This document shows positions 1 through 64,000 of a stretch of DNA of 64,000 nucleotides, piece after piece (positions within the stretch are counted from its first letter, which is position 1; each line of letters opens with the position of its first letter). The DNA is from an uncultured Acidobacteriota bacterium (GTDB lineage Bacteria; Acidobacteriota; UBA6911), in assembly GCA_963843575.1 (NCBI GenBank), contig CAWJKZ010000025.1, positions 128,001 through 192,000 on the forward strand, read 5' to 3'. The notes under the pieces were generated by a model. The model saw only the letters and a program-made list of their open reading frames with translations. It did no database searches and was not told where the DNA came from. Made by a program: the position numbers and the translations under genes.

Positions 1-713
1 CAGACCAGCTGCGGTTTGCGCCCGCGGAATCTCTTGCCGAACAGATCGTGGCAATAGATGCAGCGGTAGGGGCAACCGCGGCTGGTGAATATCTGGATCG
101 CCCTCCGATCGACCGTGGGGAAGCGCACGAAGTCTATGTCGAAGTATCTTTCGATCTCGAGCAGGTGGTAGGCCGGCATAGGAACGGAATCGACGTCCAC
201 GTAGTCGTTGCGGGGCAGGTTGCGGATCACCTGGCCGTCGCGGCGGAACCACAGGCCGGCCACGCCGTCCAGGCCGGCGGCACTGCCCATCCGGTCCAGG
301 AAATCGGTCCAGATGTCCTCGCCCTCGCCGATGCAGATGGAATCGATGCATTCGACCTTCATGACCTGCTCGGGCATGATCGTCGGGTGCTGCCCGCCGA
401 AGATGATGTGGGTTTCCGGCGACACACGGCGGATCAGGTTGGCCGTTTCTACCCCGCCAAGGAACTCGACCGACATGCAGCTCAATCCGGCAATGTCAAA
501 GCGCTCCGCCTGGAGAATGAGGCTCAGTGCGGCCGCGCCGTCCTTTTCCAGCCCGATGTCGACAATACGGGTGCGGTGCCCCCTGCCCTCCGCCACGGCG
601 GCGAGCAGGGTGATGCCAATCGGGATACCGGCGACCACGTCGGCGTACGTGGACCTCGGTCGTATCAGAAGGATGTTTAGTTTTTTGCTCAAGTTACCCA
701 CCCTGGTGCGCAT
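1..713 (-). CDS. B12-binding domain radical SAM protein (partial, runs off the window start)
   Basis: Not in the ORF track. Manual minus-strand translation gives LNILLIRPRSTY...GIPIGITLLAA...FDIAGLSCMS...IIFGGQHPT...ICIGEGE...IFTSRGCPYRCIYC, i.e. a cobalamin-binding domain followed by the CxxxCxxC radical SAM motif. Start is ATG 713 or TTG 692. Confidence 0.88.
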   Translation of the reverse strand, partial: MRTRVGNLSKKLNILLIRPRSTYADVVAGIPIGITLLAAVAEGRGHRTRIVDIGLEKDGAAALSLILQAERFDIAGLSCMSVEFLGGVETANLIRRVSPETHIIFGGQHPTIMPEQVMKVECIDSICIGEGEDIWTDFLDRMGSAAGLDGVAGLWFRRDGQVIRNLPRNDYVDVDSVPMPAYHLLEIERYFDIDFVRFPTVDRRAIQIFTSRGCPYRCIYCHDLFGKRFRGRKPQLV

Positions 714-787
714 TATAGCATGCCGGCCGACAAAACCCGGGATCCGGCTCGCCAGACAATCCCTGAGGCATCGGGCTGAGTCCTCTC

Positions 788-2161
788 TCAGGGTCGGCGG
801 GGCTTGCGGTTCCACCAGTAGAAGAACGGGATGCCGGTCGCAACGACGGCGAGCCCTGAGAGCGACTCCTTCGGTTGATCTCGGAACGACACCAGCAGTA
901 TCCAGCCGCTGACGGCGAGAAACAGCAACGCGGTCCACGGATATCCCCAGCCGGTGTAGGGACGGTCCTGGCCGCGATCCCCTCGGCGCATCACGAAAAC
1001 AGCGGCGACCGCAAGGGCGGAGAACAGGATCATGACCACGCCGGAGAAGGTCAGCAATTGTTCGAACCGGCCGGTGAACAGCAGGACGACCGACCAGACG
1101 CACTGCAGCACGATCGCGTTGGACGGGGTGCCGAAGCGCGGGTGGACCTTCGCAATGGCCTTCGGGAACAGACCGTCCTGCGCCATGGCATAGTAGACGC
1201 GCGGCCCGGCAATCACCATGGCGCTGATCGACCCGAGGATGGTCCCCATGAAGATAATGTTCAGAAACGGGGCGACGTTCAGCCCGAAGAGATTCCGGCT
1301 CGCCAGTTCCGCAATCCGGATGACGCTCGCCATTTCCTGCAACGGAACGGCGTAGATATAGAGCGCGTTCATCGCGACATACAGGACGATCACCACGAGC
1401 GTGCCGTAGATCAAGGCGCGGGGTATGTTGCGGCGTGGGTCCCGGATTTCACCCCCGATATAGGCGGCCGCATTCCAGCCGCTGTAGGAGAACATGACGA
1501 AGATCAGGCCGGACGCCACCGCGGGCATCAACTGCGGCCACCGGGCCATGTCCAGCGCGGGCGCGAAATGGGCCGGATCGCCGCGCCCGAGCAGGAAGCC
1601 GGCGAGGATGAAGACGAGGATCACCCCAACCTTGAACGAGGTTAACCCGACGTGCACCCGTCCCCCGACCCGCACGTTACGGTAGTGCAGCGACGAGAGG
1701 AGGATTATGACGGACGCAGCAACGAGGTGCCCGGGGAGGAACACGCCATGGGGGGCGTCAGGTTCCTGCGTGGACAACACCGGGAAATAAAAGCTGAGGT
1801 ACTCCGTAAATCCCACCGAGGCGGCCGCGATGGGGGCCGAGAAACCCGCAAACAGCGAACCCCACCCGCTCAGGAAAGCCGGAAGTTGCCCGTATGCCTG
1901 CCGCAGGAAGGCATATTCCCCGCCTGCCCGCGGGATGCGCGCGCCGAGTTCCGCGTAACAGAACGCCCCGGCCATGGCGAGTACGCCGCCGACGACCCAG
2001 ATTCCAAGGAGCACCCGCGGATCCGGCAGCCCACGTGCCAGAAGTCCGGAGGTGGTGAATATCCCGACCCCGATCACGTTGGAGATAACCAGCGAGGTGG
2101 CGAGGGCGGGACCCATCAGCCTGGGCAGGACTGTCTGTCGTCCGGTGCTTTCGTCGGTCAT
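788..2161 (-). CDS. APC-family amino acid permease
   Basis: About 12 hydrophobic segments; motifs IGVGIF, YAELG..P.AGGEY, FSYSGWN, EIRDPRRNIP, PRVYYAMAQDG. Start placed at MTDES. Confidence 0.9.
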   Translation of the reverse strand: MTDESTGRQTVLPRLMGPALATSLVISNVIGVGIFTTSGLLARGLPDPRVLLGIWVVGGVLAMAGAFCYAELGARIPRAGGEYAFLRQAYGQLPAFLSGWGSLFAGFSAPIAAASVGFTEYLSFYFPVLSTQEPDAPHGVFLPGHLVAASVIILLSSLHYRNVRVGGRVHVGLTSFKVGVILVFILAGFLLGRGDPAHFAPALDMARWPQLMPAVASGLIFVMFSYSGWNAAAYIGGEIRDPRRNIPRALIYGTLVVIVLYVAMNALYIYAVPLQEMASVIRIAELASRNLFGLNVAPFLNIIFMGTILGSISAMVIAGPRVYYAMAQDGLFPKAIAKVHPRFGTPSNAIVLQCVWSVVLLFTGRFEQLLTFSGVVMILFSALAVAAVFVMRRGDRGQDRPYTGWGYPWTALLFLAVSGWILLVSFRDQPKESLSGLAVVATGIPFFYWWNRKPRRP

Positions 2162-2544
2162 GCCGCGGGTGCCTCCAGGTCTGTCCGGCATTGGTGTGAT
2201 ACCCCGCGGGACTTGACGCAGAGACCCCGGAGGCATGGCAAAACGGATAGCATCTTAACGGAACCCGCTCCGCTTTTCCATGAATCGCATGCCTCCACAC
2301 GCCGCTCCCGATTGCGCAGATTCCAGCTGACTCGCACAATGTCCTGCGCAACTCTTCGGGTCGGCCATGTAATTCCGAGTGCCATGCCTACCCTAGGGAC
2401 CGCGACCGGTGCGGCCGGGAATCTCGTTATCTTTTGAACTTAAGTGAGGCCTGACCTATCATATACAAGGGATTAGACGGAAAAAGACGAGGCAACGGGT
2501 CAATTCAGCGTTTTGCACATAAAAAGGCAGGAGGACGTACACGT

Positions 2545-3483
2545 ATGGGCGCACCGTCGATGGAAACGTATCTGACCGGCAGGGATCCTAACGCAACCCC
2601 GCCGGCAGCACCGAAGGGGACGCGGCCGGGCGGCATAGTGCCGGAATGGTTAAAGACCACGGTCCTGGCATTGCTGGCAGTTGCCGTCGCCTACCTGCTG
2701 TACGACAGCCGCCAATTTCAGCAGAGGAATCAGGCCGACCTCGCCAAAATTAATGAAGAGATAAAACAGCTCGACACCAGCCACAGGGCCGGCGAGGCCA
2801 AGATCATCTCCACCCTGAAGGGTGAGATCAGCCAGGCCCAGGAGGCCGTGGGGCAGACCAAGGCTGAGCTGAAGCGAACAGCCCAGCAGATCCAGTCGGA
2901 AGGGCAGAGGACCAAGGCTGAGCTGAGCCAGGCGCTCTCGACCAAGGCGGACACCGCTCAGGTTCAGGCCGTCCGGACGGAAACCGAGACCAAGATCGGT
3001 CAGGTCAGCTCGGAAGTCGGCGGGGTAAAGAGTGACGTGGTCACCGTCAAGACCGACCTGGCCGGCACCAAGCACGATCTGGAAGGGACACAACGCCAGC
3101 TTGTGGACGTCCGCGAATCCCTTACCGCGGCCGTCGCCAAGAACGCGTCCGAGCTGTCCGAACTGCGCCGCAAGGGCGAGCGCGATTACTTTGAGTTTGA
3201 GATCCCCAAGAAGAATCAGTACACCAAGGTCGAAGACATCCGCCTGGTCCTGACCAAGACCGACGCGAAGAAGGGGAAGTACTCCCTGCAGATCCTGGTC
3301 GACGACAGCAAGCTGGAAAAGAGAGACCGTACGATCAACGAGCCGGTGCAGTTCCTCGTGGGGCGAAACCGGGTTCGGTACGAAGTCGTGGTCAACTGGG
3401 TGCAGAAGGACCGCGCCGGCGGCTACCTCTCGATACCCAAGGACAAGGCCCTCGCCGCCGAGCACGCGACGGCGACGAAGTAG
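2545..3483 (+). CDS. Membrane-anchored coiled-coil hypothetical protein
   Basis: GGAGG RBS; one TM helix (TTVLALLAVAVAYLLY); long heptad-rich region; beta-rich C-terminal domain starting KGERDYFEF; codon usage typical of the window. Confidence 0.75.
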   Translation: MGAPSMETYLTGRDPNATPPAAPKGTRPGGIVPEWLKTTVLALLAVAVAYLLYDSRQFQQRNQADLAKINEEIKQLDTSHRAGEAKIISTLKGEISQAQEAVGQTKAELKRTAQQIQSEGQRTKAELSQALSTKADTAQVQAVRTETETKIGQVSSEVGGVKSDVVTVKTDLAGTKHDLEGTQRQLVDVRESLTAAVAKNASELSELRRKGERDYFEFEIPKKNQYTKVEDIRLVLTKTDAKKGKYSLQILVDDSKLEKRDRTINEPVQFLVGRNRVRYEVVVNWVQKDRAGGYLSIPKDKALAAEHATATK

Positions 3484-3650
3484 GATGGTCTGTCGGGCTT
3501 CGGCCCGGACGTCTTTCGATCTGTGCCGTACCGCAACCGCAATGAACAGTCCCGGGCTGAAGCTGCAGCCACTCGAGCGCGAGGAAGACGTCAACCGCTG
3601 GATAGCCAACACTGAGTTTTGGGCTCGGGGCCCTTTCGGGAGAGTGACGG

Positions 3651-4226
3651 ATGGAGGGATTCACCCGTCGCATCGTTGTCGGGATCTCGGGTTCGAGCAG
3701 TCCCATTTACGGCATCCGCATACTCGAGGCCCTGCGGCGCACGGGGGACATTGAAACACACCTGGTCCTGACCGATGCCGCGCACCGTACCATCGAACTG
3801 GAAACGGACCTGTCTCCGGCGGACGTCGAGGCCCTCGCCCACGTCGTTCACAAGAACCGCGACCTCGCGGCCGCAATCTCAAGCGGTTCCTTCCACACCG
3901 ATGGCATGATTGTCGCCCCCTGCAGCATGCATTCGCTGGGCGAAATCGCGCACGCCATTTCCAGCCAGCTCCTGACACGCGCGGCCGATGTTCACCTGAA
4001 GGAGCGCCGTCCGCTGATCCTGATGGTGCGCGAAACGCCGCTTCACCTCGGACACCTGCGCAACATGGTGCTCGCAGCCGAAATGGGCGCCGTCATCCTG
4101 CCGCCCATCCCAGCCTTCTACCACCGGCCCGTCACCATCGACGACCTCGTCAACCACTCGGTGGGCAAGGCCCTGGACCTCCTCGCCATCCGGCACGAAC
4201 TGTTTCACCGCTGGGAGGGAGCATAG
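3651..4226 (+). CDS. ubiX: Flavin prenyltransferase UbiX
   Basis: IVVGISGSS, ISSGSF, VAPCSM, RAADVHLKERRPLILMVRETP, PPIPAFYHRP motifs. Confidence 0.95.
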   Translation: MEGFTRRIVVGISGSSSPIYGIRILEALRRTGDIETHLVLTDAAHRTIELETDLSPADVEALAHVVHKNRDLAAAISSGSFHTDGMIVAPCSMHSLGEIAHAISSQLLTRAADVHLKERRPLILMVRETPLHLGHLRNMVLAAEMGAVILPPIPAFYHRPVTIDDLVNHSVGKALDLLAIRHELFHRWEGA

Positions 4227-4320
4227 GAGCAATCCGATACGATGCCCGGCCCCCGAATTTCCGGTTGACCTTGCCGTCGCAATCGTAAATCCTGAGCCGC
4301 AACCAGCGAGGGGCTTCCAG

Positions 4321-6054
4321 GTGCCGGAGAGTGTCCGATATCGCAGCGGGGCCGTTCCCGTCCTCATCATCGTCCTCCTGTATCTGGCCGCGGCGGTCCT
4401 GACCGACCCGCGCGGCGAGTTTCCCCTCAACGACGACTGGGCTTACACCCGGTCGGCCTTCAAGTTCGGCTCCGGGGCGGGAATGCAGGTCGACGAGTGG
4501 TCCGCCCCGAGCCTCGTTGGACAGGCCGTCTACGGGGGCGCGCTCGTCCGCCTTTTCGGCGCAAGTTTCACGGTCCTGCGGCTCAGCACGATCGCGCTCT
4601 CGTGCGGCGTCGCGCTGCTGCTGTGGTTTACGCTTGCAGCCCTGCAGGTGCGGCGCGCCGTCTCCTGGGCGGCCGTGCTTTCCTGGATCTTCAACCCCGT
4701 TCAGTTCTGCCTCGCGTTTACGTTCATGACGGAGGTGCCATTCCTGTTTTTCGTTGGGCTCGCCTGTTATCTCTACGCCCTCCACGTCAAGAGCGGGTCG
4801 CGGGCAGCCCTCCTGGGATGCGGGCTTTCCCTGGGCTATGGTTTCCTGATCCGCCAGGTGGCCGTGCTCTTCATGGGCCCGGTCTTGATCGTGCTGCTCG
4901 CCTCGCCAGGCCGGCCGTGGCGGCGCAGGCTGCAGTGCGGGGCGGCCTTCGCGGCAGCATGCGGCGTGTTCGTCGCCGGATATTCCCTCTGGCTTCGGGG
5001 CGCAGGCGGTTCCACTCCGGCCACTCAGAGGAAATACGAGCTGCTCCGGCAGCTCGACGTGGAACAGCTCGCCGGCAATTTCTTCGGGATCATGTTCTAC
5101 CTCTCGTTCATGCTGTTGCCGCTTGCGGCTGCGCTGCTCCCTCACATCTGGCGGTCGTTCGGCGAGTTCGGCCGGCGACTGCGCCTCGGCTGGCCGCTGG
5201 CGATGTGCCTGACCGCCGCAGCGGGCGTGGCCTGGTTTTCGCGATACTCCCTTTCCGTATATCTCCCGTCCCGGGCGTTTCATTCCAGGATGCCGTATCT
5301 GCTCAACGTGTTGTACGACACGGGCCTGGGACCCGTCACGCTGGATCCGACCTACTACGGCCCGCCAGAAACGCCGACCTATCCCGGGGTGTGGCGGGCG
5401 GTCACGCTGCTCGTGGCGGCCGCCGTCGTCCCTCTCGGCTCGGCACTTTTTCTGACCTTCGCGCGCGCGTGGCGGTTGCGGCAGGCGGAGCCGGCCAGGG
5501 CTCAGGTCGCCGCCTGCGCGACAATGGCCCTGCTGGCGGTGGCCGCGTTCGAGATCGTCTTCAGCCACACGCAGGAAGGTGGACTGTTCGACAGGCACAT
5601 CCTTACGGCGGCCCTTCCGGCCCTGATCCTCGCGGCTTTGGCGGCAGGCCGAGGGCGACCCGCGGAGCCCGTCCGGCCGGGGACACGGGCCGAGTGCGCG
5701 GCCGGCTCGGCGGCCTTCCTGGCGCTTGCCCTGCTCGCCTGGTTTTGCGTCGCGGCCACCCACGACTACCTCGCCTGGAACCGCGTCCGGTGGGACATGG
5801 GACGGGAACTGCTGGCGACAGGGGTAGACCCGCTGAATGTCTCCGGCGGCTTCGAGTTCAACGCGTGGTACAACTACGACACGTTTCGGGCGCGGGGCAA
5901 CGTGGGGAAAGTGTACTACTGGTGGTACGATAGCGAAGAGTTCGTGATCGCCATGGCCCCCCAGGAGGGGTATCGGACGGCTCGGGTGCGGTCGTATTAC
6001 TCCTGGGTACACCGCCAGCCCGTCGCGCTGTTCCTGCTGGCAAACGACGAGTGA
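4321..6054 (+). CDS. GT-C fold membrane glycosyltransferase (ArnT/PMT, GT39-like)
   Basis: FPLNDDWAY loop after the first TM helix; FTFMTEVPF; many TM segments. Confidence 0.75.
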   Translation: MPESVRYRSGAVPVLIIVLLYLAAAVLTDPRGEFPLNDDWAYTRSAFKFGSGAGMQVDEWSAPSLVGQAVYGGALVRLFGASFTVLRLSTIALSCGVALLLWFTLAALQVRRAVSWAAVLSWIFNPVQFCLAFTFMTEVPFLFFVGLACYLYALHVKSGSRAALLGCGLSLGYGFLIRQVAVLFMGPVLIVLLASPGRPWRRRLQCGAAFAAACGVFVAGYSLWLRGAGGSTPATQRKYELLRQLDVEQLAGNFFGIMFYLSFMLLPLAAALLPHIWRSFGEFGRRLRLGWPLAMCLTAAAGVAWFSRYSLSVYLPSRAFHSRMPYLLNVLYDTGLGPVTLDPTYYGPPETPTYPGVWRAVTLLVAAAVVPLGSALFLTFARAWRLRQAEPARAQVAACATMALLAVAAFEIVFSHTQEGGLFDRHILTAALPALILAALAAGRGRPAEPVRPGTRAECAAGSAAFLALALLAWFCVAATHDYLAWNRVRWDMGRELLATGVDPLNVSGGFEFNAWYNYDTFRARGNVGKVYYWWYDSEEFVIAMAPQEGYRTARVRSYYSWVHRQPVALFLLANDE

Positions 6055-6148
6055 CAAATCGAGGCAAACCGGGCGCGCGCGGAAATGCCTCCCGGGTCCG
6101 CGTGCCGGGCGCCATCGCCCATTAGCCCCCGCGCCCCTGAGGTCTGCT

Positions 6149-7156
6149 ATGACGTTCAAGGTTCTGGTGACGCGCATCATACCCGAGGAGGGGTTGCAGG
6201 CCATCCGCGAGGTGGCCGACACGACGTTGTGGGAAGAGGAACTGCCGCCGCCGAGGGCCGTCCTTCTAGACGCCGTACGTGAAGCCGACGGACTCCTTTC
6301 GCTCCTCACGGACAAGGTCGACGCCGAACTGATGGACCTGAACCCGCAGCTGAAGGTGGTATCGAACTACGCGGTCGGGTTCGACAACATCGACGTTGCC
6401 GCAGCCACGGCCCGCGGCATCCCGGTAGGAAACACCCCGGGAGTCCTGACTGAGACGACCGCGGACCTCGCATTCGCGCTTCTGATGGCGGCCGGGCGGC
6501 GGGTCGTGGAAGGGGCCGAGTTCGTGCACGCCGGCCGATGGCGGACCTGGGGGCCCAAGCTCCTAACCGGGATGGACATCCACCACGCCACCCTCGGGAT
6601 CATCGGGTTCGGGCGCATAGGCCAGGCCGTGGCGCGCCGCGCCCTCGGTTTCGACATGCGCGTGATTTACCACGACCTCCGCCGGCGCGAAGACCTGGAG
6701 CAGAACATGGCCGTCCGCTACGCGGAGCTGGAGGACCTTTATCGCGAGGCGGATTTCATCTCCGTCCACACGGACTTGAACGAAAGCACCCGCCACATGT
6801 TCAACGCCACGACTTTCGCGCGGATGAAATCGTCCGCAATCCTCGTCAACACGGCCCGCGGCCCGATCGTCGACCCGGCGGCGCTTTACGAAGCGCTTGC
6901 CGACGGGAGAATCCGGGCTGCGGCACTGGACGTCACCGAACCGGAACCCATCGACAGGGACTCCCCGCTGCTCAGCCTCCCCAATTGCCTGGTCGTGCCG
7001 CACATCGCGAGCGCTTCGGTGGCCACCAGGGCCCGGATGGCCGAAATGGCCGCCGCCAACCTGATTGCCGGGCTCAGAGGGGAACGGCTTCCGACCTGCG
7101 TCAATCCGGAGGTGTACGACCGCGGTATCCGGGGGCGCGGCTTCAAGACCCCTTGA
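6149..7156 (+). CDS. gyaR: Glyoxylate reductase / D-glycerate dehydrogenase (2-hydroxyacid dehydrogenase family)
   Basis: AVGFDNID, NTPGVLTETTAD, GFGRIG, VNTARG, LDVTEPEP, PHIASA motifs. Confidence 0.88.
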   Translation: MTFKVLVTRIIPEEGLQAIREVADTTLWEEELPPPRAVLLDAVREADGLLSLLTDKVDAELMDLNPQLKVVSNYAVGFDNIDVAAATARGIPVGNTPGVLTETTADLAFALLMAAGRRVVEGAEFVHAGRWRTWGPKLLTGMDIHHATLGIIGFGRIGQAVARRALGFDMRVIYHDLRRREDLEQNMAVRYAELEDLYREADFISVHTDLNESTRHMFNATTFARMKSSAILVNTARGPIVDPAALYEALADGRIRAAALDVTEPEPIDRDSPLLSLPNCLVVPHIASASVATRARMAEMAAANLIAGLRGERLPTCVNPEVYDRGIRGRGFKTP

Positions 7157-7194
7157 ATCCTCCGAGGTCAGGCCGGGATGCCGCTCGACGCAGT

Positions 7195-8700
7195 TCACGC
7201 GGCGTCGGGGAAGAGCATCGAATCCACAAAGACAGACTCGAACTGCGGGTCGGCCGCGAGGGGCACATGTCTGATGCGGCCGAGGAGGGCGTCGTACTCG
7301 TGTTCGGGTTCAAACAGGGTGAGCTTCGCGCCGAGCAGGGCCGTGTTGCCCGACGGGCACACACGATCCTCGGGGAGTGCGATCAGGCCGATGCGCCGGG
7401 CGCTGGCGCGGTTGATGTAGTTCCCGAACGCCCCGGCCAGAAACATGCATTTCAGATCCCCGGGTTGTGCGCCCCAGGCCTGCAGCAGGAGTTGGATCGC
7501 GGCGGCGATCGCCCCCTTGGCCAGTTGAAGTTCGCGAATATCCGCCTGGACGAGCGAAACCGGCGGGCAGAGTTCCCACCGGTCGCCGCAGTTCAGCCGG
7601 CCGTTTGGCCGGACGACGCCAAGGTCGAGCCCAGCGGCCACGGCGTCGACCAGGCCGCTGCCGCATATCCCCCGGGGCGCGACGCCTCCCAGGACCCGGC
7701 ACTCCGGCCGGCCACCCACCAGCCTGACTTCCGCAACGGCACCGGTTGCCGCCTGCATCCCCATACGGATGCGCGCGCCCTCGAACGCCGGCCCCGCGGC
7801 GGTAGACGCGCAGAGCATGCGCTCACGGTTCCCCACGACCACCTCTCCGTTCGTCCCGAGGTCGACGAGCGCAACCGGCGCTTCGCTCTGCATTATCCGG
7901 GTGGCAAGAATCCCCGCCAGGATGTCGCTGCCGACAAAGCCGCCCAGGCAGGGCAGAAACCGCACGGGGGCCTCCCCGGGGAGATCCCAGTCGAGGTCGG
8001 AGGCCTTAAACACCCTCCCCTCCAGGTGACGCGGTTCGAACGGGTAACTCGCCAGGGGTGCGATGTCGATGCCGCAAAACAGGTGATGCATCGCCGTGTT
8101 CCCCACGATGGCGACGCCGCGCAACGTGCCATGCTGCGGCCCGGCAGCCCGGAGGAGGTTGCCGGCGAGTTCGCCGATTGCCTGACGGATAAGCCGTTGC
8201 AGCCTTTCACGACCGGCGGGCTCCGCCGCAAACTCGATACGGCTCATGATGTCGCTACCGTGGACCACCTGCGGATTGAGGCCCGCCTGCACGCCGAGAA
8301 CGTTGCCGGTGCAAAGGTCGAGAACCTGGCCGACGACCGTAGTCGTCCCCAAATCGACCGCGATCCCGATGCCGTCGCGCGGGACGAATTCGAAAGGCGT
8401 GGAGTCGGCCAGGATGGCCGCCTCCCACTGGCGGATTTCCAGCCTGACGTCTTCGTACACCCGCGAGCGGCAGGCGAGACGCCACCCCTCGGCGATTTCC
8501 CGGGGAGTCAGGATCGCCTCCTCCTCGGTGGTCGCAGGAAGGGTGCCTCTCAATACCCGCACGCGACAGTTGCGGCAGCGGCCCCGGCCACCGCAGGGGA
8601 ACTCGACTCCATAACCGAACAGGACCTCCTGCAGCCTTGCCCCAGCATCGACGTCGAGCGTCCTGCCGAGCGGCTGCAACTCGATGCGGACTCGACTCAT
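7195..8700 (-). CDS. ASKHA-domain [2Fe-2S] protein (DUF4445, RACo-type corrinoid reductive activator)
   Basis: N-terminal CGGRGRCRNC...RLAC ferredoxin; DLGTTT, GSDIMSRI, DLGTNGE, AAGPAFEG, GICGSG, LAKGAI, LAGAFG. Confidence 0.92.
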   Translation of the reverse strand: MSRVRIELQPLGRTLDVDAGARLQEVLFGYGVEFPCGGRGRCRNCRVRVLRGTLPATTEEEAILTPREIAEGWRLACRSRVYEDVRLEIRQWEAAILADSTPFEFVPRDGIGIAVDLGTTTVVGQVLDLCTGNVLGVQAGLNPQVVHGSDIMSRIEFAAEPAGRERLQRLIRQAIGELAGNLLRAAGPQHGTLRGVAIVGNTAMHHLFCGIDIAPLASYPFEPRHLEGRVFKASDLDWDLPGEAPVRFLPCLGGFVGSDILAGILATRIMQSEAPVALVDLGTNGEVVVGNRERMLCASTAAGPAFEGARIRMGMQAATGAVAEVRLVGGRPECRVLGGVAPRGICGSGLVDAVAAGLDLGVVRPNGRLNCGDRWELCPPVSLVQADIRELQLAKGAIAAAIQLLLQAWGAQPGDLKCMFLAGAFGNYINRASARRIGLIALPEDRVCPSGNTALLGAKLTLFEPEHEYDALLGRIRHVPLAADPQFESVFVDSMLFPDAA

Positions 8701-9443
8701 TCTGTCCTCGTGCTCTTGAGTACCCCTTCGTCGTAACTCGGCGCTATCGATTCCCCGGCCTTGACCACAAGAAACTCCCCGCCTCCCCAGGCACCGCTGA
8801 GCAGGCGCTGGATCATCGACATGTCCCCCGCCACCTTCTCGTAAGCCCAGCCCCTGGCTGCGGCGTTCTCCCGGGCGCGGCGTTCGAAGCTCTCGTCGGG
8901 CTCCACGCCCATTTCGATGAAGGTCATTTGACCGTAATTACGTGCGAACTGGCCAAGCTGCTCGTAGAGGAACCTGGCATTGTCCTCGCCGTATTTGGCG
9001 ACAAACTCCTCATAAGTCTTGTCCATGCCAGACTTGTGAGCGATCGACAGCTGGCGGAACTCGCCTTCGGCCTCCCCCCTTTCGATCCAGCCCGTCGTCT
9101 GGTAATAGACTCCCGGGTGGTTTTCGAAGTAATCGAGATACCTCCGGGAACTGCCGAAGAACAAGGTTATGCAGTCATGCGCACGCGGGATCACGATGGG
9201 GGTCGACCTGGCGGTCAGCCCGGCCACGCCGTTGTTGCAGAGCGCGTACCCGAGCAGAATGGCGTCGTACCGACCCGCTTCCACCCTGTCGACGGCTGCC
9301 TGAAGCCGCGCGACCATGTCCGTCGAACCGATATCGTGCAGGCCCTTGGCCAGGAATTCGAGATCGATCGTGTGCGGGGAACGGGCCGCGGCAACGCACA
9401 TCTCCCGGAAAAACACCTCGCAGCTTATCAGCTTGAAACGCAT
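8697..9443 (-). CDS. DUF1638 domain-containing protein
   Basis: ISCEVF, KGLHD, LGYALCNNG, PRAHDCITLF, YYQTTGW. Its stop overlaps the RACo start (ATGA). Start placed at MRFKL. Confidence 0.85.
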   Translation of the reverse strand: MRFKLISCEVFFREMCVAAARSPHTIDLEFLAKGLHDIGSTDMVARLQAAVDRVEAGRYDAILLGYALCNNGVAGLTARSTPIVIPRAHDCITLFFGSSRRYLDYFENHPGVYYQTTGWIERGEAEGEFRQLSIAHKSGMDKTYEEFVAKYGEDNARFLYEQLGQFARNYGQMTFIEMGVEPDESFERRARENAAARGWAYEKVAGDMSMIQRLLSGAWGGGEFLVVKAGESIAPSYDEGVLKSTRTE

Positions 9444-9653
9444 GTTCGGAGGTGGCGCCCCTATATCAGCCCGCAAGCTGCTTCGGTTTAGATCCTGGCC
9501 TTTTCGGTGAGACCCCTGCCGGGTCCGGGACGAGCGCCGAAGGCGCGGCACAGGAGAGTCCAAGGCATAAGCCGGGCGTGAACCCTTGTTATGGGTGAGT
9601 ACAGCAATCTGTGAATTCCAGGAGCGGGCCGCCTCGTGCCGGACGCCCCGTGC

Positions 9654-10289
9654 CTACACGCCGGCCAGTTTACGGGCGATGCTCACCGCGCCATTGGCGT
9701 TATCGCTGAAGCCGTCCGCGCCAATCTGATCGGCGTACTGCTGGGTAACGGGCGCGCCGCCGATGATCACCTTGACCCTGTCGCGCACCCCGGCCCGGAC
9801 GATTTCATCGATGGTCGTCTTCATGTTGGGCATCGTCGTCGTCAACAGCGCCGAGAGCGCCACGACATTGGCCTTCCTGGACTGGATTTCGGACACGAAC
9901 TTCTGAGGAGAGACGTCGACCCCGAGATCGATCACGTCGAAGCCGGCACCTTCGAGCATGGACGCCACCAGGTTCTTACCGATGTCGTGCAGGTCCCCCT
10001 TGACGGTCCCGATGAGAACGCGCCCGGCGGGCTCCCGCCCCTTCTCCGCCAGCAGTGGACGCACCAATTCGAGGGCACTCTTCATCGCGCGGGCCGAAAG
10101 CAGGAGTTCCGGGACGAAGTACTCCTGGCATTCGAAACGCCTCCCCACCTCGTCCATTGCTGGAATCATATGAAGGGTCACGAGATCGCCCGGGTCGGTT
10201 CCTTCCGCGAGAGCTGCGCGCGTCACCGCTACGGAGGCTTTGGCGTCACCGTTGAGAATCGCTTCCTGCAAGAGCTTCATATCGGGCAT
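9654..10289 (-). CDS. Corrinoid (cobalamin-binding) protein, MtaC/MtbC-like
   Basis: Cap domain (EYFVPELL) plus the DxHxxG motif GDLHDIGKNLV, SALLTTT, IIGGAPV; AAGGAG RBS. Confidence 0.95.
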   Translation of the reverse strand: MPDMKLLQEAILNGDAKASVAVTRAALAEGTDPGDLVTLHMIPAMDEVGRRFECQEYFVPELLLSARAMKSALELVRPLLAEKGREPAGRVLIGTVKGDLHDIGKNLVASMLEGAGFDVIDLGVDVSPQKFVSEIQSRKANVVALSALLTTTMPNMKTTIDEIVRAGVRDRVKVIIGGAPVTQQYADQIGADGFSDNANGAVSIARKLAGV

Positions 10290-10351
10290 TAGTCTCTCTC
10301 CTTAGTCACCTTGGTCCGGATACCCACGTCCGGGTACTGCCGGCAGCCAAC

Positions 10352-10380
10352 AATCTGCTACGGTTGCCCCATGGTGTCAA
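10352..10380 (-). promoter_or_regulatory. Putative sigma70 promoter of the corrinoid operon
   Basis: Minus strand TTGACA, 17-bp spacer, CAGATT, about 60 bp upstream of the corrinoid gene ATG. The -10 box is weak. Confidence 0.3.
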
Positions 10381-10509
10381 AGAAAAACAGGCACCCGGGC
10401 GCTCCAGCATAGCCGCGCACGCGCGAAAAAGTGCGTCATTCGACGCGGCGGGAGTCAATTTCGCTTTGTTTCGCTTGCGCAGGAACGACCGATGCCGTAT
10501 CTCTGGCTC

Positions 10510-10628
10510 GTTGGCAACAGGGCCGATTCACCCCGGCCATCAGGGGAAATGGCCGGGGTGTTACGGGGGCGGCAGTCCGAGCTGGGTGGGGGGATAGACC
10601 CGGTTCGGGCTGCCGCCTTTCCTGTTTC
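10510..10628 (+). ncRNA. Candidate two-hairpin small RNA ending in a terminator-like stem
   Basis: 12-bp perfect stem 10529-10560 (loop CAGGGGAA), then a 20-bp stem 10568-10617 (loop GGGGGGATAG) with three G-U pairs that only form on the + strand, followed by TTTCCTGTTT. Both flanking genes are on the minus strand. Confidence 0.4.
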
Positions 10629-10638
10629 TGCCGCGGCT

Positions 10639-10667
10639 GAAGTGGGCCGCGGCGGCTCGACGCGGCC
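10639..10667. repeat. REP-like palindrome (GTGG-GCCGCG...CGCGGC type)
   Basis: GAAGTGGGCCGCGGCGGCTCGACGCGGCC; related copies at 13092-13119, 48846-48878 and a partial copy at 18003-18018. Confidence 0.55.
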
Positions 10668-10692
10668 TGCGGATTTCGCCCCATCCGGCCGC

Positions 10693-11901
10693 TCACTCGG
10701 GCCGGATCGGACCGCCCCCTCCCGCCATCAGCTCCAGGTTGCGCGCAATCAGGCCGTAGCGCTGTCTTACGCAGGCATAAGATCTTAGCGGGTCGGGCGG
10801 GGTCGACGAGACGTAATCGAGCAGTCTTTCGACCGTGCTGCCGGCGACGTGCATGCGGGTGTCGGCGGATCCATAGTAGACGAAGACGGTGCCGTCGGAC
10901 CGCGCCACCCAGCCGTTGCTGAAGGCTACGTTTGAGACGTCGCCGATGCGTTCCTCGCCATCAGGGGCCAAAAAATACCCTCCCGGCGCATGCGTGACGA
11001 CCTCGGGACGGTCCAGCTGCGAGAGAAACATGTACAGCACATAGCGCAGACCGGCTGCCGTATTGCGCACGCCGTGCGCCAGGTGGAGCCAGCCCTTGTG
11101 AGTACGGATCGGGGCGGGGCCCAAGCCGTTCTTCACCTCTTTGATCGTGTGGTACTCGCGGTTGTCGAAAACGGTTTCCTTGTCAATGACGGCGTGTTCG
11201 ATTGAGTCGGACAAGCCCCAGGCGATGCCGCCCCCCTTGCCGGCCTGGATGAACTCGTCCTGGGGGCGGGTATAGAAGGCGTACTTCCCCCGGACAAATT
11301 CGGGGTGCAGGACGACGTTGCGCTGCTGCGGGGAGCTGGTTTTCAGATCGTCCAGGCGCTCCCAACGGTCCAGGTCCCGTGTGCGCGCGATGCCGCACTG
11401 TGCCACGGCGGACGATGTGTCCCAGGCCGGCGCTTCCGGGTCCTTCCGCTCGGTGCAGAACAGCCCGTAAATCCATCCGTCTTCGTGGCGCACGAGGCGC
11501 ATGTCGTAAACGTTGACGTCCGGATCCGCCGTCTCCGGCATCAGGATGGGGTAGTCCCGGAACCGGAAACCATCGACGCCCGTGGTGCTCTCGGCCACCG
11601 CGAAGAATGATTTTCGATCGGCGCCTTCGACACGGGCGAGCAGGCATATGCTCCCGCCCAATTCGATCGCGCCTGAATTGAAGACGGAGTTGACCGGCAT
11701 CCTCTCGAGCAGCCAGAGATTGGTCCGGAAATCCAGATCGTAGCGCCAGGACACGGGGATGTGCGCCGCGGTCAGGACGGGATTGGCGTACCGTTCGAAT
11801 ATGCCGTTGCCGTGAGGCAGCACGGTGTTTCGCCTGGCCAGGAGTTCCTCGTGCCGCTGCAAGAGCCGCTGAAGCCTGTCCCTGAACTCGGTTTCGGTCA
11901 T
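10693..11901 (-). CDS. 4-O-beta-D-mannosyl-D-glucose phosphorylase (GH130)
   Basis: FNSGAI, RVEGADRKSFFAVAES, NVYDMRL, QQRNVVLHP, YTRPQD, YHTIKEVKNG, LAHGVRNTAAGLRY, GDVSNVAFSNG. Confidence 0.9.
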   Translation of the reverse strand: MTETEFRDRLQRLLQRHEELLARRNTVLPHGNGIFERYANPVLTAAHIPVSWRYDLDFRTNLWLLERMPVNSVFNSGAIELGGSICLLARVEGADRKSFFAVAESTTGVDGFRFRDYPILMPETADPDVNVYDMRLVRHEDGWIYGLFCTERKDPEAPAWDTSSAVAQCGIARTRDLDRWERLDDLKTSSPQQRNVVLHPEFVRGKYAFYTRPQDEFIQAGKGGGIAWGLSDSIEHAVIDKETVFDNREYHTIKEVKNGLGPAPIRTHKGWLHLAHGVRNTAAGLRYVLYMFLSQLDRPEVVTHAPGGYFLAPDGEERIGDVSNVAFSNGWVARSDGTVFVYYGSADTRMHVAGSTVERLLDYVSSTPPDPLRSYACVRQRYGLIARNLELMAGGGGPIRPE

Positions 11902-11953
11902 GGTGGCCCCACGCCCCCAATTGAGTGATTTCCGGCCGGTCGCGCCCGTACCT

Positions 11954-12994
11954 TCATTCCTTCCAGTCGGCGACGAAGATATTCGTTTCCCCTTCGCGCG
12001 CGCCGTGCCGGTTGGAGGCGAAGACCAGCTTGTCGCCTGCCTTGTTGAACATCGGGAATCCGTCGAAGGTGTCGTTGAATGTCACCTGCCGGAGCCCGGA
12101 GCCGTCGCTGTTGACGAGGAAAAGGTCGAAGTTGCGGCCGCGCGGGTCATTCATGTTCGAGGCGAAAATGATCCGGCGACCGTCGGGGTGCCAGAACGGG
12201 GCAAAATTAGCCTTGCCGTTGTCGGTGATAGTCCTCTTGCCGGAACCGTCGGCCGCCATAATCATGATCTCGAGGGTCCTTGGCTCGATCAGCCCGTCCG
12301 CGAGCAGCTGCTCGTACCGTTCCACCTCCTTCGGCTCCTTCGGATGATGGGCGCGATAGACAATCCAGCGGCTGTCGGCCGAGTAGAACGGCCCTCCGTC
12401 ATACCCCTTCTCATGGGTGAGGCGGGTGACGCCGGAACCGTCGAGGTTCATCGAATAGATGTCGAGGTCTCCGTCGCGCACCGACGTGAACACGATTTTC
12501 TTCCCGTCCGGGGAAACGGTGGCCTCCGCGTCGTATCCAGGCGTCTGCGTCAAGGGGCGCAGGTCGCTCCCGTCGGCCCGGGCGGTGTAGATGTCGTAAT
12601 CTTTGTAGAGCGCCCAGACGTAGCCGCGGCTCATGTCCGCTTTGGGCGGACACTCGGGGGAACCGGCATGCGTCGAGGAAAACAGGACGCCGCTGTCCCC
12701 GGGCAGGAAATAGGCGCAGGTAGTACGCCCCTTCCCGGTGCTGACGAGACGCGCATCGCCCCCCGCGACGTTCATCCTGAAAATCTGGTCGCATCGGTAG
12801 GGCGGACGGGTCGATTGAAAGATAAGCTGCTTGCCGTCGAATGAAAAATAGGCTTCGGCATTCTCACCGCCGGCTGTGAGTTGGCGGAGGCCGGCAAAGT
12901 GCACTTCGTGGGGCAGCGGGATCACGGCCGCCTGAGGGGATGTCCCGAGGGCCCAGGCGAACAGGGCGACCGATCCTGCGACGACGAACTTCAT
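11954..12994 (-). CDS. Secreted TolB-like / PD40 beta-propeller protein
   Basis: Signal peptide MKFVVAG...; repeats GENAEAYFS.DG, GYDAEATVSPDG, GYDGGPFYS.D, ANFAPFWHPDG, FDGFPMF. Confidence 0.88.
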   Translation of the reverse strand: MKFVVAGSVALFAWALGTSPQAAVIPLPHEVHFAGLRQLTAGGENAEAYFSFDGKQLIFQSTRPPYRCDQIFRMNVAGGDARLVSTGKGRTTCAYFLPGDSGVLFSSTHAGSPECPPKADMSRGYVWALYKDYDIYTARADGSDLRPLTQTPGYDAEATVSPDGKKIVFTSVRDGDLDIYSMNLDGSGVTRLTHEKGYDGGPFYSADSRWIVYRAHHPKEPKEVERYEQLLADGLIEPRTLEIMIMAADGSGKRTITDNGKANFAPFWHPDGRRIIFASNMNDPRGRNFDLFLVNSDGSGLRQVTFNDTFDGFPMFNKAGDKLVFASNRHGAREGETNIFVADWKE

Positions 12995-13091
12995 GCGACC
13001 TCCTGGATCTGCGATGGCGGTTTTGACCTGTCTCCCGGCAACTGAAAAGCTATCGGTGCGCGGGGCCCTGCGCAAGGGGAATCGTGCGGGC

Positions 13092-13182
13092 GAAGTGGGC
13101 CGCGTCGGCCCGACGCGGCAGCCCGGGGTTACAGGGTAGCATCCCGCGAATCCGGCATGGCGCCGAGGCGCCGCACTCCACA
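13092..13182. repeat. Pair of REP-like palindromes
   Basis: GAAGTGGGCCGCGTCGGCCCGACGCGGC (13092-13119) and TGGCGCCGAGGCGCCGCACTCCACA (13158-13182). The second matches 31600-31630. Confidence 0.55.
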
Positions 13183-14798
13183 CTATACTTGCAGGACGCC
13201 GGTTTGGAACGGCTGTACGTCGGGATTGTGGGAGGCTGCGTCCAGGGCAAGAATGAGCGCGTCGCGGGTCTGGGTCGGCGAGATGATCTTGTCGAGCCAC
13301 AACCGTGCCGCGGCATAGCGCGGATCGAGGGCAGCATCGTACTGCGCGGCGATACTCCGGAAGATCTCTTCCCGTTGCTCGGGGGAGAGTTCCCGCCCCC
13401 TGGTTTCCTCCTGCCGAAGCCTGATGTCGGCGAGGGTCCTGGCCGCGGAGGCTCCGGCCATCACGGCATAGCGGGCAGTGGGCCAGGCAAACACGAAGCG
13501 CGGGTCATAGGCCTTGCCGCACAGCGCGTAGTGCCCCGCGCCGTAGCTCCCGCCCATGATGACGGTCACTTTGGGGACCACACTGTTGGCCACGACGTTG
13601 ACCATCTTGGCGCCGGACTTGATGATGCCGGAGACCTCGGCGTCCCTGCCGACCATGAAGCCGTTCACGTCGTGCAGGAATACAAGCGGCACGAGGTTCT
13701 GGTTGCAGTCCATGACGAAGCGGGCCGCCTTGTCAGCGGAGTCGGTGTAAATGACGCCACCAACCTCGATGGGCCTTCCGGGCGTGCGCGTGTGCGTTCT
13801 CTGGTTGGCGACTATGCCTACGGCCCAGCCCCCGATGCGGGCGTAACCACACACCAGGGTCCGGCCGAACTCGGCCTTGTATTCCGTGAACTCGCCGGCG
13901 TCGACGATGCGGGTGACGATGTCACGCACGTCGTACTCGCGCGAGGCATCCAGCGGCATCAAGTCGTACAGCTCTTCGGAGGGGCGAACCGGCGGGCGGG
14001 GCGCGGCGCGGTCGAAGGGGGGCGAGGGCGTGAACCCATCATGCCGGCGATCTCCCGGAGACGCCGGAGACAGGACCGATCGTCGGGCTCCCGAAAGTCG
14101 ATGGTGCCGCTCAGCGCCGCGTGCAGCGAGGCGCCGCCCAGCTCCTCGCTGCTCAGGTCTTGCCCTATGGCGGCTTTGACGAGCGAGGGCCCCGCGATGT
14201 AGAGGCCGCTCCCCTCGGTCATGAGGATCTTGTCGGACATGACCGGCAGGTAGGCGCCGCCGGCGACGCAGTTGCCCATGATTGCCGCGACCTGCGACAC
14301 GCCCATGGCCGACAGGCGTGCATTGTTTCGGAAGATGCGGCCGAAGTCGTCCTCGTCGGGGAATATCTCGTCCTGCAGCGGCAGAAACACCCCGGCGGAG
14401 TCGACGAGGTAGATCAGGGGCAGGCGGTTGTCCAGGGAGATGCGCTGCGCGCGCAGGACCTTTTTGACGGTCATGGGGAAGAAGGCCCCGGCCTTCACAG
14501 TGGCGTCGTTCGCCACGATCATGAACAGCCGTCCCTCGACGCGGCCGATGCCGGTGACCACGCCGGCGGCAGGGGCGCCCCCCCACTCTTCATACATGCC
14601 GAGGGCAGCGAATATCCCGAGCTCGAAGAAACTACTCCCCGGATCGACGAGGGCCTGTATGCGCTCGCGTGCTGTAAGGCGGTTCTTCGCGTGCTGTCTT
14701 GCGACGTTATCGGACCCGCCTCCCTGGAAGATCGCCTCCTCGTCGAGGTCAAAGGACCGTTGCAGCTCGAGCCAGAGTTCACGGTTGCGCGGGTTCAT
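13183..14798 (-). CDS. Acyl-CoA carboxylase carboxyltransferase (beta) subunit, MccB-like; frameshifted near 14035
   Basis: N-half (RLTARERI, ANDATVKAG, VDSAG, GNCVAGGAY, EELGGA) and C-half (GIVANQ, DKAARF, DVNGFMVG, GGSYGAGHYA, YAAARLW) lie in different frames; one base appears missing in a G run. Confidence 0.88.
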
Positions 14799-14812
14799 CC
14801 GGGGCGTCCTTA

Positions 14813-15052
14813 GGGCTCGCGCAGGAATAATTTCACATTTTGCTGACGGCTCCCGAGCCAACAGATCCTACAGCAAGCAACGATAGGAGATTGCAATTAA
14901 CGGAGCCGTCAGCCCTCCGGGGCGCGGCGGCGGGCGGGCATCTGCGGCGTTGCCGCTCCCCGACGATGTTACCACATCGCCTGCGTCGCGGAGCCTGGCA
15001 TCTGCCCGCCCGGCGCTCGCGCCAAAATGTGAACTCATTCTTGCGCGAACCC
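14813..15052. mobile_element. MITE (non-autonomous IS-like element), copy 1
   Basis: Imperfect ~30-bp terminal inverted repeats GGGCTCGCGCAGGAATAATTTCACATTTTG / CAAAATGTGAACTCATTCTTGCGCGAACCC, TTA on both flanks, near-identical inverted copy at 23073-23249. Confidence 0.85.
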
Positions 15053-15104
15053 TTATCGCTTCCGATAAGAAATTGCCACATCTTGCGGGACAGTGCGAAC
15101 GATT

Positions 15105-17846
15105 TCAGAGGCGGGCCCGCGCAAGCGAAGTGCGCCCGGAGAGGCTGGCGACCACGGCGACGAGCTCCGCAGGCTCCACCGGCTTGGGGATGTGGACCTG
15201 AAATCCGGCGGTGAGCGCGCGCATCCGATCCTCCGACCGGGCATGGGCCGTCAGGGCGGCGGCCGGCACGCGGCCGCCTCGCTCGGCTTCGAGAGCGCGG
15301 AAACTGCGCATCAAGGCATAGCCGTCCTCGCCCGGCATTTCGATTTCGCTGACGAGCACGTCGAGGGCCCTCTCCCCGTTGAGGATCTCCAGCGCCTCTG
15401 ACGCAGAGCAGGCAACCATCACATGGGCGCCGCACTGCCGGAGTGCGACGGCGAGAATTTCGCGCGCGCCCTGCTCGTCCTCGACCAGGAGGACCCGGAC
15501 GCCTTCGAGCACCGGACCGATGGCGATCTCCGGGCCGCCGGCAGCCACCCGAACGCGAGGCGGCTCCTCGCCGGACGCGGACGCGGCGGCGACCAGCGGC
15601 AGCGAAACCGTGAAGGTCGCACCCTCCCCTTTCCCCGGACTCTCCACCCTGATGCTCCCGCCGTGCAGTTCCACGAGCTGGCTGACGATCGCCAGCCCTA
15701 ACCCAAGACCGCCGTGCTTGCGGGTGCTCGAGCTGTCCAGCTGGCGGAAGCGCTCGAATACGTGGGGCAGAAAATCGGGGCTGATCCCCATGCCGGTGTC
15801 GCTCACGATGATTTCCGCCGTCGCCCCGGCCTTTTCGAGGCGGACTTGCACACGGCCGTTCTTGGGAGTGAATTTGATGGCGTTCGTCAGCAGGTTCCAG
15901 ACAACCTGCTGGAGCCGGTCGGGGTCGCCCGAGATCAACCCCACGCCGGAATCGAGTACGCACCGTATCCGGATGCCCTTGCTCTCCGCGGCGAAGCTCA
16001 ACGCATCCACGGCCGCCTCGATGACCGACACGAGGTCGACCGAGCGCACGTCCAGGCGAAGCTTCCCGCTGATGATCCTGGATATGTCGAGCAAGTCCTC
16101 GATGAGCTGTGCCTGGACTCTTGCGTTCCGTTCGATGATTTCAAGCGCCCGACCTGCGTTGGCCTGGTCCAGACGACCGCTGTTGAGCATCGTGGCCCAG
16201 CCAAGGATCGAGTTCAGCGGGGTGCGCAGTTCGTGCGACACGGTGGCCAGAAACTCGTCCTTCGCACGGTTGGCCTCCTGCGCTTCCAGGAGCAGGCGCA
16301 CGTTCTCGACGGCCATCAGCCTGAACCGCTCCTCACTCTCGCGCAGGGCGTCCTCGGCCTGCTTGCGCTCGGTGATGTCGCTGCCCACCGCCAGGAAACA
16401 GGGCTCTCCGTCAAGCGTGATGCGCTCGACCGAGAGCAGAAAGACGCGCAGCTGACCGGATTTCCTGCGGAACTTCAGCTCGAGGTCGCGGGCCCGCACA
16501 TTGGAGCGGACAATCTCCGCCAGCCGGTCGTCGTCGCTGCCGTCCGCCCAGAGCCCGAATTGCCCCGGCACCCGGCCCAGAACCTCCTCCCGTTCGTAAC
16601 CGGTCGAGCGGAGGAACGCCTCGTTGACGTCCACGATCTCTCCCGTGCCCGATTTGCCAATCCACTTGGGAAGTGGGCTCGAGTTGAAGGCCTTGGAGAA
16701 ACGCTCCTCGGAGGCGCGCAGTGCATCTTCGGCTTTCTTGCGGTCTGTAACGTCCGTGCCGATGCCGATCATGCGAGACGGACGCCCTTCCGGACCCAGG
16801 AAGACCTGCCCCTTCCCCGCGAGCCATCGGGTGATCCCATCCGGCTTCATCACTCGAAACTCGACGTCGAGGGGAGATTTGTCCTTCAACGCCTCCCGGA
16901 TCGTCTCCGCGAGACGGTCACGGTCGTCGGGATGAACCACCTGCAGGTAGGATTCAAAGTTGCCGTCGAAGTGGTCGGCCGGGAAGCCCTGCAGGCTCTG
17001 GATATCTCCCGACCAGGTCAGCTTCCCCGTCGCGATGTTCCAGTCCCAAGTCCCCATCCGGCCCGCTTCCTGGGCCAGTCGCAGCCGCTCCTCGCTTTCG
17101 AAGAGCTCCTGCTCACTGCGCCTCCGCTGGCTAACGTCGCGAAAAACCAGGATGGCGCCCATAATCATCCCGCGGTCGTCGCGAATGGGCGCCGCCCCTT
17201 GATCGATCGGGACCTCCACGCCGGTGCGGGACAGGAGGATGGTGCGGCGCCCCAATCCGGCGACGCTCACGTTGTTCAGGACACAGTCTGCCGCGTTTTC
17301 GATGGGGGCGCGCGTATCCTCCTCGATGATCTTGAACACGTCGCGCACGGGGATGCCGACCGCCTCGTTGTTGCTCCAGCCCGTGAGTGTCTCGGCCACC
17401 GAGTTCAGCAACTGGACCACACCGCTGGAATTAGTCTCAATCACCGCGTCGCCGATACTCGAGATCGTCACCTCGAGCCAGCGCCGCTGGTCGCGCGCCC
17501 GGTCGGCCGCTCGGCGGGCCGAGGCGGACAGGAAACTGATCAGCCCTGCCACTGCCACGAAAAGCAGCAGCCGGACCAGACTGTCTGTCTGAAGGCCCTG
17601 GCGAGGGATCACCATCCAGACATGCCCAAGGACGGCCGCGCACCCCGCGAGAATAGCCGGACCCGTTCCCCCCAGGAACGCGCTCACCGTCACCGCGGCG
17701 ACGAGCAGGAGGAATGGAGTCCGCTCGTCGAGAACGGGCACGACGAACGTGATCCAAAGAGCCAGGGCGGTGGCGCACAGGGCGGCTGCGTATGCGCAAA
17801 CCCTGCGAAGGTTGGCAGGATCATTTCGGGATAAAACACCGGGCAT
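15105..17846 (-). CDS. Hybrid sensor histidine kinase (membrane domain, 3 PAS, HisKA, HATPase, receiver)
   Basis: N-terminal TM helices; three PAS/PAC repeats ending DVSQR, DVTDR, DITER; H-box FLATVSHELRTPL; NLLTNAIKFT, DTGMGI, GGLGLGLAI; C-terminal REC domain. Confidence 0.95.
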   Translation of the reverse strand: MPGVLSRNDPANLRRVCAYAAALCATALALWITFVVPVLDERTPFLLLVAAVTVSAFLGGTGPAILAGCAAVLGHVWMVIPRQGLQTDSLVRLLLFVAVAGLISFLSASARRAADRARDQRRWLEVTISSIGDAVIETNSSGVVQLLNSVAETLTGWSNNEAVGIPVRDVFKIIEEDTRAPIENAADCVLNNVSVAGLGRRTILLSRTGVEVPIDQGAAPIRDDRGMIMGAILVFRDVSQRRRSEQELFESEERLRLAQEAGRMGTWDWNIATGKLTWSGDIQSLQGFPADHFDGNFESYLQVVHPDDRDRLAETIREALKDKSPLDVEFRVMKPDGITRWLAGKGQVFLGPEGRPSRMIGIGTDVTDRKKAEDALRASEERFSKAFNSSPLPKWIGKSGTGEIVDVNEAFLRSTGYEREEVLGRVPGQFGLWADGSDDDRLAEIVRSNVRARDLELKFRRKSGQLRVFLLSVERITLDGEPCFLAVGSDITERKQAEDALRESEERFRLMAVENVRLLLEAQEANRAKDEFLATVSHELRTPLNSILGWATMLNSGRLDQANAGRALEIIERNARVQAQLIEDLLDISRIISGKLRLDVRSVDLVSVIEAAVDALSFAAESKGIRIRCVLDSGVGLISGDPDRLQQVVWNLLTNAIKFTPKNGRVQVRLEKAGATAEIIVSDTGMGISPDFLPHVFERFRQLDSSSTRKHGGLGLGLAIVSQLVELHGGSIRVESPGKGEGATFTVSLPLVAAASASGEEPPRVRVAAGGPEIAIGPVLEGVRVLLVEDEQGAREILAVALRQCGAHVMVACSASEALEILNGERALDVLVSEIEMPGEDGYALMRSFRALEAERGGRVPAAALTAHARSEDRMRALTAGFQVHIPKPVEPAELVAVVASLSGRTSLARARL

Positions 17847-18058
17847 CTGTACTTCCCTTTTCCGGCCGACCGTAGGGCTCCATCCTTCGGACGCGTACGA
17901 GCGCCGTCAAACGGAAGCTTTGGAGATGGTAAAGACTCGGGGGGCAGCGTGGACAATCTGAGGGAATGGTACTTCGTCCCGCACGGGACTTTCAAGTGGC
18001 CATGGGCCGCGGCGGCTCAGTCGGGCGCGGGACCCTGGTTCCCCACGCTTGTTGTTTG

Positions 18059-19480
18059 TCAGTGGGCTATCTTGGGCCAGTACCGCTCGTATTGGAAGTT
18101 GGGGGAGTTTTCGGGCGTGTGGCACCTCGGGCAGAACTCCTTCTTCACCGGGCGCCTGACTTGCTGGAGCACGCCGAGACCGGGATGTATTGTCTGCGGG
18201 CTGCGCGCGTGGTCCACTGACTCACCGTGGCAGGCCTCGCATTGCACACTCGCCAGCTTGGGCGTGCGCAGCATGTTGACAAAGCCGCGGTCGGAGCCGA
18301 ATCCCGTCACGTGGCAGGAAACGCAGTCCTGGTTAAACTGGTTTCCGGCGCGCACAAGCGTCTCGATCGCGCGGGCGTGGCGGCTTTTCTGCCAAACCGT
18401 ATAAGCCTTTTCATGGCAAATTTTGCAGGCATCCGCGCCGGCAAAGAGCGAGCGGGCCGTGACCTGAGGACTCTTGCGGGCCTCCTCCTCCTGCAGCCGC
18501 GACAAGTCGCGCCTGGCCTTGTCGACCACAGACACCAGTCCAGGCGCGTCGGGCACCAGCGACGGGAGAAGTATCATCTCGTTTTTCGAGGTCGTGATAC
18601 GTCCGCCACCATCCCAAGCGACCTCAAGAACCCCAAGCCCGATCCCGGAGTGTGCCGATTCCACGACAACAGTGTTGCCTAACCGGGGCAACTCCCGCCC
18701 GTCGCTCACGGAACTGCCGTTTATGATAACGTCCACCGCCGGGAATGCCTGCGCCAGCGCGGTCAGGTCCGGGTCCCGCATGCGCGCCAGAACCACGACC
18801 AGGTCGGCCCGCTTTTCTACCTCGGGCAGGACGCGCTTCAAGGCCGCCGCAGGATCCTGCATGGGAATCTCCCCGGCCGCCGACGCGTCCCCGGCGACAC
18901 CAAGCACCCCGACGCGGATCTCCACCCCACCCGACGCCGGCTGCAGCGCGAACACCGAGTAGGGGACCGTGGGAAACTGCAGCGACGACGTCCCCTGTAG
19001 GGCCGTGGCGATATACCGGCTGCGGAGCTCCGCCGGGATCAGTCCGAGCCCCTGAAGGCGTTCCAGGCGGCGGAGGTCCGGCTCGGTGGTATTGACCGCG
19101 TCCACGCCGAGCGCGTCGAAGGCCTCCAGAACCCAGCGGTTCGATGGATCGTCCAGGTTGTCGGTCTGGCGCAGGGCGTTTCCGGTTTCCACAACGAGCA
19201 CGGGAACATCTTGATGTTTGCGCTTCACGTCCGCTAGAAGCGTGGCCCGCCGGGCCACGCCGCCCATGGCGGGCTGCGTTCAGCCACAGGGGTCGAGGTT
19301 CCCCTTGAGGTCCCCGGCATAGGCGATCACGACCTTGCCGGGACGGCCCGGGTTGTCTCCAGCCGTGCCCGCACCCCCCTTCCAATGACCGTCCGACTGC
19401 GTGAACCGGAGATAGCCCATGAGAGCAGCGAAAGCCAGCGCAATCGCAAGGAATCCGTACACGGCAATTTTCGACTTCAT
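18059..19480 (-). CDS. Putative selenoprotein: membrane-anchored UshA-like domain plus tetraheme cytochrome c (c554-like); Sec at UGA 19280-19282
   Basis: ORFs 19280..19480 and 18059..19267 share a frame and are separated only by TGA: GNLDPCG-U-TQPAMGGVARR. Four CxxCH motifs (CKICH, CVSCH, CEACH, CPRCH); N-terminal hydrophobic anchor; SECIS-like stem downstream of the UGA. Confidence 0.85.
19240..19260 (-). promoter_or_regulatory. Putative bacterial SECIS hairpin
   Basis: mRNA GCGUGGCCC-GGC-GGGCCACGC, a perfect 9-bp stem starting 19 nt after the UGA, with a G-initiated apical loop 28 nt from the UGA. Confidence 0.7.
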
Positions 19481-19589
19481 ACCTGCCCCGGAGGAGTTTT
19501 CTGAATCGCGGGATTGTATAACGAACCGGGGGCCGAACCGGAGACTTTTGCGCCGGCACGAGCCCGATTGCCGTCGTCGCGTGAACCGG

Positions 19590-20553
19590 CTACAGGTCGG
19601 AGCCGTAGGCCCAGAGCGCGGGTACGCCCCCGGTATGCCAGAACAGGATCTGCTCGCCCCGGGCGATCACGCCGCGCCGGATCAGGTCGATCATGCCCGC
19701 AGCCGCCCGTCCGGTGTATACCGGGTCGAGCAGGATGCCTTCGGTGCGGGCGAACAAATGAATGGCCTCGCGTTCCGGCTCGCCCACGATGCCGTACCCG
19801 GCCCCGAGATGGTCGGCGTCGACACAGACATCCTGCGGCCGGAAATCGTGAGCCAGGCCCAGCAGGCGGGCGGTCCCCGCGGCAATTTCCACCACCATCC
19901 CCTGCAGCGCCGCCAGCCGGCTCGTCGATGCTGATTCCCAGCACCTGGCCACCGAACCCTGTCACCGCAACCCCCACCATCATGCCGGCGTGAGTTCCGC
20001 CGGAACTGGAAGCAAAGACGACCCGGTCGAACTCGACCGGCGCCTGTGCGGCTAACTCCTCCATCGCCAGGACGTAGCCCACTGCACCGAGAGGCGTCGA
20101 GCCGCCGAGCGGCACCCCGTAGGGCTTGGCACCCGAGGCCCGCTCCTCCTCCAGCACCACCTCCATTACCTCTTCCCGCGACCGGCTTCCCGACCAGCGC
20201 ACGTCGGCGCCCAGCAGCCGGTTCAACAGAAGGTTCCCTGTCTGCTCCCGTGGTGGATCGCCTCGCAGGACCAGGATGCAGCGCATGCCGCCGCGGGCGG
20301 CTGCCGCCGCCGTCTGCCGACAGTGATTGGACTGCGCCGCCCCGACCGTCACCAGCGTGTCCGCGGCCTGCGCAAGCGCGTCGCCGACCAGGAATTCGAG
20401 CTTGCGAGCCTTGTTTCCACCACCCGCCAGGCCGGTCATATCGTCGCGCTTGATGAAAATCCGCGGACCGTCCAGCGCCGACGAGAGATGCGGCAGCGCT
20501 TCAATGGGGGTCGGCAGATGGGCGAGCGCAAATCTCGGAATCGCCAGCTGCAT
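19590..20553 (-). CDS. dcyD: D-cysteine desulfhydrase family PLP enzyme; frameshifted near 19920
   Basis: PTPIE, IKRDD, GGNKARKLEFL, QSNHCR, SSSGGTHAG; the C-terminal frame has GAGYG, EGILLDPVYTGRA, FWHTGG. Thr at both diagnostic positions favours desulfhydrase over ACC deaminase. Confidence 0.85.
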
Positions 20554-20765
20554 GTGCGTCCTCCAGGGGCGCCATCATACTACGGAAGCCCTCTGATAAG
20601 ACGCCAGCCAGAACATAACCGGGAGACGCGTCCCCGCCCGACAAGCTGCGGCAGCACTGTCGGCCAGGGAGGACCACGTCGAAGCCGCCGCAGCCTACTT
20701 GACACGGCTTGCACCAAGAGAGACAATGACTGGTTACCTATAATATTTGACCGATATACGACTAT

Positions 20766-20784
20766 TATGAAGTGGACTTTCATA
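20766..20784. promoter_or_regulatory. Candidate metal-regulator operator before feoB
   Basis: TATGAA-N7-TTCATA inverted repeat abutting the feoB start, downstream of TATAAT (20739-20744) in an AT-rich patch; a DtxR-family gene is in the same cluster. Confidence 0.35.
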
Positions 20785-23058
20785 TGAGTTCGGCCTTGAC
20801 CGAGCTGCAGTTGCCGGCCCGCGGGACCGCCAGGAAGATCGTTCTGGTCGGGAACCCGAACGTGGGCAAATCGGTGATCTTCAGGCTCTTGACCGGATCG
20901 TACGTAATGGTTTCTAACTTCCCGGGAACCACGGTCGAGATTTCGCGCGGGCGGCTTCAGCTGGGGGGCGTCCATTACGAGGTTGTGGACACGCCGGGGA
21001 TTTACAGCTGCGTTCCCCAATCGGAGGACGAGAAGGTCACCTGCGAAATCCTGTTGCGGGAGGCGCCCGACCTTGTGATCCAGGTGGCGGATGCGAAGAA
21101 CCTGCGACGGACGCTCCTCATCACGTCACAGCTGGTCGAGTTCGGTTTCCCGATAGTCCTTGTGTTGAACATGATGGACGAAGCCGAGGAGCGTGGGATC
21201 GCCATCGACGTGAACGGCCTGGCCGAGCTCTTTGCCGCCCCGGTGGTCGAGACCGTGGCGATCTACTCCAGGGGGCGCAAGAAGCTTTTGCAGGCGATAC
21301 AGGAAGCCCGTCGGCCGGTCAATCCGCTCCGGTTGACGGAGCTGCTGCCCAGGACAGGGGGCTCCGGCGGGGGATGGGAGGAGGGCATTCCCGGCCGCAC
21401 TCGCCGCGGAGTGGCTGGGGCTCGACGACCGGAGTTTCACGCAGCAGGTGGAGGCGTCGCTGGGGGAGCCTCTGGTAGGCGGGTTGCGGGAGGCCTGCGT
21501 CGCGCACAGGGCGATGCACCACCGGTCGCTTCCGGCTGAGATAGCGGACACCCGGGGCCGGTTTTTGGACCAGGCGGTCCACCGGCTGCGGTCGCGGCGG
21601 GAAGTTCGGTTTTCGGACGCGTCGGCCGCGCGCTCGCGTCTTTGGCTGGGACTGCTGGTAGCCGGCCTGGTGCTGTTCGGCTGGAACGAGGTGGGCGGCC
21701 TGTTCGGCGCGTGGACGCCGTTCGGCGCCGCATACGGGAGCGCGGCGGCCGCTCTCGACCGCCTGCCCGGTCCGGCCTTCCTGCGTGAGCTCCTGGTAGG
21801 AGATCCGGCTGCGAGCCGCTACCGTTACGGACTCATCCCGGAGTTGATACACCTGCTCATGTTCGTCCTCCCGGTGGTCGTGCCGTTTGGGGTTCTGCTG
21901 GCCCGCGACCGCAGCTTCGCCCATGAAATCGGGATCCTCACCCGGCGACCGGCGACCGGGATCCCGCTCCTGATGGTCGTGCTGGTCTTGGTGTTCGAGT
22001 TCGTCGGGTACACCGGGGCGCAAGCGCTCGTGGGGCTGCTGGAAAAGACGCTATTCGGCAACTATCTCGTCCCCGCGCTCCGGGAGGTGGCGCCCCGGGG
22101 TTTTGTGGGGGATCTCCTGTTAGGGCGGTATGGCGTGGTGTCGATGGGGCTGACGTACGCGCTGGCCATCGTGCTGCCGGTTGTCGCGACCTTTTTTATC
22201 GCCTTCGGGCTGCTCGAGGACAGCGGTTATCTGCCCCGCCTCTCCATCCTGTCGGACCGGATCATGCGTTCGATGGGACTTAACGGGAAGGCGACGCTTC
22301 CGATGGTGCTGGGCCTGGGCTGCTGCACCATGGCGACGATGACGACCCGGATCCTGAACTCGCCCAAGGAGCGTCTGATCGCGACGCTCCTGCTTGCGCT
22401 CGGCATCCCATGCTCGGCACAGCTCGGCGTGATCCTCGGGATGTCGGCCGCGTTCTCGTCCAAGGCTACGCTCGTGGTCGTCGGGGTGGTCTTGTCCCAG
22501 CTCTTCCTGGTTGGCTTTCTGGCGTCGCGCCTCGTGCGCGGCAAGTGCAGCGAGTTTATCTTCGAGATCCCGCCGATCCGCGTGCCGCAGTTGCGGAACG
22601 TGGTGCTGAAGACAGGCCACAGGATCCGCTGGTATCTCCAGGAGGCGGTCCCGCTTTTCATCTATGGCACGCTGGCGCTGTTCGTCCTCGACAGGGTTCG
22701 TGTGCGGGGAAGCAGCCTCTTGATTTGGATTCAAAAGGCGCTGGAGCCGGTGATCAGCGGTATCCTGCACCTGCCGCCCGAGGCTGCGGGCGTGTTCGTC
22801 CTGGGATTTCTCCGGAGGGATTACGGAGCCGCCGGGTTGTTCGACATGTCGGCGAAGGGGCTCCTGTCGGGCCAGCAGGCGGTGGTCAGCCTTATCGTAA
22901 TCACCTTGTTCGTCCCCTGCCTTGCGAGCTTTCTGGTTATCGTCAAAGAACACGGCCCTAAACGTGCCTTGGCGATCACGGGCTTCATCGTTCCATTTGC
23001 GATTGGCGTCGGCGGGGTCGTGAGCTGGATCCTGAGGACGTTCAACGTGCAGTTCTGA
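20784..23058 (+). CDS. feoB: Ferrous iron transporter FeoB; frameshifted near 21390
   Basis: G-domain GNPNVGKS, NFPGTT, DTPG, NMMD; membrane domain LEDSGYLPR, GLGC, IPCSAQL, FIFEIP, LFVPCLAS. Extra C in a C run. Confidence 0.92.
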
Positions 23059-23072
23059 CCAGGTCGTCCTTA

Positions 23073-23249
23073 GGGTTCGCGCCAGAATAGGTTCACATTT
23101 TGGCGCGAGCGCCGGGCGGGCAGATGCAAGGCGCCGCGACGCAGGCGATGTGGGGACATCGTCGAGGAGCGGCAACGCCGCATCTGCCCGCCCGCCGCCG
23201 CGCCCCGGAGGGCTGACGGCTCCGTTATGAAATTATTCTCGCGCGAGCC
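23073..23249. mobile_element. MITE copy 2 (inverted relative to copy 1, shorter)
   Basis: Reverse complement aligns to 14813-15052 but lacks a ~62-bp internal segment; TTA on both flanks. Confidence 0.85.
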
Positions 23250-23267
23250 TTAGATCGGAGACAAACT

Positions 23268-23930
23268 ATGCAGGTGACCGAAGAGCGTGTCCCGGAAGAA
23301 ATCGCCGAGGTCCTCGAGACCATGTGGACGCTCGAGGAACGTCGCGAGGTGTCGTTCGCCAACCTGGAGAGGGACGCCGCCATACAGGTGGGTGCGGAGT
23401 TGCTGGAAGCCTTACGCGTGCGTCAGCTCATCGCGCTGGGAGAGGACGGGCCGAAGCTCCTGCCCCAGGGCCGGAAAATCGCCGAGCAGATCATCCGCAG
23501 GCACCGTCTTGCCGAGAGGCTGGTGTGCGACGTTCTCGGGTCGCACGTGGACGACAGCGAAGCGGCCGCCTGCGAATTCGAGCACCTGATCGCCGAAGGG
23601 ATCACGAGTTCCATATGCACCTTGCTGGGACACCCGCGCTTCTGCCCCCACAATCGCCCGATACCCGAGGGAGACTGCTGCAGGGCGGCGACCGAGGCGC
23701 TCAAACCGATCGTCGTCTCGTGCGACCAGCTGGGGATCGGGCAATCCGGGCGCGTCGCCTACCTCGCCACCCGGGAACACTCGCGCCTGCTGCGGCTCTC
23801 CGCGCTCGGGATCACCCCTGGCGTTCAGCTGAAGCTGCTGCAGCAGTGGCCGAGCTTTGTCGTGCAGTGCGACGAGACCGAGATTGCGCTGGAGGGCGAA
23901 GTGGCCCGGTGCATCTACCTCTGGCACTGA
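23268..23930 (+). CDS. DtxR/MntR-family metal-dependent regulator with C-terminal FeoA domain
   Basis: IIRRHRLAERL, ACEFEH, LGHPRFCPHNRPIP; SH3-like FeoA tail (RLSALGITPG). Confidence 0.92.
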   Translation: MQVTEERVPEEIAEVLETMWTLEERREVSFANLERDAAIQVGAELLEALRVRQLIALGEDGPKLLPQGRKIAEQIIRRHRLAERLVCDVLGSHVDDSEAAACEFEHLIAEGITSSICTLLGHPRFCPHNRPIPEGDCCRAATEALKPIVVSCDQLGIGQSGRVAYLATREHSRLLRLSALGITPGVQLKLLQQWPSFVVQCDETEIALEGEVARCIYLWH

Positions 23931-23965
23931 TACCTTGACGTGAGTGTCGACGCACCCCACATCCG

Positions 23966-26596
23966 CTACAACTTCACGTTGCGCAGGCGGAGCGCGTTTC
24001 CGATCACCGACACCGAGCTGAAAGTCATGGCCGCGCTGGCAATCATGGGGCTCAGGAGGACGCCGAGCACCGGGTAGAGGACCCCGGCCGCCACCGGGAT
24101 ACCAAGGGCGTTGTACACAAACGCGAAAAAGAGGTTCTGACGGATGTTGCGCATGGTGGCGCGGCTGAGGAGATAAGCACGCGCGATCCCGCGCAGGTCG
24201 CCCCGCACGAGCGTCACGCCGGCGCTCTGGATCGCGACGTCGGTGCCGGTACCCATCGCGATGCCGACGTCCGCCTGGGCCAGCGCCGGTGCGTCGTTGA
24301 TCCCGTCCCCGGCCATCGCGACGATCCGGCCTGTCGACTGCAGCCGTTTTATCGCCTCGGCTTTCTGGTGCGGCAGCACCTCGGCAATCACCTCGTCGAT
24401 GCCGAGTTTGCGCGCCACGATGTCGGCCGTGGTTCGACCGTCCCCCGTAAGCATGACGAGGCGGGTTCCCTGCCCGTGGAGGAGGCGGATCGCCTCGAGG
24501 GTCGACGGTTTGATCGGGTCCGAGATGCCGAGCAAGCCTGCGGGGGCGCCATCGACGGCCAGCAGCACGACGGTCTCGCCCTGCTGCCGCAGTCGTTCGA
24601 CCCGGCCGTCCCGGTCCGGCCAGTCGATGGACAGCTCCTGCATCAGCGCGCGGTTGCCGAGGGCGACAGGGCGGCCCGCGACGCTCCCGGTCACGCCCTT
24701 GCCTGTATTCGAACGGAATCCGCTCGACTCGGTGAGTTTGATCCCGCGCTCCGCCGCGATCCCGACGATGGCCGCGGCCAGCGGGTGCTCGCTGCCGCGT
24801 TCCAGGCTCGCGGCGAAGCCCAGCACGTCGACCTCGCTCCAGGGATCGAGCGCCGCAACCGACGAGACGCGCGGTTTCCCCACCGTCAGGGTGCCCGTCT
24901 TGTCGACCACGACCGTGTCGACTCTTTCGAGGGTTTCGAGCGCCTCCGCGTTCTTGATGAGCACGCCGGAGGTCGCTCCCCGCCCTGTGCCTACCATGAT
25001 GGACATCGGTGTGGCCAGGCCGAGGGCACATGGGCAGGCGATGATCAGCACGGAGACGGAACTGAGGAGCGCGTAGGCGAAGCGCGGTTCGGGGCCAAAC
25101 ACCATCCACGCGGCGAAGGTCGACACCGAGATCAGGACGACCGCAGGGACGAAATACCCGGCCACGCGGTCGGCCAGCCGCTGTATGGGCGCACGGCTGC
25201 GCTGCGCCTCGCTGACGAGCCGGACAATCCGCGCCACGAGGGTGTCGGCGCCGACGCGTTCGGCGCGCATGACTAAGCTGCCGGTGCCGTTGACCGTTCC
25301 GCCCGTTATCCGCGACCGGCTGGTCTTCTCGACCGGGATCGGCTCGCCCGTCAGCATCGACTCGTCCACCGAGCTCGCCCCTTCGACGACCACGCCGTCA
25401 ACGGGGATTTTCTCGCCGGGACGCACGCGCAGGATGTCGCCGGGGTGCACCTGGTCGAGCGGCACGTCCCCTTCGCTTCCATCCGGGCGCAGAAGACGAG
25501 CCGTCGGGGGCACGAGCCCGAGCAGGGCGCGCAGCGCGCTGCTGGTGCGGCCTCGTGCCCGCAACTCCAGGACTTGCCCCAGCAAAACCAGCGTCGTGAT
25601 CACGGCTGCCGCTTCGAAATAAACCTCCGGCATCCCGCCGTGCCCCAGCAGCGATTGAGGCAGAAACCCGGCGAACAGCGTGGCCACCACGCTGTACCCG
25701 TAGGCGGTTCCCGTACCGATGGCGATCAGGGTGAACATGTTGAGGCTGCGGTTGACGACGGAGGTCCATCCGCGCACAAAAAAAGGCCAGCCGCACCAGA
25801 GCACCACCGGGGTGGACAGGGCAAATTCCACCCACCTGAGGCCGCGCGCGGACAGCAGCGAGTGCAGCCGCAGCCCCGGAAACATCCCCGCCATCGTTAT
25901 GACGAGCACCGGGAGTGAAAGCACGGCGCTGACATAGAACCGGCGCGCCAGGTCGGCCAGCTCGGGATTTGCCTCCTCTCCCGGCGTCACGAGACGCGGC
26001 TCCAGGGCCATCCCGCACTTCGGGCAGGAACCAGGCTGGTCGCGGACAATCTCCGGGTGCATCGGACAGGTCCACCGGGTTCTGGCCACGACCGGCAACT
26101 CCGGCTCCAGGGCCATCCCGCACTTCGGGCACGCCCCGGGCCCCTCCTGCCGCACCTCCTCGTCCATCGGGCAGACGTAGGCCGTGGCTCGCGCTTCGAC
26201 GGGCGCCCGGGCCGAGCGCGGGGCTGGCGGCGGCGAGGGAAGCACCTGAAACAAACCGCCCATGTGACGGGCCGGGTCGGCCTTGAATTTGTCGAGGCAG
26301 GAGTGGCTGCAGAAGTAATAGAGCCTCCCGGCGTGTTCGTACATCCCTGCCGCCTTCGACGGCTCGACGCTCATGCCGCAGACCGGATCCTTCGCCTGCG
26401 CGGGAGCTCCGGCGCCGGAGACCGACGGCCGAGGGGAGAGGTATCTCGCAGGATCCGCCACGAATCGCTCCCGGCACCGGACGTTGCAGAAATAATAAGT
26501 GGCCCCGCCATGTTCGGCCGTACCCGCCGACTTCGAGGGATCCACCGTCATGCCGCACACGGGGTCCAACACCCGTTCCGCTTTTCCCTGGCTCAT
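23966..26596 (-). CDS. copA: Cu(I)-translocating P1B-type ATPase with two YHS and two CPM(H/D) metal-binding domains
   Basis: DPVCGM x2, CPMD and [33 protein letters not shown] and MTFSS signatures. Confidence 0.95.
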
Positions 26597-27025
26597 CCGC
26601 GTCGCTCTCCGCTCCGGCTTATACGAGTCGTGATTAATTATACCGTTGTCCCAGGCTCGACACTCAGGCCACCCGCATTCCAGGTTACACTAATTTTCTG
26701 AGTGCTTTTCGTTTCCCTCCGGGACACGACTGACGCTAGAATAGGCTTCGTCGCGAAACTCAAAACGGAGCGCGAGCGTAATTCTGACCCGGGAGAACCA
26801 TGGGGCCGGCTTGCGCCGGCCAGCGTTACCTGAACGCCGGGTCATGCCAGCTCCCTCATTCCCCACAGCAAGAGATGGTCTTTGTACCGCGGGCGGGCTG
26901 AAAGCTTGCACACGGGCGGTGGAGCGGGGAACCTGTGAACCCGGCCGTCTCGCCTGGCATCCAATTGAATAGAGATGGACGAGCAGCCGTTGGCAGCTCT
27001 TACCGGTCACAGGCAGGGGGAATCA

Positions 27026-27172
27026 ATGGTTGGAATCTTGCTGACGCTCTTGGCCGCCCTGGTGGTCATCATCCTCGCTTTCTGCTACTCCGACGAAGAT
27101 TCCCGGAGTCGCGAGCGTGTCACCGACCTGCTTGTCCGCGCTCCATCGCGCTCCCCGAGAAAGAAGGACTGA
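27026..27172 (+). CDS. Putative 48-aa single-TM small protein
   Basis: GGGGGAA RBS-like run; MVGILLTLLAALVVIILAFC hydrophobic segment followed by a charged tail. Confidence 0.4.
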   Translation: MVGILLTLLAALVVIILAFCYSDEDSRSRERVTDLLVRAPSRSPRKKD

Positions 27173-27195
27173 TACCGGGGCGGCGACCCGTCCGT

Positions 27196-29907
27196 TCAGA
27201 TTCCAGGTTCAGAACAGTAGAACGCGGTTTCCGCCGGACGGAAAGGCCTCTGCAGCCAGAGCGGTCGTCTCAGGTTGCCTGGACCGGGAGCCGGGCGCGT
27301 CATGGCCAGCCACTCCCGATACACCTGGTACGATTTCTTTGTGTCCACCAGCACGTCGCCGTAGCGGTCGTCCGCGGCGGCAGGTACCAGCCGCACCTTT
27401 TGATGCCAGCAGTGCATCCCGCTGAGCGGGTCGGGGTGGGGTGCGAACGCCAGGTTCTGGTGCACTCCGGCGTCGCTCCACCAGATTCTCTTCGAGTCCG
27501 GGTCGTCGCTGGTGAACGGCTTCACACCCTCGATTTGACGCAGGAGCCAGACGCCGGGAGAGATCTCGTCGATGCGTGCGAGCGCCGAACACCAACGGTC
27601 GGTGCCAGAGAACTTGTCGAGGCGCCAGCGCCCGAGGTGGTGGGAGCACGCCACCACGCCGGGCCGGATCCCTTCGGTAACCCAGACACGGGCCACAAAA
27701 TAGCCAACCTCGGTGTTGACCCTGACGAGATCGCCCGTGCACAAGTTCAGCCGCGCCGCATCGCCGGTGTGGATCAAGAGCGGGTTTCTGTGCGAGATCT
27801 CCGCAAGCCACTTCGAGTTTCCCGACCGCGTGTGTATCAGGGTCGGCAGCCGGAAGGTTGGGATCAGGACATATTCGCCGCGTTCCCGGTCGAGCGTCTT
27901 CCAGTGGACGTGGCTTCGAATGTAGCCGGGGAGCGCGTGTTCTCCCCATCCCCAGTCCCTTAAGGTGGCGGAGTAAAGCTCGAGCTTGCGCGACGGGGTC
28001 GGGAAACCCGAGTCGATTTCCCCGGCGGGCGTGGCCTTCCGCGGAGGCCCATACACGTCTCGGTCGATTTCGAAGGCCCCGTACTTCCTCATGTATCCCA
28101 GGGGTGAAAGCCCCGCGCGGGCCGCGGCCTCCGGCAGCCCCGGGACGCTGTTTTCGAAAATCCAGCGATAATACTCTTCCACGGAAACCATCTGGCCGGG
28201 CCGGTACGGGGATTCGAAGTGAGGGCGGATCCCCAGGGCGCCACGGGGATCGATCCTCCACGAGAGGTTGATCCAGAACTCGTCCTCTTCCCAGACTTGG
28301 CCGGGATTGGCCTCGTGGGTGAATTCGAACGTGGCGCCCGCGCGCTCGCGCGCGACCCGGACCACCGGCTGCCGGAATGCGATCCAGCGTCCGGCGTGAG
28401 TCTCCTGGCTCTGCAGGTCGTGCCGTTCGCCGGCCAGCCCCATCGGAAGAACGTAGTCGGCAAGCCAGGCGGTTTCGCTCCAGACGGGGGTCAGGGCGGC
28501 GTGGAGCCCGACCTTTTCGGGGTCGCGGAGCACCTCCATCCAGGAGGCTCCATCCGGGTTCGTCCAGACGGGGTTGTAGGCGCGCGTGAAGTAGACTCCC
28601 AGCCGGCCGCGTCCTTCCTTCAGAAAATGCGGCAGCAGGAAGCTCATTTCGTGGTGGCTGAACGGGTATTCGGCTGGCCAGAGCAGATCGTTCCACTCCC
28701 TTTGCGGCTCCGGTCTTGTGAAAGGGGCCGGAACGAACTTGTTCCACGCGGCGGGGGAGGTCCCGCCAGGGGTCCCGATGCTGCCGGTCAGCACGTTGAG
28801 CAGAAGGAGAGCGCGCGCGACCTGCCAGCCTCCAAGGTTACCGCTGGCGGCGCTGCGCCACACGTGGCTCGAAAAGGCACTGCCGGCGCGGCCGATTTCC
28901 CGGGCGACCTCCGCGATCCTGGCTGCAGGGACCCCGCTCTCCTCTTCCGCGAACTCGGGGGTGAACGGTTGATAGACCTCGGCCAGGGCAGAGACGAAAG
29001 CACCGAAGTCCGCGCCCGGCCGGCCGCGGTCCTGCGCCATGAACTGCTCCCAGTTCGTCCAGCGGCGGACAAAGTCCTGGTCGAACAGGTTTTCGACGAG
29101 GAGGATGCGCGCCATCGCGAGCAGCACGGCAGCTTCGGTCCCCGGATAGGTCGGCATCCAGTAGTCGGCCATGCTGGCCGTGTTGGATAGTCGCGGATCC
29201 AGGACGGCCACTTTCGCGCCGCGGAGCTTCCCTTCGATGATCCTCTGCGCGTGCGGGTTGAAGTAGTGGCCGGCCTCCAGGTGCGAGCTGATCAGGAGTA
29301 TGAACCGGGCGTTGCTGTAATCGGGCGAAGGGCGGTCCAGGCCCTGCCAGAGGTCGTAGCCCAGGCGCGCCGCGGCGGAGCAGACGTTCGTGTGGCTGTT
29401 GTGACCATCGATGCCCCAAGACTGCAGGACGCGCTCCATGTAGCCGTCGTGCCCCGGCCGTCCGACGTGGTAGACGATCTCGTTGCGGCAGCCCTGCTCG
29501 AGCAACAAGCGGACCGCGTGGGAAATCTCGTCCAGCACCGTATCCCAGGACACTCGTTCCCACTTCCCCTCCCCGCGCCGGCCGGCGCGCTTGAGGGGGT
29601 AGAGGATTCGTTCCGGGTCCCGGATCTGGTTTACCGTCGCGGGACCTTTGGCGCAGTTACGGCCCCGGCTGGCCGGGTGATACGGGTTGCCCTCCATGCG
29701 CCGTACGGACCAATCCTCCTTATCGACGTAGGCCAGAAGGCCGCACGCGGCTTCGCAGTTGAAGCAGGTGGTCGGAACGACCGCGTAGTGCTTCTCGGTT
29801 CGCTTCGGCCAGTCCCTGGCCTCGAACTCGACCCAATCGTCCCACCGCTCCGGCGGGGGTACGCTTGCCAGCGGTGTCACCTGAACATCTGATCCGATAT
29901 CCTTCAT
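27196..29907 (-). CDS. Molybdopterin (Mo/W-bisPGD) oxidoreductase catalytic subunit
   Basis: CFNCEAAC...NCAKG [4Fe-4S] motif, RILYPLKR, HTNVCSA, DPRLSNTA, ADYVLP, C-terminal molybdopterin dinucleotide domain. Start at MKDIG, 2 bp after the upstream stop; no twin-arginine leader. Confidence 0.92.
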   Translation of the reverse strand: MKDIGSDVQVTPLASVPPPERWDDWVEFEARDWPKRTEKHYAVVPTTCFNCEAACGLLAYVDKEDWSVRRMEGNPYHPASRGRNCAKGPATVNQIRDPERILYPLKRAGRRGEGKWERVSWDTVLDEISHAVRLLLEQGCRNEIVYHVGRPGHDGYMERVLQSWGIDGHNSHTNVCSAAARLGYDLWQGLDRPSPDYSNARFILLISSHLEAGHYFNPHAQRIIEGKLRGAKVAVLDPRLSNTASMADYWMPTYPGTEAAVLLAMARILLVENLFDQDFVRRWTNWEQFMAQDRGRPGADFGAFVSALAEVYQPFTPEFAEEESGVPAARIAEVAREIGRAGSAFSSHVWRSAASGNLGGWQVARALLLLNVLTGSIGTPGGTSPAAWNKFVPAPFTRPEPQREWNDLLWPAEYPFSHHEMSFLLPHFLKEGRGRLGVYFTRAYNPVWTNPDGASWMEVLRDPEKVGLHAALTPVWSETAWLADYVLPMGLAGERHDLQSQETHAGRWIAFRQPVVRVARERAGATFEFTHEANPGQVWEEDEFWINLSWRIDPRGALGIRPHFESPYRPGQMVSVEEYYRWIFENSVPGLPEAAARAGLSPLGYMRKYGAFEIDRDVYGPPRKATPAGEIDSGFPTPSRKLELYSATLRDWGWGEHALPGYIRSHVHWKTLDRERGEYVLIPTFRLPTLIHTRSGNSKWLAEISHRNPLLIHTGDAARLNLCTGDLVRVNTEVGYFVARVWVTEGIRPGVVACSHHLGRWRLDKFSGTDRWCSALARIDEISPGVWLLRQIEGVKPFTSDDPDSKRIWWSDAGVHQNLAFAPHPDPLSGMHCWHQKVRLVPAAADDRYGDVLVDTKKSYQVYREWLAMTRPAPGPGNLRRPLWLQRPFRPAETAFYCSEPGI

Positions 29908-29909
29908 AG

Positions 29910-31436
29910 TCAACTCAGCGGGACCGATTGACCGGCTCGGATGTGGCAATCGTCGTAGGCCAGCAAGCCCGCCAACGACAGGAAGCCCGACAACAGGGCG
30001 ATCCCACGCCCGGACAGCGTACCCGAAAAGAGCAGGCAAAGCAGGTAAATGGGGAGGGCGGTGCCGAGAAGGACGCCTCCGGCCCAAAACCGCGCCGCGA
30101 GGGGGCCCGAGGTCAGGTACCGGACGGCACGCCGCACGCCGGGCCCGTGGCGCGGCAGCAGGATCTCCAGCAACACCGCGGTACCGTGGGCGCAAAGCCC
30201 TGCGAGGACGCACCGCAGCAGCAAGGTGGCCGCCACTCCCCCCGCACCCAGCATAAGGGCCGCACACGAAAGCAGGGCCGCCCCCGCAAGGAATGCCTGG
30301 ACGACTAAGTGGGGTATAAGCAGAGGCGAGGACCACAACTCGCGCCCGCGCGCCTGGCGGAGTAGGGCACCGGAGTAGCCTGCGGCCATCACCGCCAGAA
30401 CCAGGCCCGCCCAGAGCAGCGCGCCGGGCAGGGGCCGCAGCGGGGGATGCAGGCCCGCGGCGAGCCACGCGAGGGCGGTCCCGGAATAGGCGAGGAGGAT
30501 AAAAGCGCCCCAGACAAGCCACGACCGCAGGTTGCGGTGCGTCAGCACCTTCAGGAAGCGCTCCGGGCGCTCCAGGTCGGCGACGAGCAGCAGCACGGTG
30601 GCGAGCGTGAAGCCCAGGGCCAGCGTCGGGGCCAAGCGTTCGAACAGGGCCGAAACTCGCAGGAAACCCGACAGCGTCAGCAGCGCCCCGACCAGCAAAG
30701 GGCCCGCGGCCAGCGATTTCGTCCAGAGATACAGCGACACCAGGGTGCCCCAAGGTTTCTCGTGAGCGACGTCGTATGTCGTTCGGGCCGGAAGCGCCTC
30801 CTCAGATCGGTGCTCGGTCCGCAACTCCTCGCGCGGTCTTTCCGCCCAAAGATAGGCCAGGTCGCGCGGTGCCTCGAGCGGTCGCAACGCAGCCGGCTCC
30901 CCCCCGACATAGAACACCTTGGGCCGGGTGCGCATTTCAGGCTTGCGCACCAGAACGGGCAATGTGGCCTTGAGCTGCGCGATGCGGCTCGACGGGTCGA
31001 GGGTGTCCCCGGCCACGATGGCGAGCTCCGGGCAGACAGACACGCAGGCCGGTTCCAGCCCCACTTCGATCTTGTGCGCGCAATAGTTGCACTTCGCCGC
31101 CGTTTCCGTGTCGGGATCGATATAGAGGGCATCGTACGGACACGCCGCCATGCAGGACCTGCACCCGATGCAGTCCCTCCGGTCGAAGTCGACGATCCCG
31201 TCAGCTCGGTGGAACAGGGCGCGGGTGGGGCAGATGTTGACGCACGGGGCGTCCCCGCAATGGTTGCACCGCAAGACGGTGAAGGAGCGCCGCACGTCGG
31301 GGAAGACGTCCTTCTCCACGTATTTCACCCACGTGCGGAAACTGCCGAGTGCGACGTCGTGCTCCGACTTGCACGCCACCGTGCACGCGTGGCAGCCGAT
31401 GCAGCGCCGGTTGTCGATGACGAATCCGTATTCCAT
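29910..31436 (-). CDS. Fused 4x[4Fe-4S] ferredoxin and NrfD/PsrC membrane anchor
   Basis: CIGCHACTVAC, CNHCGDAPCVNICP, CIGCRSCMAACP, KCNYC...PACVSVCP, then PWG..VSLYLW, DLERPERF and about 8 TM helices. Start at MEYGF. Confidence 0.92.
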   Translation of the reverse strand: MEYGFVIDNRRCIGCHACTVACKSEHDVALGSFRTWVKYVEKDVFPDVRRSFTVLRCNHCGDAPCVNICPTRALFHRADGIVDFDRRDCIGCRSCMAACPYDALYIDPDTETAAKCNYCAHKIEVGLEPACVSVCPELAIVAGDTLDPSSRIAQLKATLPVLVRKPEMRTRPKVFYVGGEPAALRPLEAPRDLAYLWAERPREELRTEHRSEEALPARTTYDVAHEKPWGTLVSLYLWTKSLAAGPLLVGALLTLSGFLRVSALFERLAPTLALGFTLATVLLLVADLERPERFLKVLTHRNLRSWLVWGAFILLAYSGTALAWLAAGLHPPLRPLPGALLWAGLVLAVMAAGYSGALLRQARGRELWSSPLLIPHLVVQAFLAGAALLSCAALMLGAGGVAATLLLRCVLAGLCAHGTAVLLEILLPRHGPGVRRAVRYLTSGPLAARFWAGGVLLGTALPIYLLCLLFSGTLSGRGIALLSGFLSLAGLLAYDDCHIRAGQSVPLS

Positions 31437-31493
31437 TCTGGGCGGGAGTCTAACCGGAGGGAGGGGCAAAAAACAAGAACCGGCGTCCCGGCA

Positions 31494-31630
31494 TGTGGAG
31501 TGCGGCGGCTCGACGCCGCTTTGGCGGTGGCGCATCGGCGCCACCACGGGCCGGAGACGCGGCGCCGAGGCGCCGGGCATTCCGGCCCTGGGAGCCGTGC
31601 AAAAGCGGCGCCGAGGCGCCGCACTCCAAA
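31494..31630. repeat. Inverted REP pair (REPIN/BIME-like)
   Basis: TGTGGAGTGCGGCGGCTCGACGCCGCTTTGG (31494-31524) and inverted CAAAAGCGGCGCCGAGGCGCCGCACTCCAAA (31600-31630). Confidence 0.7.
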
Positions 31631-31636
31631 GGGCCC

Positions 31637-32152
31637 TCAGAAGGGAGGCGAGGCACTGTGGTAAGGAGGGGTCTGCCGGATGACGCCTCCCGCGCCCACC
31701 ACGACATCGACCCTGGCAAGCTCACGGTTGATGAGCTTCGCCCGGCCCGAAGAACCGTTGCCGGTGGCCACAACATTCCCCGTGGGCGTGAAACTCACGT
31801 AGCCGCCCGGAAAGGTGATCCCCGCCCCTGAATCCACGCTGTTCCATGTCACGTTCGGAGGGAGCGTGAAAGGTCCGGCGATGACGTTCCCCGCGCTCGA
31901 TTCCACCTGGAAGATATTGCCTGAAGGGAAAGAGACACGGAACGACTCGTTGCTGCTCACGGATTTCATGCGTGCGAACTGCATTTGGCTGGTCACCGCC
32001 TGTGCGGCAAGCGTGAGCCGGTAGCCGTTCATGACGGTGGTTACCACGGGAACCGCGATACCCAGCACGATGAAGGCCCCGCCGAGCACCATACCGAGTT
32101 CGATCAGGGAAAACCCGGCCTGCCGGCCGGATGCCAAAGTGCGTCGAGACAT
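31637..32152 (-). CDS. Prepilin-type N-terminal methylation protein (FimT/GspH-like minor pilin)
   Basis: Class III signal RQAG|FSLIEL with Glu at +5, followed by a hydrophobic helix; QFARMKSV. Confidence 0.88.
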   Translation of the reverse strand: MSRRTLASGRQAGFSLIELGMVLGGAFIVLGIAVPVVTTVMNGYRLTLAAQAVTSQMQFARMKSVSSNESFRVSFPSGNIFQVESSAGNVIAGPFTLPPNVTWNSVDSGAGITFPGGYVSFTPTGNVVATGNGSSGRAKLINRELARVDVVVGAGGVIRQTPPYHSASPPF

Positions 32153-32155
32153 GCC

Positions 32156-33382
32156 TCACCTGCCGTTTCTTCCGCTGGCGGTGGCCGGGGGAACGCCATG
32201 CGGCATTTGGGAATTTGGCGACTCGGGAACGACGTGTTCGGGATCGGCGTAGCGGTCCGGCTCCGGGCCGGCCTCGACGGTCGCCATGCGGCGCGTCTTT
32301 GCGGTCACACCGCGCCTTATTGCCCTCCACTCGTCCGGGGTGATCTCCAGGAAGGCGGTCACGACCTTCGGGTCGAGCTGGATGCCGGCTGCAGACTCGA
32401 TCTCCCTTCGGGCCACTTCGAAGGTAGAGGCCTGGCGGAAGGGACGGATCGAGGTCATGCAATCCAACGTGTCGGCGACCGCGAAAATGCGGGCTCCCAA
32501 CTCGATGTCCTCCCCCTTGAGGCCCGCAGGGTAGCCGCCGCCGTCGAACCTCTCGTGGTGCTGGAGCACCAACCGCGCCGGACGCTGGAGGAAGTTGATC
32601 CCCGAAAGGATTCGGTAACCGATCTCCGGGTGTTTGCGCATCAGGACCCACTCGGCTTCCGTCAGGGCGTCTCCTTTGCGGAGAAGCTCGTCGGGCACGC
32701 CGATCTTGCCGATGTCGTGCAGAAGCGCCGCTTGCTCGATGACCCTGAGCTCCCCCTCCTCCACGCCGAGCTGGCGGGCAAGCCGCACCGCATAGGTCGT
32801 CACCCGGACCGAGTGAAGATCGGCGTCGGCGTCACGGCTGTCGAGCGCCGCGCCGAGCGCCAGCAGCGTCGAGTGGTAGGTGTGCTGAAGTTCCTCGAGC
32901 GTCTCCTTGAGCTGCCGCGTGCGGCTGGCGACCTGCTCCTCCAGGCTCTTCTGGTACCGTCGGTTCTCGACCAACAGCCGCCTCTTCTCCAGCGCACGCG
33001 CCACGCTGATGGACACTTCCTCAAGGCTGAACGGCTTCGTCACGTAGTCGTAGGCCCCGTCCTTCAGGGCCCCCACGGCCGTCTCGATGTCCGTCACCGA
33101 CGTGACCAGGACTACCGCGAGATCCGGGCAGTAATGCTGCGCCTCCTTCAGCAGAGCGATCCCGTCCGCCCCGGGCAACCTGAGGTCAGTGACCAGAAGA
33201 TCGAAGTGGGTCGATCGGAGGAGCGTCAGGCCGGCTTCGGCGTCTTCAGCCGAAGAGGCTGCGTACCCCAACTGGTTCATCTTGCGGACAAGAATCTCCC
33301 GCACGATGACCTCGCCATCGACGACCAGGATGCGGCTAGCCCGGACGTGGGGAGCCTCCAACGGATTGCCTGCCGTAGACAT
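32156..33382 (-). CDS. Response regulator with HD-GYP phosphodiesterase domain
   Basis: REC (LLVTDLRLPG, GAYDYVTKPF) plus HDIGKIG, HHERFDGGGYP, RIFAVAD. Confidence 0.93.
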   Translation of the reverse strand: MSTAGNPLEAPHVRASRILVVDGEVIVREILVRKMNQLGYAASSAEDAEAGLTLLRSTHFDLLVTDLRLPGADGIALLKEAQHYCPDLAVVLVTSVTDIETAVGALKDGAYDYVTKPFSLEEVSISVARALEKRRLLVENRRYQKSLEEQVASRTRQLKETLEELQHTYHSTLLALGAALDSRDADADLHSVRVTTYAVRLARQLGVEEGELRVIEQAALLHDIGKIGVPDELLRKGDALTEAEWVLMRKHPEIGYRILSGINFLQRPARLVLQHHERFDGGGYPAGLKGEDIELGARIFAVADTLDCMTSIRPFRQASTFEVARREIESAAGIQLDPKVVTAFLEITPDEWRAIRRGVTAKTRRMATVEAGPEPDRYADPEHVVPESPNSQMPHGVPPATASGRNGR

Positions 33383-33467
33383 AAACCGCACTCTGCTCGG
33401 ACGCAAAGATGCCGACGCACACGACACCGGCGGCTGTTGGCATCCTTATCGGCGGCGCGTGTCCGGG

Positions 33468-34628
33468 TCAGAAGCCCTTTTTTGTGTCTTTTAGGGTGCA
33501 GCCGGGGGGTCCCGCTTGGACCTCGGGTTCGGGCGGCTTGACGCGACCATCCATCATCCCGGAGAGGTGCAGCGTATCGAGCGGGGCCTCGCCCATCGCC
33601 TCCTGCCAGACGATCCGGCTCTCCATGCAGAGATAGACGAGGACGCCTGGGGCGAATTCCCGCATCCACTCGCCCATGCGCTCGTATATTTCCTGCCGCA
33701 TGGGCCGGAAATAGCGAAGCTTCCCGTGGTGCGCGGGGACGAGTTCCCCGTACGGGATCCTGGACTTCGGGAACCGCCGCCGGGCGATCTCTCTCAACTG
33801 GGGCGTGAAGCGCAGCGCCCCGAGGCTAACCCACGCCACCCGGGACGGGTCCACGGCCGTGAAGATGTCCTTTACCGCCTGCCGGTATTCCTGCTCCCAG
33901 CCCTCGTAGTGCACGATGGGATCGAAGTGGAACCCCACCGGGTAGCCCCATTGCTGAACCCGGCGGGCAGCCTCGATCCGCTCTTCGAGGCCTGCTGCCT
34001 TCAGTTCCTCGGCACCGCAGATCCGCCTGGAGTTCACCGACCAGGAGACGACGGTGCGCCCGCGGTGCTCGAGACCCTCGAGATTATCTATGCGGTCGGA
34101 TTTGGTCTTGAGCTCGAGGACGGCGTTGGGCAGAGAGGAAAAGAGCGACACCAGCCGGATGGAATAGCCGGTGAGATCGTCCAAGGCAAGGGAATCGGCC
34201 GTCTCGCCGGTGCCGATCCGGAAAAAGCCGCTGGGAGCGGCCGAGAGCTTGTCCCGCACCTCGGCCTCCAGGTCTCGGAAATTGGTGAACACGACAAGGG
34301 ACGGGTTGTTGAGGAAGGCCTGGAGCACGCAGTAGGTGCACTCGATGTGGCAGTTCGAGGCAAAGTTCAGGACGTGGTAGTTACAGCATATCTCGGCCCC
34401 GGAGCCCGGACAAGGTTTCAGGAATTCTCCCTTGTGACGCGCCAGCACGAGCGTGCGCTTTCCGGAAGCCCGCGGGTCAGAACCGCGATGGAGTTCCGGC
34501 TGGATAGATTCGGGGTTCTCCACGGTCTGGACCGGGATGCCGGGGAGCCGGCCTACGATTTCCGAGGTGATCTCGTCGGCCCGGGCATCGGCCGAGATTA
34601 TGATCCTGTCGGGTCGATAGGGAAGCAT
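33468..34628 (-). CDS. Spore photoproduct lyase-like radical SAM protein
   Basis: NCHIECTYC (CxxxCxxC), RIGTGE.ADSL, ELKTKS, SWSVN, GFHFDPI, LRYFRPMR, YLCME. Confidence 0.85.
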   Translation of the reverse strand: MLPYRPDRIIISADARADEITSEIVGRLPGIPVQTVENPESIQPELHRGSDPRASGKRTLVLARHKGEFLKPCPGSGAEICCNYHVLNFASNCHIECTYCVLQAFLNNPSLVVFTNFRDLEAEVRDKLSAAPSGFFRIGTGETADSLALDDLTGYSIRLVSLFSSLPNAVLELKTKSDRIDNLEGLEHRGRTVVSWSVNSRRICGAEELKAAGLEERIEAARRVQQWGYPVGFHFDPIVHYEGWEQEYRQAVKDIFTAVDPSRVAWVSLGALRFTPQLREIARRRFPKSRIPYGELVPAHHGKLRYFRPMRQEIYERMGEWMREFAPGVLVYLCMESRIVWQEAMGEAPLDTLHLSGMMDGRVKPPEPEVQAGPPGCTLKDTKKGF

Positions 34629-34630
34629 CG

Positions 34631-35588
34631 CTAGACCGTTTTGAACAGGGCGTCGAGCGCCGGGTTGGCGGCGGCTTCCGCCAGGGCGGAAGCGAGTTCA
34701 CGGAAAGAGTCGGCCGAGGAGGTCTCGAACTCCACCCGAACGCGCGCAGTTTCGAAATAGGGTTCGGGAGAAAGCCGGACGCAGCCCGGCAGGCCGAGGC
34801 GGCTCCTCTCGAGTGCGAAGCGCTCGTGCGCGCGTGTGAGGCGGGGATGGCGTTCCCGGTAAAGATGCTGATACACCTTCTCGCCGCGCTGGAACGGAGA
34901 GAGATGAGGCTCTTCGCAGAGGCGGACGATCTCGGGCCGCTGCAGGATCAGGGCCGGAGCGCAGGCGTCGGCCGCCGCGGTTTCCTCGAGGAGGTCCAGG
35001 GTCTGCCGCTGCAGGCTGGCGCTCAACCTGATCCGCTCCAGCAGCGCGGCCGCCTGCCGTTGGTCGGCCGGCGTCATGACCGCAAGCCGTTCGGCCGACG
35101 GCACCGTGATCCGTCCTTCCCGCAGCGCATCGCGGAGCCCGGGCACGAGGCCGTTCAGCCGCAGGTACGACCGCAACACATTCTTGTGCGCGGGGAGCCC
35201 CAGCACGGGGAGCCAGCGGTCCACCAGCTCTACCTCGGGGACGGCACACGTCCCCTGTAGCGTCGCCAGCGTTCGGGCGATTTCCAGCACCGTGAGGGTG
35301 CGGTGCGCCAGATTGTCCCAGACCGCGGTGTGAAACAGGGTGAGGGGCTCCGCCCCCGGCAGGAGGCGAGAGAGAATCCGCCCGCAGCCGATACGCTGCA
35401 ACGCGCGCACGCGACGAAAGCCGGTCACGACCCTGAAACCCGGCCGGCGCCTCAACAAGGAGAACGGGATTGAGCTGGCCAGCCTCCGACAGGGAACGCT
35501 GCAGAAGCTCCGACTCCAACTCGTCGCTGATGCGGAATGTTTCGTCGGTGCGATCGACCGACTCCGGCGCGATTTCCTCGAACATCAT
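34631..35588 (-). CDS. ParB/Srx-like N-terminal domain protein; frameshifted near 35437
   Basis: SL...GQLNPVLL in one frame, then VVTGFRRV arginine patch and WDNL...LTVLEIAR helical region in the next frame. Extra T in a T run. Confidence 0.75.
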
Positions 35589-35850
35589 GCACGGAGCATA
35601 ACACGCCGCCTCGGCAATTCAGACACCGGCACCGGGATGAGTGCCCGTCCGACTTTCCGACGGGTGCGCTGCCGAAACCCTTGTCCGGGGCGCGGTCCGC
35701 GGGCCAGCGTCCCTGCCGCGGTCACCCTATTTGACTACTGGTTCGGTTGTAGTATATAAGCATTAACGCTCAATCCGAATCGGGTGTAGTCTTCGGGTGA
35801 CAGGAGTGTCGCCTGTCAGCGAACGACGCGTGCTCAGTAAAGGAGCCGGC

Positions 35851-36858
35851 ATGAAGTGCGAATCTGGATTTCATATGTGGCCGATCGCCACCGTTCTGAC
35901 CCTTGCCCTGTTCTGCTCGTTGCAGTCGCAGCCCGTTTTCGGCCAGGATCAGGAACCAAAATACACACAGGAAGAATACAAGGCCTATCAGGACATCACC
36001 GCCGAGAATGACACCGCGAAAAAGGTCGGGCTGGCGGTGAGTTTTCTCAAGCAGTACCCGAAGTCGGAACTGCGCCAGCACGTGGGTGCCGCCTTCGCGG
36101 CGGCCGTGAGCCCGCTGCAGAAAAGCCAGCAGTGGTCGCAGATCATAAACCTGGCGGAGCCCTACGCCGCCGTCGCCCCGGACGACACCTTCGCCATGTC
36201 GTTGCTGACCAACGCCTATCAGCAGACGAAGGGCTATTCGAGGTTCGTCGTGTTCGGCGAGAAGGTGTACGCCAGGCAGCCCAGCGGCAACCTGGCGTAT
36301 TACCTGGCAAAGGCCTACCAGGAACTGGGGAACGACCAGAAGTTCACGTTTTGGGGGGAGAAGACCGTCTCCCAGATGCCCGACAACCATGAGATCCTGG
36401 TGGAGTTGACGCGGAAATTCGCCCAGGCAAAGAGAAACGCCGAGGCAGGCAAGTACGCCGGCCTGTGCATCAAGGCGATGACGCAGGCGAAGAAGCCGGA
36501 AGGAACCGCGGACACGGCATGGGCTTCGTACAGGAGCGCCTCCCTCGCCACCTGCTACGCGGTCGCGGGCAACGTGGCCTACGAGAAGAACGATTACGCC
36601 GGCGCTATCGCCAACCTGGAGAACTCCGTCCGGAACTACAAGCGCAACGATCTGGCGTACTACTACCTGGGGCTGTCGTACTGGCAGCAGAACAAGGTGG
36701 ACGTCGCGATGCTGAACCTGGCAAAGGCGTTTCTTCTGAAGGGGAACGCATCCGCCTCGGCGAAGCAGCATCTCGACAACCTGTACAAATCGACCCACGG
36801 ACAATCGCTGGTCGGTCAGGACAGGGTATTGGCCCGTGCGCAGCAAGACCTGAAGTAA
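35851..36858 (+). CDS. Secreted tetratricopeptide-repeat protein
   Basis: AAGGAG RBS; signal peptide; FLKQYPKS; TPR-like helices (AYYYLGLSYW, AMLNLAKA). Confidence 0.8.
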   Translation: MKCESGFHMWPIATVLTLALFCSLQSQPVFGQDQEPKYTQEEYKAYQDITAENDTAKKVGLAVSFLKQYPKSELRQHVGAAFAAAVSPLQKSQQWSQIINLAEPYAAVAPDDTFAMSLLTNAYQQTKGYSRFVVFGEKVYARQPSGNLAYYLAKAYQELGNDQKFTFWGEKTVSQMPDNHEILVELTRKFAQAKRNAEAGKYAGLCIKAMTQAKKPEGTADTAWASYRSASLATCYAVAGNVAYEKNDYAGAIANLENSVRNYKRNDLAYYYLGLSYWQQNKVDVAMLNLAKAFLLKGNASASAKQHLDNLYKSTHGQSLVGQDRVLARAQQDLK

Positions 36859-36863
36859 CCGCC

Positions 36864-37283
36864 ATGCCGGTCCGCACCTACCGTGAGCAGATCCGGACTC
36901 GGGGGGAATGCGACGTACTGGACATCACCGGGGTGGTGGGGTCGGCGTTGACCAGGAGTGGACTGGGCGACGGCCTGGTCAACGTCTTTGTTCCGGGCTC
37001 GACGGCCGCCGTGACGACCATCGAGTACGAGCCGGGAGCCGTTCAGGACCTCCGCGCGGCCATCGAACGCCTCGTACCGCGAGCGGCCGCCTATCAGCAT
37101 GACGCCCGCTGGGGAGACGGGAACGGATACAGCCACGTACGCGCCGCGCTGCTGAAGTCGGGCCTCTCGGTCCCCTTCCAGCGCGGCGCCCTGCTTTTGG
37201 GCACCTGGCAGCAGTTGATCCTGGTCGACTTCGACAACAGGCCGCGCACCCGCGAGATCGTAATTCAGGTGGTCGGCGAGTAG
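36864..37283 (+). CDS. yjbQ: YjbQ (UPF0047) family protein
   Basis: DITG.V, FVPGSTAA.TTIEYE, YQHD, NGYSHVRA, LGTWQ, DFDNRPR.R. Confidence 0.92.
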   Translation: MPVRTYREQIRTRGECDVLDITGVVGSALTRSGLGDGLVNVFVPGSTAAVTTIEYEPGAVQDLRAAIERLVPRAAAYQHDARWGDGNGYSHVRAALLKSGLSVPFQRGALLLGTWQQLILVDFDNRPRTREIVIQVVGE

Positions 37284-37407
37284 CGGGAGGCGGTCCTGCC
37301 TTCAAGACCTCAAACGCATCTTCGGCACGTGCGCAGAAAACCCACCCGGTTTTCTGCGGTGGCTTGACTGGCTTCCGGGGTAAGGGGCAGGTGTATGGTT
37401 CGGCGCC

Positions 37408-37749
37408 TCACCTGCGCGCCTTGACCGGCGCCAGCCGGAACTGCAGCAGGTGAGAGGGTTTGTACTGCGAGCGCGACCAGCGATACCCCGGGGCGAACGC
37501 GATCCCGACAAGATATACCGCGCCCTGCTCGATGCAATACTTGACGCGTCCGCGGAATTTGCCCGACGGGTAGGAGAGGGTCAACGGCGTGCCGGGATTG
37601 ATCGATTCCTCCAGCTGCACGCAGGCGCCCGTGCTCGAAATATCCTCCAGGGTGCCGAACTCTTCGTGTACCACACCCGCTCCATTTTTCCAGCGCACCT
37701 TCAGCAGGTCGGCGCACATGTTGCGATCTTCTTTGCGTTTCTTCTCCAT
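37408..37749 (-). CDS. PilZ domain protein
   Basis: RKEDR (RxxxR) and DISSTG (DxSxxG) c-di-GMP-binding motifs. Confidence 0.85.
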   Translation of the reverse strand: MEKKRKEDRNMCADLLKVRWKNGAGVVHEEFGTLEDISSTGACVQLEESINPGTPLTLSYPSGKFRGRVKYCIEQGAVYLVGIAFAPGYRWSRSQYKPSHLLQFRLAPVKARR

Positions 37750-37840
37750 GTCCCTTTTTATCGGCCGGGGGGTGGATTGTGATTATTGAGTTTTGCACAG
37801 GGGGACCACAATCGCAACCCTCAGTGCCGGCCGGTGCAGC

Positions 37841-38800
37841 CTACGACCGCGGAAGCGTCGAACCGGGGATATCCAGGTTGCCGCCGCTCAGGACGACCCC
37901 GGCCCTCGGTCCCGCGCCCGGGTACCGGCGGTGGAACAGGGGCGCAAGGCCAAGGACGCCCGTGGGTTCGACCACGAGTTTCAGTCTTGTCCAGACAAAG
38001 CTCATCGCAGCAAGCAGTTCCGGGTCGGTCACCGTCACCATGTCGTCCACATTCTGGAGCACCAGCGGGAAGGTATGCCGCCCCAGCGAGGTTGTGCGGG
38101 CTCCGTCCGCAATCGTATCCGGGTTTTTTACGGTCTGGAGTGTCCGGGTGTGGAAGGAGCGGGTTGCATCGTCACCCGCGGCCGGCTCTACGCCGACGAC
38201 CCTGCAGCCGGGCGCCAGGTCCCGGGCCGCAACCGCACACCCGCTCAGCAGTCCTCCGCCGCCGCAGGGAACAAACAGCTGGTCGAGCGGCCCCGTCTCT
38301 TCGATCAACTCCATCGCCGCCGTTCCTTGCCCGGCGATGATGTGCGGGTGATCGAACGGGGGGATGACCGCATACCCCTCCTCGTGCGCCAGCCGGAGCG
38401 CGATGTCTTCGCGTGACGCCGCAGCCGGGTCGTAAACCACCACCGCGGCGCCGTACCCGCGAGTCGCCTCCAGCTTGGTCGAGGGCGCGTTGTGCGGCAT
38501 CACAACCGTCGCCTTCACACCGAGAATCTGGCAGACGCGGGCTACCGCCTGCGCGTGATTTCCGGAGGAGTACGTAATCACGCCCCGGCGCATCTGCGCC
38601 TCCGGGAGGCGGCTAATGGCGTTGTAGGCCCCCCGGAATTTAAACGCCCCCACACACTGCAGGTTTTCGCATTTCAGGTACACCTTGCAGCCGCACGCGT
38701 CGTCCAGCAGCCGGGAGGTGAACACGGGTGTGCGCCGAACCACGCCCGCAAGACGACGGGCGGCGTCCGCTATGTCTTCAAAGGTCACCATGCCCGACAT
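37841..38800 (-). CDS. Serine/threonine dehydratase family PLP enzyme (serine racemase / hydroxyaspartate ammonia-lyase-like)
   Basis: KCENLQ..GAFKFRGA, SSGNHAQ, PPFDH, GQGT, GGGGLLSG, VVEPTG, SGGN; no ACT domain. Confidence 0.9.
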   Translation of the reverse strand: MSGMVTFEDIADAARRLAGVVRRTPVFTSRLLDDACGCKVYLKCENLQCVGAFKFRGAYNAISRLPEAQMRRGVITYSSGNHAQAVARVCQILGVKATVVMPHNAPSTKLEATRGYGAAVVVYDPAAASREDIALRLAHEEGYAVIPPFDHPHIIAGQGTAAMELIEETGPLDQLFVPCGGGGLLSGCAVAARDLAPGCRVVGVEPAAGDDATRSFHTRTLQTVKNPDTIADGARTTSLGRHTFPLVLQNVDDMVTVTDPELLAAMSFVWTRLKLVVEPTGVLGLAPLFHRRYPGAGPRAGVVLSGGNLDIPGSTLPRS

Positions 38801-38956
38801 TAAACCACAATAGCGCGCACGTCGCGCCCGCTTTCCAGCTCCTGGAGGTCCGCCGGCCGCATGGCCGTGGACCAGGTTTGCCGCGGTCTGTTGCCTTCGG
38901 GCGCTGCCCGGCATAGAATCCGGCAAACGGATCCGACGACACGATGGGAGGAGGAG

Positions 38957-40150
38957 ATGAGCATTCGGCGAGGGCGCATCGCACGCCGCGATTTCCTGGC
39001 GGGAGCGGCCGCCGGCGGCGGCCTGGCAATTGTCCATCCGCGTAGCGTGCGGGGCACCCAGGCAAACTCGGCGATTGAGATCGGCATCATCGGGGCAGGG
39101 GGACGCGGGGTCTGGCTGGGAGATCTCATCCACAAAAACACCGGGATGAAGGTCGTGGCACTCTCCGATCCTTTTGAGGACCGCCTCGCGCGAGGACGCG
39201 ACAGGCTCGGAGTCGAACCTGCACGTTCCCACCTCGGGATCGCAGGGTACCAGGAACTGCTGTCCTCGAAGCTCGACGCGGTCGCCATCGAGAGCCCGCC
39301 GTATTTCCACCCGGAGCAGACCGGGGCGGCGGTGCGCGCCGGCAAGCACGTCTACCTCGCCAAACCCGTCGCGGTGGACGTACCCGGCTGCAAGGCTATC
39401 ATCGACGCCGGGGAACGGGCAAACGGCCGGCTGAGTTTCCTGGTAGACTACCAGACCCGCAGCACCCCCTACTTCGTGGAAGCGGCCAGGCTGGTCCGTG
39501 ACGGGGCAATAGGGAAACCCTCATTCGGCCAAGTCTTTTACCACGCCGGCAGGTTGATGCCCCAGAAGAACTCCGCCGACTCGGCAGGGGCGGCGCGGCT
39601 GCGCAACTGGGTCTTCGACCAAGTCCTGTCGGGCGACATCATCGTGGAGCAGAATGTCCACGTCCTCGACGTTGCCAACTGGTTCCTGCAAGGTCACCCC
39701 ACCAGCGCCACCGGCAGCGGCGGCCGCAAGGTGCGCACCGACGTGGGAGACTGCTGGGATCACTTCATCGTAAGCTACCGCTACCCCGGCGACGTCCTGG
39801 TCGATTTCTCGTCCACGCAGTTCGTCCTGGGGTTCTCGGACCTGTGCTGCAGGATCTTCGGCACCCTGGGCACCGTCGACGCCCACTACGAGGGGCCCGT
39901 ATCGATCACCGGAAAGAACCGCTACGAGGGGGGCTCTACCAAGGGGATGTTCGCCACCGGGGCGATCGCCAACCTAAAGGCCTTCGAGCAGAGCATCCGC
40001 GACGGCAAACTCCTCAACAACGCCGAGGAGAGCGCGACCAGCTCCCTCACGACCATCCTGGGACGCAAAGCCGCATACGAAAACCGGCGCGTCTCCTGGG
40101 ACGAAATGATGAGCGACGCCACTCCCCTGAAGGCCGACCTCGTCCTCTGA
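38957..40150 (+). CDS. Tat-exported Gfo/Idh/MocA oxidoreductase
   Basis: GGAGGAG RBS; ARRDFL Tat motif; GIIGAGGRG; HVYLAKPVA; IVEQNVH.LD. Confidence 0.9.
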   Translation: MSIRRGRIARRDFLAGAAAGGGLAIVHPRSVRGTQANSAIEIGIIGAGGRGVWLGDLIHKNTGMKVVALSDPFEDRLARGRDRLGVEPARSHLGIAGYQELLSSKLDAVAIESPPYFHPEQTGAAVRAGKHVYLAKPVAVDVPGCKAIIDAGERANGRLSFLVDYQTRSTPYFVEAARLVRDGAIGKPSFGQVFYHAGRLMPQKNSADSAGAARLRNWVFDQVLSGDIIVEQNVHVLDVANWFLQGHPTSATGSGGRKVRTDVGDCWDHFIVSYRYPGDVLVDFSSTQFVLGFSDLCCRIFGTLGTVDAHYEGPVSITGKNRYEGGSTKGMFATGAIANLKAFEQSIRDGKLLNNAEESATSSLTTILGRKAAYENRRVSWDEMMSDATPLKADLVL

Positions 40151-40261
40151 GAAAGTGGGCGGGGGCGGCCCACCCCCGCCCCGTAAGAGGGGTCGCCCTC
40201 CGGATTGCTCGGTGCGCGCCTTTGCGGTAGGTTTCCCTCTTCACTCCTTTGCGGGACACCG

Positions 40262-41233
40262 ATGACACCTGAAACGATCACAATCCTCGTCCTCTCCGAC
40301 CCTGCCCGGCCGCAGATTCAAAGGCTGCGGGAACTCCCCTTCGTAAAGACGGCCGTCGGCCAGCATGTCGACGACCTGCGCGGCGCTGCGCCCGGCGCCG
40401 ACATCATCCTGAACTGGCTCGGCAACCGCCGGCTGCTCGAGGACGTCTGGGCGCTCGCGCCCAGGGTACGGTGGGTACACTACATGTGGGCCGGCCTGGA
40501 CGGCGTGCTGTTCCCCGAACTGCTGGAGAGTGCGGTGCCCGTCACCAACGGCCGCGGCGTGTTCAGCGAGGGCCTCGGCGAATTCGCCGTCGCGGCGATG
40601 CTCTACTTCGCGAAGGATTTTGGCCGCATGGGGCGCAGCCAGCGGGCGGGCCTGTGGGACCCTTTCGAGGTGGATTGGCTCAGCGGGCGCACCGTGGGGA
40701 TCGTCGGGTACGGCGAGATCGGCCGTTCGGTCGCACGAAGGGCAACCGCACTGGGGATGTCGGTGGTCGCCTTGAGACGACGCCCCGAGCTCTCCCAGGG
40801 CGATTCGCATATCGCCGGGATCTACGGGCCGGAGCACCTGCGCGACATGCTCGCCCGCACGGATTACCTCGTCGCCTGCGCCCCGCTTACCCCGGGGACC
40901 CGGGGCATGATCGGGTCAGGCGAGCTCGACGCCCTTCCACAGGGCGCGGTAGTGATCAACGTCGGCCGCGGGCCAGTCATCGACGAGGGCGCACTGGTGC
41001 GTGCCCTGGAGAGAAACCGTATCCGCGGCGCCGCCCTCGACGTCTTCGACACCGAGCCGCTTCCCCCGGGGCACCCGTTCTTCCGGCTGGAGAACGTCCT
41101 CCTATCCCCACACTGCGCAGACCGGACGCCAGACTGGCTCGACAACGCCATGCAGTTGTTCCTCGACAATCTCGAACGCTTCCGCTCGGGCAGACCGCTG
41201 CGCAACCTTATCGACAAGATGACCGGTTACTGA
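40262..41233 (+). CDS. D-2-hydroxyacid dehydrogenase
   Basis: WAGLD, GYGEIG, INVGRG, LDVFDTEPLP, SPHCA. Confidence 0.9.
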   Translation: MTPETITILVLSDPARPQIQRLRELPFVKTAVGQHVDDLRGAAPGADIILNWLGNRRLLEDVWALAPRVRWVHYMWAGLDGVLFPELLESAVPVTNGRGVFSEGLGEFAVAAMLYFAKDFGRMGRSQRAGLWDPFEVDWLSGRTVGIVGYGEIGRSVARRATALGMSVVALRRRPELSQGDSHIAGIYGPEHLRDMLARTDYLVACAPLTPGTRGMIGSGELDALPQGAVVINVGRGPVIDEGALVRALERNRIRGAALDVFDTEPLPPGHPFFRLENVLLSPHCADRTPDWLDNAMQLFLDNLERFRSGRPLRNLIDKMTGY

Positions 41234-41293
41234 GGCGGGTCTCCGCAGCAGCACGTGCGTCCGGGCTTCAGAGATTGTCCAGCGGTTGAACCC

Positions 41294-41424
41294 GGAAGTG
41301 CAGCGGCTCGGTGCCGCCGCAGGCCGACGTCGCATCCCGCAATGCGGCGCGGGGGCGTCGAGGCGCCGAACACTCCGGTCATGGGACGTGAGCGTAAGCG
41401 GCGCCGACGCGCCGCACTTCCACA
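41294..41424. repeat. Degenerate REP-like cluster between convergent genes
   Basis: GGAAGTGCAGCGGCTCGGTGCCGC, GGCGTCGAGGCGCCGAACACTCC and AAGCGGCGCCGACGCGCCGCACTTCCACA resemble the 31494/31600 repeats. Confidence 0.5.
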
Positions 41425-41442
41425 TTGCCCTGACACGCGCCC

Positions 41443-42783
41443 CTAAATGAACTTGCGGATCGCGGCGTTCTGCTCCAGCCACTCACGGAACTTGGGATGG
41501 GCGATGCCGATCAGCGCACGGCAACGCTCCCGGATGGTCTTGCCGTGGAGCGGGGCGGTACCGTATTCGGTGATGACGTAGTGGACGTCGCCGCGCGTCG
41601 TGACGACGCCGGCGCCATCGGCGAGGCGGGGCACGATGCGGCTGATCGTCCCGTTTTTCGCCGTCGACGGCAAGGCGATGATCGGCTTCCCCCCCTTGCT
41701 GCGGGAGGCACCACGGATGAAATCGACCTGGCCGCCGATGCCGCTGTAAAAAGTGAACCCGAGGGAATCGGCGCACACCTGACCGGTGAGGTCCACCTCG
41801 AGCGCCGAGTTGATCGCGACCTGCCGGTCGTTGCGGCTGATGATGAACGGATCGTTCGTGTACTGGCTCGGGTGAAACTCGAAAATGGGGTTGTTGTCGA
41901 TGAACTCGAAGAGGCGCCGTGTCCCGAGCACAAACCCCAGGATGATCTTGCCGGGGTGCAGCGACTTGCGTTCGTTGTTGATGACCCCCTTCTCGATCAG
42001 GTCGATGACCCCGTCGCTGACCATTTCGGAGTGGATGCCGATGTCCTTCTTCTCGACGAGGAAATTCAGCACCGCGTCGGGGATTTCTCCGATGCCCAGC
42101 TGCAGGGTCGAGCCATCCTCGATCAGGTCCGCGATGTAGCGTCCGATCTGGTGCGCCACATCGGACACGCCACCCTGCGGATACTCCAGGATCTCCTCGG
42201 TGACCTCGACCACGTGGTGGATCTTGTTCAGGTGAATGAAGGAGTCTCCCAGGGTGCGCGGCATCTTGGGGTTGACCTGGGCGATGACCACGCGCGCGTG
42301 CTCGGCCGCCGTCTTCGTGGTGTCGACGCTCACGCCGAAGCTGCAGAAGCCGTGCTCGTCCGGAGGGGAAACGTGAATGAGGGCCACGTCGATCGGGAAC
42401 GCGGCTCCGAAGAGCGATTCCACCTCGCTCAGGAACACGGGAATGAAGTCGGCGCGTCCCTCGTTGATCGCCTCCCTGACGTTGGCGCCGGCAAAAAATG
42501 CGACGTGGCGGAACTTGCCTTCCATTTCCGGCCGCACGTACTCGGCTTTCCCGCGCGTGAGGAGGTGGATGACGTTGACGTTGCGCAGTTCGCCGGCGCG
42601 GTCCACCATCGCCGCTATCAACCTCTGCGGCTCCGCACAGCCGGGGTGGATGTAGACCGTCGAGTTGCTCTGGATTTCACGCACGGCCTCCTCCGCCGTG
42701 CACCGTTTCCGCCGGTAGCTGTCAAGCCAGGCGGCAACCCGGCCGCCTGCCCGCTTCGTCCCCATCACTGGCATCTTCGACAT
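41443..42783 (-). CDS. Acetyl-CoA hydrolase/transferase (4-hydroxybutyrate CoA-transferase-like)
   Basis: GRADFIPVFLS, VSPPDEHG, LQLGIG, GIHSEM, SGIGGQVDF, VITEYG, IAHPKFRE. Confidence 0.93.
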   Translation of the reverse strand: MSKMPVMGTKRAGGRVAAWLDSYRRKRCTAEEAVREIQSNSTVYIHPGCAEPQRLIAAMVDRAGELRNVNVIHLLTRGKAEYVRPEMEGKFRHVAFFAGANVREAINEGRADFIPVFLSEVESLFGAAFPIDVALIHVSPPDEHGFCSFGVSVDTTKTAAEHARVVIAQVNPKMPRTLGDSFIHLNKIHHVVEVTEEILEYPQGGVSDVAHQIGRYIADLIEDGSTLQLGIGEIPDAVLNFLVEKKDIGIHSEMVSDGVIDLIEKGVINNERKSLHPGKIILGFVLGTRRLFEFIDNNPIFEFHPSQYTNDPFIISRNDRQVAINSALEVDLTGQVCADSLGFTFYSGIGGQVDFIRGASRSKGGKPIIALPSTAKNGTISRIVPRLADGAGVVTTRGDVHYVITEYGTAPLHGKTIRERCRALIGIAHPKFREWLEQNAAIRKFI

Positions 42784-42825
42784 ATCCGGTCTCGCGAGCG
42801 CATGGTGAGTTGCATGCAGAGGGTC

Positions 42826-43941
42826 TCACACGTTGAGCGACTCGATCGGCACATAGGGCCAGCCCAGCAGGCCGGCGAGCCCTTCGTGTGTGCACCGTCC
42901 CCCGAGGAGATAGACACCCCGGCGCAGCATGGCGTTTTCGTGGACGGTTTCAGCCCCCTTCTCGCCCACCTCCTCGACGAAGGAGAGCACCACGTTGTTG
43001 AGCGCGTGTGAAGCCGTGCGGGCGACCGACGACGGGATGTTGGGCACGCAGAAGTGGGTGACCCCGTGCTTCTTGAACACGGGATCGGTCAGCCGGGTCG
43101 GCCGGCTGGTTTCCACGCACCCGCCCTGGTCGATGGAGACATCCACGATAACGCTCCCGGGCCGCATCTCGGAGACCATGCCTGCCGTGACGACGTGAGG
43201 AGTCTTCCGGCCGTGGATCAGGACGGCGCCGACCACAACGTCCGCCATGCCGACGTGGCGCTCGACGTTGTAGGGTGTCGCGAGGACCGTGTTCGCCGAC
43301 TTGTTGAGCAGTACCTCGAGCAGACTCAACCGCCGCAGGTCCACGTCCATGATGGTCACGTTCGCGCCGCAGCCGAGGAAGATGCGGGCGGCGGTGGAAC
43401 CGACCGTTCCGGCGCCGATGATGACCACGTTGGACGCCGGGATCCCGGCAACCCCGCCCAGCAGGACGCCTCGCCCCCCCTGGGTGGTCTCCAGGAGTTT
43501 GCCGGCGATCTGCGGCAGAAGCATCCCGGCGATTTCGCTCATGGCCGTGACCACCGGCAGATAGCCGGTGTTGTCCTCGATGAGCTCGTAACCGACGGCG
43601 GTGGTTTCGCGCTCCCTCAGAGTCTCGAGCACCTTGGGATTCGCCGACCCCAGGTGCACCGTGCTGAACAGGATCCGGCGCTCGGGGATCCACGCGCACT
43701 CGTCCAGCGTCGGAGGCATGAACTTGACCACCAGGTCGGCGCGCGCGAAGATCTCTTCCGGCGAGAACACGAGTGTCGCCCCTGCGGCTTCGTACTCGTG
43801 CCCGGAGAATCCGCTCCCCAGACCCGCTTCGGACTGCACGATGACCGAATGCCCGAGCTTCGCCAGGGCATAAACACCCGCAGGGGTGAGGGCGACGCGA
43901 CGTTCTTCACCCCAGGTCTCCTTGGGAATACCGATGATCAT
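42826..43941 (-). CDS. ald: Alanine dehydrogenase
   Basis: IGIPKE...ERRVALTP, MSEIAG, GVLLGGV.G, GAGTVG, VDVSIDQGGCVETS, CVPNIPS. Confidence 0.88.
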   Translation of the reverse strand: MIIGIPKETWGEERRVALTPAGVYALAKLGHSVIVQSEAGLGSGFSGHEYEAAGATLVFSPEEIFARADLVVKFMPPTLDECAWIPERRILFSTVHLGSANPKVLETLRERETTAVGYELIEDNTGYLPVVTAMSEIAGMLLPQIAGKLLETTQGGRGVLLGGVAGIPASNVVIIGAGTVGSTAARIFLGCGANVTIMDVDLRRLSLLEVLLNKSANTVLATPYNVERHVGMADVVVGAVLIHGRKTPHVVTAGMVSEMRPGSVIVDVSIDQGGCVETSRPTRLTDPVFKKHGVTHFCVPNIPSSVARTASHALNNVVLSFVEEVGEKGAETVHENAMLRRGVYLLGGRCTHEGLAGLLGWPYVPIESLNV

Positions 43942-44114
43942 GGGCTGTTCCTCGTCACAGGACTCGTCATGGGAGGTGACGCACCGCAAAACCGCAACCA
44001 CGATCGTCCCTGGTTACCGTCCCTCAATAAACCCGCGGCCTGCCCCTGTCAAGCTGTCATCCCCCAGGCATTCGGCCGATCCCCACAGATCGATCTGGCG
44101 ACAGGCCGCGGTCG

Positions 44115-44151
44115 ATCCGCGTGAATCCGTTGGATCCGCGGAATCTGCGTT
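44115..44151. repeat. Short 9-10-bp tandem repeat (ATCCGCG-type)
   Basis: ATCCGCGTGA ATCCGTTGG ATCCGCGGA ATCTGCGTT in intergenic DNA. Confidence 0.5.
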
Positions 44152-44363
44152 CTGTTTTGGCTTCTGTTTTTCATCGCCCGTGTTGTTCTGCGTCCGCCAC
44201 GCACCCGTCCGGCACCGGAGCCGGGGAAGCCGGGGCGTGTCGTTTCCGGGATCGACTCCTCCCTTTCACGCGGCGAGCCTACCAGAAGTCTAACGGTATT
44301 GCCAATTTGGAGTACCGGAACCGGCACTTCCTCCGGGTGCTTCTTCACGTGAGGTGCAGCCCC

Positions 44364-45488
44364 TCAGTCGACGAGGGGCGGCCTGTCGACGCCGAGGAAC
44401 CAGCGGTCGAGGAGCACCCGGCGGGTGAACCAGGGATTCCGGAGCAATCCGGCGGCGGCCATACCGACCGCCCGGTCGGGGACGACGCGCGCCAACAATT
44501 TGGCCGGGGTCCCGGGCTGCTTCGTTATGTGGGACTCCAGCAGGGCCCCGTAGTTCCGAAGCCGCGGCGTCGAATAATCCCCCGCGGCTTCCAGGATGAC
44601 CCTGGCTGCCAGCAACCCCGATTCGATCGCCGGGCGGATACCCTCACCGCTCTGAGGATAGGCGAGGCCCGCCGCGTCGCCGACGAGCATCACCCCGTCG
44701 TGCAGACGTCTTCGGGGGCTGTACGCGCCCAGCAGATACGCGTGCCCGGGCAGGGCCGGCGTGCTGTCTCTGGGAATCCGGCCGCTGTCCCTCAGAAACC
44801 CGACGAACTCGCGGACGTGACCCGACACCTTTTGGCGATCCATCCGCCCCAGCCCGACGTTGACGAAGCCGGATTTGCGGAAGCACCAGCCGTACCCCTT
44901 CATGTCGCGACAGAAGAAGAGTTCCGGCACATCCGCGCGCACGGCGCACTGCCCCGCCTGAGCGGGATCCAGCCGAAACTCGACTTCCTGGGCCGCGACG
45001 ATGGGCTCTTCGCCCACGCGGGCTCCGAGGAAACGCGCCACGGGACAGAAGTGCCCGCCGGCGCCCACGACGAGCTTCGACCGGTAGGAGTCGTCGACGA
45101 TCCATGTGTCTCCACGCCGTTCCATGCGGTTGACCGTGCAATGTTCGACAACGCGAGCCCCGGAACGCGCCACGAGGTAGTGATCGAACTCGCACCGACG
45201 CACACCGTAGCTGACCACCCGGTCGTAGTCGGTCTCGACCGTGCGGCCTCCCATGCGCGAGGTGCGGAACCCCGTGATCGGCTGCAGCACCCGGCCCCTT
45301 GAGTAATCACACAGATCGAGCGCGAGTTCAGCCACGACGGGGGGAGTGATCCAGCCCCCGCAGACTTTGTCCCGGGGGAAGCCCGCCCTGTCGAGAATCA
45401 CAACATCGAGGCCTGCGTGCCGCAAACCCCAGGCGCAACTCGACCCGGCGGGTCCGCCCCCGACGATCAGGACATCGCAGGACTGCAT
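44364..45488 (-). CDS. Geranylgeranyl reductase-family FAD-dependent oxidoreductase
   Basis: DVLIVGGGPAGS, FPRDKVCGG, RRCEFD, GYGWCF, LVGDAAG...SGEGI. Start at MQSCD. Confidence 0.9.
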   Translation of the reverse strand: MQSCDVLIVGGGPAGSSCAWGLRHAGLDVVILDRAGFPRDKVCGGWITPPVVAELALDLCDYSRGRVLQPITGFRTSRMGGRTVETDYDRVVSYGVRRCEFDHYLVARSGARVVEHCTVNRMERRGDTWIVDDSYRSKLVVGAGGHFCPVARFLGARVGEEPIVAAQEVEFRLDPAQAGQCAVRADVPELFFCRDMKGYGWCFRKSGFVNVGLGRMDRQKVSGHVREFVGFLRDSGRIPRDSTPALPGHAYLLGAYSPRRRLHDGVMLVGDAAGLAYPQSGEGIRPAIESGLLAARVILEAAGDYSTPRLRNYGALLESHITKQPGTPAKLLARVVPDRAVGMAAAGLLRNPWFTRRVLLDRWFLGVDRPPLVD

Positions 45489-46724
45489 TGCTGCTCCGGC
45501 TGTGGGTCGGTGTCGGCGGCGTATAGGTGCCGCCGGGTCCATGGAATGGCGTTGTTTGTGCCCCGGGCAAACGTCACCTGGAAGAGTTGCAGCGACCCGG
45601 TGCGAAACGCGGCTAGCGAACCTGCGAGGTACAGCCGCCACGCCCGGACGAAGGCATCGCCGTACATGGCCGCCACCCGACCGGTCGACTCCTCGAAGCG
45701 AGACAACCAGTGCTCCAGGGTGCGGGCATAATGCAGCCGCAGGTTCTCCACGTCGAGCACCGAAAAATCGTAGTTCTCGAAAATGGTCATGGCGCGGCGC
45801 AGGGTCGGGGGTTGCGCGCCTGGGAATATGCGACGGCGGATCCAGGAATTCAGCGGCAGGTCCCGGTTCCTGCCGATGAAATGCAGGAAACCGCGTCCGG
45901 ACTCGTCGAGCACCCGGTCGATGACGGCACCGAGTTCCTCGTAGTTTTCCGGGCCGACGTGTTCGAGCATCCCGACCGAGACGAACGCGTCGTACCTGCT
46001 GGTGATGTTCCGATAGTCGTCCTCGATGAATTCGACCTGCCCGGCGAGCCCTTCCTCCTGCGCCCGGCGTCGTGCATAACGTGATCTGTTCGGAGGAAAT
46101 GTTGAACGCCTTCACCTGAGCGCCGTAACGGCGGGCCATGTACAAGGCGAGCGTTCCCCAGCCGCAGCCCGCCTCGACGACCCGGTCGCCGGCCCGCAAC
46201 CCGAGCTTGCGACAGACGTGCTCCATTTTTGCCGCCTGCCCCGCCTCGAGGGATTCCGAGCCGCCCTGCTCAAAATACGCGCACGTGTAGACGAGCCCCG
46301 CGTCGAGCCAAAGCCGATAGAAATCGGTACCGAGGTCGTAGTGACAGTGTATGTTCCGGCGCGACCCCTCCGGTGTGTTGCGCTGGGCCCAGTCCAGGTA
46401 GGCGGCGAGGGCCCGCCGGTACCAGGGCATGCCCTTTTGCGCTCTCAACCCGCGATACCCCTCGGTGAGCAGTTCAGACAGGTTTCCCTGGACTTCCACC
46501 TTCCCTGCGCTGTACGCATCCCCGAAGCAGTTCTCGGGATCGATCGCCATGCGGAACAGGCTGCCAGGCTCGCGCACGACGAGCGTCGCGATCGGCGGCG
46601 CGTCACGCGGGCAAATCTCGGTCCCGTCCCAGAGAACTACTCGCAGCGGCGGACTTCCCGATGCCGACAAGAGTGTTGCGACCAGACGTTTTTTGACGGA
46701 AGATCCGGACGAGCGGATGAGCAT
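45467..46724 (-). CDS. cfa: Cyclopropane-fatty-acyl-phospholipid synthase family methyltransferase; frameshifted near 46078
   Basis: NIHCHYDLG, YTCAYF, EAGCGWG; second frame EDDYR, SVGMLEHVG, IFPG, HYARTL..W, W.LYL. Confidence 0.88.
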
Positions 46725-46829
46725 GGTGTGACTCCCTCCGAGGCGTGTCCGGGCGGGGGGCCCTTTCCCGAGTCACTGCATGACGTGTAGAATTCTATCC
46801 CAATTTCCCCGTGAACGGGAGAACGGCAA

Positions 46830-47198
46830 ATGAGGCAGCGCGACTTCGACCGCGTCGTGGAGGAGGCCCTCGCCAGGATTCCAAAGCAGTTTCGGGACGC
46901 GATGGACAACGTGCAGATCGTGGTCGAGGATTGGCCGGACCCTGACCTCATGGAGGAGGTCACCGGTGACCCGGACGCCGTGCTGTACGGCCTGTTCACG
47001 GGGAGGCCCCTCACGGAACGCCACTTCGACGACTGGGGAGACCTCCCCGCCCTGATCCACATCTACAGGAAGCCGCTGGAAGAGGACTTTCCGGAGCGCA
47101 GCGAACTGGTGCGCGAGATCGAGGTCACGCTGGTACACGAGATCGCCCACCTGATGGGATTCGACGAGGAGACGTTGCGCCAATACGGTTACGATTGA
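46830..47198 (+). CDS. Zincin-like metallopeptidase family protein
   Basis: LYGLFTG.P, LPA.IHIYR, TLVHEIAHLMG (HExxH). Confidence 0.9.
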   Translation: MRQRDFDRVVEEALARIPKQFRDAMDNVQIVVEDWPDPDLMEEVTGDPDAVLYGLFTGRPLTERHFDDWGDLPALIHIYRKPLEEDFPERSELVREIEVTLVHEIAHLMGFDEETLRQYGYD

Positions 47199-47365
47199 CG
47201 TCCCGGAGCATCCGTTTTCACGTCCTGCCTGCCAGTTTCCCGGTGGCTGGTCGTCACGCGGCGACAAGCGAACACCCTCGTTTAGCCATCGTCTGCCCAC
47301 GGCGGCTGGAAGCGCGCCCCTTTTTGAGTATGATTTCTGACTGGAACCAGAACCGGAGGGACTTG

Positions 47366-48340
47366 ATGTCGCAGCAAAACAGAGACAGCACCAGCCCAGG
47401 GGTCGGCTCGTCATCGCCTCGCCGCAGATGGCTTAGGGAACCATTGTTCCGGGCCGGCACGGCGGCCATTGCCCTCGCGATCTGCCTTCCCGCACTTATC
47501 CCTCGGGAACAGAAGGTATCTATCCGGCTTCTGCCACGGGCAAACGAGACCATCCGCTTCCGCATGACCCAGGAGATGGATTTCGACATCACCGCTCAGG
47601 ATTCCGACCCGTCAGAGTCGCCGGCCAACCCCACCACCACGAAGGTGCTCGGCAAGACCGTCTTCGCTTTCACGGAAAAAACGGGCACCCTCGATCGGCA
47701 GCACCGTCTGCCGGTCGAGGTCACTTACGACCAGATCAGCATCGAGAGGACCGTCAACGGCGTCACCTCCCCCGGCGAGGGTCTCGGCGGCGACCTCGTC
47801 GGCCGCAAGGTCATGATGACCTATGACCGGAACGGCAAGATCGTCGACGTGAAGGTGCCCGCCGGCCTGGCGCTGAGCGCCGAGACGCTAAAGGAGACCA
47901 TGGCGGGGCTGCTCGTGAACCTGCCCCAGACTCCGCTCGCCGTCGGCGAGCAGGCCCGGATGCCGTTCTCCGCACCGCTTCCGGTCCCAACGCCGGCCGG
48001 GGACGACCTGAAGATGGCGGGCGAAATGCGCTACACGCTGGTTTCGGTGACCAGGGACGGGAACGACCGCATCGCCCGCTACGACCAGACCGTCGAGGCG
48101 AAACTCGTCACCACCGCCGAGCTGGCGCTCCCGAGCGGCCCCGGGAAGGTGCACATTTCCTTCACGCTGGTGGGGGCGGGCGGTCTTCAGCTGAACATCG
48201 ACAAGGGGGTCGTCCGCTCCGGCGAGGTGCAGAGCACGATTGACGGGAGCATGTACATGACGCCCGCGGGGTCTGAATTGAAGCTTCACACCCTGACGCT
48301 GCACGGCACGACCAGGACTTCGGCGGTCGAGGTGCGCTGA
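47366..48340 (+). CDS. Hypothetical beta-rich exported or membrane-anchored protein
   Basis: GGAGG RBS; hydrophobic segment AGTAAIALAICLPALI; alternating beta-strand pattern. Confidence 0.65.
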   Translation: MSQQNRDSTSPGVGSSSPRRRWLREPLFRAGTAAIALAICLPALIPREQKVSIRLLPRANETIRFRMTQEMDFDITAQDSDPSESPANPTTTKVLGKTVFAFTEKTGTLDRQHRLPVEVTYDQISIERTVNGVTSPGEGLGGDLVGRKVMMTYDRNGKIVDVKVPAGLALSAETLKETMAGLLVNLPQTPLAVGEQARMPFSAPLPVPTPAGDDLKMAGEMRYTLVSVTRDGNDRIARYDQTVEAKLVTTAELALPSGPGKVHISFTLVGAGGLQLNIDKGVVRSGEVQSTIDGSMYMTPAGSELKLHTLTLHGTTRTSAVEVR

Positions 48341-48346
48341 AACGTA

Positions 48347-48814
48347 TCAGGTCCGCTTCGGGCCCGCCTTGAGCCGCCCCCTGAGCTTCGCAGTCTCCGC
48401 CTGGTGACACCAGAGGCACAGGGTGCGCAGATTGCCCAGATCGCACTCGCCTCCGCCCTCGGCCACCGGAACGACGTGATCGGCGTCCCAAAAGCTTTCG
48501 CGTCCTGCCGGCATGTCGAGGCGGCTCCGTAGTTCGAAACGCTTGCGCGCGGGAAGCATCCGGAATCGTCGGTAGAACTCCACGGTGTCCAGCGTGCAGA
48601 TGGCGCAGACGCCGCGATCGCGTGCGAATACGTGCTCGCGCAGGTAGCCCGGATCGGTGCGCAGCCTCCAGTCGTGCACGCACTCGTCGCTGCAGAAGGT
48701 GCGGCGGCCCGCTGCGACCTCGGTGCCGCAGCGCCGGCAGACACCGCGTCCGTTGGGCCCGCGCAACCGGGTCCGGCGCACCCATCCTCCTTTGCTCGTC
48801 CGCTGCGTGCTCAA
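48347..48814 (-). CDS. HNH endonuclease with zinc-finger motifs
   Basis: CRRC, FCSDEC, RDRGVCAIC, WDADHVVPV..GG...GNLRTLCLWCH. Start uncertain (TTG 48814). Confidence 0.85.
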   Translation of the reverse strand: MSTQRTSKGGWVRRTRLRGPNGRGVCRRCGTEVAAGRRTFCSDECVHDWRLRTDPGYLREHVFARDRGVCAICTLDTVEFYRRFRMLPARKRFELRSRLDMPAGRESFWDADHVVPVAEGGGECDLGNLRTLCLWCHQAETAKLRGRLKAGPKRT

Positions 48815-48845
48815 TCCCTGTCCGCCACCTCCTGGAGCGCCGTTC

Positions 48846-48878
48846 GAAGTGGGCCGCGTCGAGCCGCCGCGGCCCACT
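48846..48878. repeat. REP-like palindrome
   Basis: GAAGTGGGCCGCGTCGAGCCGCCGCGGCCCACT, same family as 10639 and 13092. Confidence 0.55.
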
Positions 48879-48900
48879 CCTACTTTATAACAGCACCCAC

Positions 48901-48935
48901 AAAAAAGGGGGTGCCCTTACGGGGGCACCCCCTTT
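48901..48935 (-). terminator. Rho-independent terminator of the OmpA-family gene
   Basis: Minus strand AAAGGGGGTGCCC-CCGTAA-GGGCACCCCC followed by TTTTTT, about 20 bp after the stop. Confidence 0.85.
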
Positions 48936-48956
48936 CGCTGGAGCAACTGCCGGTGG

Positions 48957-51099
48957 TTACCGCGGCGAGAGCTCGATCTCGACACGCCGGTTCTGCTTGC
49001 GACCGGCCACCGTCTTGTTGTCGCCGATGGGATTATCGGTCCCGCCGTCCGTAACGGTGAGCCTGGATTCCTCGACACCCTTGCCCTTCAGGTAGTTCGC
49101 CACGTTCTGGGCGCGCTTGATGCCCAGTCCGCGATCCCTGCGGGTGGAGTCGGTGTACCCGATGATGTTGGCGCGCAGCCGCGGATCGTTCTGCATCCGC
49201 ACCGCGATGTCGTCGAGGGCGGCCTTGGCCACGTTGTCGACACGGGCGCTGCCCGGGGCGAAGCCTCCGGCGGTGCCGCGTTTCCCTTCGCTGGTAAGGC
49301 CGACCCGTTCGGAGACGTTCACGGTCATGCTGCACGAGGCACGGCCGCCGCGGCCGTCTTCGACCGTCGCGGTCACCGTGAACGTGCCGGCGCGGAGTCC
49401 GGTCGCGTCAAACGTGGCGGACTCGCCCGAACCCGTCACGGTACCACCCGTCGCGGACCAGGTGACGGTGGTCTTGTCGCTGTCCGGGTCGGAGGCGCGC
49501 ACCTGCAGCTGGACCGTCCCATTGGAGCGGACATCCATGCTGGTGGTCAGGCACTCGATTGTCGGCGGCCGGTTCGGTTTCTCCTGAACCGTCACCGTGC
49601 TCGAGCAGGTGGCTGTGAGTTCGCCATCGGATACCGTCACCGTCACCGTGTAGTTCCCCGGCTCGCGTCCTTCGGAACCAAACATGAGTTCCGGACCTGC
49701 GGAGGCCACGCGTTGGCCGTTGATCGTCCAGGTATAGGTGAGGGGATCGTTGTTCGGATCGGAGGCGGTAGCCCGGATGGTGGACGAATCACCGATGACC
49801 ACGGTGCTCGATTCGGGCGCACAGGTCACGGTCGGGGCCAGGTTCTTCTTAATTACCGTGATCTCGGAGCTGCAGCTCGCCTGGTGTTTGCCATCGGAGA
49901 CCGTCACGGTGACGGTGTATTTCCCGGGAGCGACGCCGGTCGCGTCGAAGGTCGCGGTGGAGTCCGTCCCCGAGATCTTGCCCCCGGTTGTCGACCAGGA
50001 GTACGTCAGCTTGTCGCCGTCCGGATCTACGGCATTGGCGCGCACCGCCGTGGTTTCATCCTGCTTGATCGTCGCGTTGGCGACGGCGCAGGTCACGGTA
50101 GGCGGGTCGTTCCGGCGCTTCCCGAACGCCAGTTGGGCCACCAGGCCATTGGTCTCGGCACCGTGGACGTCCAGGGTGGTGTTGTCGGGTGATGTGGCGC
50201 AGGCTGCCCCGATACCCGGCTCCCAGGGAAATCCAGTCCCTCGGATAGACACGCAGCCCGACGATCAGGTCGAGCGGGCTGCTCGGATTCAGGCCGAAGG
50301 TGCGGGACCCGAAAAAGGTCTTGCCGTCCACCTCGGCGATCACCTGGAACTTGCCGAAGTTGGGGAAGGCGGCGCCGCCGCGATACCAGAATTCGTGCTG
50401 CAGGTCGGCCAGCACGACTCCATCCATCTCCGGGTTGCCCACGAGGTTGATCATCGTGTTCAGGTGCAGACGTGCGTACCGCCCGGCGGATTTGGAGAAG
50501 AGGGCGCCCCAGCCGCCGTCGATCTCCCCGGTCCCCAGCCCGCGGTTGAGCTTGGTCTCGGAGTTGGCGGTCGGGAGCTTCACGAAGCCGACCAAGGCGA
50601 CGCTCAGCGGATCGTGCCGGTACTCGGAGAAGAGGTTGAACTTGCCGCCCAGCCGGACATCGCCGAGGCCGGTGGCCCGTTCGACCTCCATGAAAGGAGC
50701 GTCGTTGTAGAAATAGGCCGCGCGGGCGGGGGCCCACGACGGGACCGGCAGACGTCCCGGGAGCACCCGGTAGAACATCATGTTGTGCGCGGACACACGT
50801 TTCATCGGCTCGATCGAGCCGAAAACCTCGAGCCGGTCGGTGATGCCGAAGGCGGCCCCGACGGGGATGATGCTGAAGCGCAGGTCGCCCGGGTCCCTGA
50901 AGAACAGGGTGTACCCGAGGCTGAGGTTGGCCTCGTGTTTTCGCAGCGCCTCCGCGTCCCAGGTACGGAACAGGCCCGTCGTGCCGTCGAGGCTAGCAAC
51001 CTTGGGCGGCTTTTTCTCGTCCTGCTGAGCAACTGCCGAACCCGCCAGAAGTAGGATAATCAGAATTGCCGCTGAACATCTGCCCAGTTTAGTCACCAT
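48957..51099 (-). CDS. OmpA-family outer-membrane protein with N-terminal barrel-like domain and three Ig/PKD-like repeats; frameshifted near 50190
   Basis: Signal peptide; beta-rich N-terminal domain; three N.PPT..C...ASDPD.D...YSW...CS repeats; OmpA C-domain IIGYTD, RAQNV, NRRVEI. Confidence 0.88.
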
Positions 51100-51245
51100 G
51101 ACTCGGCACCTCCTAAAGTGCTCAAGTAAAACTCAAGCCAGGGGAAGAGCAAGAGCTTTTCCCCTGCATGTATCTGCAGGGCGGCGCTTCGCGCCGCCGA
51201 CGAAACACGTCTCGCGCGGGCCCGGCCGCGTGCCGTCCCGTTTCC

Positions 51246-52250
51246 CTACGGAGTGACGCGGGTCGGGGTGCCGGTCTCGAGTTTGGGATTGTCGCGATCG
51301 CGCAACACGAGCGCGACTGCCACGGTCAGGGCGCCAACGGCTCCCAGTACCGCCAGGGCCATCCACTTCTTTCCACCGGTGGTGCGATTGACATCGGCCT
51401 GCGTCGCCGCGGTCGCCGCTGTTCCCGCCACCGCCGCGCCGAGCTCGACCGTCGAGGCACCCAACGCGGTCGCCGTGGTCTCGGCGAGGCCGCGCTCATC
51501 GGTGAAGACCGGGGAGTTCGGGGAACCGCCGAAATTGACTCTGCCGCCGGCAGCCTTGGCCGTAAAGACCACGGGGACCCCGGCCAGCGGTTGGCCGAGC
51601 GCGTCCGTGACGCGCGCCGCGACCGCGGCAGGGCGCCCGTTGAGCAGGGTCAGCCGCTCCGGGGTCGTGGAGATCTCGAGCGCGGCACCCGTCATGGCCG
51701 CGTCCTCGCGGCTGCCCGGATCGCCCGAAACTGCGAGCGTCCCGGAGCGCCAGGAGAAGCGCGCCTGGTACTCCGACGACTTGCCCAGGACATACGTGCC
51801 GTCGAACGTCTGAACCTTCACGACGGCCCCGGACGGGCCCTCGACCCGCACGGAACCCCGCAGCAGGCTGACGACGGTCGCATCGTCCCCAGCGCGCACG
51901 TCCACGTTGCTGTCTTCCAGGACGGAGATCCTGCCGGCCTGCTGCAGGTCAAGGCTCACCGAACCTGACCCGGTCCGGCAGGCCCATGCCCCCGGCTGCC
52001 CCGGCAGGCTCTTCCAGGCCACCTGTCCGACGCTGCCGGAAACGGCCGCCGGCACCTGCGAGAGACTCGCCGGTGAGCCCGGTCGCGGCTGCGCCGCGGC
52101 CAGCAACCCCGCAATCGGCGAGGAATAGACCTGCGGGTCGCCGGGGGCGGTCCCGATCTCCCGCGCGAATCCGGCTACCGCGCACAGATTCCACACGGTG
52201 ACACACAGGATAATTGCCACAGCCTTCCGCGTCATTTGCACGTCTTTCAT
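51246..52250 (-). CDS. Secreted protein with Ig-like (Big_1-type) domain and C-terminal hydrophobic tail
   Basis: Signal peptide; ARVTDALGQPLAGVPVVF, TDERGLA; tail KKWMALAVLGAVGALTVAVALVLR. Confidence 0.7.
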   Translation of the reverse strand: MKDVQMTRKAVAIILCVTVWNLCAVAGFAREIGTAPGDPQVYSSPIAGLLAAAQPRPGSPASLSQVPAAVSGSVGQVAWKSLPGQPGAWACRTGSGSVSLDLQQAGRISVLEDSNVDVRAGDDATVVSLLRGSVRVEGPSGAVVKVQTFDGTYVLGKSSEYQARFSWRSGTLAVSGDPGSREDAAMTGAALEISTTPERLTLLNGRPAAVAARVTDALGQPLAGVPVVFTAKAAGGRVNFGGSPNSPVFTDERGLAETTATALGASTVELGAAVAGTAATAATQADVNRTTGGKKWMALAVLGAVGALTVAVALVLRDRDNPKLETGTPTRVTP

Positions 52251-52294
52251 ACCATGGTCTCCCTGCTCGTCGTTTCTGGAGCGCAAACCACCGT

Positions 52295-55200
52295 TCAGCG
52301 CAACACCACCGGTTGACGTACGTCCGGCATAACGATCGGAGCGACAACGCTGTTGCTCGTGTTTCCGGCCCCATCCTTCAGGTGCACCGTCACGAAAGAC
52401 GCCGCCGTGAAGTGGTTGGCGTTCTCGAAAGGAACTCGGAACACGAATTGGGGCTGGTTGGCCAGAATGCCGCGCACGTCGATGTCCGTAAAGCTGCCCA
52501 GCAGCTGGCCCGCACCGTCCCTGATGACGAACGATGCGGCCGTGACGTCCCCGTTGGGATCCGCGCCGGACACCGTCACCATGATGCGGCTGCGCGTCTC
52601 AAAGATCGCGCTCACCGCCGGGTAGAAGGTCGACCCGATAGTCTGGTCGAGAATGACCGGCGACGGGTTGATCTCGATCTGGAAGGGCTCGGAGCTCACG
52701 CCGCGCGTGGTCACCACGATGTCGAGCGTCGTTCCGGTCAGGCCCGGGAAGGCCGTGACCAGAAGCGTTCCGGGCGTCGGCCCCGGCTGGACCGGGACGC
52801 TCCTGCCGTTGAGCGTGACGGTGTTTTCCGCCATGTTCGTCGAGAAGCCGGTTCCGGTGATCGTGATCACCTCGCCGATCCTCACGCTCGCCGGCGTCAC
52901 CGACGTGATCGCCGGCAGTACCGTGAAATTGACCGCGCTGCTGGTGCGGCCGTTGACCGTCACCTTCACGGTGTATGTCCCCGCTACCAGCGAAACCGGT
53001 ACGACAGTCTCCATCGACGTGAAAGTCGACGCCGTGACAGCCGCGGTCGTTGCTGCGCCGGTCGCCGTGTCGGTGAACGTAACCGTGTTGTCGCCGGGCG
53101 TCGGCGAGAAGCCGCTGCCCGAGACCACGACGGTCGCGTTGCCCGGGGCGCTCGCAGGATTGATCCCCGAGATCGAGGGCAAGAGGTCGAACGTCCCCAC
53201 CGGCGTGGTGATGCCGTTCGTACTGACCTCCACCGGGTAGGCGTTGGCGACGAGATCGGTCGGCACGGTCCCGCGAATCAGGGTGTTGGTCGCCTCCGTG
53301 ATCGTCGCGGCGACGCTTCCGAACCGCACGGTGTTTCCGGCCACTCCCGGGGCGAACCCGCTCCCCACGATCGTGAACTCGGTCCCACCGGTCCCGGAGG
53401 TCGGCGAGAAGGAAGTGATCGTGTGCAGAACCGTGAATGGGAACGTGTTGCTGGCCCGGCTCGCCACCGTCACGGTGACGTCGACCTGCCCGGCGACCGA
53501 ACCCGCCGGGACCACGGCGACCAGGGACGTCGGCGTTATGCTCAGGACCTGCGCCAGCAGGCTGCCGAACCTTACCTGCGCCTGCCCCGGGCTCGACGGG
53601 AAGCCGGTCCCGGTAACGGTGACCTGGGTCCCAATCGGTCCGGATGACGGGGTGAGCCCGGTTATGGTCGGGCCGGTGGTCGACGGCCCGTTGATCGTCA
53701 CGGGTATGCGGCCCAGGATAGTCCCTCCGGAGACAAACTGGATCTCGAAGGAACCGGCCTGACCGTTGCCGGTGATCGTAACATCGAATTCGGCGCTCTC
53801 CCCGGGCCCGACGATCTGCTGCTCAGGCTCGAACGAGAAGCCGAAGCCGGCGTCGTTGCCCACGTCCTTCAGAGTAACCGCCCTCGGCTGCGTCACGACG
53901 GGACGAACAGCACCGACGATCTGGTCCGCAACCTCCGCGGCATTCGCCCCGATGAGCTCGAACGTGAGCGGGCTGCGGTTTTCGTCCAGCGCGCCCGTGA
54001 GGCGGGCGATGGACTGCAGAAGCGGCTTCGGGTCGACAAAGCCTGAAATCGGACCCGGTTGACTGACCTGGAAGAACGAGACTACCTGGATGTCCTGGGC
54101 CGCAAGGGCCTGGAACACCGCGGGAACCGTCGCCGCTCCGGCGGGAGCGACCGCGTTCATCGGGTCCGCCTCGGTCTCCGAGGCGCTCACCGAGCCGAAC
54201 CTCGAGTTCGGGAACGTCCCCGTCATCGGGAAGGCCGAAGGGACCTCCTGGAAGACGTTCGTCGAAACCTGCACGTCGTTGGCGCCGACAATGAACTCAG
54301 GGAAACTGCGCGACAGGTCGACCGGGGCGACCGACGCCGTGTTGGTCGCCAGGAGCACTATCTTCTGGGCGCCGGAGCGGAATCCGACTCCCCCGATCGT
54401 GCCGGCGCTCGGCACGGAGTCCGGCCTGGTCGAAAACGGGGGCACGTCGCCGCTGGTGCCGGGATTCAGGTAGCCGGCGGTGTTGTCGCTTCCCGGGACA
54501 CCGGCCAGTCCGCTCTCGGTCGCTTCGCCGCTGGCGTTGGCGTCGAATCCGGCACCCTGGGCAATCTGGCTGAGCGCCTCGAGATAGGAACCGAAAACGC
54601 TTGGCTCATCACCGCCCGGCAGCGCCGTTTCGAGCGCGTCGACAACCGCCTGAACACCCTCGGGCGAATCGACGACGGTCGTGGGCAGCAGCAGGACGAA
54701 CGGCCGCGCCAGTTCCGCGCTGGCGCTCGGAGGCTCGATTCTCCGGAAAATGTGACCGGGGCCGCCATAGTCCTGAAACTTGGTGACCGAGAACGCGAAG
54801 CTGACGCTCGGGAAAGCCTCTTTGAGTCGCGTCACGATCTCGGGAAACGCCTGCGCCAGGCGCGCGTTGGCACCCGCGAAGGTTGGCCGCGCATCGAGAG
54901 TGAGCGCAATGTCTACCGCGTCGGGGACCGCGTCCGAGGGCAGGCTCAGGGCGACACGCTGTGTCGCGGATTCGCCGTCCCCCAACTCCAGCTCGATCTC
55001 TGCAGGGGTTACGGTATTCTGTCGCTTGGCAGTGTCAAGGACGTTTACGCTGAAGATGACATTCCCATAAGAGTCCGCACTGGCCCGGACGTTCGCGGAG
55101 CCCGCCTTCAGGGCTACGACCGGTATCGACGTACCCAGAGAACCGGCAGGAATCAGGATGCTGCCGGGAACTTCCGCAATGTCGGGACTGAGACTCTCCA

Positions 55201-55414
55201 GTTTCACCGTCAGATCCGAGCCTGCCGTCGCTTCCGGACGCGAAAGCCGCACCGTGACTTCGTGGCCGGGAAGAGCGTTGACGGCCAGCGGTGTCGCATC
55301 CAGGTAGTAGACGTCTCCTGATGAATAGAGCCATATAGATGTGAGAAAAACGGCGATACTCACCATGGCGATCTTCCGCCGCAAACTCCTGCGCATAGCC
55401 CGAGAGCTTTTCAT
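52295..55414 (-). CDS. Large surface protein: vWA / integrin-beta-like module plus four IPT/TIG repeats
   Basis: Signal or anchor helix; VDIALTLD...GGDEP...EALSQIA...GVGFR...IVLLATN; four P.IT...P.S...G..VT.TG.GF repeats. Confidence 0.8.
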   Translation of the reverse strand: MKSSRAMRRSLRRKIAMVSIAVFLTSIWLYSSGDVYYLDATPLAVNALPGHEVTVRLSRPEATAGSDLTVKLESLSPDIAEVPGSILIPAGSLGTSIPVVALKAGSANVRASADSYGNVIFSVNVLDTAKRQNTVTPAEIELELGDGESATQRVALSLPSDAVPDAVDIALTLDARPTFAGANARLAQAFPEIVTRLKEAFPSVSFAFSVTKFQDYGGPGHIFRRIEPPSASAELARPFVLLLPTTVVDSPEGVQAVVDALETALPGGDEPSVFGSYLEALSQIAQGAGFDANASGEATESGLAGVPGSDNTAGYLNPGTSGDVPPFSTRPDSVPSAGTIGGVGFRSGAQKIVLLATNTASVAPVDLSRSFPEFIVGANDVQVSTNVFQEVPSAFPMTGTFPNSRFGSVSASETEADPMNAVAPAGAATVPAVFQALAAQDIQVVSFFQVSQPGPISGFVDPKPLLQSIARLTGALDENRSPLTFELIGANAAEVADQIVGAVRPVVTQPRAVTLKDVGNDAGFGFSFEPEQQIVGPGESAEFDVTITGNGQAGSFEIQFVSGGTILGRIPVTINGPSTTGPTITGLTPSSGPIGTQVTVTGTGFPSSPGQAQVRFGSLLAQVLSITPTSLVAVVPAGSVAGQVDVTVTVASRASNTFPFTVLHTITSFSPTSGTGGTEFTIVGSGFAPGVAGNTVRFGSVAATITEATNTLIRGTVPTDLVANAYPVEVSTNGITTPVGTFDLLPSISGINPASAPGNATVVVSGSGFSPTPGDNTVTFTDTATGAATTAAVTASTFTSMETVVPVSLVAGTYTVKVTVNGRTSSAVNFTVLPAITSVTPASVRIGEVITITGTGFSTNMAENTVTLNGRSVPVQPGPTPGTLLVTAFPGLTGTTLDIVVTTRGVSSEPFQIEINPSPVILDQTIGSTFYPAVSAIFETRSRIMVTVSGADPNGDVTAASFVIRDGAGQLLGSFTDIDVRGILANQPQFVFRVPFENANHFTAASFVTVHLKDGAGNTSNSVVAPIVMPDVRQPVVLR

Positions 55415-56082
55415 ACATTCACCCCGTCAGATTCCTGGGAATTTCTCAGTAATCCTTGACCTATATCGGAAAGGTTGAACCGCAATCTGAATGGCGAAGG
55501 ACTGGCCTGGAAGAGACCGCCTCGGCGTCTCCCCCCGGAACTCAACAAATTAGCTCGGTGTCCTAGCTGGAATTGGATCGCAGCGTTGAGGTACTGCTCG
55601 GAGGGGCAGTCTCAGGGAGCCGACCTTCAAAACCCTACCACGCTTCGCCATTGCACAACAACCTATGAGATAAGCGCCGAAAAGTTTCAAAAACCCAATT
55701 GCGCATGAGACCTTAAACCTGTCTGGCAAGAAATAGCTTATCACATCGCGACACTCTGTCTACCCCTTCTGTACGACCGCGGTCGAGGCAAGCCTGCCCA
55801 GGCCGAGAGCGACACTCGCATCCCGGCAGGCAATATCTTATATGCTTTCAGTGGCTTTCCGCAAGTATAGTCAGCGCCGCTCCGGCGGGTGCCGACCACT
55901 CCTAAATCTCTTTGCGGATCCAGGTCAAAGGCCTACAATGGACCCACTTGACGAAATCGGTGCGAGGCCCCAGCCGGGCTCGCGATTCTTGGACCCGAGC
56001 GCCACGGGCCTTATCCGACGGCTCGCTCAGGACCTCAAAGGATCACGAAACGGCTGACGGCGTAACGTTGGGGAGAACAATC

Positions 56083-57320
56083 ATGAGTCTCCTGATGCAG
56101 CGCACCCTAGGGATTCTGCTCGCCGGCGGCGCCGGCGAACGGCTTTACCCGCTCACACGTCACCGGGCAAAACCCGCCGTGCCGTTCGGCGGCAACTACC
56201 GGATCATCGACGTCACGCTCAGCAACTGCATCAACTCCGGGCTCCGCCGGGTCTACATCCTGACCCAGTACAAGTCGCTGTCGCTCAACCGCCACATCCG
56301 CAACGGCTGGTACAACCTGGTCGCCAAGGAACTCGGCGAGTTCACCGAGGTCATCCCCCCCCAGAAGCGTGTCGGCGAGAACTGGTATCTCGGGACCGCC
56401 GACGCCGTCTGGCAGAACCTGTACTCGATCAACGCGGTGGACCAGATCAATTTCGTCATGATCCTGTCCGGCGACCACATCTACAAGATGAACTACTCGC
56501 GGATGGTGCTCGAGCACGTGGAGACGCAGGCCGACGTCACGATCGGCGCGATCGAAGTCCCCATCCACGAGGCGCACCGTTTCGGTGTGCTCCGCGTCGA
56601 CGAGTCGGGACGCGTCCTGGCATTCTGCCGAAAAGCCCCAGGACCCCGAGCCGTCGCCCTGGAACCCGGCGAATGCCTATGTCTCGATGGGGATTTACGT
56701 CTTCGATCGCAAACTGTTGTCGGAGGTGGTCGAGAAGGATGCGCAAAATCCCGGCTCTTCGCACGATTTCGGGGCGGATATCCTCCCCGTCGCTGATCGA
56801 GCGCTGCGGCGTGTACGCCCACCGCTTCGTCGACGAGAACAAGAAGGAAGCGCAATACTGGCTGGACGTCGGGACCATCAAGGCCTACTACGAAGCCAAC
56901 ATGGACCTGGTCGCCGTCTCGCCCCAGTTCAACCTGTACGACAAGGAGTGGCCCATCCGAACCTACCAGCGGCAGTACCCGCCGGCCAAGTTCGTCTTCG
57001 GCCGCCAGGGCTCGCGCATGGGCGTCGCCATCGATTCGATCGTCTCGGCCGGGTCTATCATCAGCGGCGGCAAGGTGATCAGTTCCGTGCTGGGCCCGGA
57101 CGTGCGCATCCACAGCTATTGCGAGGTGGACCAGAGCATCCTCTTCGCCCACGTCGACATCGGGCGCTATTGCCGGATCCGCAACGCCATTATCGACCGC
57201 GGCATCGTCATTCCCGAAAACACGACGATCGGGTACGACTCCGACCAGGACATGGCCAGATACCACATCAGCGACGGGGGCATCGTCGTGGTCGCGGAGG
57301 ATACCGGAATCGAGCGGTAA
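56083..57320 (+). CDS. glgC: Glucose-1-phosphate adenylyltransferase; two frameshifts (about 56626 and 56785)
   Basis: [57 protein letters not shown], spread over three frames. Confidence 0.93.
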
Positions 57321-57345
57321 GCCGCTCGGAAGGCAAACGATTGTT

Positions 57346-57558
57346 ATGAAGTTGAATCCGAACTGGGACAGGGCCGCCGGCATCCTGGCAGCCGGCGTCG
57401 GGTTGGGGCTGGCGCTATACGTCTTCTTCGACGTCCGGCGCGTGACCGTCTACCTGGCGCTGGCGCTCGTAACGGCCTGGTTCGCACACAAACGCGTCAA
57501 CAGGCACGAAACGCCCTTCGAGCGCAAGGAGCGGGAACTCCGCAGGAACCGCATGTAG
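57346..57558 (+). CDS. Small two-TM membrane protein
   Basis: 70 aa, two hydrophobic helices and a basic tail; directly follows glgC. Confidence 0.6.
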
Positions 57559-57752
57559 CTGGCTTCCCCGACGGAGGACTCGTCGAACAAATCCACGTCC
57601 TGCAACAAGCTTCGTCCACACCGGAGGATGATCAGCCGGGGATGGACGCGACTCACCTTTTGCATCGGGACGCCCGACGGAGTGGCAGCGGATTGACTTC
57701 ATGCAACGCGGGCCGGCTACCGCCGGCCCGCTGACATCAGTTCCAGGTCGGC

Positions 57753-60700
57753 TCAGTTCTGGGGCGGGACGCTGGCCAGCTGCGAGAAGGTTTCGGTGAA
57801 GAAGAGTTCGAAACCGAGCAGGCCGTAGTCCGTGTCCACCTCGACGTGCCCGCTGGCCAGCGGCAAGGTCTGGGTGAAAAAGCCGGCTCCCGTGACGGGG
57901 TGACTCAGCATTTTGGCCACCTTCTCGCCCGGCCCGAGCGTCTGCCGCGTCTCGGCGACCTTGACCCCGGCGCCGTCATACACGCTCAAGGTGTATTTCA
58001 CGGTGGTCCTGAAGGGGTTCAACAGACCTATCCCGGTCAGGTAGCTTTCACCCGAACCCGCCGGAACCTGGTGGGCGATATGGGAGAAGACCAGGTGCTG
58101 CCGCGGCACCGAGTCCGCCGGGACGACCGCCGCCGACCGGTTCCCGCCGTCGTCGTAGACGAATTGCGTAAACCCTTCCACGCCCGGCACGTTGCTCTCG
58201 ACGACGATATACGGGGCAACGAGGGGACCGGGCCTGATCCCGAACAGCGAGCCGACGGATTCCAGCAGTTGCGCCCCGGCGGCGAGTTCCGCCTGCACGG
58301 GGGCGCCGAGCATCCGGCCGGTGTTGTCGTAGGCCGCGAGGGTGACGGCGGCCGCCGACCCGCTCGAATTCACGAGCCCGATGAGGCTCGTGAAACCCCC
58401 GTTCACCGCTACGTGGGGAAAAAACAGGCGCGCTTCGGATCCCGGGGCGACGGCGTTCAGGACGGAGACCACGGGGGATTTCCCGAACATCTCGATGGCC
58501 GAGACCGGCCGGTCGGATTCGAGGTGGATGTAACCTGAAGAAGCCGTAAGGTTTTCGAAGCTGAACACGAACTGCCCTTTGGGAGGCACCGCGGCGGTCC
58601 GGGGAAGATCGAGGGTGGAACCCTGCGAAGACACGAGGCTCGCCTTCACGTTGGCCGTGTTGACGCCGGGGTTGAACACCGCATAGGTTGCCTTCCCGGT
58701 CGCATCGAAAAGGTGCCTCACGAGATACAGGTCCTCGCCCGTCTGGTCGGTGGCGATGGTGCCGTCCGCGAACCGGCTGAAGTCCGTGTCGAAGAGCAGG
58801 AAGAATCCCGCCAGGGGCCAAGGTGCGCTCGCCAGCGCGCCGCCGGACAGCGTGGTCGACGCGTTGAATCCGAAAAGCTGGAAGCCGAGTATCGGGACCT
58901 GCGCGCCCGCGGCCAGGGACCGGGTCGACGGGTTGGTCGAACCGGGAAGCAGCGCCCCGGCGGGGTCATAGGCAACGAACTCGGCCGCCACGGCCGCGTC
59001 GCTGTCGTTGGTGGCGGCGAAGCCGGTGGTCACCGAGTCGCCGAGCGCCGTCTGCGTTCCGTTGGCCACGAGCGGGAATATCAGGGGGAAGGCGGAGCCG
59101 GCCTCCGAGGCCCCCATGTCCACCCGCCCATCTCCGGGCAGCGCCGACGCCGTGGCAACGCGCAGGTGCCCGCCGAAGTCGAGGAACGGAAGGTCGGCAA
59201 CCGCGTTGCTGCCCGCATCCAGGGCAGGCGAACCCGCGCCAGGCGTGAAGTTGTCGGCATCGGGGCCGACGAACTTCGGGTCACCCGTGGCGTTGCCGTT
59301 GCTCCCCGCGAAGGTCCCGGTCCCGATGAGGGAGTACTGCACGTTGGCCTGGCTCAGGCCCTGAAGGTCGCCTCCGGAATTTGAGGCGACGATCGAGTTC
59401 TGGACGTCGGCAGTGGCCGCCGCGCTCACGTTGACGCCGAGCCCCCGGTTGCCGTAGACGGTATTGTTCACGATCCTCACTGCGCTGCTGCCTGCCGCTT
59501 GAATCCCGTCACCGAGGCTCGCGTCGGTCGACCGCACGACGATGTTGTTGGTGAGCAGCGCGGAAGATGACCCGGTGAAACGCATGCCCCGGCCGTTGTC
59601 TTCCACGAGGTTTCCGTCAAAGACGATTCCGCGCCCCGGGTTGGCCAGGACACCGTAGACGTTACCGCGCACGGTGTTGCCGCTGACCCGCGTTTCGATG
59701 GACGGGGCGGTGAAGTTGCCGTCGAAAAACCCCATCGCGGCACGTTCGTTCCCGTCGAACAGGTTGTTGCTGATCGTGAAGGTGCTGTCTGAGATCTCGA
59801 AGCCGTCCCCATAGATCCCGCGATTACGCGCGAACGTGTTGCCGTCGATCGTGCCGGAACACGTGTCGACAAAGAGCCCCGGCCCGGAGTTTTCGGTCAC
59901 GTTCGAGTTGAGGATCTGGACATTGGAGTAGGTGGTGCTTATCCCCCCGCCGCCGTTCTGCTGCACGGTCGAGCCGAGCACCGTGAGGTAGGCCCCGTCG
60001 ACCTTAATCCCGGTCCCGGCGGAATTCTGCACCGTCGACTTGGTGATGTAGACCCCGCCTCCGGACTCGGCGAAGATCGCGGCCGAAGTCGAGTCCGTGC
60101 TTTCCGAAACGGTGCACTGATCGACGGTGACGGAGGTCGGGACGCCGGTCGACGGCTGGCTGATCAGGACCCCAACCGGGGCGCCTCTGATGGTCAGCCC
60201 CTGCAGGAGCACATCCCTGGAACCCAGGATCCGAACGACCGCGTCCGAGCTCGAACTCCCGTCGAGCACGGGCGTCTGTCCCTGGGCGGCGCGTATCGTG
60301 ATCCCGTCCAGCGGCAGGCCCTCGTCGTTGGTTCTGACGAGGAGTTCCGTCGGATAGGTCCGGCTGTCGGATATCTCGATGACGTTGCCGGGGCGCGCCG
60401 AACGGACGGCGGCTGCGAGGGTGGAGAAGGCATTCCCCGCACCCTGGCCGGTCGTCAGGATGCGCGACGCGTCGCGCACGTACAATCCGGCCCAGTACGG
60501 GATCCTGTACACCGTCGATGTCGCCGCGCTCCGCACCAGCACGAACCCCTGAAACCCGCGCGAAGCCGGAGCCGTGACCTGCAGGGTGAGGTCGACCGTG
60601 GCCGAAGCGCCGGGAGCGACCGGGCCTGTTTCGGTGCGGCTGAGCGTCGCCGCCGCACCGTCAATCAGCGGAGCGACCGTGACCGTGAACTGGTCTGTGC

Positions 60701-62762
60701 GCGACGAGATGTTGGTGATCGCGAAGGTGCGGGTCAGGCTCAGCGTGTCCTGGTACTGCTGCACTCCGAAATTCAGCGCCGACGCCGAGAACCACGCTTG
60801 CGCGGAGGCGGCGGCTCCCATGTCGAGCAACCCGCTCCCAGTCTGCAGGATATCCGCGGCGTTGGACCCGTCGACCGTGAGGCCCTGGCTTGCGGTGCTG
60901 GTGAGGATGGACTTGATCGCCTGCGGACCAAGCGATGGGAACAACCCCTTCACCGCCGCCGCCGCGCCCGCGACCATCGGGGAGGAAAAGCTGGTCCCCT
61001 GCGCGCTAGTGAAGCGCTGAAGGCTGTAAAGCTCCCCGTTCGGGTTGTTCGCCTGGGCGGCGGAATAGATGTCCACGCCCACGGCCACAAGGTCGGGCTT
61101 GAGGCTGAAATCCGTTCCGGGCCCGACGGCACTGAAGTCCGAGATGATCCGGGCCTGGGTCGGCACCGCGGAAATGGAGGATACGCTTTCGATCGAGACC
61201 CTGACGGCGCCGGGATTCGCCGCGACGAAATCCCTGAGCGCGAGGCCGGAGGCGGTGGTGATCATGACGGCCGGTATCGAAGTCGAGCCGAGCCCGGACA
61301 TCGTGATGGTACCGCCGGAGGCCACGTTGTTGTAGACCACGACGGCGACCGCGCCGGCGGCGGAGGCATTGCTGACCTTGGTCACGAAAGTGCAGGCCGA
61401 TTCCACCCCTCCCCGCTGCACCAGGGCGATGCTCGAAGCGAGAGAGCCGCTGGCGAAGGCGGAGCAGCCATAGCCGTTTCCGTCGAGTGCGGCGACGTTG
61501 ACGAGGCGCGTCGCCGGGATGCTGGTCGTAACCTGAGGCCCGTCGCTCGAGGCATAAGGCAAGATCGCCAGGTCGGAGGGGACCGGCGCAGGAGCGGTGA
61601 CGTGCAAGGGCGCAGCCAGCTTCCGGGAGTTGCTGACCGAACCCACCGTTACGACCTCCGGGATGGTCCCCGGGCTGCTCACGGTATGAGTCTCCGGTCC
61701 TTCATTGCCGGCCGCGGCGACCACCACTACGCCCGCGGCGATGGCGTTCCGCACCGTATCGTATTCGGCATTCTCAGAGGGGGGGAGATAGTCGAGGGAG
61801 CCGAAGCTGAGATTCAACACGTCCATGCCGTCCGCCACGGCGCCGTCTATGGCCGCTACGATGGCGCTCGTGGTGGCCGAATCGTTGATCCCCGGCGTCC
61901 CGAAGATCTTGTAGCTTCCGAGATATGCCCCCGGCGCCATCCCGGAGATGGTCGCATTGGGCGCTGTCACCTGTTTCCCCGCCGCCACGCCGGCTACAAA
62001 CGAACCGTGCCCCCCTTCGTCGATCGCCGTCTGCACCGACTGCGTCCTGGCGAGCAGGTGGACGTAGTTGCGCGCGACAATCACCTTGCTGTTGGTGAAG
62101 GCAGACTCGCCTTTCGGATAGCCCGAGGGGGCCGAAAGCGAACTGTCGATGAACATCGGGTTTGTGATGTCGATGCCCGAATCGATGATCCCGATCTTGA
62201 CGCCCTTCCCGGCGTTCGCCCGGCCGCCCGCTGCGGTCCACAGCGCGGACGCGTTCACCAGCCCGGCCGCGGCATCCAGCAACTTGCGGTACGGTCGGGA
62301 GAAGTAGACTTTCCGGACGCCCGGGAGTTTCCGCACCTCGCTGTATTTTTCCAGCGGCACCCGCGCGATCAGCGCGTTCATGACGACGTCGGTGGAACCT
62401 TCGATCGACACGCCGGGGATGTTCGTCAGGGCGCGGACCACCGAGGCCTGCTCCCTGGCGAGCCGCGACCGATGGGTGACGGCCTGCGCGGACTGCAAGT
62501 TCAGCCTGCGCCCGGCGCCAAGGGTCTGAGCTTGCCGCATCCCGCCGCCCGCCCGCATCCACTCCACGACCGACGGTGATTCCAGCCGTATGACGAGCTG
62601 CAGATCGCTTGTCCCGGGGATCGCCATCCGGGCAAGCGCCCTGGAAGGGGCGCGCTCTTCCGTGGTCTGCGGCGCAGCCGCGGCCCAGGAAACGAGCGCG
62701 AGGAACACGACAACGGACACGGAGGCGCGACACGAGGGTCTTGTTTTCATCTTCTTTTCCAT
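57753..62762 (-). CDS. S8 subtilase (Vpr-like) with I9 and PA domains, right-handed beta-helix and four C-terminal repeats
   Basis: Catalytic triad IIDSGID, GHGSFVAG, GTSFSSP; PA domain (IALVQRG...C.FVTK); parallel beta-helix repeats; signal peptide. Confidence 0.93.
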   Translation of the reverse strand: MEKKMKTRPSCRASVSVVVFLALVSWAAAAPQTTEERAPSRALARMAIPGTSDLQLVIRLESPSVVEWMRAGGGMRQAQTLGAGRRLNLQSAQAVTHRSRLAREQASVVRALTNIPGVSIEGSTDVVMNALIARVPLEKYSEVRKLPGVRKVYFSRPYRKLLDAAAGLVNASALWTAAGGRANAGKGVKIGIIDSGIDITNPMFIDSSLSAPSGYPKGESAFTNSKVIVARNYVHLLARTQSVQTAIDEGGHGSFVAGVAAGKQVTAPNATISGMAPGAYLGSYKIFGTPGINDSATTSAIVAAIDGAVADGMDVLNLSFGSLDYLPPSENAEYDTVRNAIAAGVVVVAAAGNEGPETHTVSSPGTIPEVVTVGSVSNSRKLAAPLHVTAPAPVPSDLAILPYASSDGPQVTTSIPATRLVNVAALDGNGYGCSAFASGSLASSIALVQRGGVESACTFVTKVSNASAAGAVAVVVYNNVASGGTITMSGLGSTSIPAVMITTASGLALRDFVAANPGAVRVSIESVSSISAVPTQARIISDFSAVGPGTDFSLKPDLVAVGVDIYSAAQANNPNGELYSLQRFTSAQGTSFSSPMVAGAAAAVKGLFPSLGPQAIKSILTSTASQGLTVDGSNAADILQTGSGLLDMGAAASAQAWFSASALNFGVQQYQDTLSLTRTFAITNISSRTDQFTVTVAPLIDGAAATLSRTETGPVAPGASATVDLTLQVTAPASRGFQGFVLVRSAATSTVYRIPYWAGLYVRDASRILTTGQGAGNAFSTLAAAVRSARPGNVIEISDSRTYPTELLVRTNDEGLPLDGITIRAAQGQTPVLDGSSSSDAVVRILGSRDVLLQGLTIRGAPVGVLISQPSTGVPTSVTVDQCTVSESTDSTSAAIFAESGGGVYITKSTVQNSAGTGIKVDGAYLTVLGSTVQQNGGGGISTTYSNVQILNSNVTENSGPGLFVDTCSGTIDGNTFARNRGIYGDGFEISDSTFTISNNLFDGNERAAMGFFDGNFTAPSIETRVSGNTVRGNVYGVLANPGRGIVFDGNLVEDNGRGMRFTGSSSALLTNNIVVRSTDASLGDGIQAAGSSAVRIVNNTVYGNRGLGVNVSAAATADVQNSIVASNSGGDLQGLSQANVQYSLIGTGTFAGSNGNATGDPKFVGPDADNFTPGAGSPALDAGSNAVADLPFLDFGGHLRVATASALPGDGRVDMGASEAGSAFPLIFPLVANGTQTALGDSVTTGFAATNDSDAAVAAEFVAYDPAGALLPGSTNPSTRSLAAGAQVPILGFQLFGFNASTTLSGGALASAPWPLAGFFLLFDTDFSRFADGTIATDQTGEDLYLVRHLFDATGKATYAVFNPGVNTANVKASLVSSQGSTLDLPRTAAVPPKGQFVFSFENLTASSGYIHLESDRPVSAIEMFGKSPVVSVLNAVAPGSEARLFFPHVAVNGGFTSLIGLVNSSGSAAAVTLAAYDNTGRMLGAPVQAELAAGAQLLESVGSLFGIRPGPLVAPYIVVESNVPGVEGFTQFVYDDGGNRSAAVVPADSVPRQHLVFSHIAHQVPAGSGESYLTGIGLLNPFRTTVKYTLSVYDGAGVKVAETRQTLGPGEKVAKMLSHPVTGAGFFTQTLPLASGHVEVDTDYGLLGFELFFTETFSQLASVPPQN

Positions 62763-62996
62763 CCGGGAGCGAAAAACGGGCTCCTTACTTGGTCACATAC
62801 GTAACACCCGGGCATTTGCTACAGCATAGATATCACGTCCGGGCGCCGTCCGGGCAACGCGATCAAATATCGTTTTTGACCCCGCGTCTCCAAATCGGCT
62901 AGGATTACGCAAACGCGGGCCGCCGCCTTCCAGGGCGCCCGGATGGAATCGGGTTCAATTAACTGCTGATCGCTGCATGCTCGGGCTGGAGGCTTT

Positions 62997-64000
62997 ATGT
63001 TGATCGGGATTCCCCAGGAGACGTTTCCCGGTGAACGGCGCGTCGCGCTGGTACCCGCGGTTATCCCAAGCCTGAAAAAGGCCGGCTTCGACGTCCTGGT
63101 GCAGTCGGGCGCCGGCGCCGAGGCCGGCTACACCGACGCCTCGTACCAGGACAAAGGCGCCGCTATTGCGCCGGCGCGGGCAGACGTGTTCCGGCAGGCG
63201 GACGTGGTGTTGCAGGTCCTGGGCTACGGCTCCAACGACAGGACGGGCCGCGACGATCTCGCCCTGCTCCGGCCCGGCCAGGTGCTGATCGGGTTCATGC
63301 GGCCCCTGGGAACCGTCCAGACCATCCAGGAGCTGGCGGCGACGGGTGCGACGGTCTTCTCCATCGAGCTGATGCCGCGCATCACCCGCGCCCAGAGCAT
63401 GGACGCGCTGTCGTCGATGGCGACCATCTGCGGCTACAAGGCGGTGCTGCTGGCCGCCGACACGCTGCCGCGCGTCTTCCCGATGCTCACCACCGCGGCC
63501 GGCACCATCACACCGGCGCGCGTTTTCGTCATCGGGGCCGGCGTCGTCGGGCTCCAGGCGATCGCCACCGCCAGGCGTCTGGGTGCGGTCGTGTCGGCCT
63601 ACGACGTCCGCGCCGCTTCCAAGGAGCAGGTGCAGAGCGTGGGCGGCCGTTTCGTCGAGCTGCCGATCGAGGCCGAGGATGCCGAGGACCGGCGCGGGTA
63701 CGCCAAAGCCCAGGACGAAGGCTTCTACCAGCGCCAGCGCGAACTGCTCGGACGCGTCGTCGCCGAGAGCGACGTCGTCATCACCGCCGCCGTCGTGCCC
63801 GGCCGCAAGTCGCCCGTGCTGGTCACCCGGGAGATGGTTCAGAAGATGGCGCCCGGCTCCGTGATCGTCGACTGCGGCCTCGGAGCGCGGGGGCAACTGC
63901 GAACTGACGCGGCCCGGCCAGCTCGCGGTGGAGTACGGCGTCACCCTGATCGGCTACATCAACCTGGCCAGCACCGTCCCCTATCACGCCAGCCAGATGT
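62997..64000 (+). CDS. pntA: NAD(P) transhydrogenase subunit alpha (partial; frameshift near 63874)
   Basis: Not in the ORF track. MLIGIPQETFPGERRVALVP, PRITRAQSMDALSSM, FPMLTTAAGT, GAGVVGLQAI, GYAK; after the shift ERGGNCELT. Confidence 0.93.
   Translation, partial: MLIGIPQETFPGERRVALVPAVIPSLKKAGFDVLVQSGAGAEAGYTDASYQDKGAAIAPARADVFRQADVVLQVLGYGSNDRTGRDDLALLRPGQVLIGFMRPLGTVQTIQELAATGATVFSIELMPRITRAQSMDALSSMATICGYKAVLLAADTLPRVFPMLTTAAGTITPARVFVIGAGVVGLQAIATARRLGAVVSAYDVRAASKEQVQSVGGRFVELPIEAEDAEDRRGYAKAQDEGFYQRQRELLGRVVAESDVVITAAVVPGRKSPVLVTREMVQKMAPGSVIVDCGLGARGQLRTDAARPARGGVRRHPDRLHQPGQHRPLSRQPD

Follow-up and report, generated by a model that had tools for sequence, protein, structure and literature searches.

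A single frame across the TGA codon

The minus strand of the window (the whole stretch of DNA analysed, 64,000 nucleotides) carries a single frame of 473 codons from 19480 to 18059, whose sole interruption is a TGA at 19282–19280 (codon 67, Table 1). It comprises a 66-aa ORF (19480..19280), which ends in GDLKGNLDPCG followed by the TGA, and a 402-aa ORF (19267..18059), which begins with MGGVARR. Only TGA ACG CAG CCC GCC lies between the two and the frame is common to both, so that readthrough of TGA-67 gives 473 residues and terminates at a second TGA (18061–18059). The first-pass annotation had proposed just such a common frame and a 473-aa readthrough product, and both are found on the minus strand. 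For any two ORFs, being in frame by chance is a one-in-three event.

Residues 2–28 form a Lys-flanked hydrophobic helix in the sequence and in the structure model, and residues 29–40 a linker that is modelled with low confidence. The motif D-P-C-G-U occupies residues 63–67. The architecture proposed earlier (an export helix, a UshA-like domain bearing C-G-U, and CxxCH motifs, four in number) is present in full. From the sequence and the model, the protein is predicted to be exported via its N-terminal signal or anchor and to have four c-type hemes attached in the periplasm. We conclude, with a probability of about 0.88, that 19480..18059 (minus strand) is one gene whose product, of 473 residues, is a selenoprotein in the UshA-like CxU (PCGU) family.

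Table 1. Features of the selenoprotein gene (positions in the window).
Feature	Position	Strand	Remarks
Whole selenoprotein gene	18059..19480	-	473 codons + stop TGA 18059-18061; co-linear with full-length Cys homologues
Start ATG (19478-19480) and N-terminal export signal/membrane anchor, residues 1-28	19397..19480	-	MKSK, then ~20 hydrophobic residues
Cys65 codon TGT of the C-G-U motif	19286..19288	-	Cys in 123/123 distinct family sequences (the motif search demanded this Cys, yet no locus without Cys65 was seen)
In-frame TGA, selenocysteine codon 67	19280..19282	-	TGA or TGC/TGT at the same column in other loci
SECIS-type hairpin, 10-pair stem, loop GGC 19249-19251	19239..19261	-	fits bSECIS constraints; covariation
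UshA/5'-nucleotidase-fold domain, residues ~48-335, metal-ligand positions replaced	18476..19339	-	NF041198, NF049981, PDB profile, Foldseek
Cytochrome c554-like tetraheme module, residues ~345-473	18062..18448	-	Pfam PF13435, PDB 1bvb
Heme motif 1, CKICH (C352-H356)	18413..18427	-	invariant
Heme motif 2, CVSCH (C386-H390)	18311..18325	-	invariant
Heme motif 3, CEACH (C414-H418)	18227..18241	-	invariant
Heme motif 4, CPRCH (C450-H454)	18119..18133	-	invariant

Other breaks in the window had been described as frameshifts, and this is true of a PLP enzyme (19590–20553), FeoB (20772–23058) and a carboxyl transferase (13186–14867). A promoter and terminator scan of 17700–19800 gave nothing useful.

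Codon 67 in homologous loci

Whether homologues carry Cys or UGA at residue 67 had been named among the checks for a hidden selenoprotein. All 124 homologous loci from other genomes have either TGA (77) or a Cys codon (47) at this column: 37 TGA and 10 TGC in a first set of 47 loci, and 40 TGA and 37 TGY in a further 77. All nine full-length database homologues (475–493 aa) have Cys there. A genome of the same genus (G001) has the TGA together with the same hairpin, and its downstream sequence is conserved at 80% identity. This alternation of TGA and Cys, with the covarying SECIS-type hairpin described below, upholds the selenoprotein assignment, and the comparison strongly supports decoding of UGA-67 as selenocysteine. 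Reassignment of TGA to Trp or Gly was rejected because the gene itself ends in TGA and its homologues carry Cys at column 67.

A SECIS-type hairpin downstream of the UGA codon

A hairpin, GCGUGGCCC-GGC-GGGCCACGC, is located at 19261–19239 and has nine Watson–Crick pairs and one G-U pair. Its loop starts 28 nt past the A of the UGA and its folding energy is -19.6 kcal/mol. The bSECIS model, as quoted in PMC13188914, has a loop of 3–9 nt with a G within the first two loop positions, a stem of 4–16 bp, an energy no higher than -7.5 kcal/mol and a spacing of 16–37 nt. With a 3-nt loop starting GG and ten pairs, at the spacing and energy stated, the hairpin lies within all four published constraints. 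The element previously pointed out, a 9-bp stem with a G-led loop 28 nt after the UGA, thus stands, extended by the G-U pair and now with covariation in its favour.

In the two sets of loci, 31/37 and 26/40 of the Sec forms have a hairpin of the model type with at least seven pairs, as do 2/10 and 5/37 of the Cys forms. Among 61 Sec-form sequences, 83.2% of cells are paired, compared with 73.0 ± 0.9 in shuffles (0/500 reach the observed value) and 30–48% in slid controls; double-change cells number 58 versus 21.5 ± 3.5 in shuffles. Pair 30–36 is CG in 30 sequences, AU in 14, UA in eight and GC in two. The covarying positions are synonymous ones, Leu CUN with Ala GCN and Ala GCN with Arg CGN. 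The hairpin is kept by covariation at synonymous codon positions and decays after Sec-to-Cys replacement, although it is retained in some Cys forms (nine pairs in locus L043). Since it overlies the conserved codons of A-R-R-A, its conservation is partly that of the protein.

The local fold of this sequence alone is no better than chance (z -1.27; 21/200 shuffles fold at least as well) and the common frame is the one-in-three event noted above, so that the significance of the hairpin and the frame rests on the comparison across genomes. The sequence around the hairpin is G+C-rich. An Rfam scan of 18000–19600 (E up to 10) gave no match to a SECIS family; its best match, a serC leader at 19201–19252 (minus strand), was taken as chance, its 24.1 bits being short of the gathering score of 35. 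Whole-segment folding energies (Cys mean -23.9, Sec -19.7 kcal/mol) are uninformative as a Sec/Cys discriminator, since G+C content is higher in the Cys forms examined, and the position- and shape-specific hairpin counts were used in their place.

Selenocysteine and cytochrome c machinery

It had been suggested that the genome be searched for selA, selB, selC and selD. Intact selB (373 bits versus a cut-off of 242) and tRNA-Sec (selC) with anticodon tca are present, as is selD, which scores above cut-off, has one frameshift and contains an in-frame TGA of its own. For selA the outcome is mixed: the gene is there, but only as fragments (at least five frame pieces, each under cut-off) in this 88% complete, indel-rich genome. 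It is intact in two sister genomes (G003 and G007). Several other genes of the assembly are broken by frameshifts in the same way as selA. Cytochrome c assembly genes gave three matches above cut-off.

Relation to the UshA-like (seleno)protein family

The protein matches NF041198 ('UshA_like_PCGU') with E = 1.2e-71 and 241.9 bits, below the curated equivalog cut-off of 275. The match falls into two stretches (profile positions 22–271 and 348–519, with 272–347 unmatched), the second of which aligns to residues 296–465, where the heme motifs are located. As in NF041198, the P-C-G-U motif with Sec or Cys as its last residue lies at the same place in a 5'-nucleotidase-like (UshA-like) N-terminal domain and is followed by a C-terminal multiheme region inside the same profile; Sec and Cys also alternate among the family members. 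Ten relatives score continuously from 222 to 335 bits, five of them at or above 275, and the four nearest are likewise under the cut-off (222–248 bits). Because 241.9 bits falls within this continuous range, the sequence places the protein on a divergent branch just below the annotation threshold, with the same architecture, rather than in a group of different architecture. A second family, NF049981 (UshA-like (seleno)protein family 2), also comprises UshA-like selenoproteins and matches residues 51–141 weakly (47.2 bits). Its cut-off of 140 is far above this score, its motif is CxxU as opposed to CxU and its profile spans 262 positions.

The novelty implied by the first-pass annotation was therefore overrated. 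UshA-like CxU/PCGU proteins with a heme part constitute the curated family NF041198, and 'COG0737, UshA-like' with the motif CxU is an entry in selenoproteome surveys that go back to at least 2008, according to the available parts of those papers (PMC2398784, PMC9312934, PMC13188914). The kind is already known and this gene is a new, divergent member of it. A literature search found no experimental or expression data on this gene or on any member of the UshA-like (seleno)protein family. Of 401 genomes sampled from the same phylum, 56 have relatives, which also occur in other phyla, and tblastn confirmed at least 546 candidate stretches in the GTDB species set.

Structure of the two domains

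The N-terminal domain resembles 5'-nucleotidases both by profile comparison with the PDB (E = 4e-21) and by Foldseek with the structure model (pLDDT 90.3), where they are the top matches (E = 2e-18 to 3e-16, TM about 0.5). It shares its fold with the calcineurin-like dimetal phosphoesterases UshA/CD73 (5'-nucleotidases) and SoxB (a thiosulfohydrolase), including the helix start G-G-V-A-R-R-A-T. The dimetal ligand positions of those enzymes are, however, replaced. In the alignment with PDB 5h7w, D-x-H, G-D, G-N-H-E, H and G-H, which we take to be the elements with dimetal ligand roles, correspond here to D-x-K, G-N, N-T-T-E, R and G-S, and five of six aligned ligand or catalytic positions are changed. 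These positions are not conserved across 123 family sequences, of which 48 have Asp at the D57 column and 30 have His at the column aligned to the His ligand; some clades keep the D-x-H motif. C-G-[U/C] (Cys65 being demanded by the search) is invariant in the same 123 sequences and is the only invariant feature outside the heme motifs.

Where the nucleotidases have a C-terminal substrate-binding domain, this protein has its heme module, which matches Pfam PF13435 (65 bits, gathering threshold 20.8) and the profile of cytochrome c554 (PDB 1bvb, E = 4.3e-21). Cytochrome c554 of Nitrosomonas (PDB 1bvb/1ft5) has a four-heme module with the same motif order and one five-coordinate heme; it is a free-standing electron carrier and, unlike the protein described here, has no catalytic domain or Sec. 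Beyond the CxxCH motifs the only invariant His are H368, H424 and H473, which leaves one of the four hemes without an invariant distal His. The uncharacterized multiheme protein PDB 6i5b, the top profile match, was discarded as a whole-protein homologue since it matches the heme part only. Sequence and model together suggest a 5'-nucleotidase-fold domain with replaced dimetal ligands joined to a cytochrome c554-like tetraheme module.

Proposed function

We tentatively suggest, at odds well short of even, that the protein is a putative periplasmic reductase that acts on sulfur or selenium compounds through a selenol, with Cys65-Gly-Sec67 as its catalytic motif and the hemes as suppliers of electrons. 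The invariant Cys65-Gly-Sec67 loop would form the catalytic centre, with Cys65 and Sec67 alternating between selenol/thiol and selenenylsulfide (or substrate–Se adduct) forms. Electrons passing along the four hemes would re-reduce the pair. Substrates could be S-S or Se-S compounds or selenium oxyanions, for example polysulfide or selenite. That Cys-Gly-Sec is 'wired' to the hemes and serves sulfur or selenium chemistry, as already proposed from the first inspection, is likewise an inference.

An experimentally tested precedent is MccSep, the pentaheme selenoprotein of Geobacter sulfurreducens. It was identified in 2026 as the enzyme that reduces polysulfide in sulfur respiration, and it reduces selenite as well; a Cys ligates its active heme, and its Sec is essential (PMC13510729). 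MccSep (PDB 9wt8) is, like the present protein, periplasmic and contains c-type hemes together with a single selenocysteine and a cysteine (essential in MccSep), but it has five hemes, no nucleotidase-fold domain and its Sec in another context. The two are homologous in no more than one heme motif (30 residues, E = 5.8e-4), and the match to the MccSep/ExtKL family NF040886 (16.5 bits over 33 residues, cut-off 250) makes MccSep an analogue only. A C-G-U motif set in the emptied metal pocket of a nucleotidase, with a tetraheme wire in which one heme lacks an invariant distal His, could thus represent a second, independently evolved selenol-plus-multiheme chalcogen reductase. We hold this fuller proposal somewhat more loosely still; polysulfide, selenite and related chalcogen compounds would be its candidate substrates.

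The selenoprotein could instead carry out its chemistry on heme iron, as do MccSep, TsdA and SoxAX, and not through a free selenenylsulfide pair; Cys65 or Sec67 would then be the sixth ligand of a heme or sit directly above a five-coordinate one. The heme without an invariant distal His, the five-coordinate heme of cytochrome c554 (the closest heme module) and the Cys-ligated active heme and essential Sec reported for MccSep (PMC13510729, available part) all point in this direction. Set against them are the C-x-U/C-x-C spacing, which is typical of a redox pair, and the location of Cys and Sec in the other domain, at a distance of ~285 residues from heme motif 1. We regard heme-iron chemistry as possible but doubtful.

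Much less probable is that the N-terminal domain retains metal-dependent phosphoesterase or SoxB-like thiosulfohydrolase activity, with Sec in an accessory role. The 5'-nucleotidase fold, the D-x-H motif retained in some clades and weak matches to SoxB (TIGR04486, 23.5 bits; SoxB profile, E = 8.6e-12) would fit such activity. The TIGR04486 score is nevertheless far under the cut-off of 550, and both the replaced ligand or catalytic positions and the variable ligand columns beside an invariant C-G-[U/C] argue against it.

The gene neighbourhood contains no conserved partner gene, and synteny is confined to the genus. Only G001 and G008 have the PLP-dependent (DcyD/ACC-deaminase-like) gene upstream, and the other neighbours vary by genome (carboxyl transferase, PD40 propeller, DciA, ADH, methyltransferase, ABC transporter). 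Without a conserved neighbour, the genomic context gives no hint of function or substrate.

Alternative readings of the TGA codon

The TGA might have arisen by nonsense mutation or through an error in the assembly, which would make the locus a pseudogene or one with a mis-called Cys or Trp codon. Many genes are broken in this assembly, and the codon is covered by only one independent metagenome contig, of 151 nt (run X4, depth 3), in which no difference is listed; the sequencing runs are stored as contigs, the share of sampled words present in any one run does not exceed 0.30, and the TGA is covered in X4 only. Habitat labels of runs with a small share were set aside as evidence. The errors elsewhere are, however, frameshifts and not substitutions. 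The TGA recurs at the exact column in other genomes, with Cys in the remaining loci, and the hairpin co-occurs with it. The same-genus genome has both, with its homology persisting downstream. These observations make an error highly improbable.

Least probable of all, and to our minds barely worth entertaining, are two genes, one for a membrane peptide of 66 aa and one for a cytochrome of 402 aa starting at ATG 19267, for although an ATG lies four codons past the TGA and public gene calls give 402-aa forms of this protein and its relatives (P0002, P0003), such short forms are the usual output of gene callers at UGA, the Met is a conserved residue preceding G-G, the Cys-form homologues (475–493 aa) are single co-linear proteins, and the 402-aa product would have neither the nucleotidase fold's first strand nor a signal peptide, when c-type hemes are attached outside the cytoplasm.

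Annotation and wider significance

In public collections, this protein and most of its close relatives appear as 402-aa 'cytochromes', which lose the export signal, the first β-strand and the active-site motif. Because the branch lies below the NCBIfam cut-off, annotation based on that cut-off would not restore the selenocysteine. Should the protein indeed be a second selenol-plus-multiheme reductase, such an enzyme would be widespread, given the 56 genomes of the phylum and the GTDB stretches counted above, and would have been systematically hidden because gene callers cut at the UGA. The wide distribution of the family, its invariant C-G-[U/C] and the precedent of MccSep make it the next candidate for a role in sulfur/selenium cycling. 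Independently of function, the loci offer a clean example of synonymous-site covariation that preserves a SECIS hairpin and of its loss after a Sec-to-Cys change.

Gene layout and read-through product

A 66-aa and a 402-aa ORF share one frame of the minus strand, separated by TGA (codon 67) and the codons ACG CAG CCC GCC (see table). Taking this TGA as selenocysteine (Sec, U) yields a 473-residue product closed by a second, terminal TGA. Its first 28 residues, MKSK and ∼ 20 hydrophobic ones, form a helix in the structure model, and four CxxCH motifs begin at residues 352, 386, 414 and 450. The single-frame read-through and the retained N-terminal export anchor had both been proposed in the first-pass annotation, whose observation and selenoprotein reading we find correct. 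The evidence strongly supports 19480..18059 being one gene, whose product is directed to the periplasm, has a nucleotidase fold and carries four heme-binding motifs, and UGA-67 being decoded as Sec, aided by a downstream hairpin.

Features of the gene, its surroundings and the selenocysteine machinery (window positions unless a genome and contig are named; G000, the window's own genome; G007, a related genome)
Feature	Position	Strand	Remarks
66-aa ORF	19480..19280	minus	ends ...GDLKGNLDPCG, then TGA at 19282-19280
402-aa ORF	19267..18059	minus	ATG start; same frame as 66-aa ORF
Hairpin	19261-19239	minus	GCGUGGCCC-GGC-GGGCCACGC plus one extra G-U pair; loop 28 nt past UGA; -19.6 kcal/mol
serC leader match	19201-19252	minus	Rfam; rejected
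Carboxyl transferase	13186-14867	minus	split by frameshifts
Hybrid sensor	15105-17846	minus	913 aa; PAS/histidine-kinase/receiver
DcyD/ACC-deaminase-like enzyme	19590-20553	minus	PLP-dependent; split by frameshifts
FeoB	20772-23058	plus	iron/metal cluster; split by frameshifts
DtxR-type repressor	23268-23930	plus	with FeoA domain
Heavy-metal P-type ATPase	23966-26596	minus	with YHS and HMBD domains
selD	G000:C13:704799-705723		own in-frame TGA and one frameshift
selA	G000:C8:2469-3523		pieces
Cys-form homologue L023	G007:C12:111040-112401		PCPC

Residue 67 is Sec or Cys in homologues

A protein-collection search with the read-through query matched 67 proteins, 32 of them at E < 1e-100. Six of the 32 span the whole query (475–493 aa). 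The other 26, which include the public gene calls for the window's protein itself (P0002, 402 aa) and for a same-genus relative (P0003), cover 57–85%, and most begin at M-G-G right after the UGA. The selenoprotein gene is real and is mis-annotated by public gene calls.

Searches at the DNA level gave matches in 28/61 related genomes and in 56/401 sampled genomes of the phylum (a tally that counts the unpublished G201, which contributes to no other result). Of 47 fetched loci (L019–L065, taking in the window's own), 37 have TGA at column 67 and 10 have TGC; of 77 further loci on named GTDB contigs (L076–L152; L073–L075, the same places as L020–L022, were left out), 40 have TGA, 18 TGT and 19 TGC. 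The locus motif search demanded C-x-[U/C]; even so, no locus lacked the motif. Together with Cys in 9/9 full-length proteins aligned (PCGC in six, PCDC in one, PCNC in two), these counts bear out the expectation that homologues carry Cys or UGA at this residue. By record titles, the nearest relatives are uncultured Acidobacteriota, and more distant ones are labelled Blastocatellia, Terriglobia, Acidimicrobiia, Gammaproteobacteria and Nitrospirota, among others.

The sequencing runs compared are all stored as contigs, and none held > 0.30 of the sampled words. One 151-nt contig of the metagenome run X4 lies on 19208-19358 with two differing letters; position 19299 is listed for one of them, and the TGA positions 19280-19282 show no listed difference. 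This contig, assembled from another study's run, weakly supports TGA at codon 67.

The hairpin as a SECIS element

The hairpin with a G-led loop lies 28 nt past the UGA, as the first-pass annotation noted. In PMC13188914, the published bacterial model of the selenocysteine-insertion hairpin (SECIS) has an apical loop of 3–9 nt, an upper stem of 4–16 bp, G within the first two loop positions, a UGA-to-loop distance of 16–37 nt combined with an energy ≤ -7.5 kcal/mol; the window's hairpin satisfies all four of these constraints. Folded by itself, the local sequence gives z = -1.27, with 21/200 shuffles folding equally well or better. On their own evidence, the window's ORFs and hairpin are not beyond chance.

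Among the first set's 37 Sec-form loci, 34 have a G-led triloop in their best hairpin, exactly 28 nt past the UGA in 22 and 21 nt in 12; two of the remaining three have a hairpin of equal length at 28 nt. Hairpins that fit the model with ≥ 7 perfect pairs are present in 31/37 and 26/40 Sec forms (first and second set), versus 2/10 and 5/37 Cys forms. The Mann–Whitney p of 0.0009 obtained for the first set exaggerates the contrast because the relatives are not independent.

We tested covariation of the 9-pair stem in 61 distinct Sec-form sequences of the 28-nt geometry (alignment A3). Stem cells are paired in 83.2% of cases versus 73.0 ± 0.9 in shuffles, 0/500 of which reached the observed value, and in 30–48% when the stem is slid by 1–3 columns. 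Cells changed on both sides number 58 versus 21.5 ± 3.5 in shuffles. Pair 30–36 is CG in 30 sequences, AU in 14, UA in 8, GC in 2 and other in 7; pair 27–39 is GC in 36, CG in 6, GU in 6, UA in 4, UG in 1 and other in 8. The stem overlies the conserved peptide G-L-A-R-R-A, and the covarying columns coincide with the third bases of its Leu, Ala and Arg codons; the paired changes therefore fall on synonymous sites, and protein conservation does not account for them. In L023, the closest Cys form to the window's clade, this peptide is written with CGU CGU GCA and the stem is absent.

A genus-level clade (L027–L038) has the hairpin ACAGCUC-GGN-GGGCUGU 21 nt past the UGA on Q-L-G-G-L codons, whereas in the window's clade it sits at 28 nt, over A-R-R-A. 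Against the protein alignment the element has shifted; what is conserved is distance and shape with respect to the UGA, not protein position. The Cys form L043 retains a perfect 9-pair stem (loop GCA) 28 nt past its TGC codon and looks like a recent Sec-to-Cys replacement with a fossil SECIS left behind, since L053, to which it is most closely related, has Sec. L119 is entered beside L043 among Cys forms with a hairpin 28 nt past TGC.

A serC leader match just 3′ of the hairpin, within coding sequence, scored 24.1 bits, below the gathering score of 35 (E = 0.0096), and was taken as chance.

Selenocysteine machinery and assembly quality

The genome (27 contigs, completeness 88.3%, contamination 3.3%) has an intact selB (373 bits versus a cut-off of 242), one tRNA-Sec (anticodon tca), a selD over its cut-off and three cytochrome c assembly genes above cut-off. 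Of the Sec genes named in the first-pass annotation, selA alone was found only in pieces, at least five in different frames within ∼ 1 kb near a contig end. We read its breaks as probable assembly indels because the window's neighbouring genes are frameshifted likewise, in agreement with the earlier view that the other breaks in the window are indels. The split genes are better explained by an assembly rich in indels than by pseudogene formation. Of four family relatives, two (G003 and G007) have an intact selA, and in the other two (G001 and G008) the gene is fragmentary. G007 encodes the Cys form L023 yet has an intact selA; losing Sec in the protein therefore does not depend on losing the machinery.

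Family assignment

The protein matches the NCBIfam family NF041198 (UshA_like_PCGU) with E = 1.2e-71 and 241.9 bits, below the curated cut-off of 275. The last third of the profile (positions 348–519) aligns to residues 296–465, the heme region; Pfam Cytochrome_C554 scores 65 bits versus a threshold of 20.8. Because NF041198 covers both the PCGU motif and the heme region, a protein uniting UshA-like domain, P-C-G-U motif and hemes is just what this curated family already describes. A table of a 2008 ocean survey lists "COG0737, UshA-like" with motif CxU and counts of 76, 20 and 92 in three columns, and in the discussion UshA-like counts as one of the major families within the 51 characterised previously (PMC2398784). 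Entries in reviews from 2022 ("UshA-like protein", CxU; PMC9312934) and 2026 ("UshA-like protein, NF041198, CxU"; PMC13188914) follow suit; in the portions of the literature covered, the UshA-like CxU family is mentioned in tables only. Searches of main texts for UshA-like/COG0737 selenoproteins and, from 2015 on, for multiheme Sec cytochromes found no experimental study of the family. The gene is a divergent branch, just under the curated threshold, of a selenoprotein family that is computationally known and, in the literature searched, experimentally untouched.

Fold, metal site and possible function

Structure prediction from a 40-row alignment reached a mean pLDDT of 90.3 and a pTM of 0.83. 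Foldseek against the PDB places 5′-nucleotidases on top (3ivd, CD73, E. coli UshA; E ∼ 2e-18, TM ∼ 0.5), with SoxB at rank 44. Alignment profile positions 35–323 match 5′-nucleotidase (E = 4.2e-21) and 330–440 cytochrome c554 (E = 4.3e-21). Where the nucleotidase 5h7w has D-V-H, A-G-D, G-N-H-E-F-D, G-H-S and G-G-H, which we take to be the metal ligands of the nucleotidase family, the window's protein has D-L-K, T-G-N, N-T-T-E-P-D, A-R-M and N-G-S; its dimetal site is probably dead. Over 123 distinct family sequences these columns are variable, with Asp in 48 at D57 and His in 30 at the next ligand column. Invariant or nearly so are C65, G66 (122/123), [U/C]67, G73, G74, G100, the four CxxCH motifs and, besides these, H368, H424 (122) and H473 (120). 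With three further conserved His for four hemes, one heme is left without an invariant distal His.

In a clade labelled Blastocatellia (L076, L080, L082 and loci like them), D-I-H-G, the D-x-H of metallophosphoesterases, is kept just before C-G-U, as against D-L-K-G in the window's clade; clades of the family therefore differ in the state of their metal site.

We speculate that the C-G-U loop would be the reactive centre, supplied by the heme chain. By analogy, the enzyme might be a chalcogen reductase acting on S-S, Se-S or selenite, a tentative reading to which we assign a probability of roughly 0.3; it could work through a selenenylsulfide cycle or by chemistry on an open heme. The nearest tested analogue in kind, although not homologous, is MccSep of Geobacter sulfurreducens, described in PMC13510729 as a periplasmic selenoenzyme with five hemes, an essential Sec and a heme-ligating Cys, which reduces polysulfide better than selenite.

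Gene surroundings

Gene context across the genomes compared gave no pointer to a substrate. Immediately downstream, the selenoprotein gene is followed by the hybrid sensor; G008 and G003 have the carboxyl transferase gene in its place. An iron/metal cluster (20772-26596) adjoins the gene.
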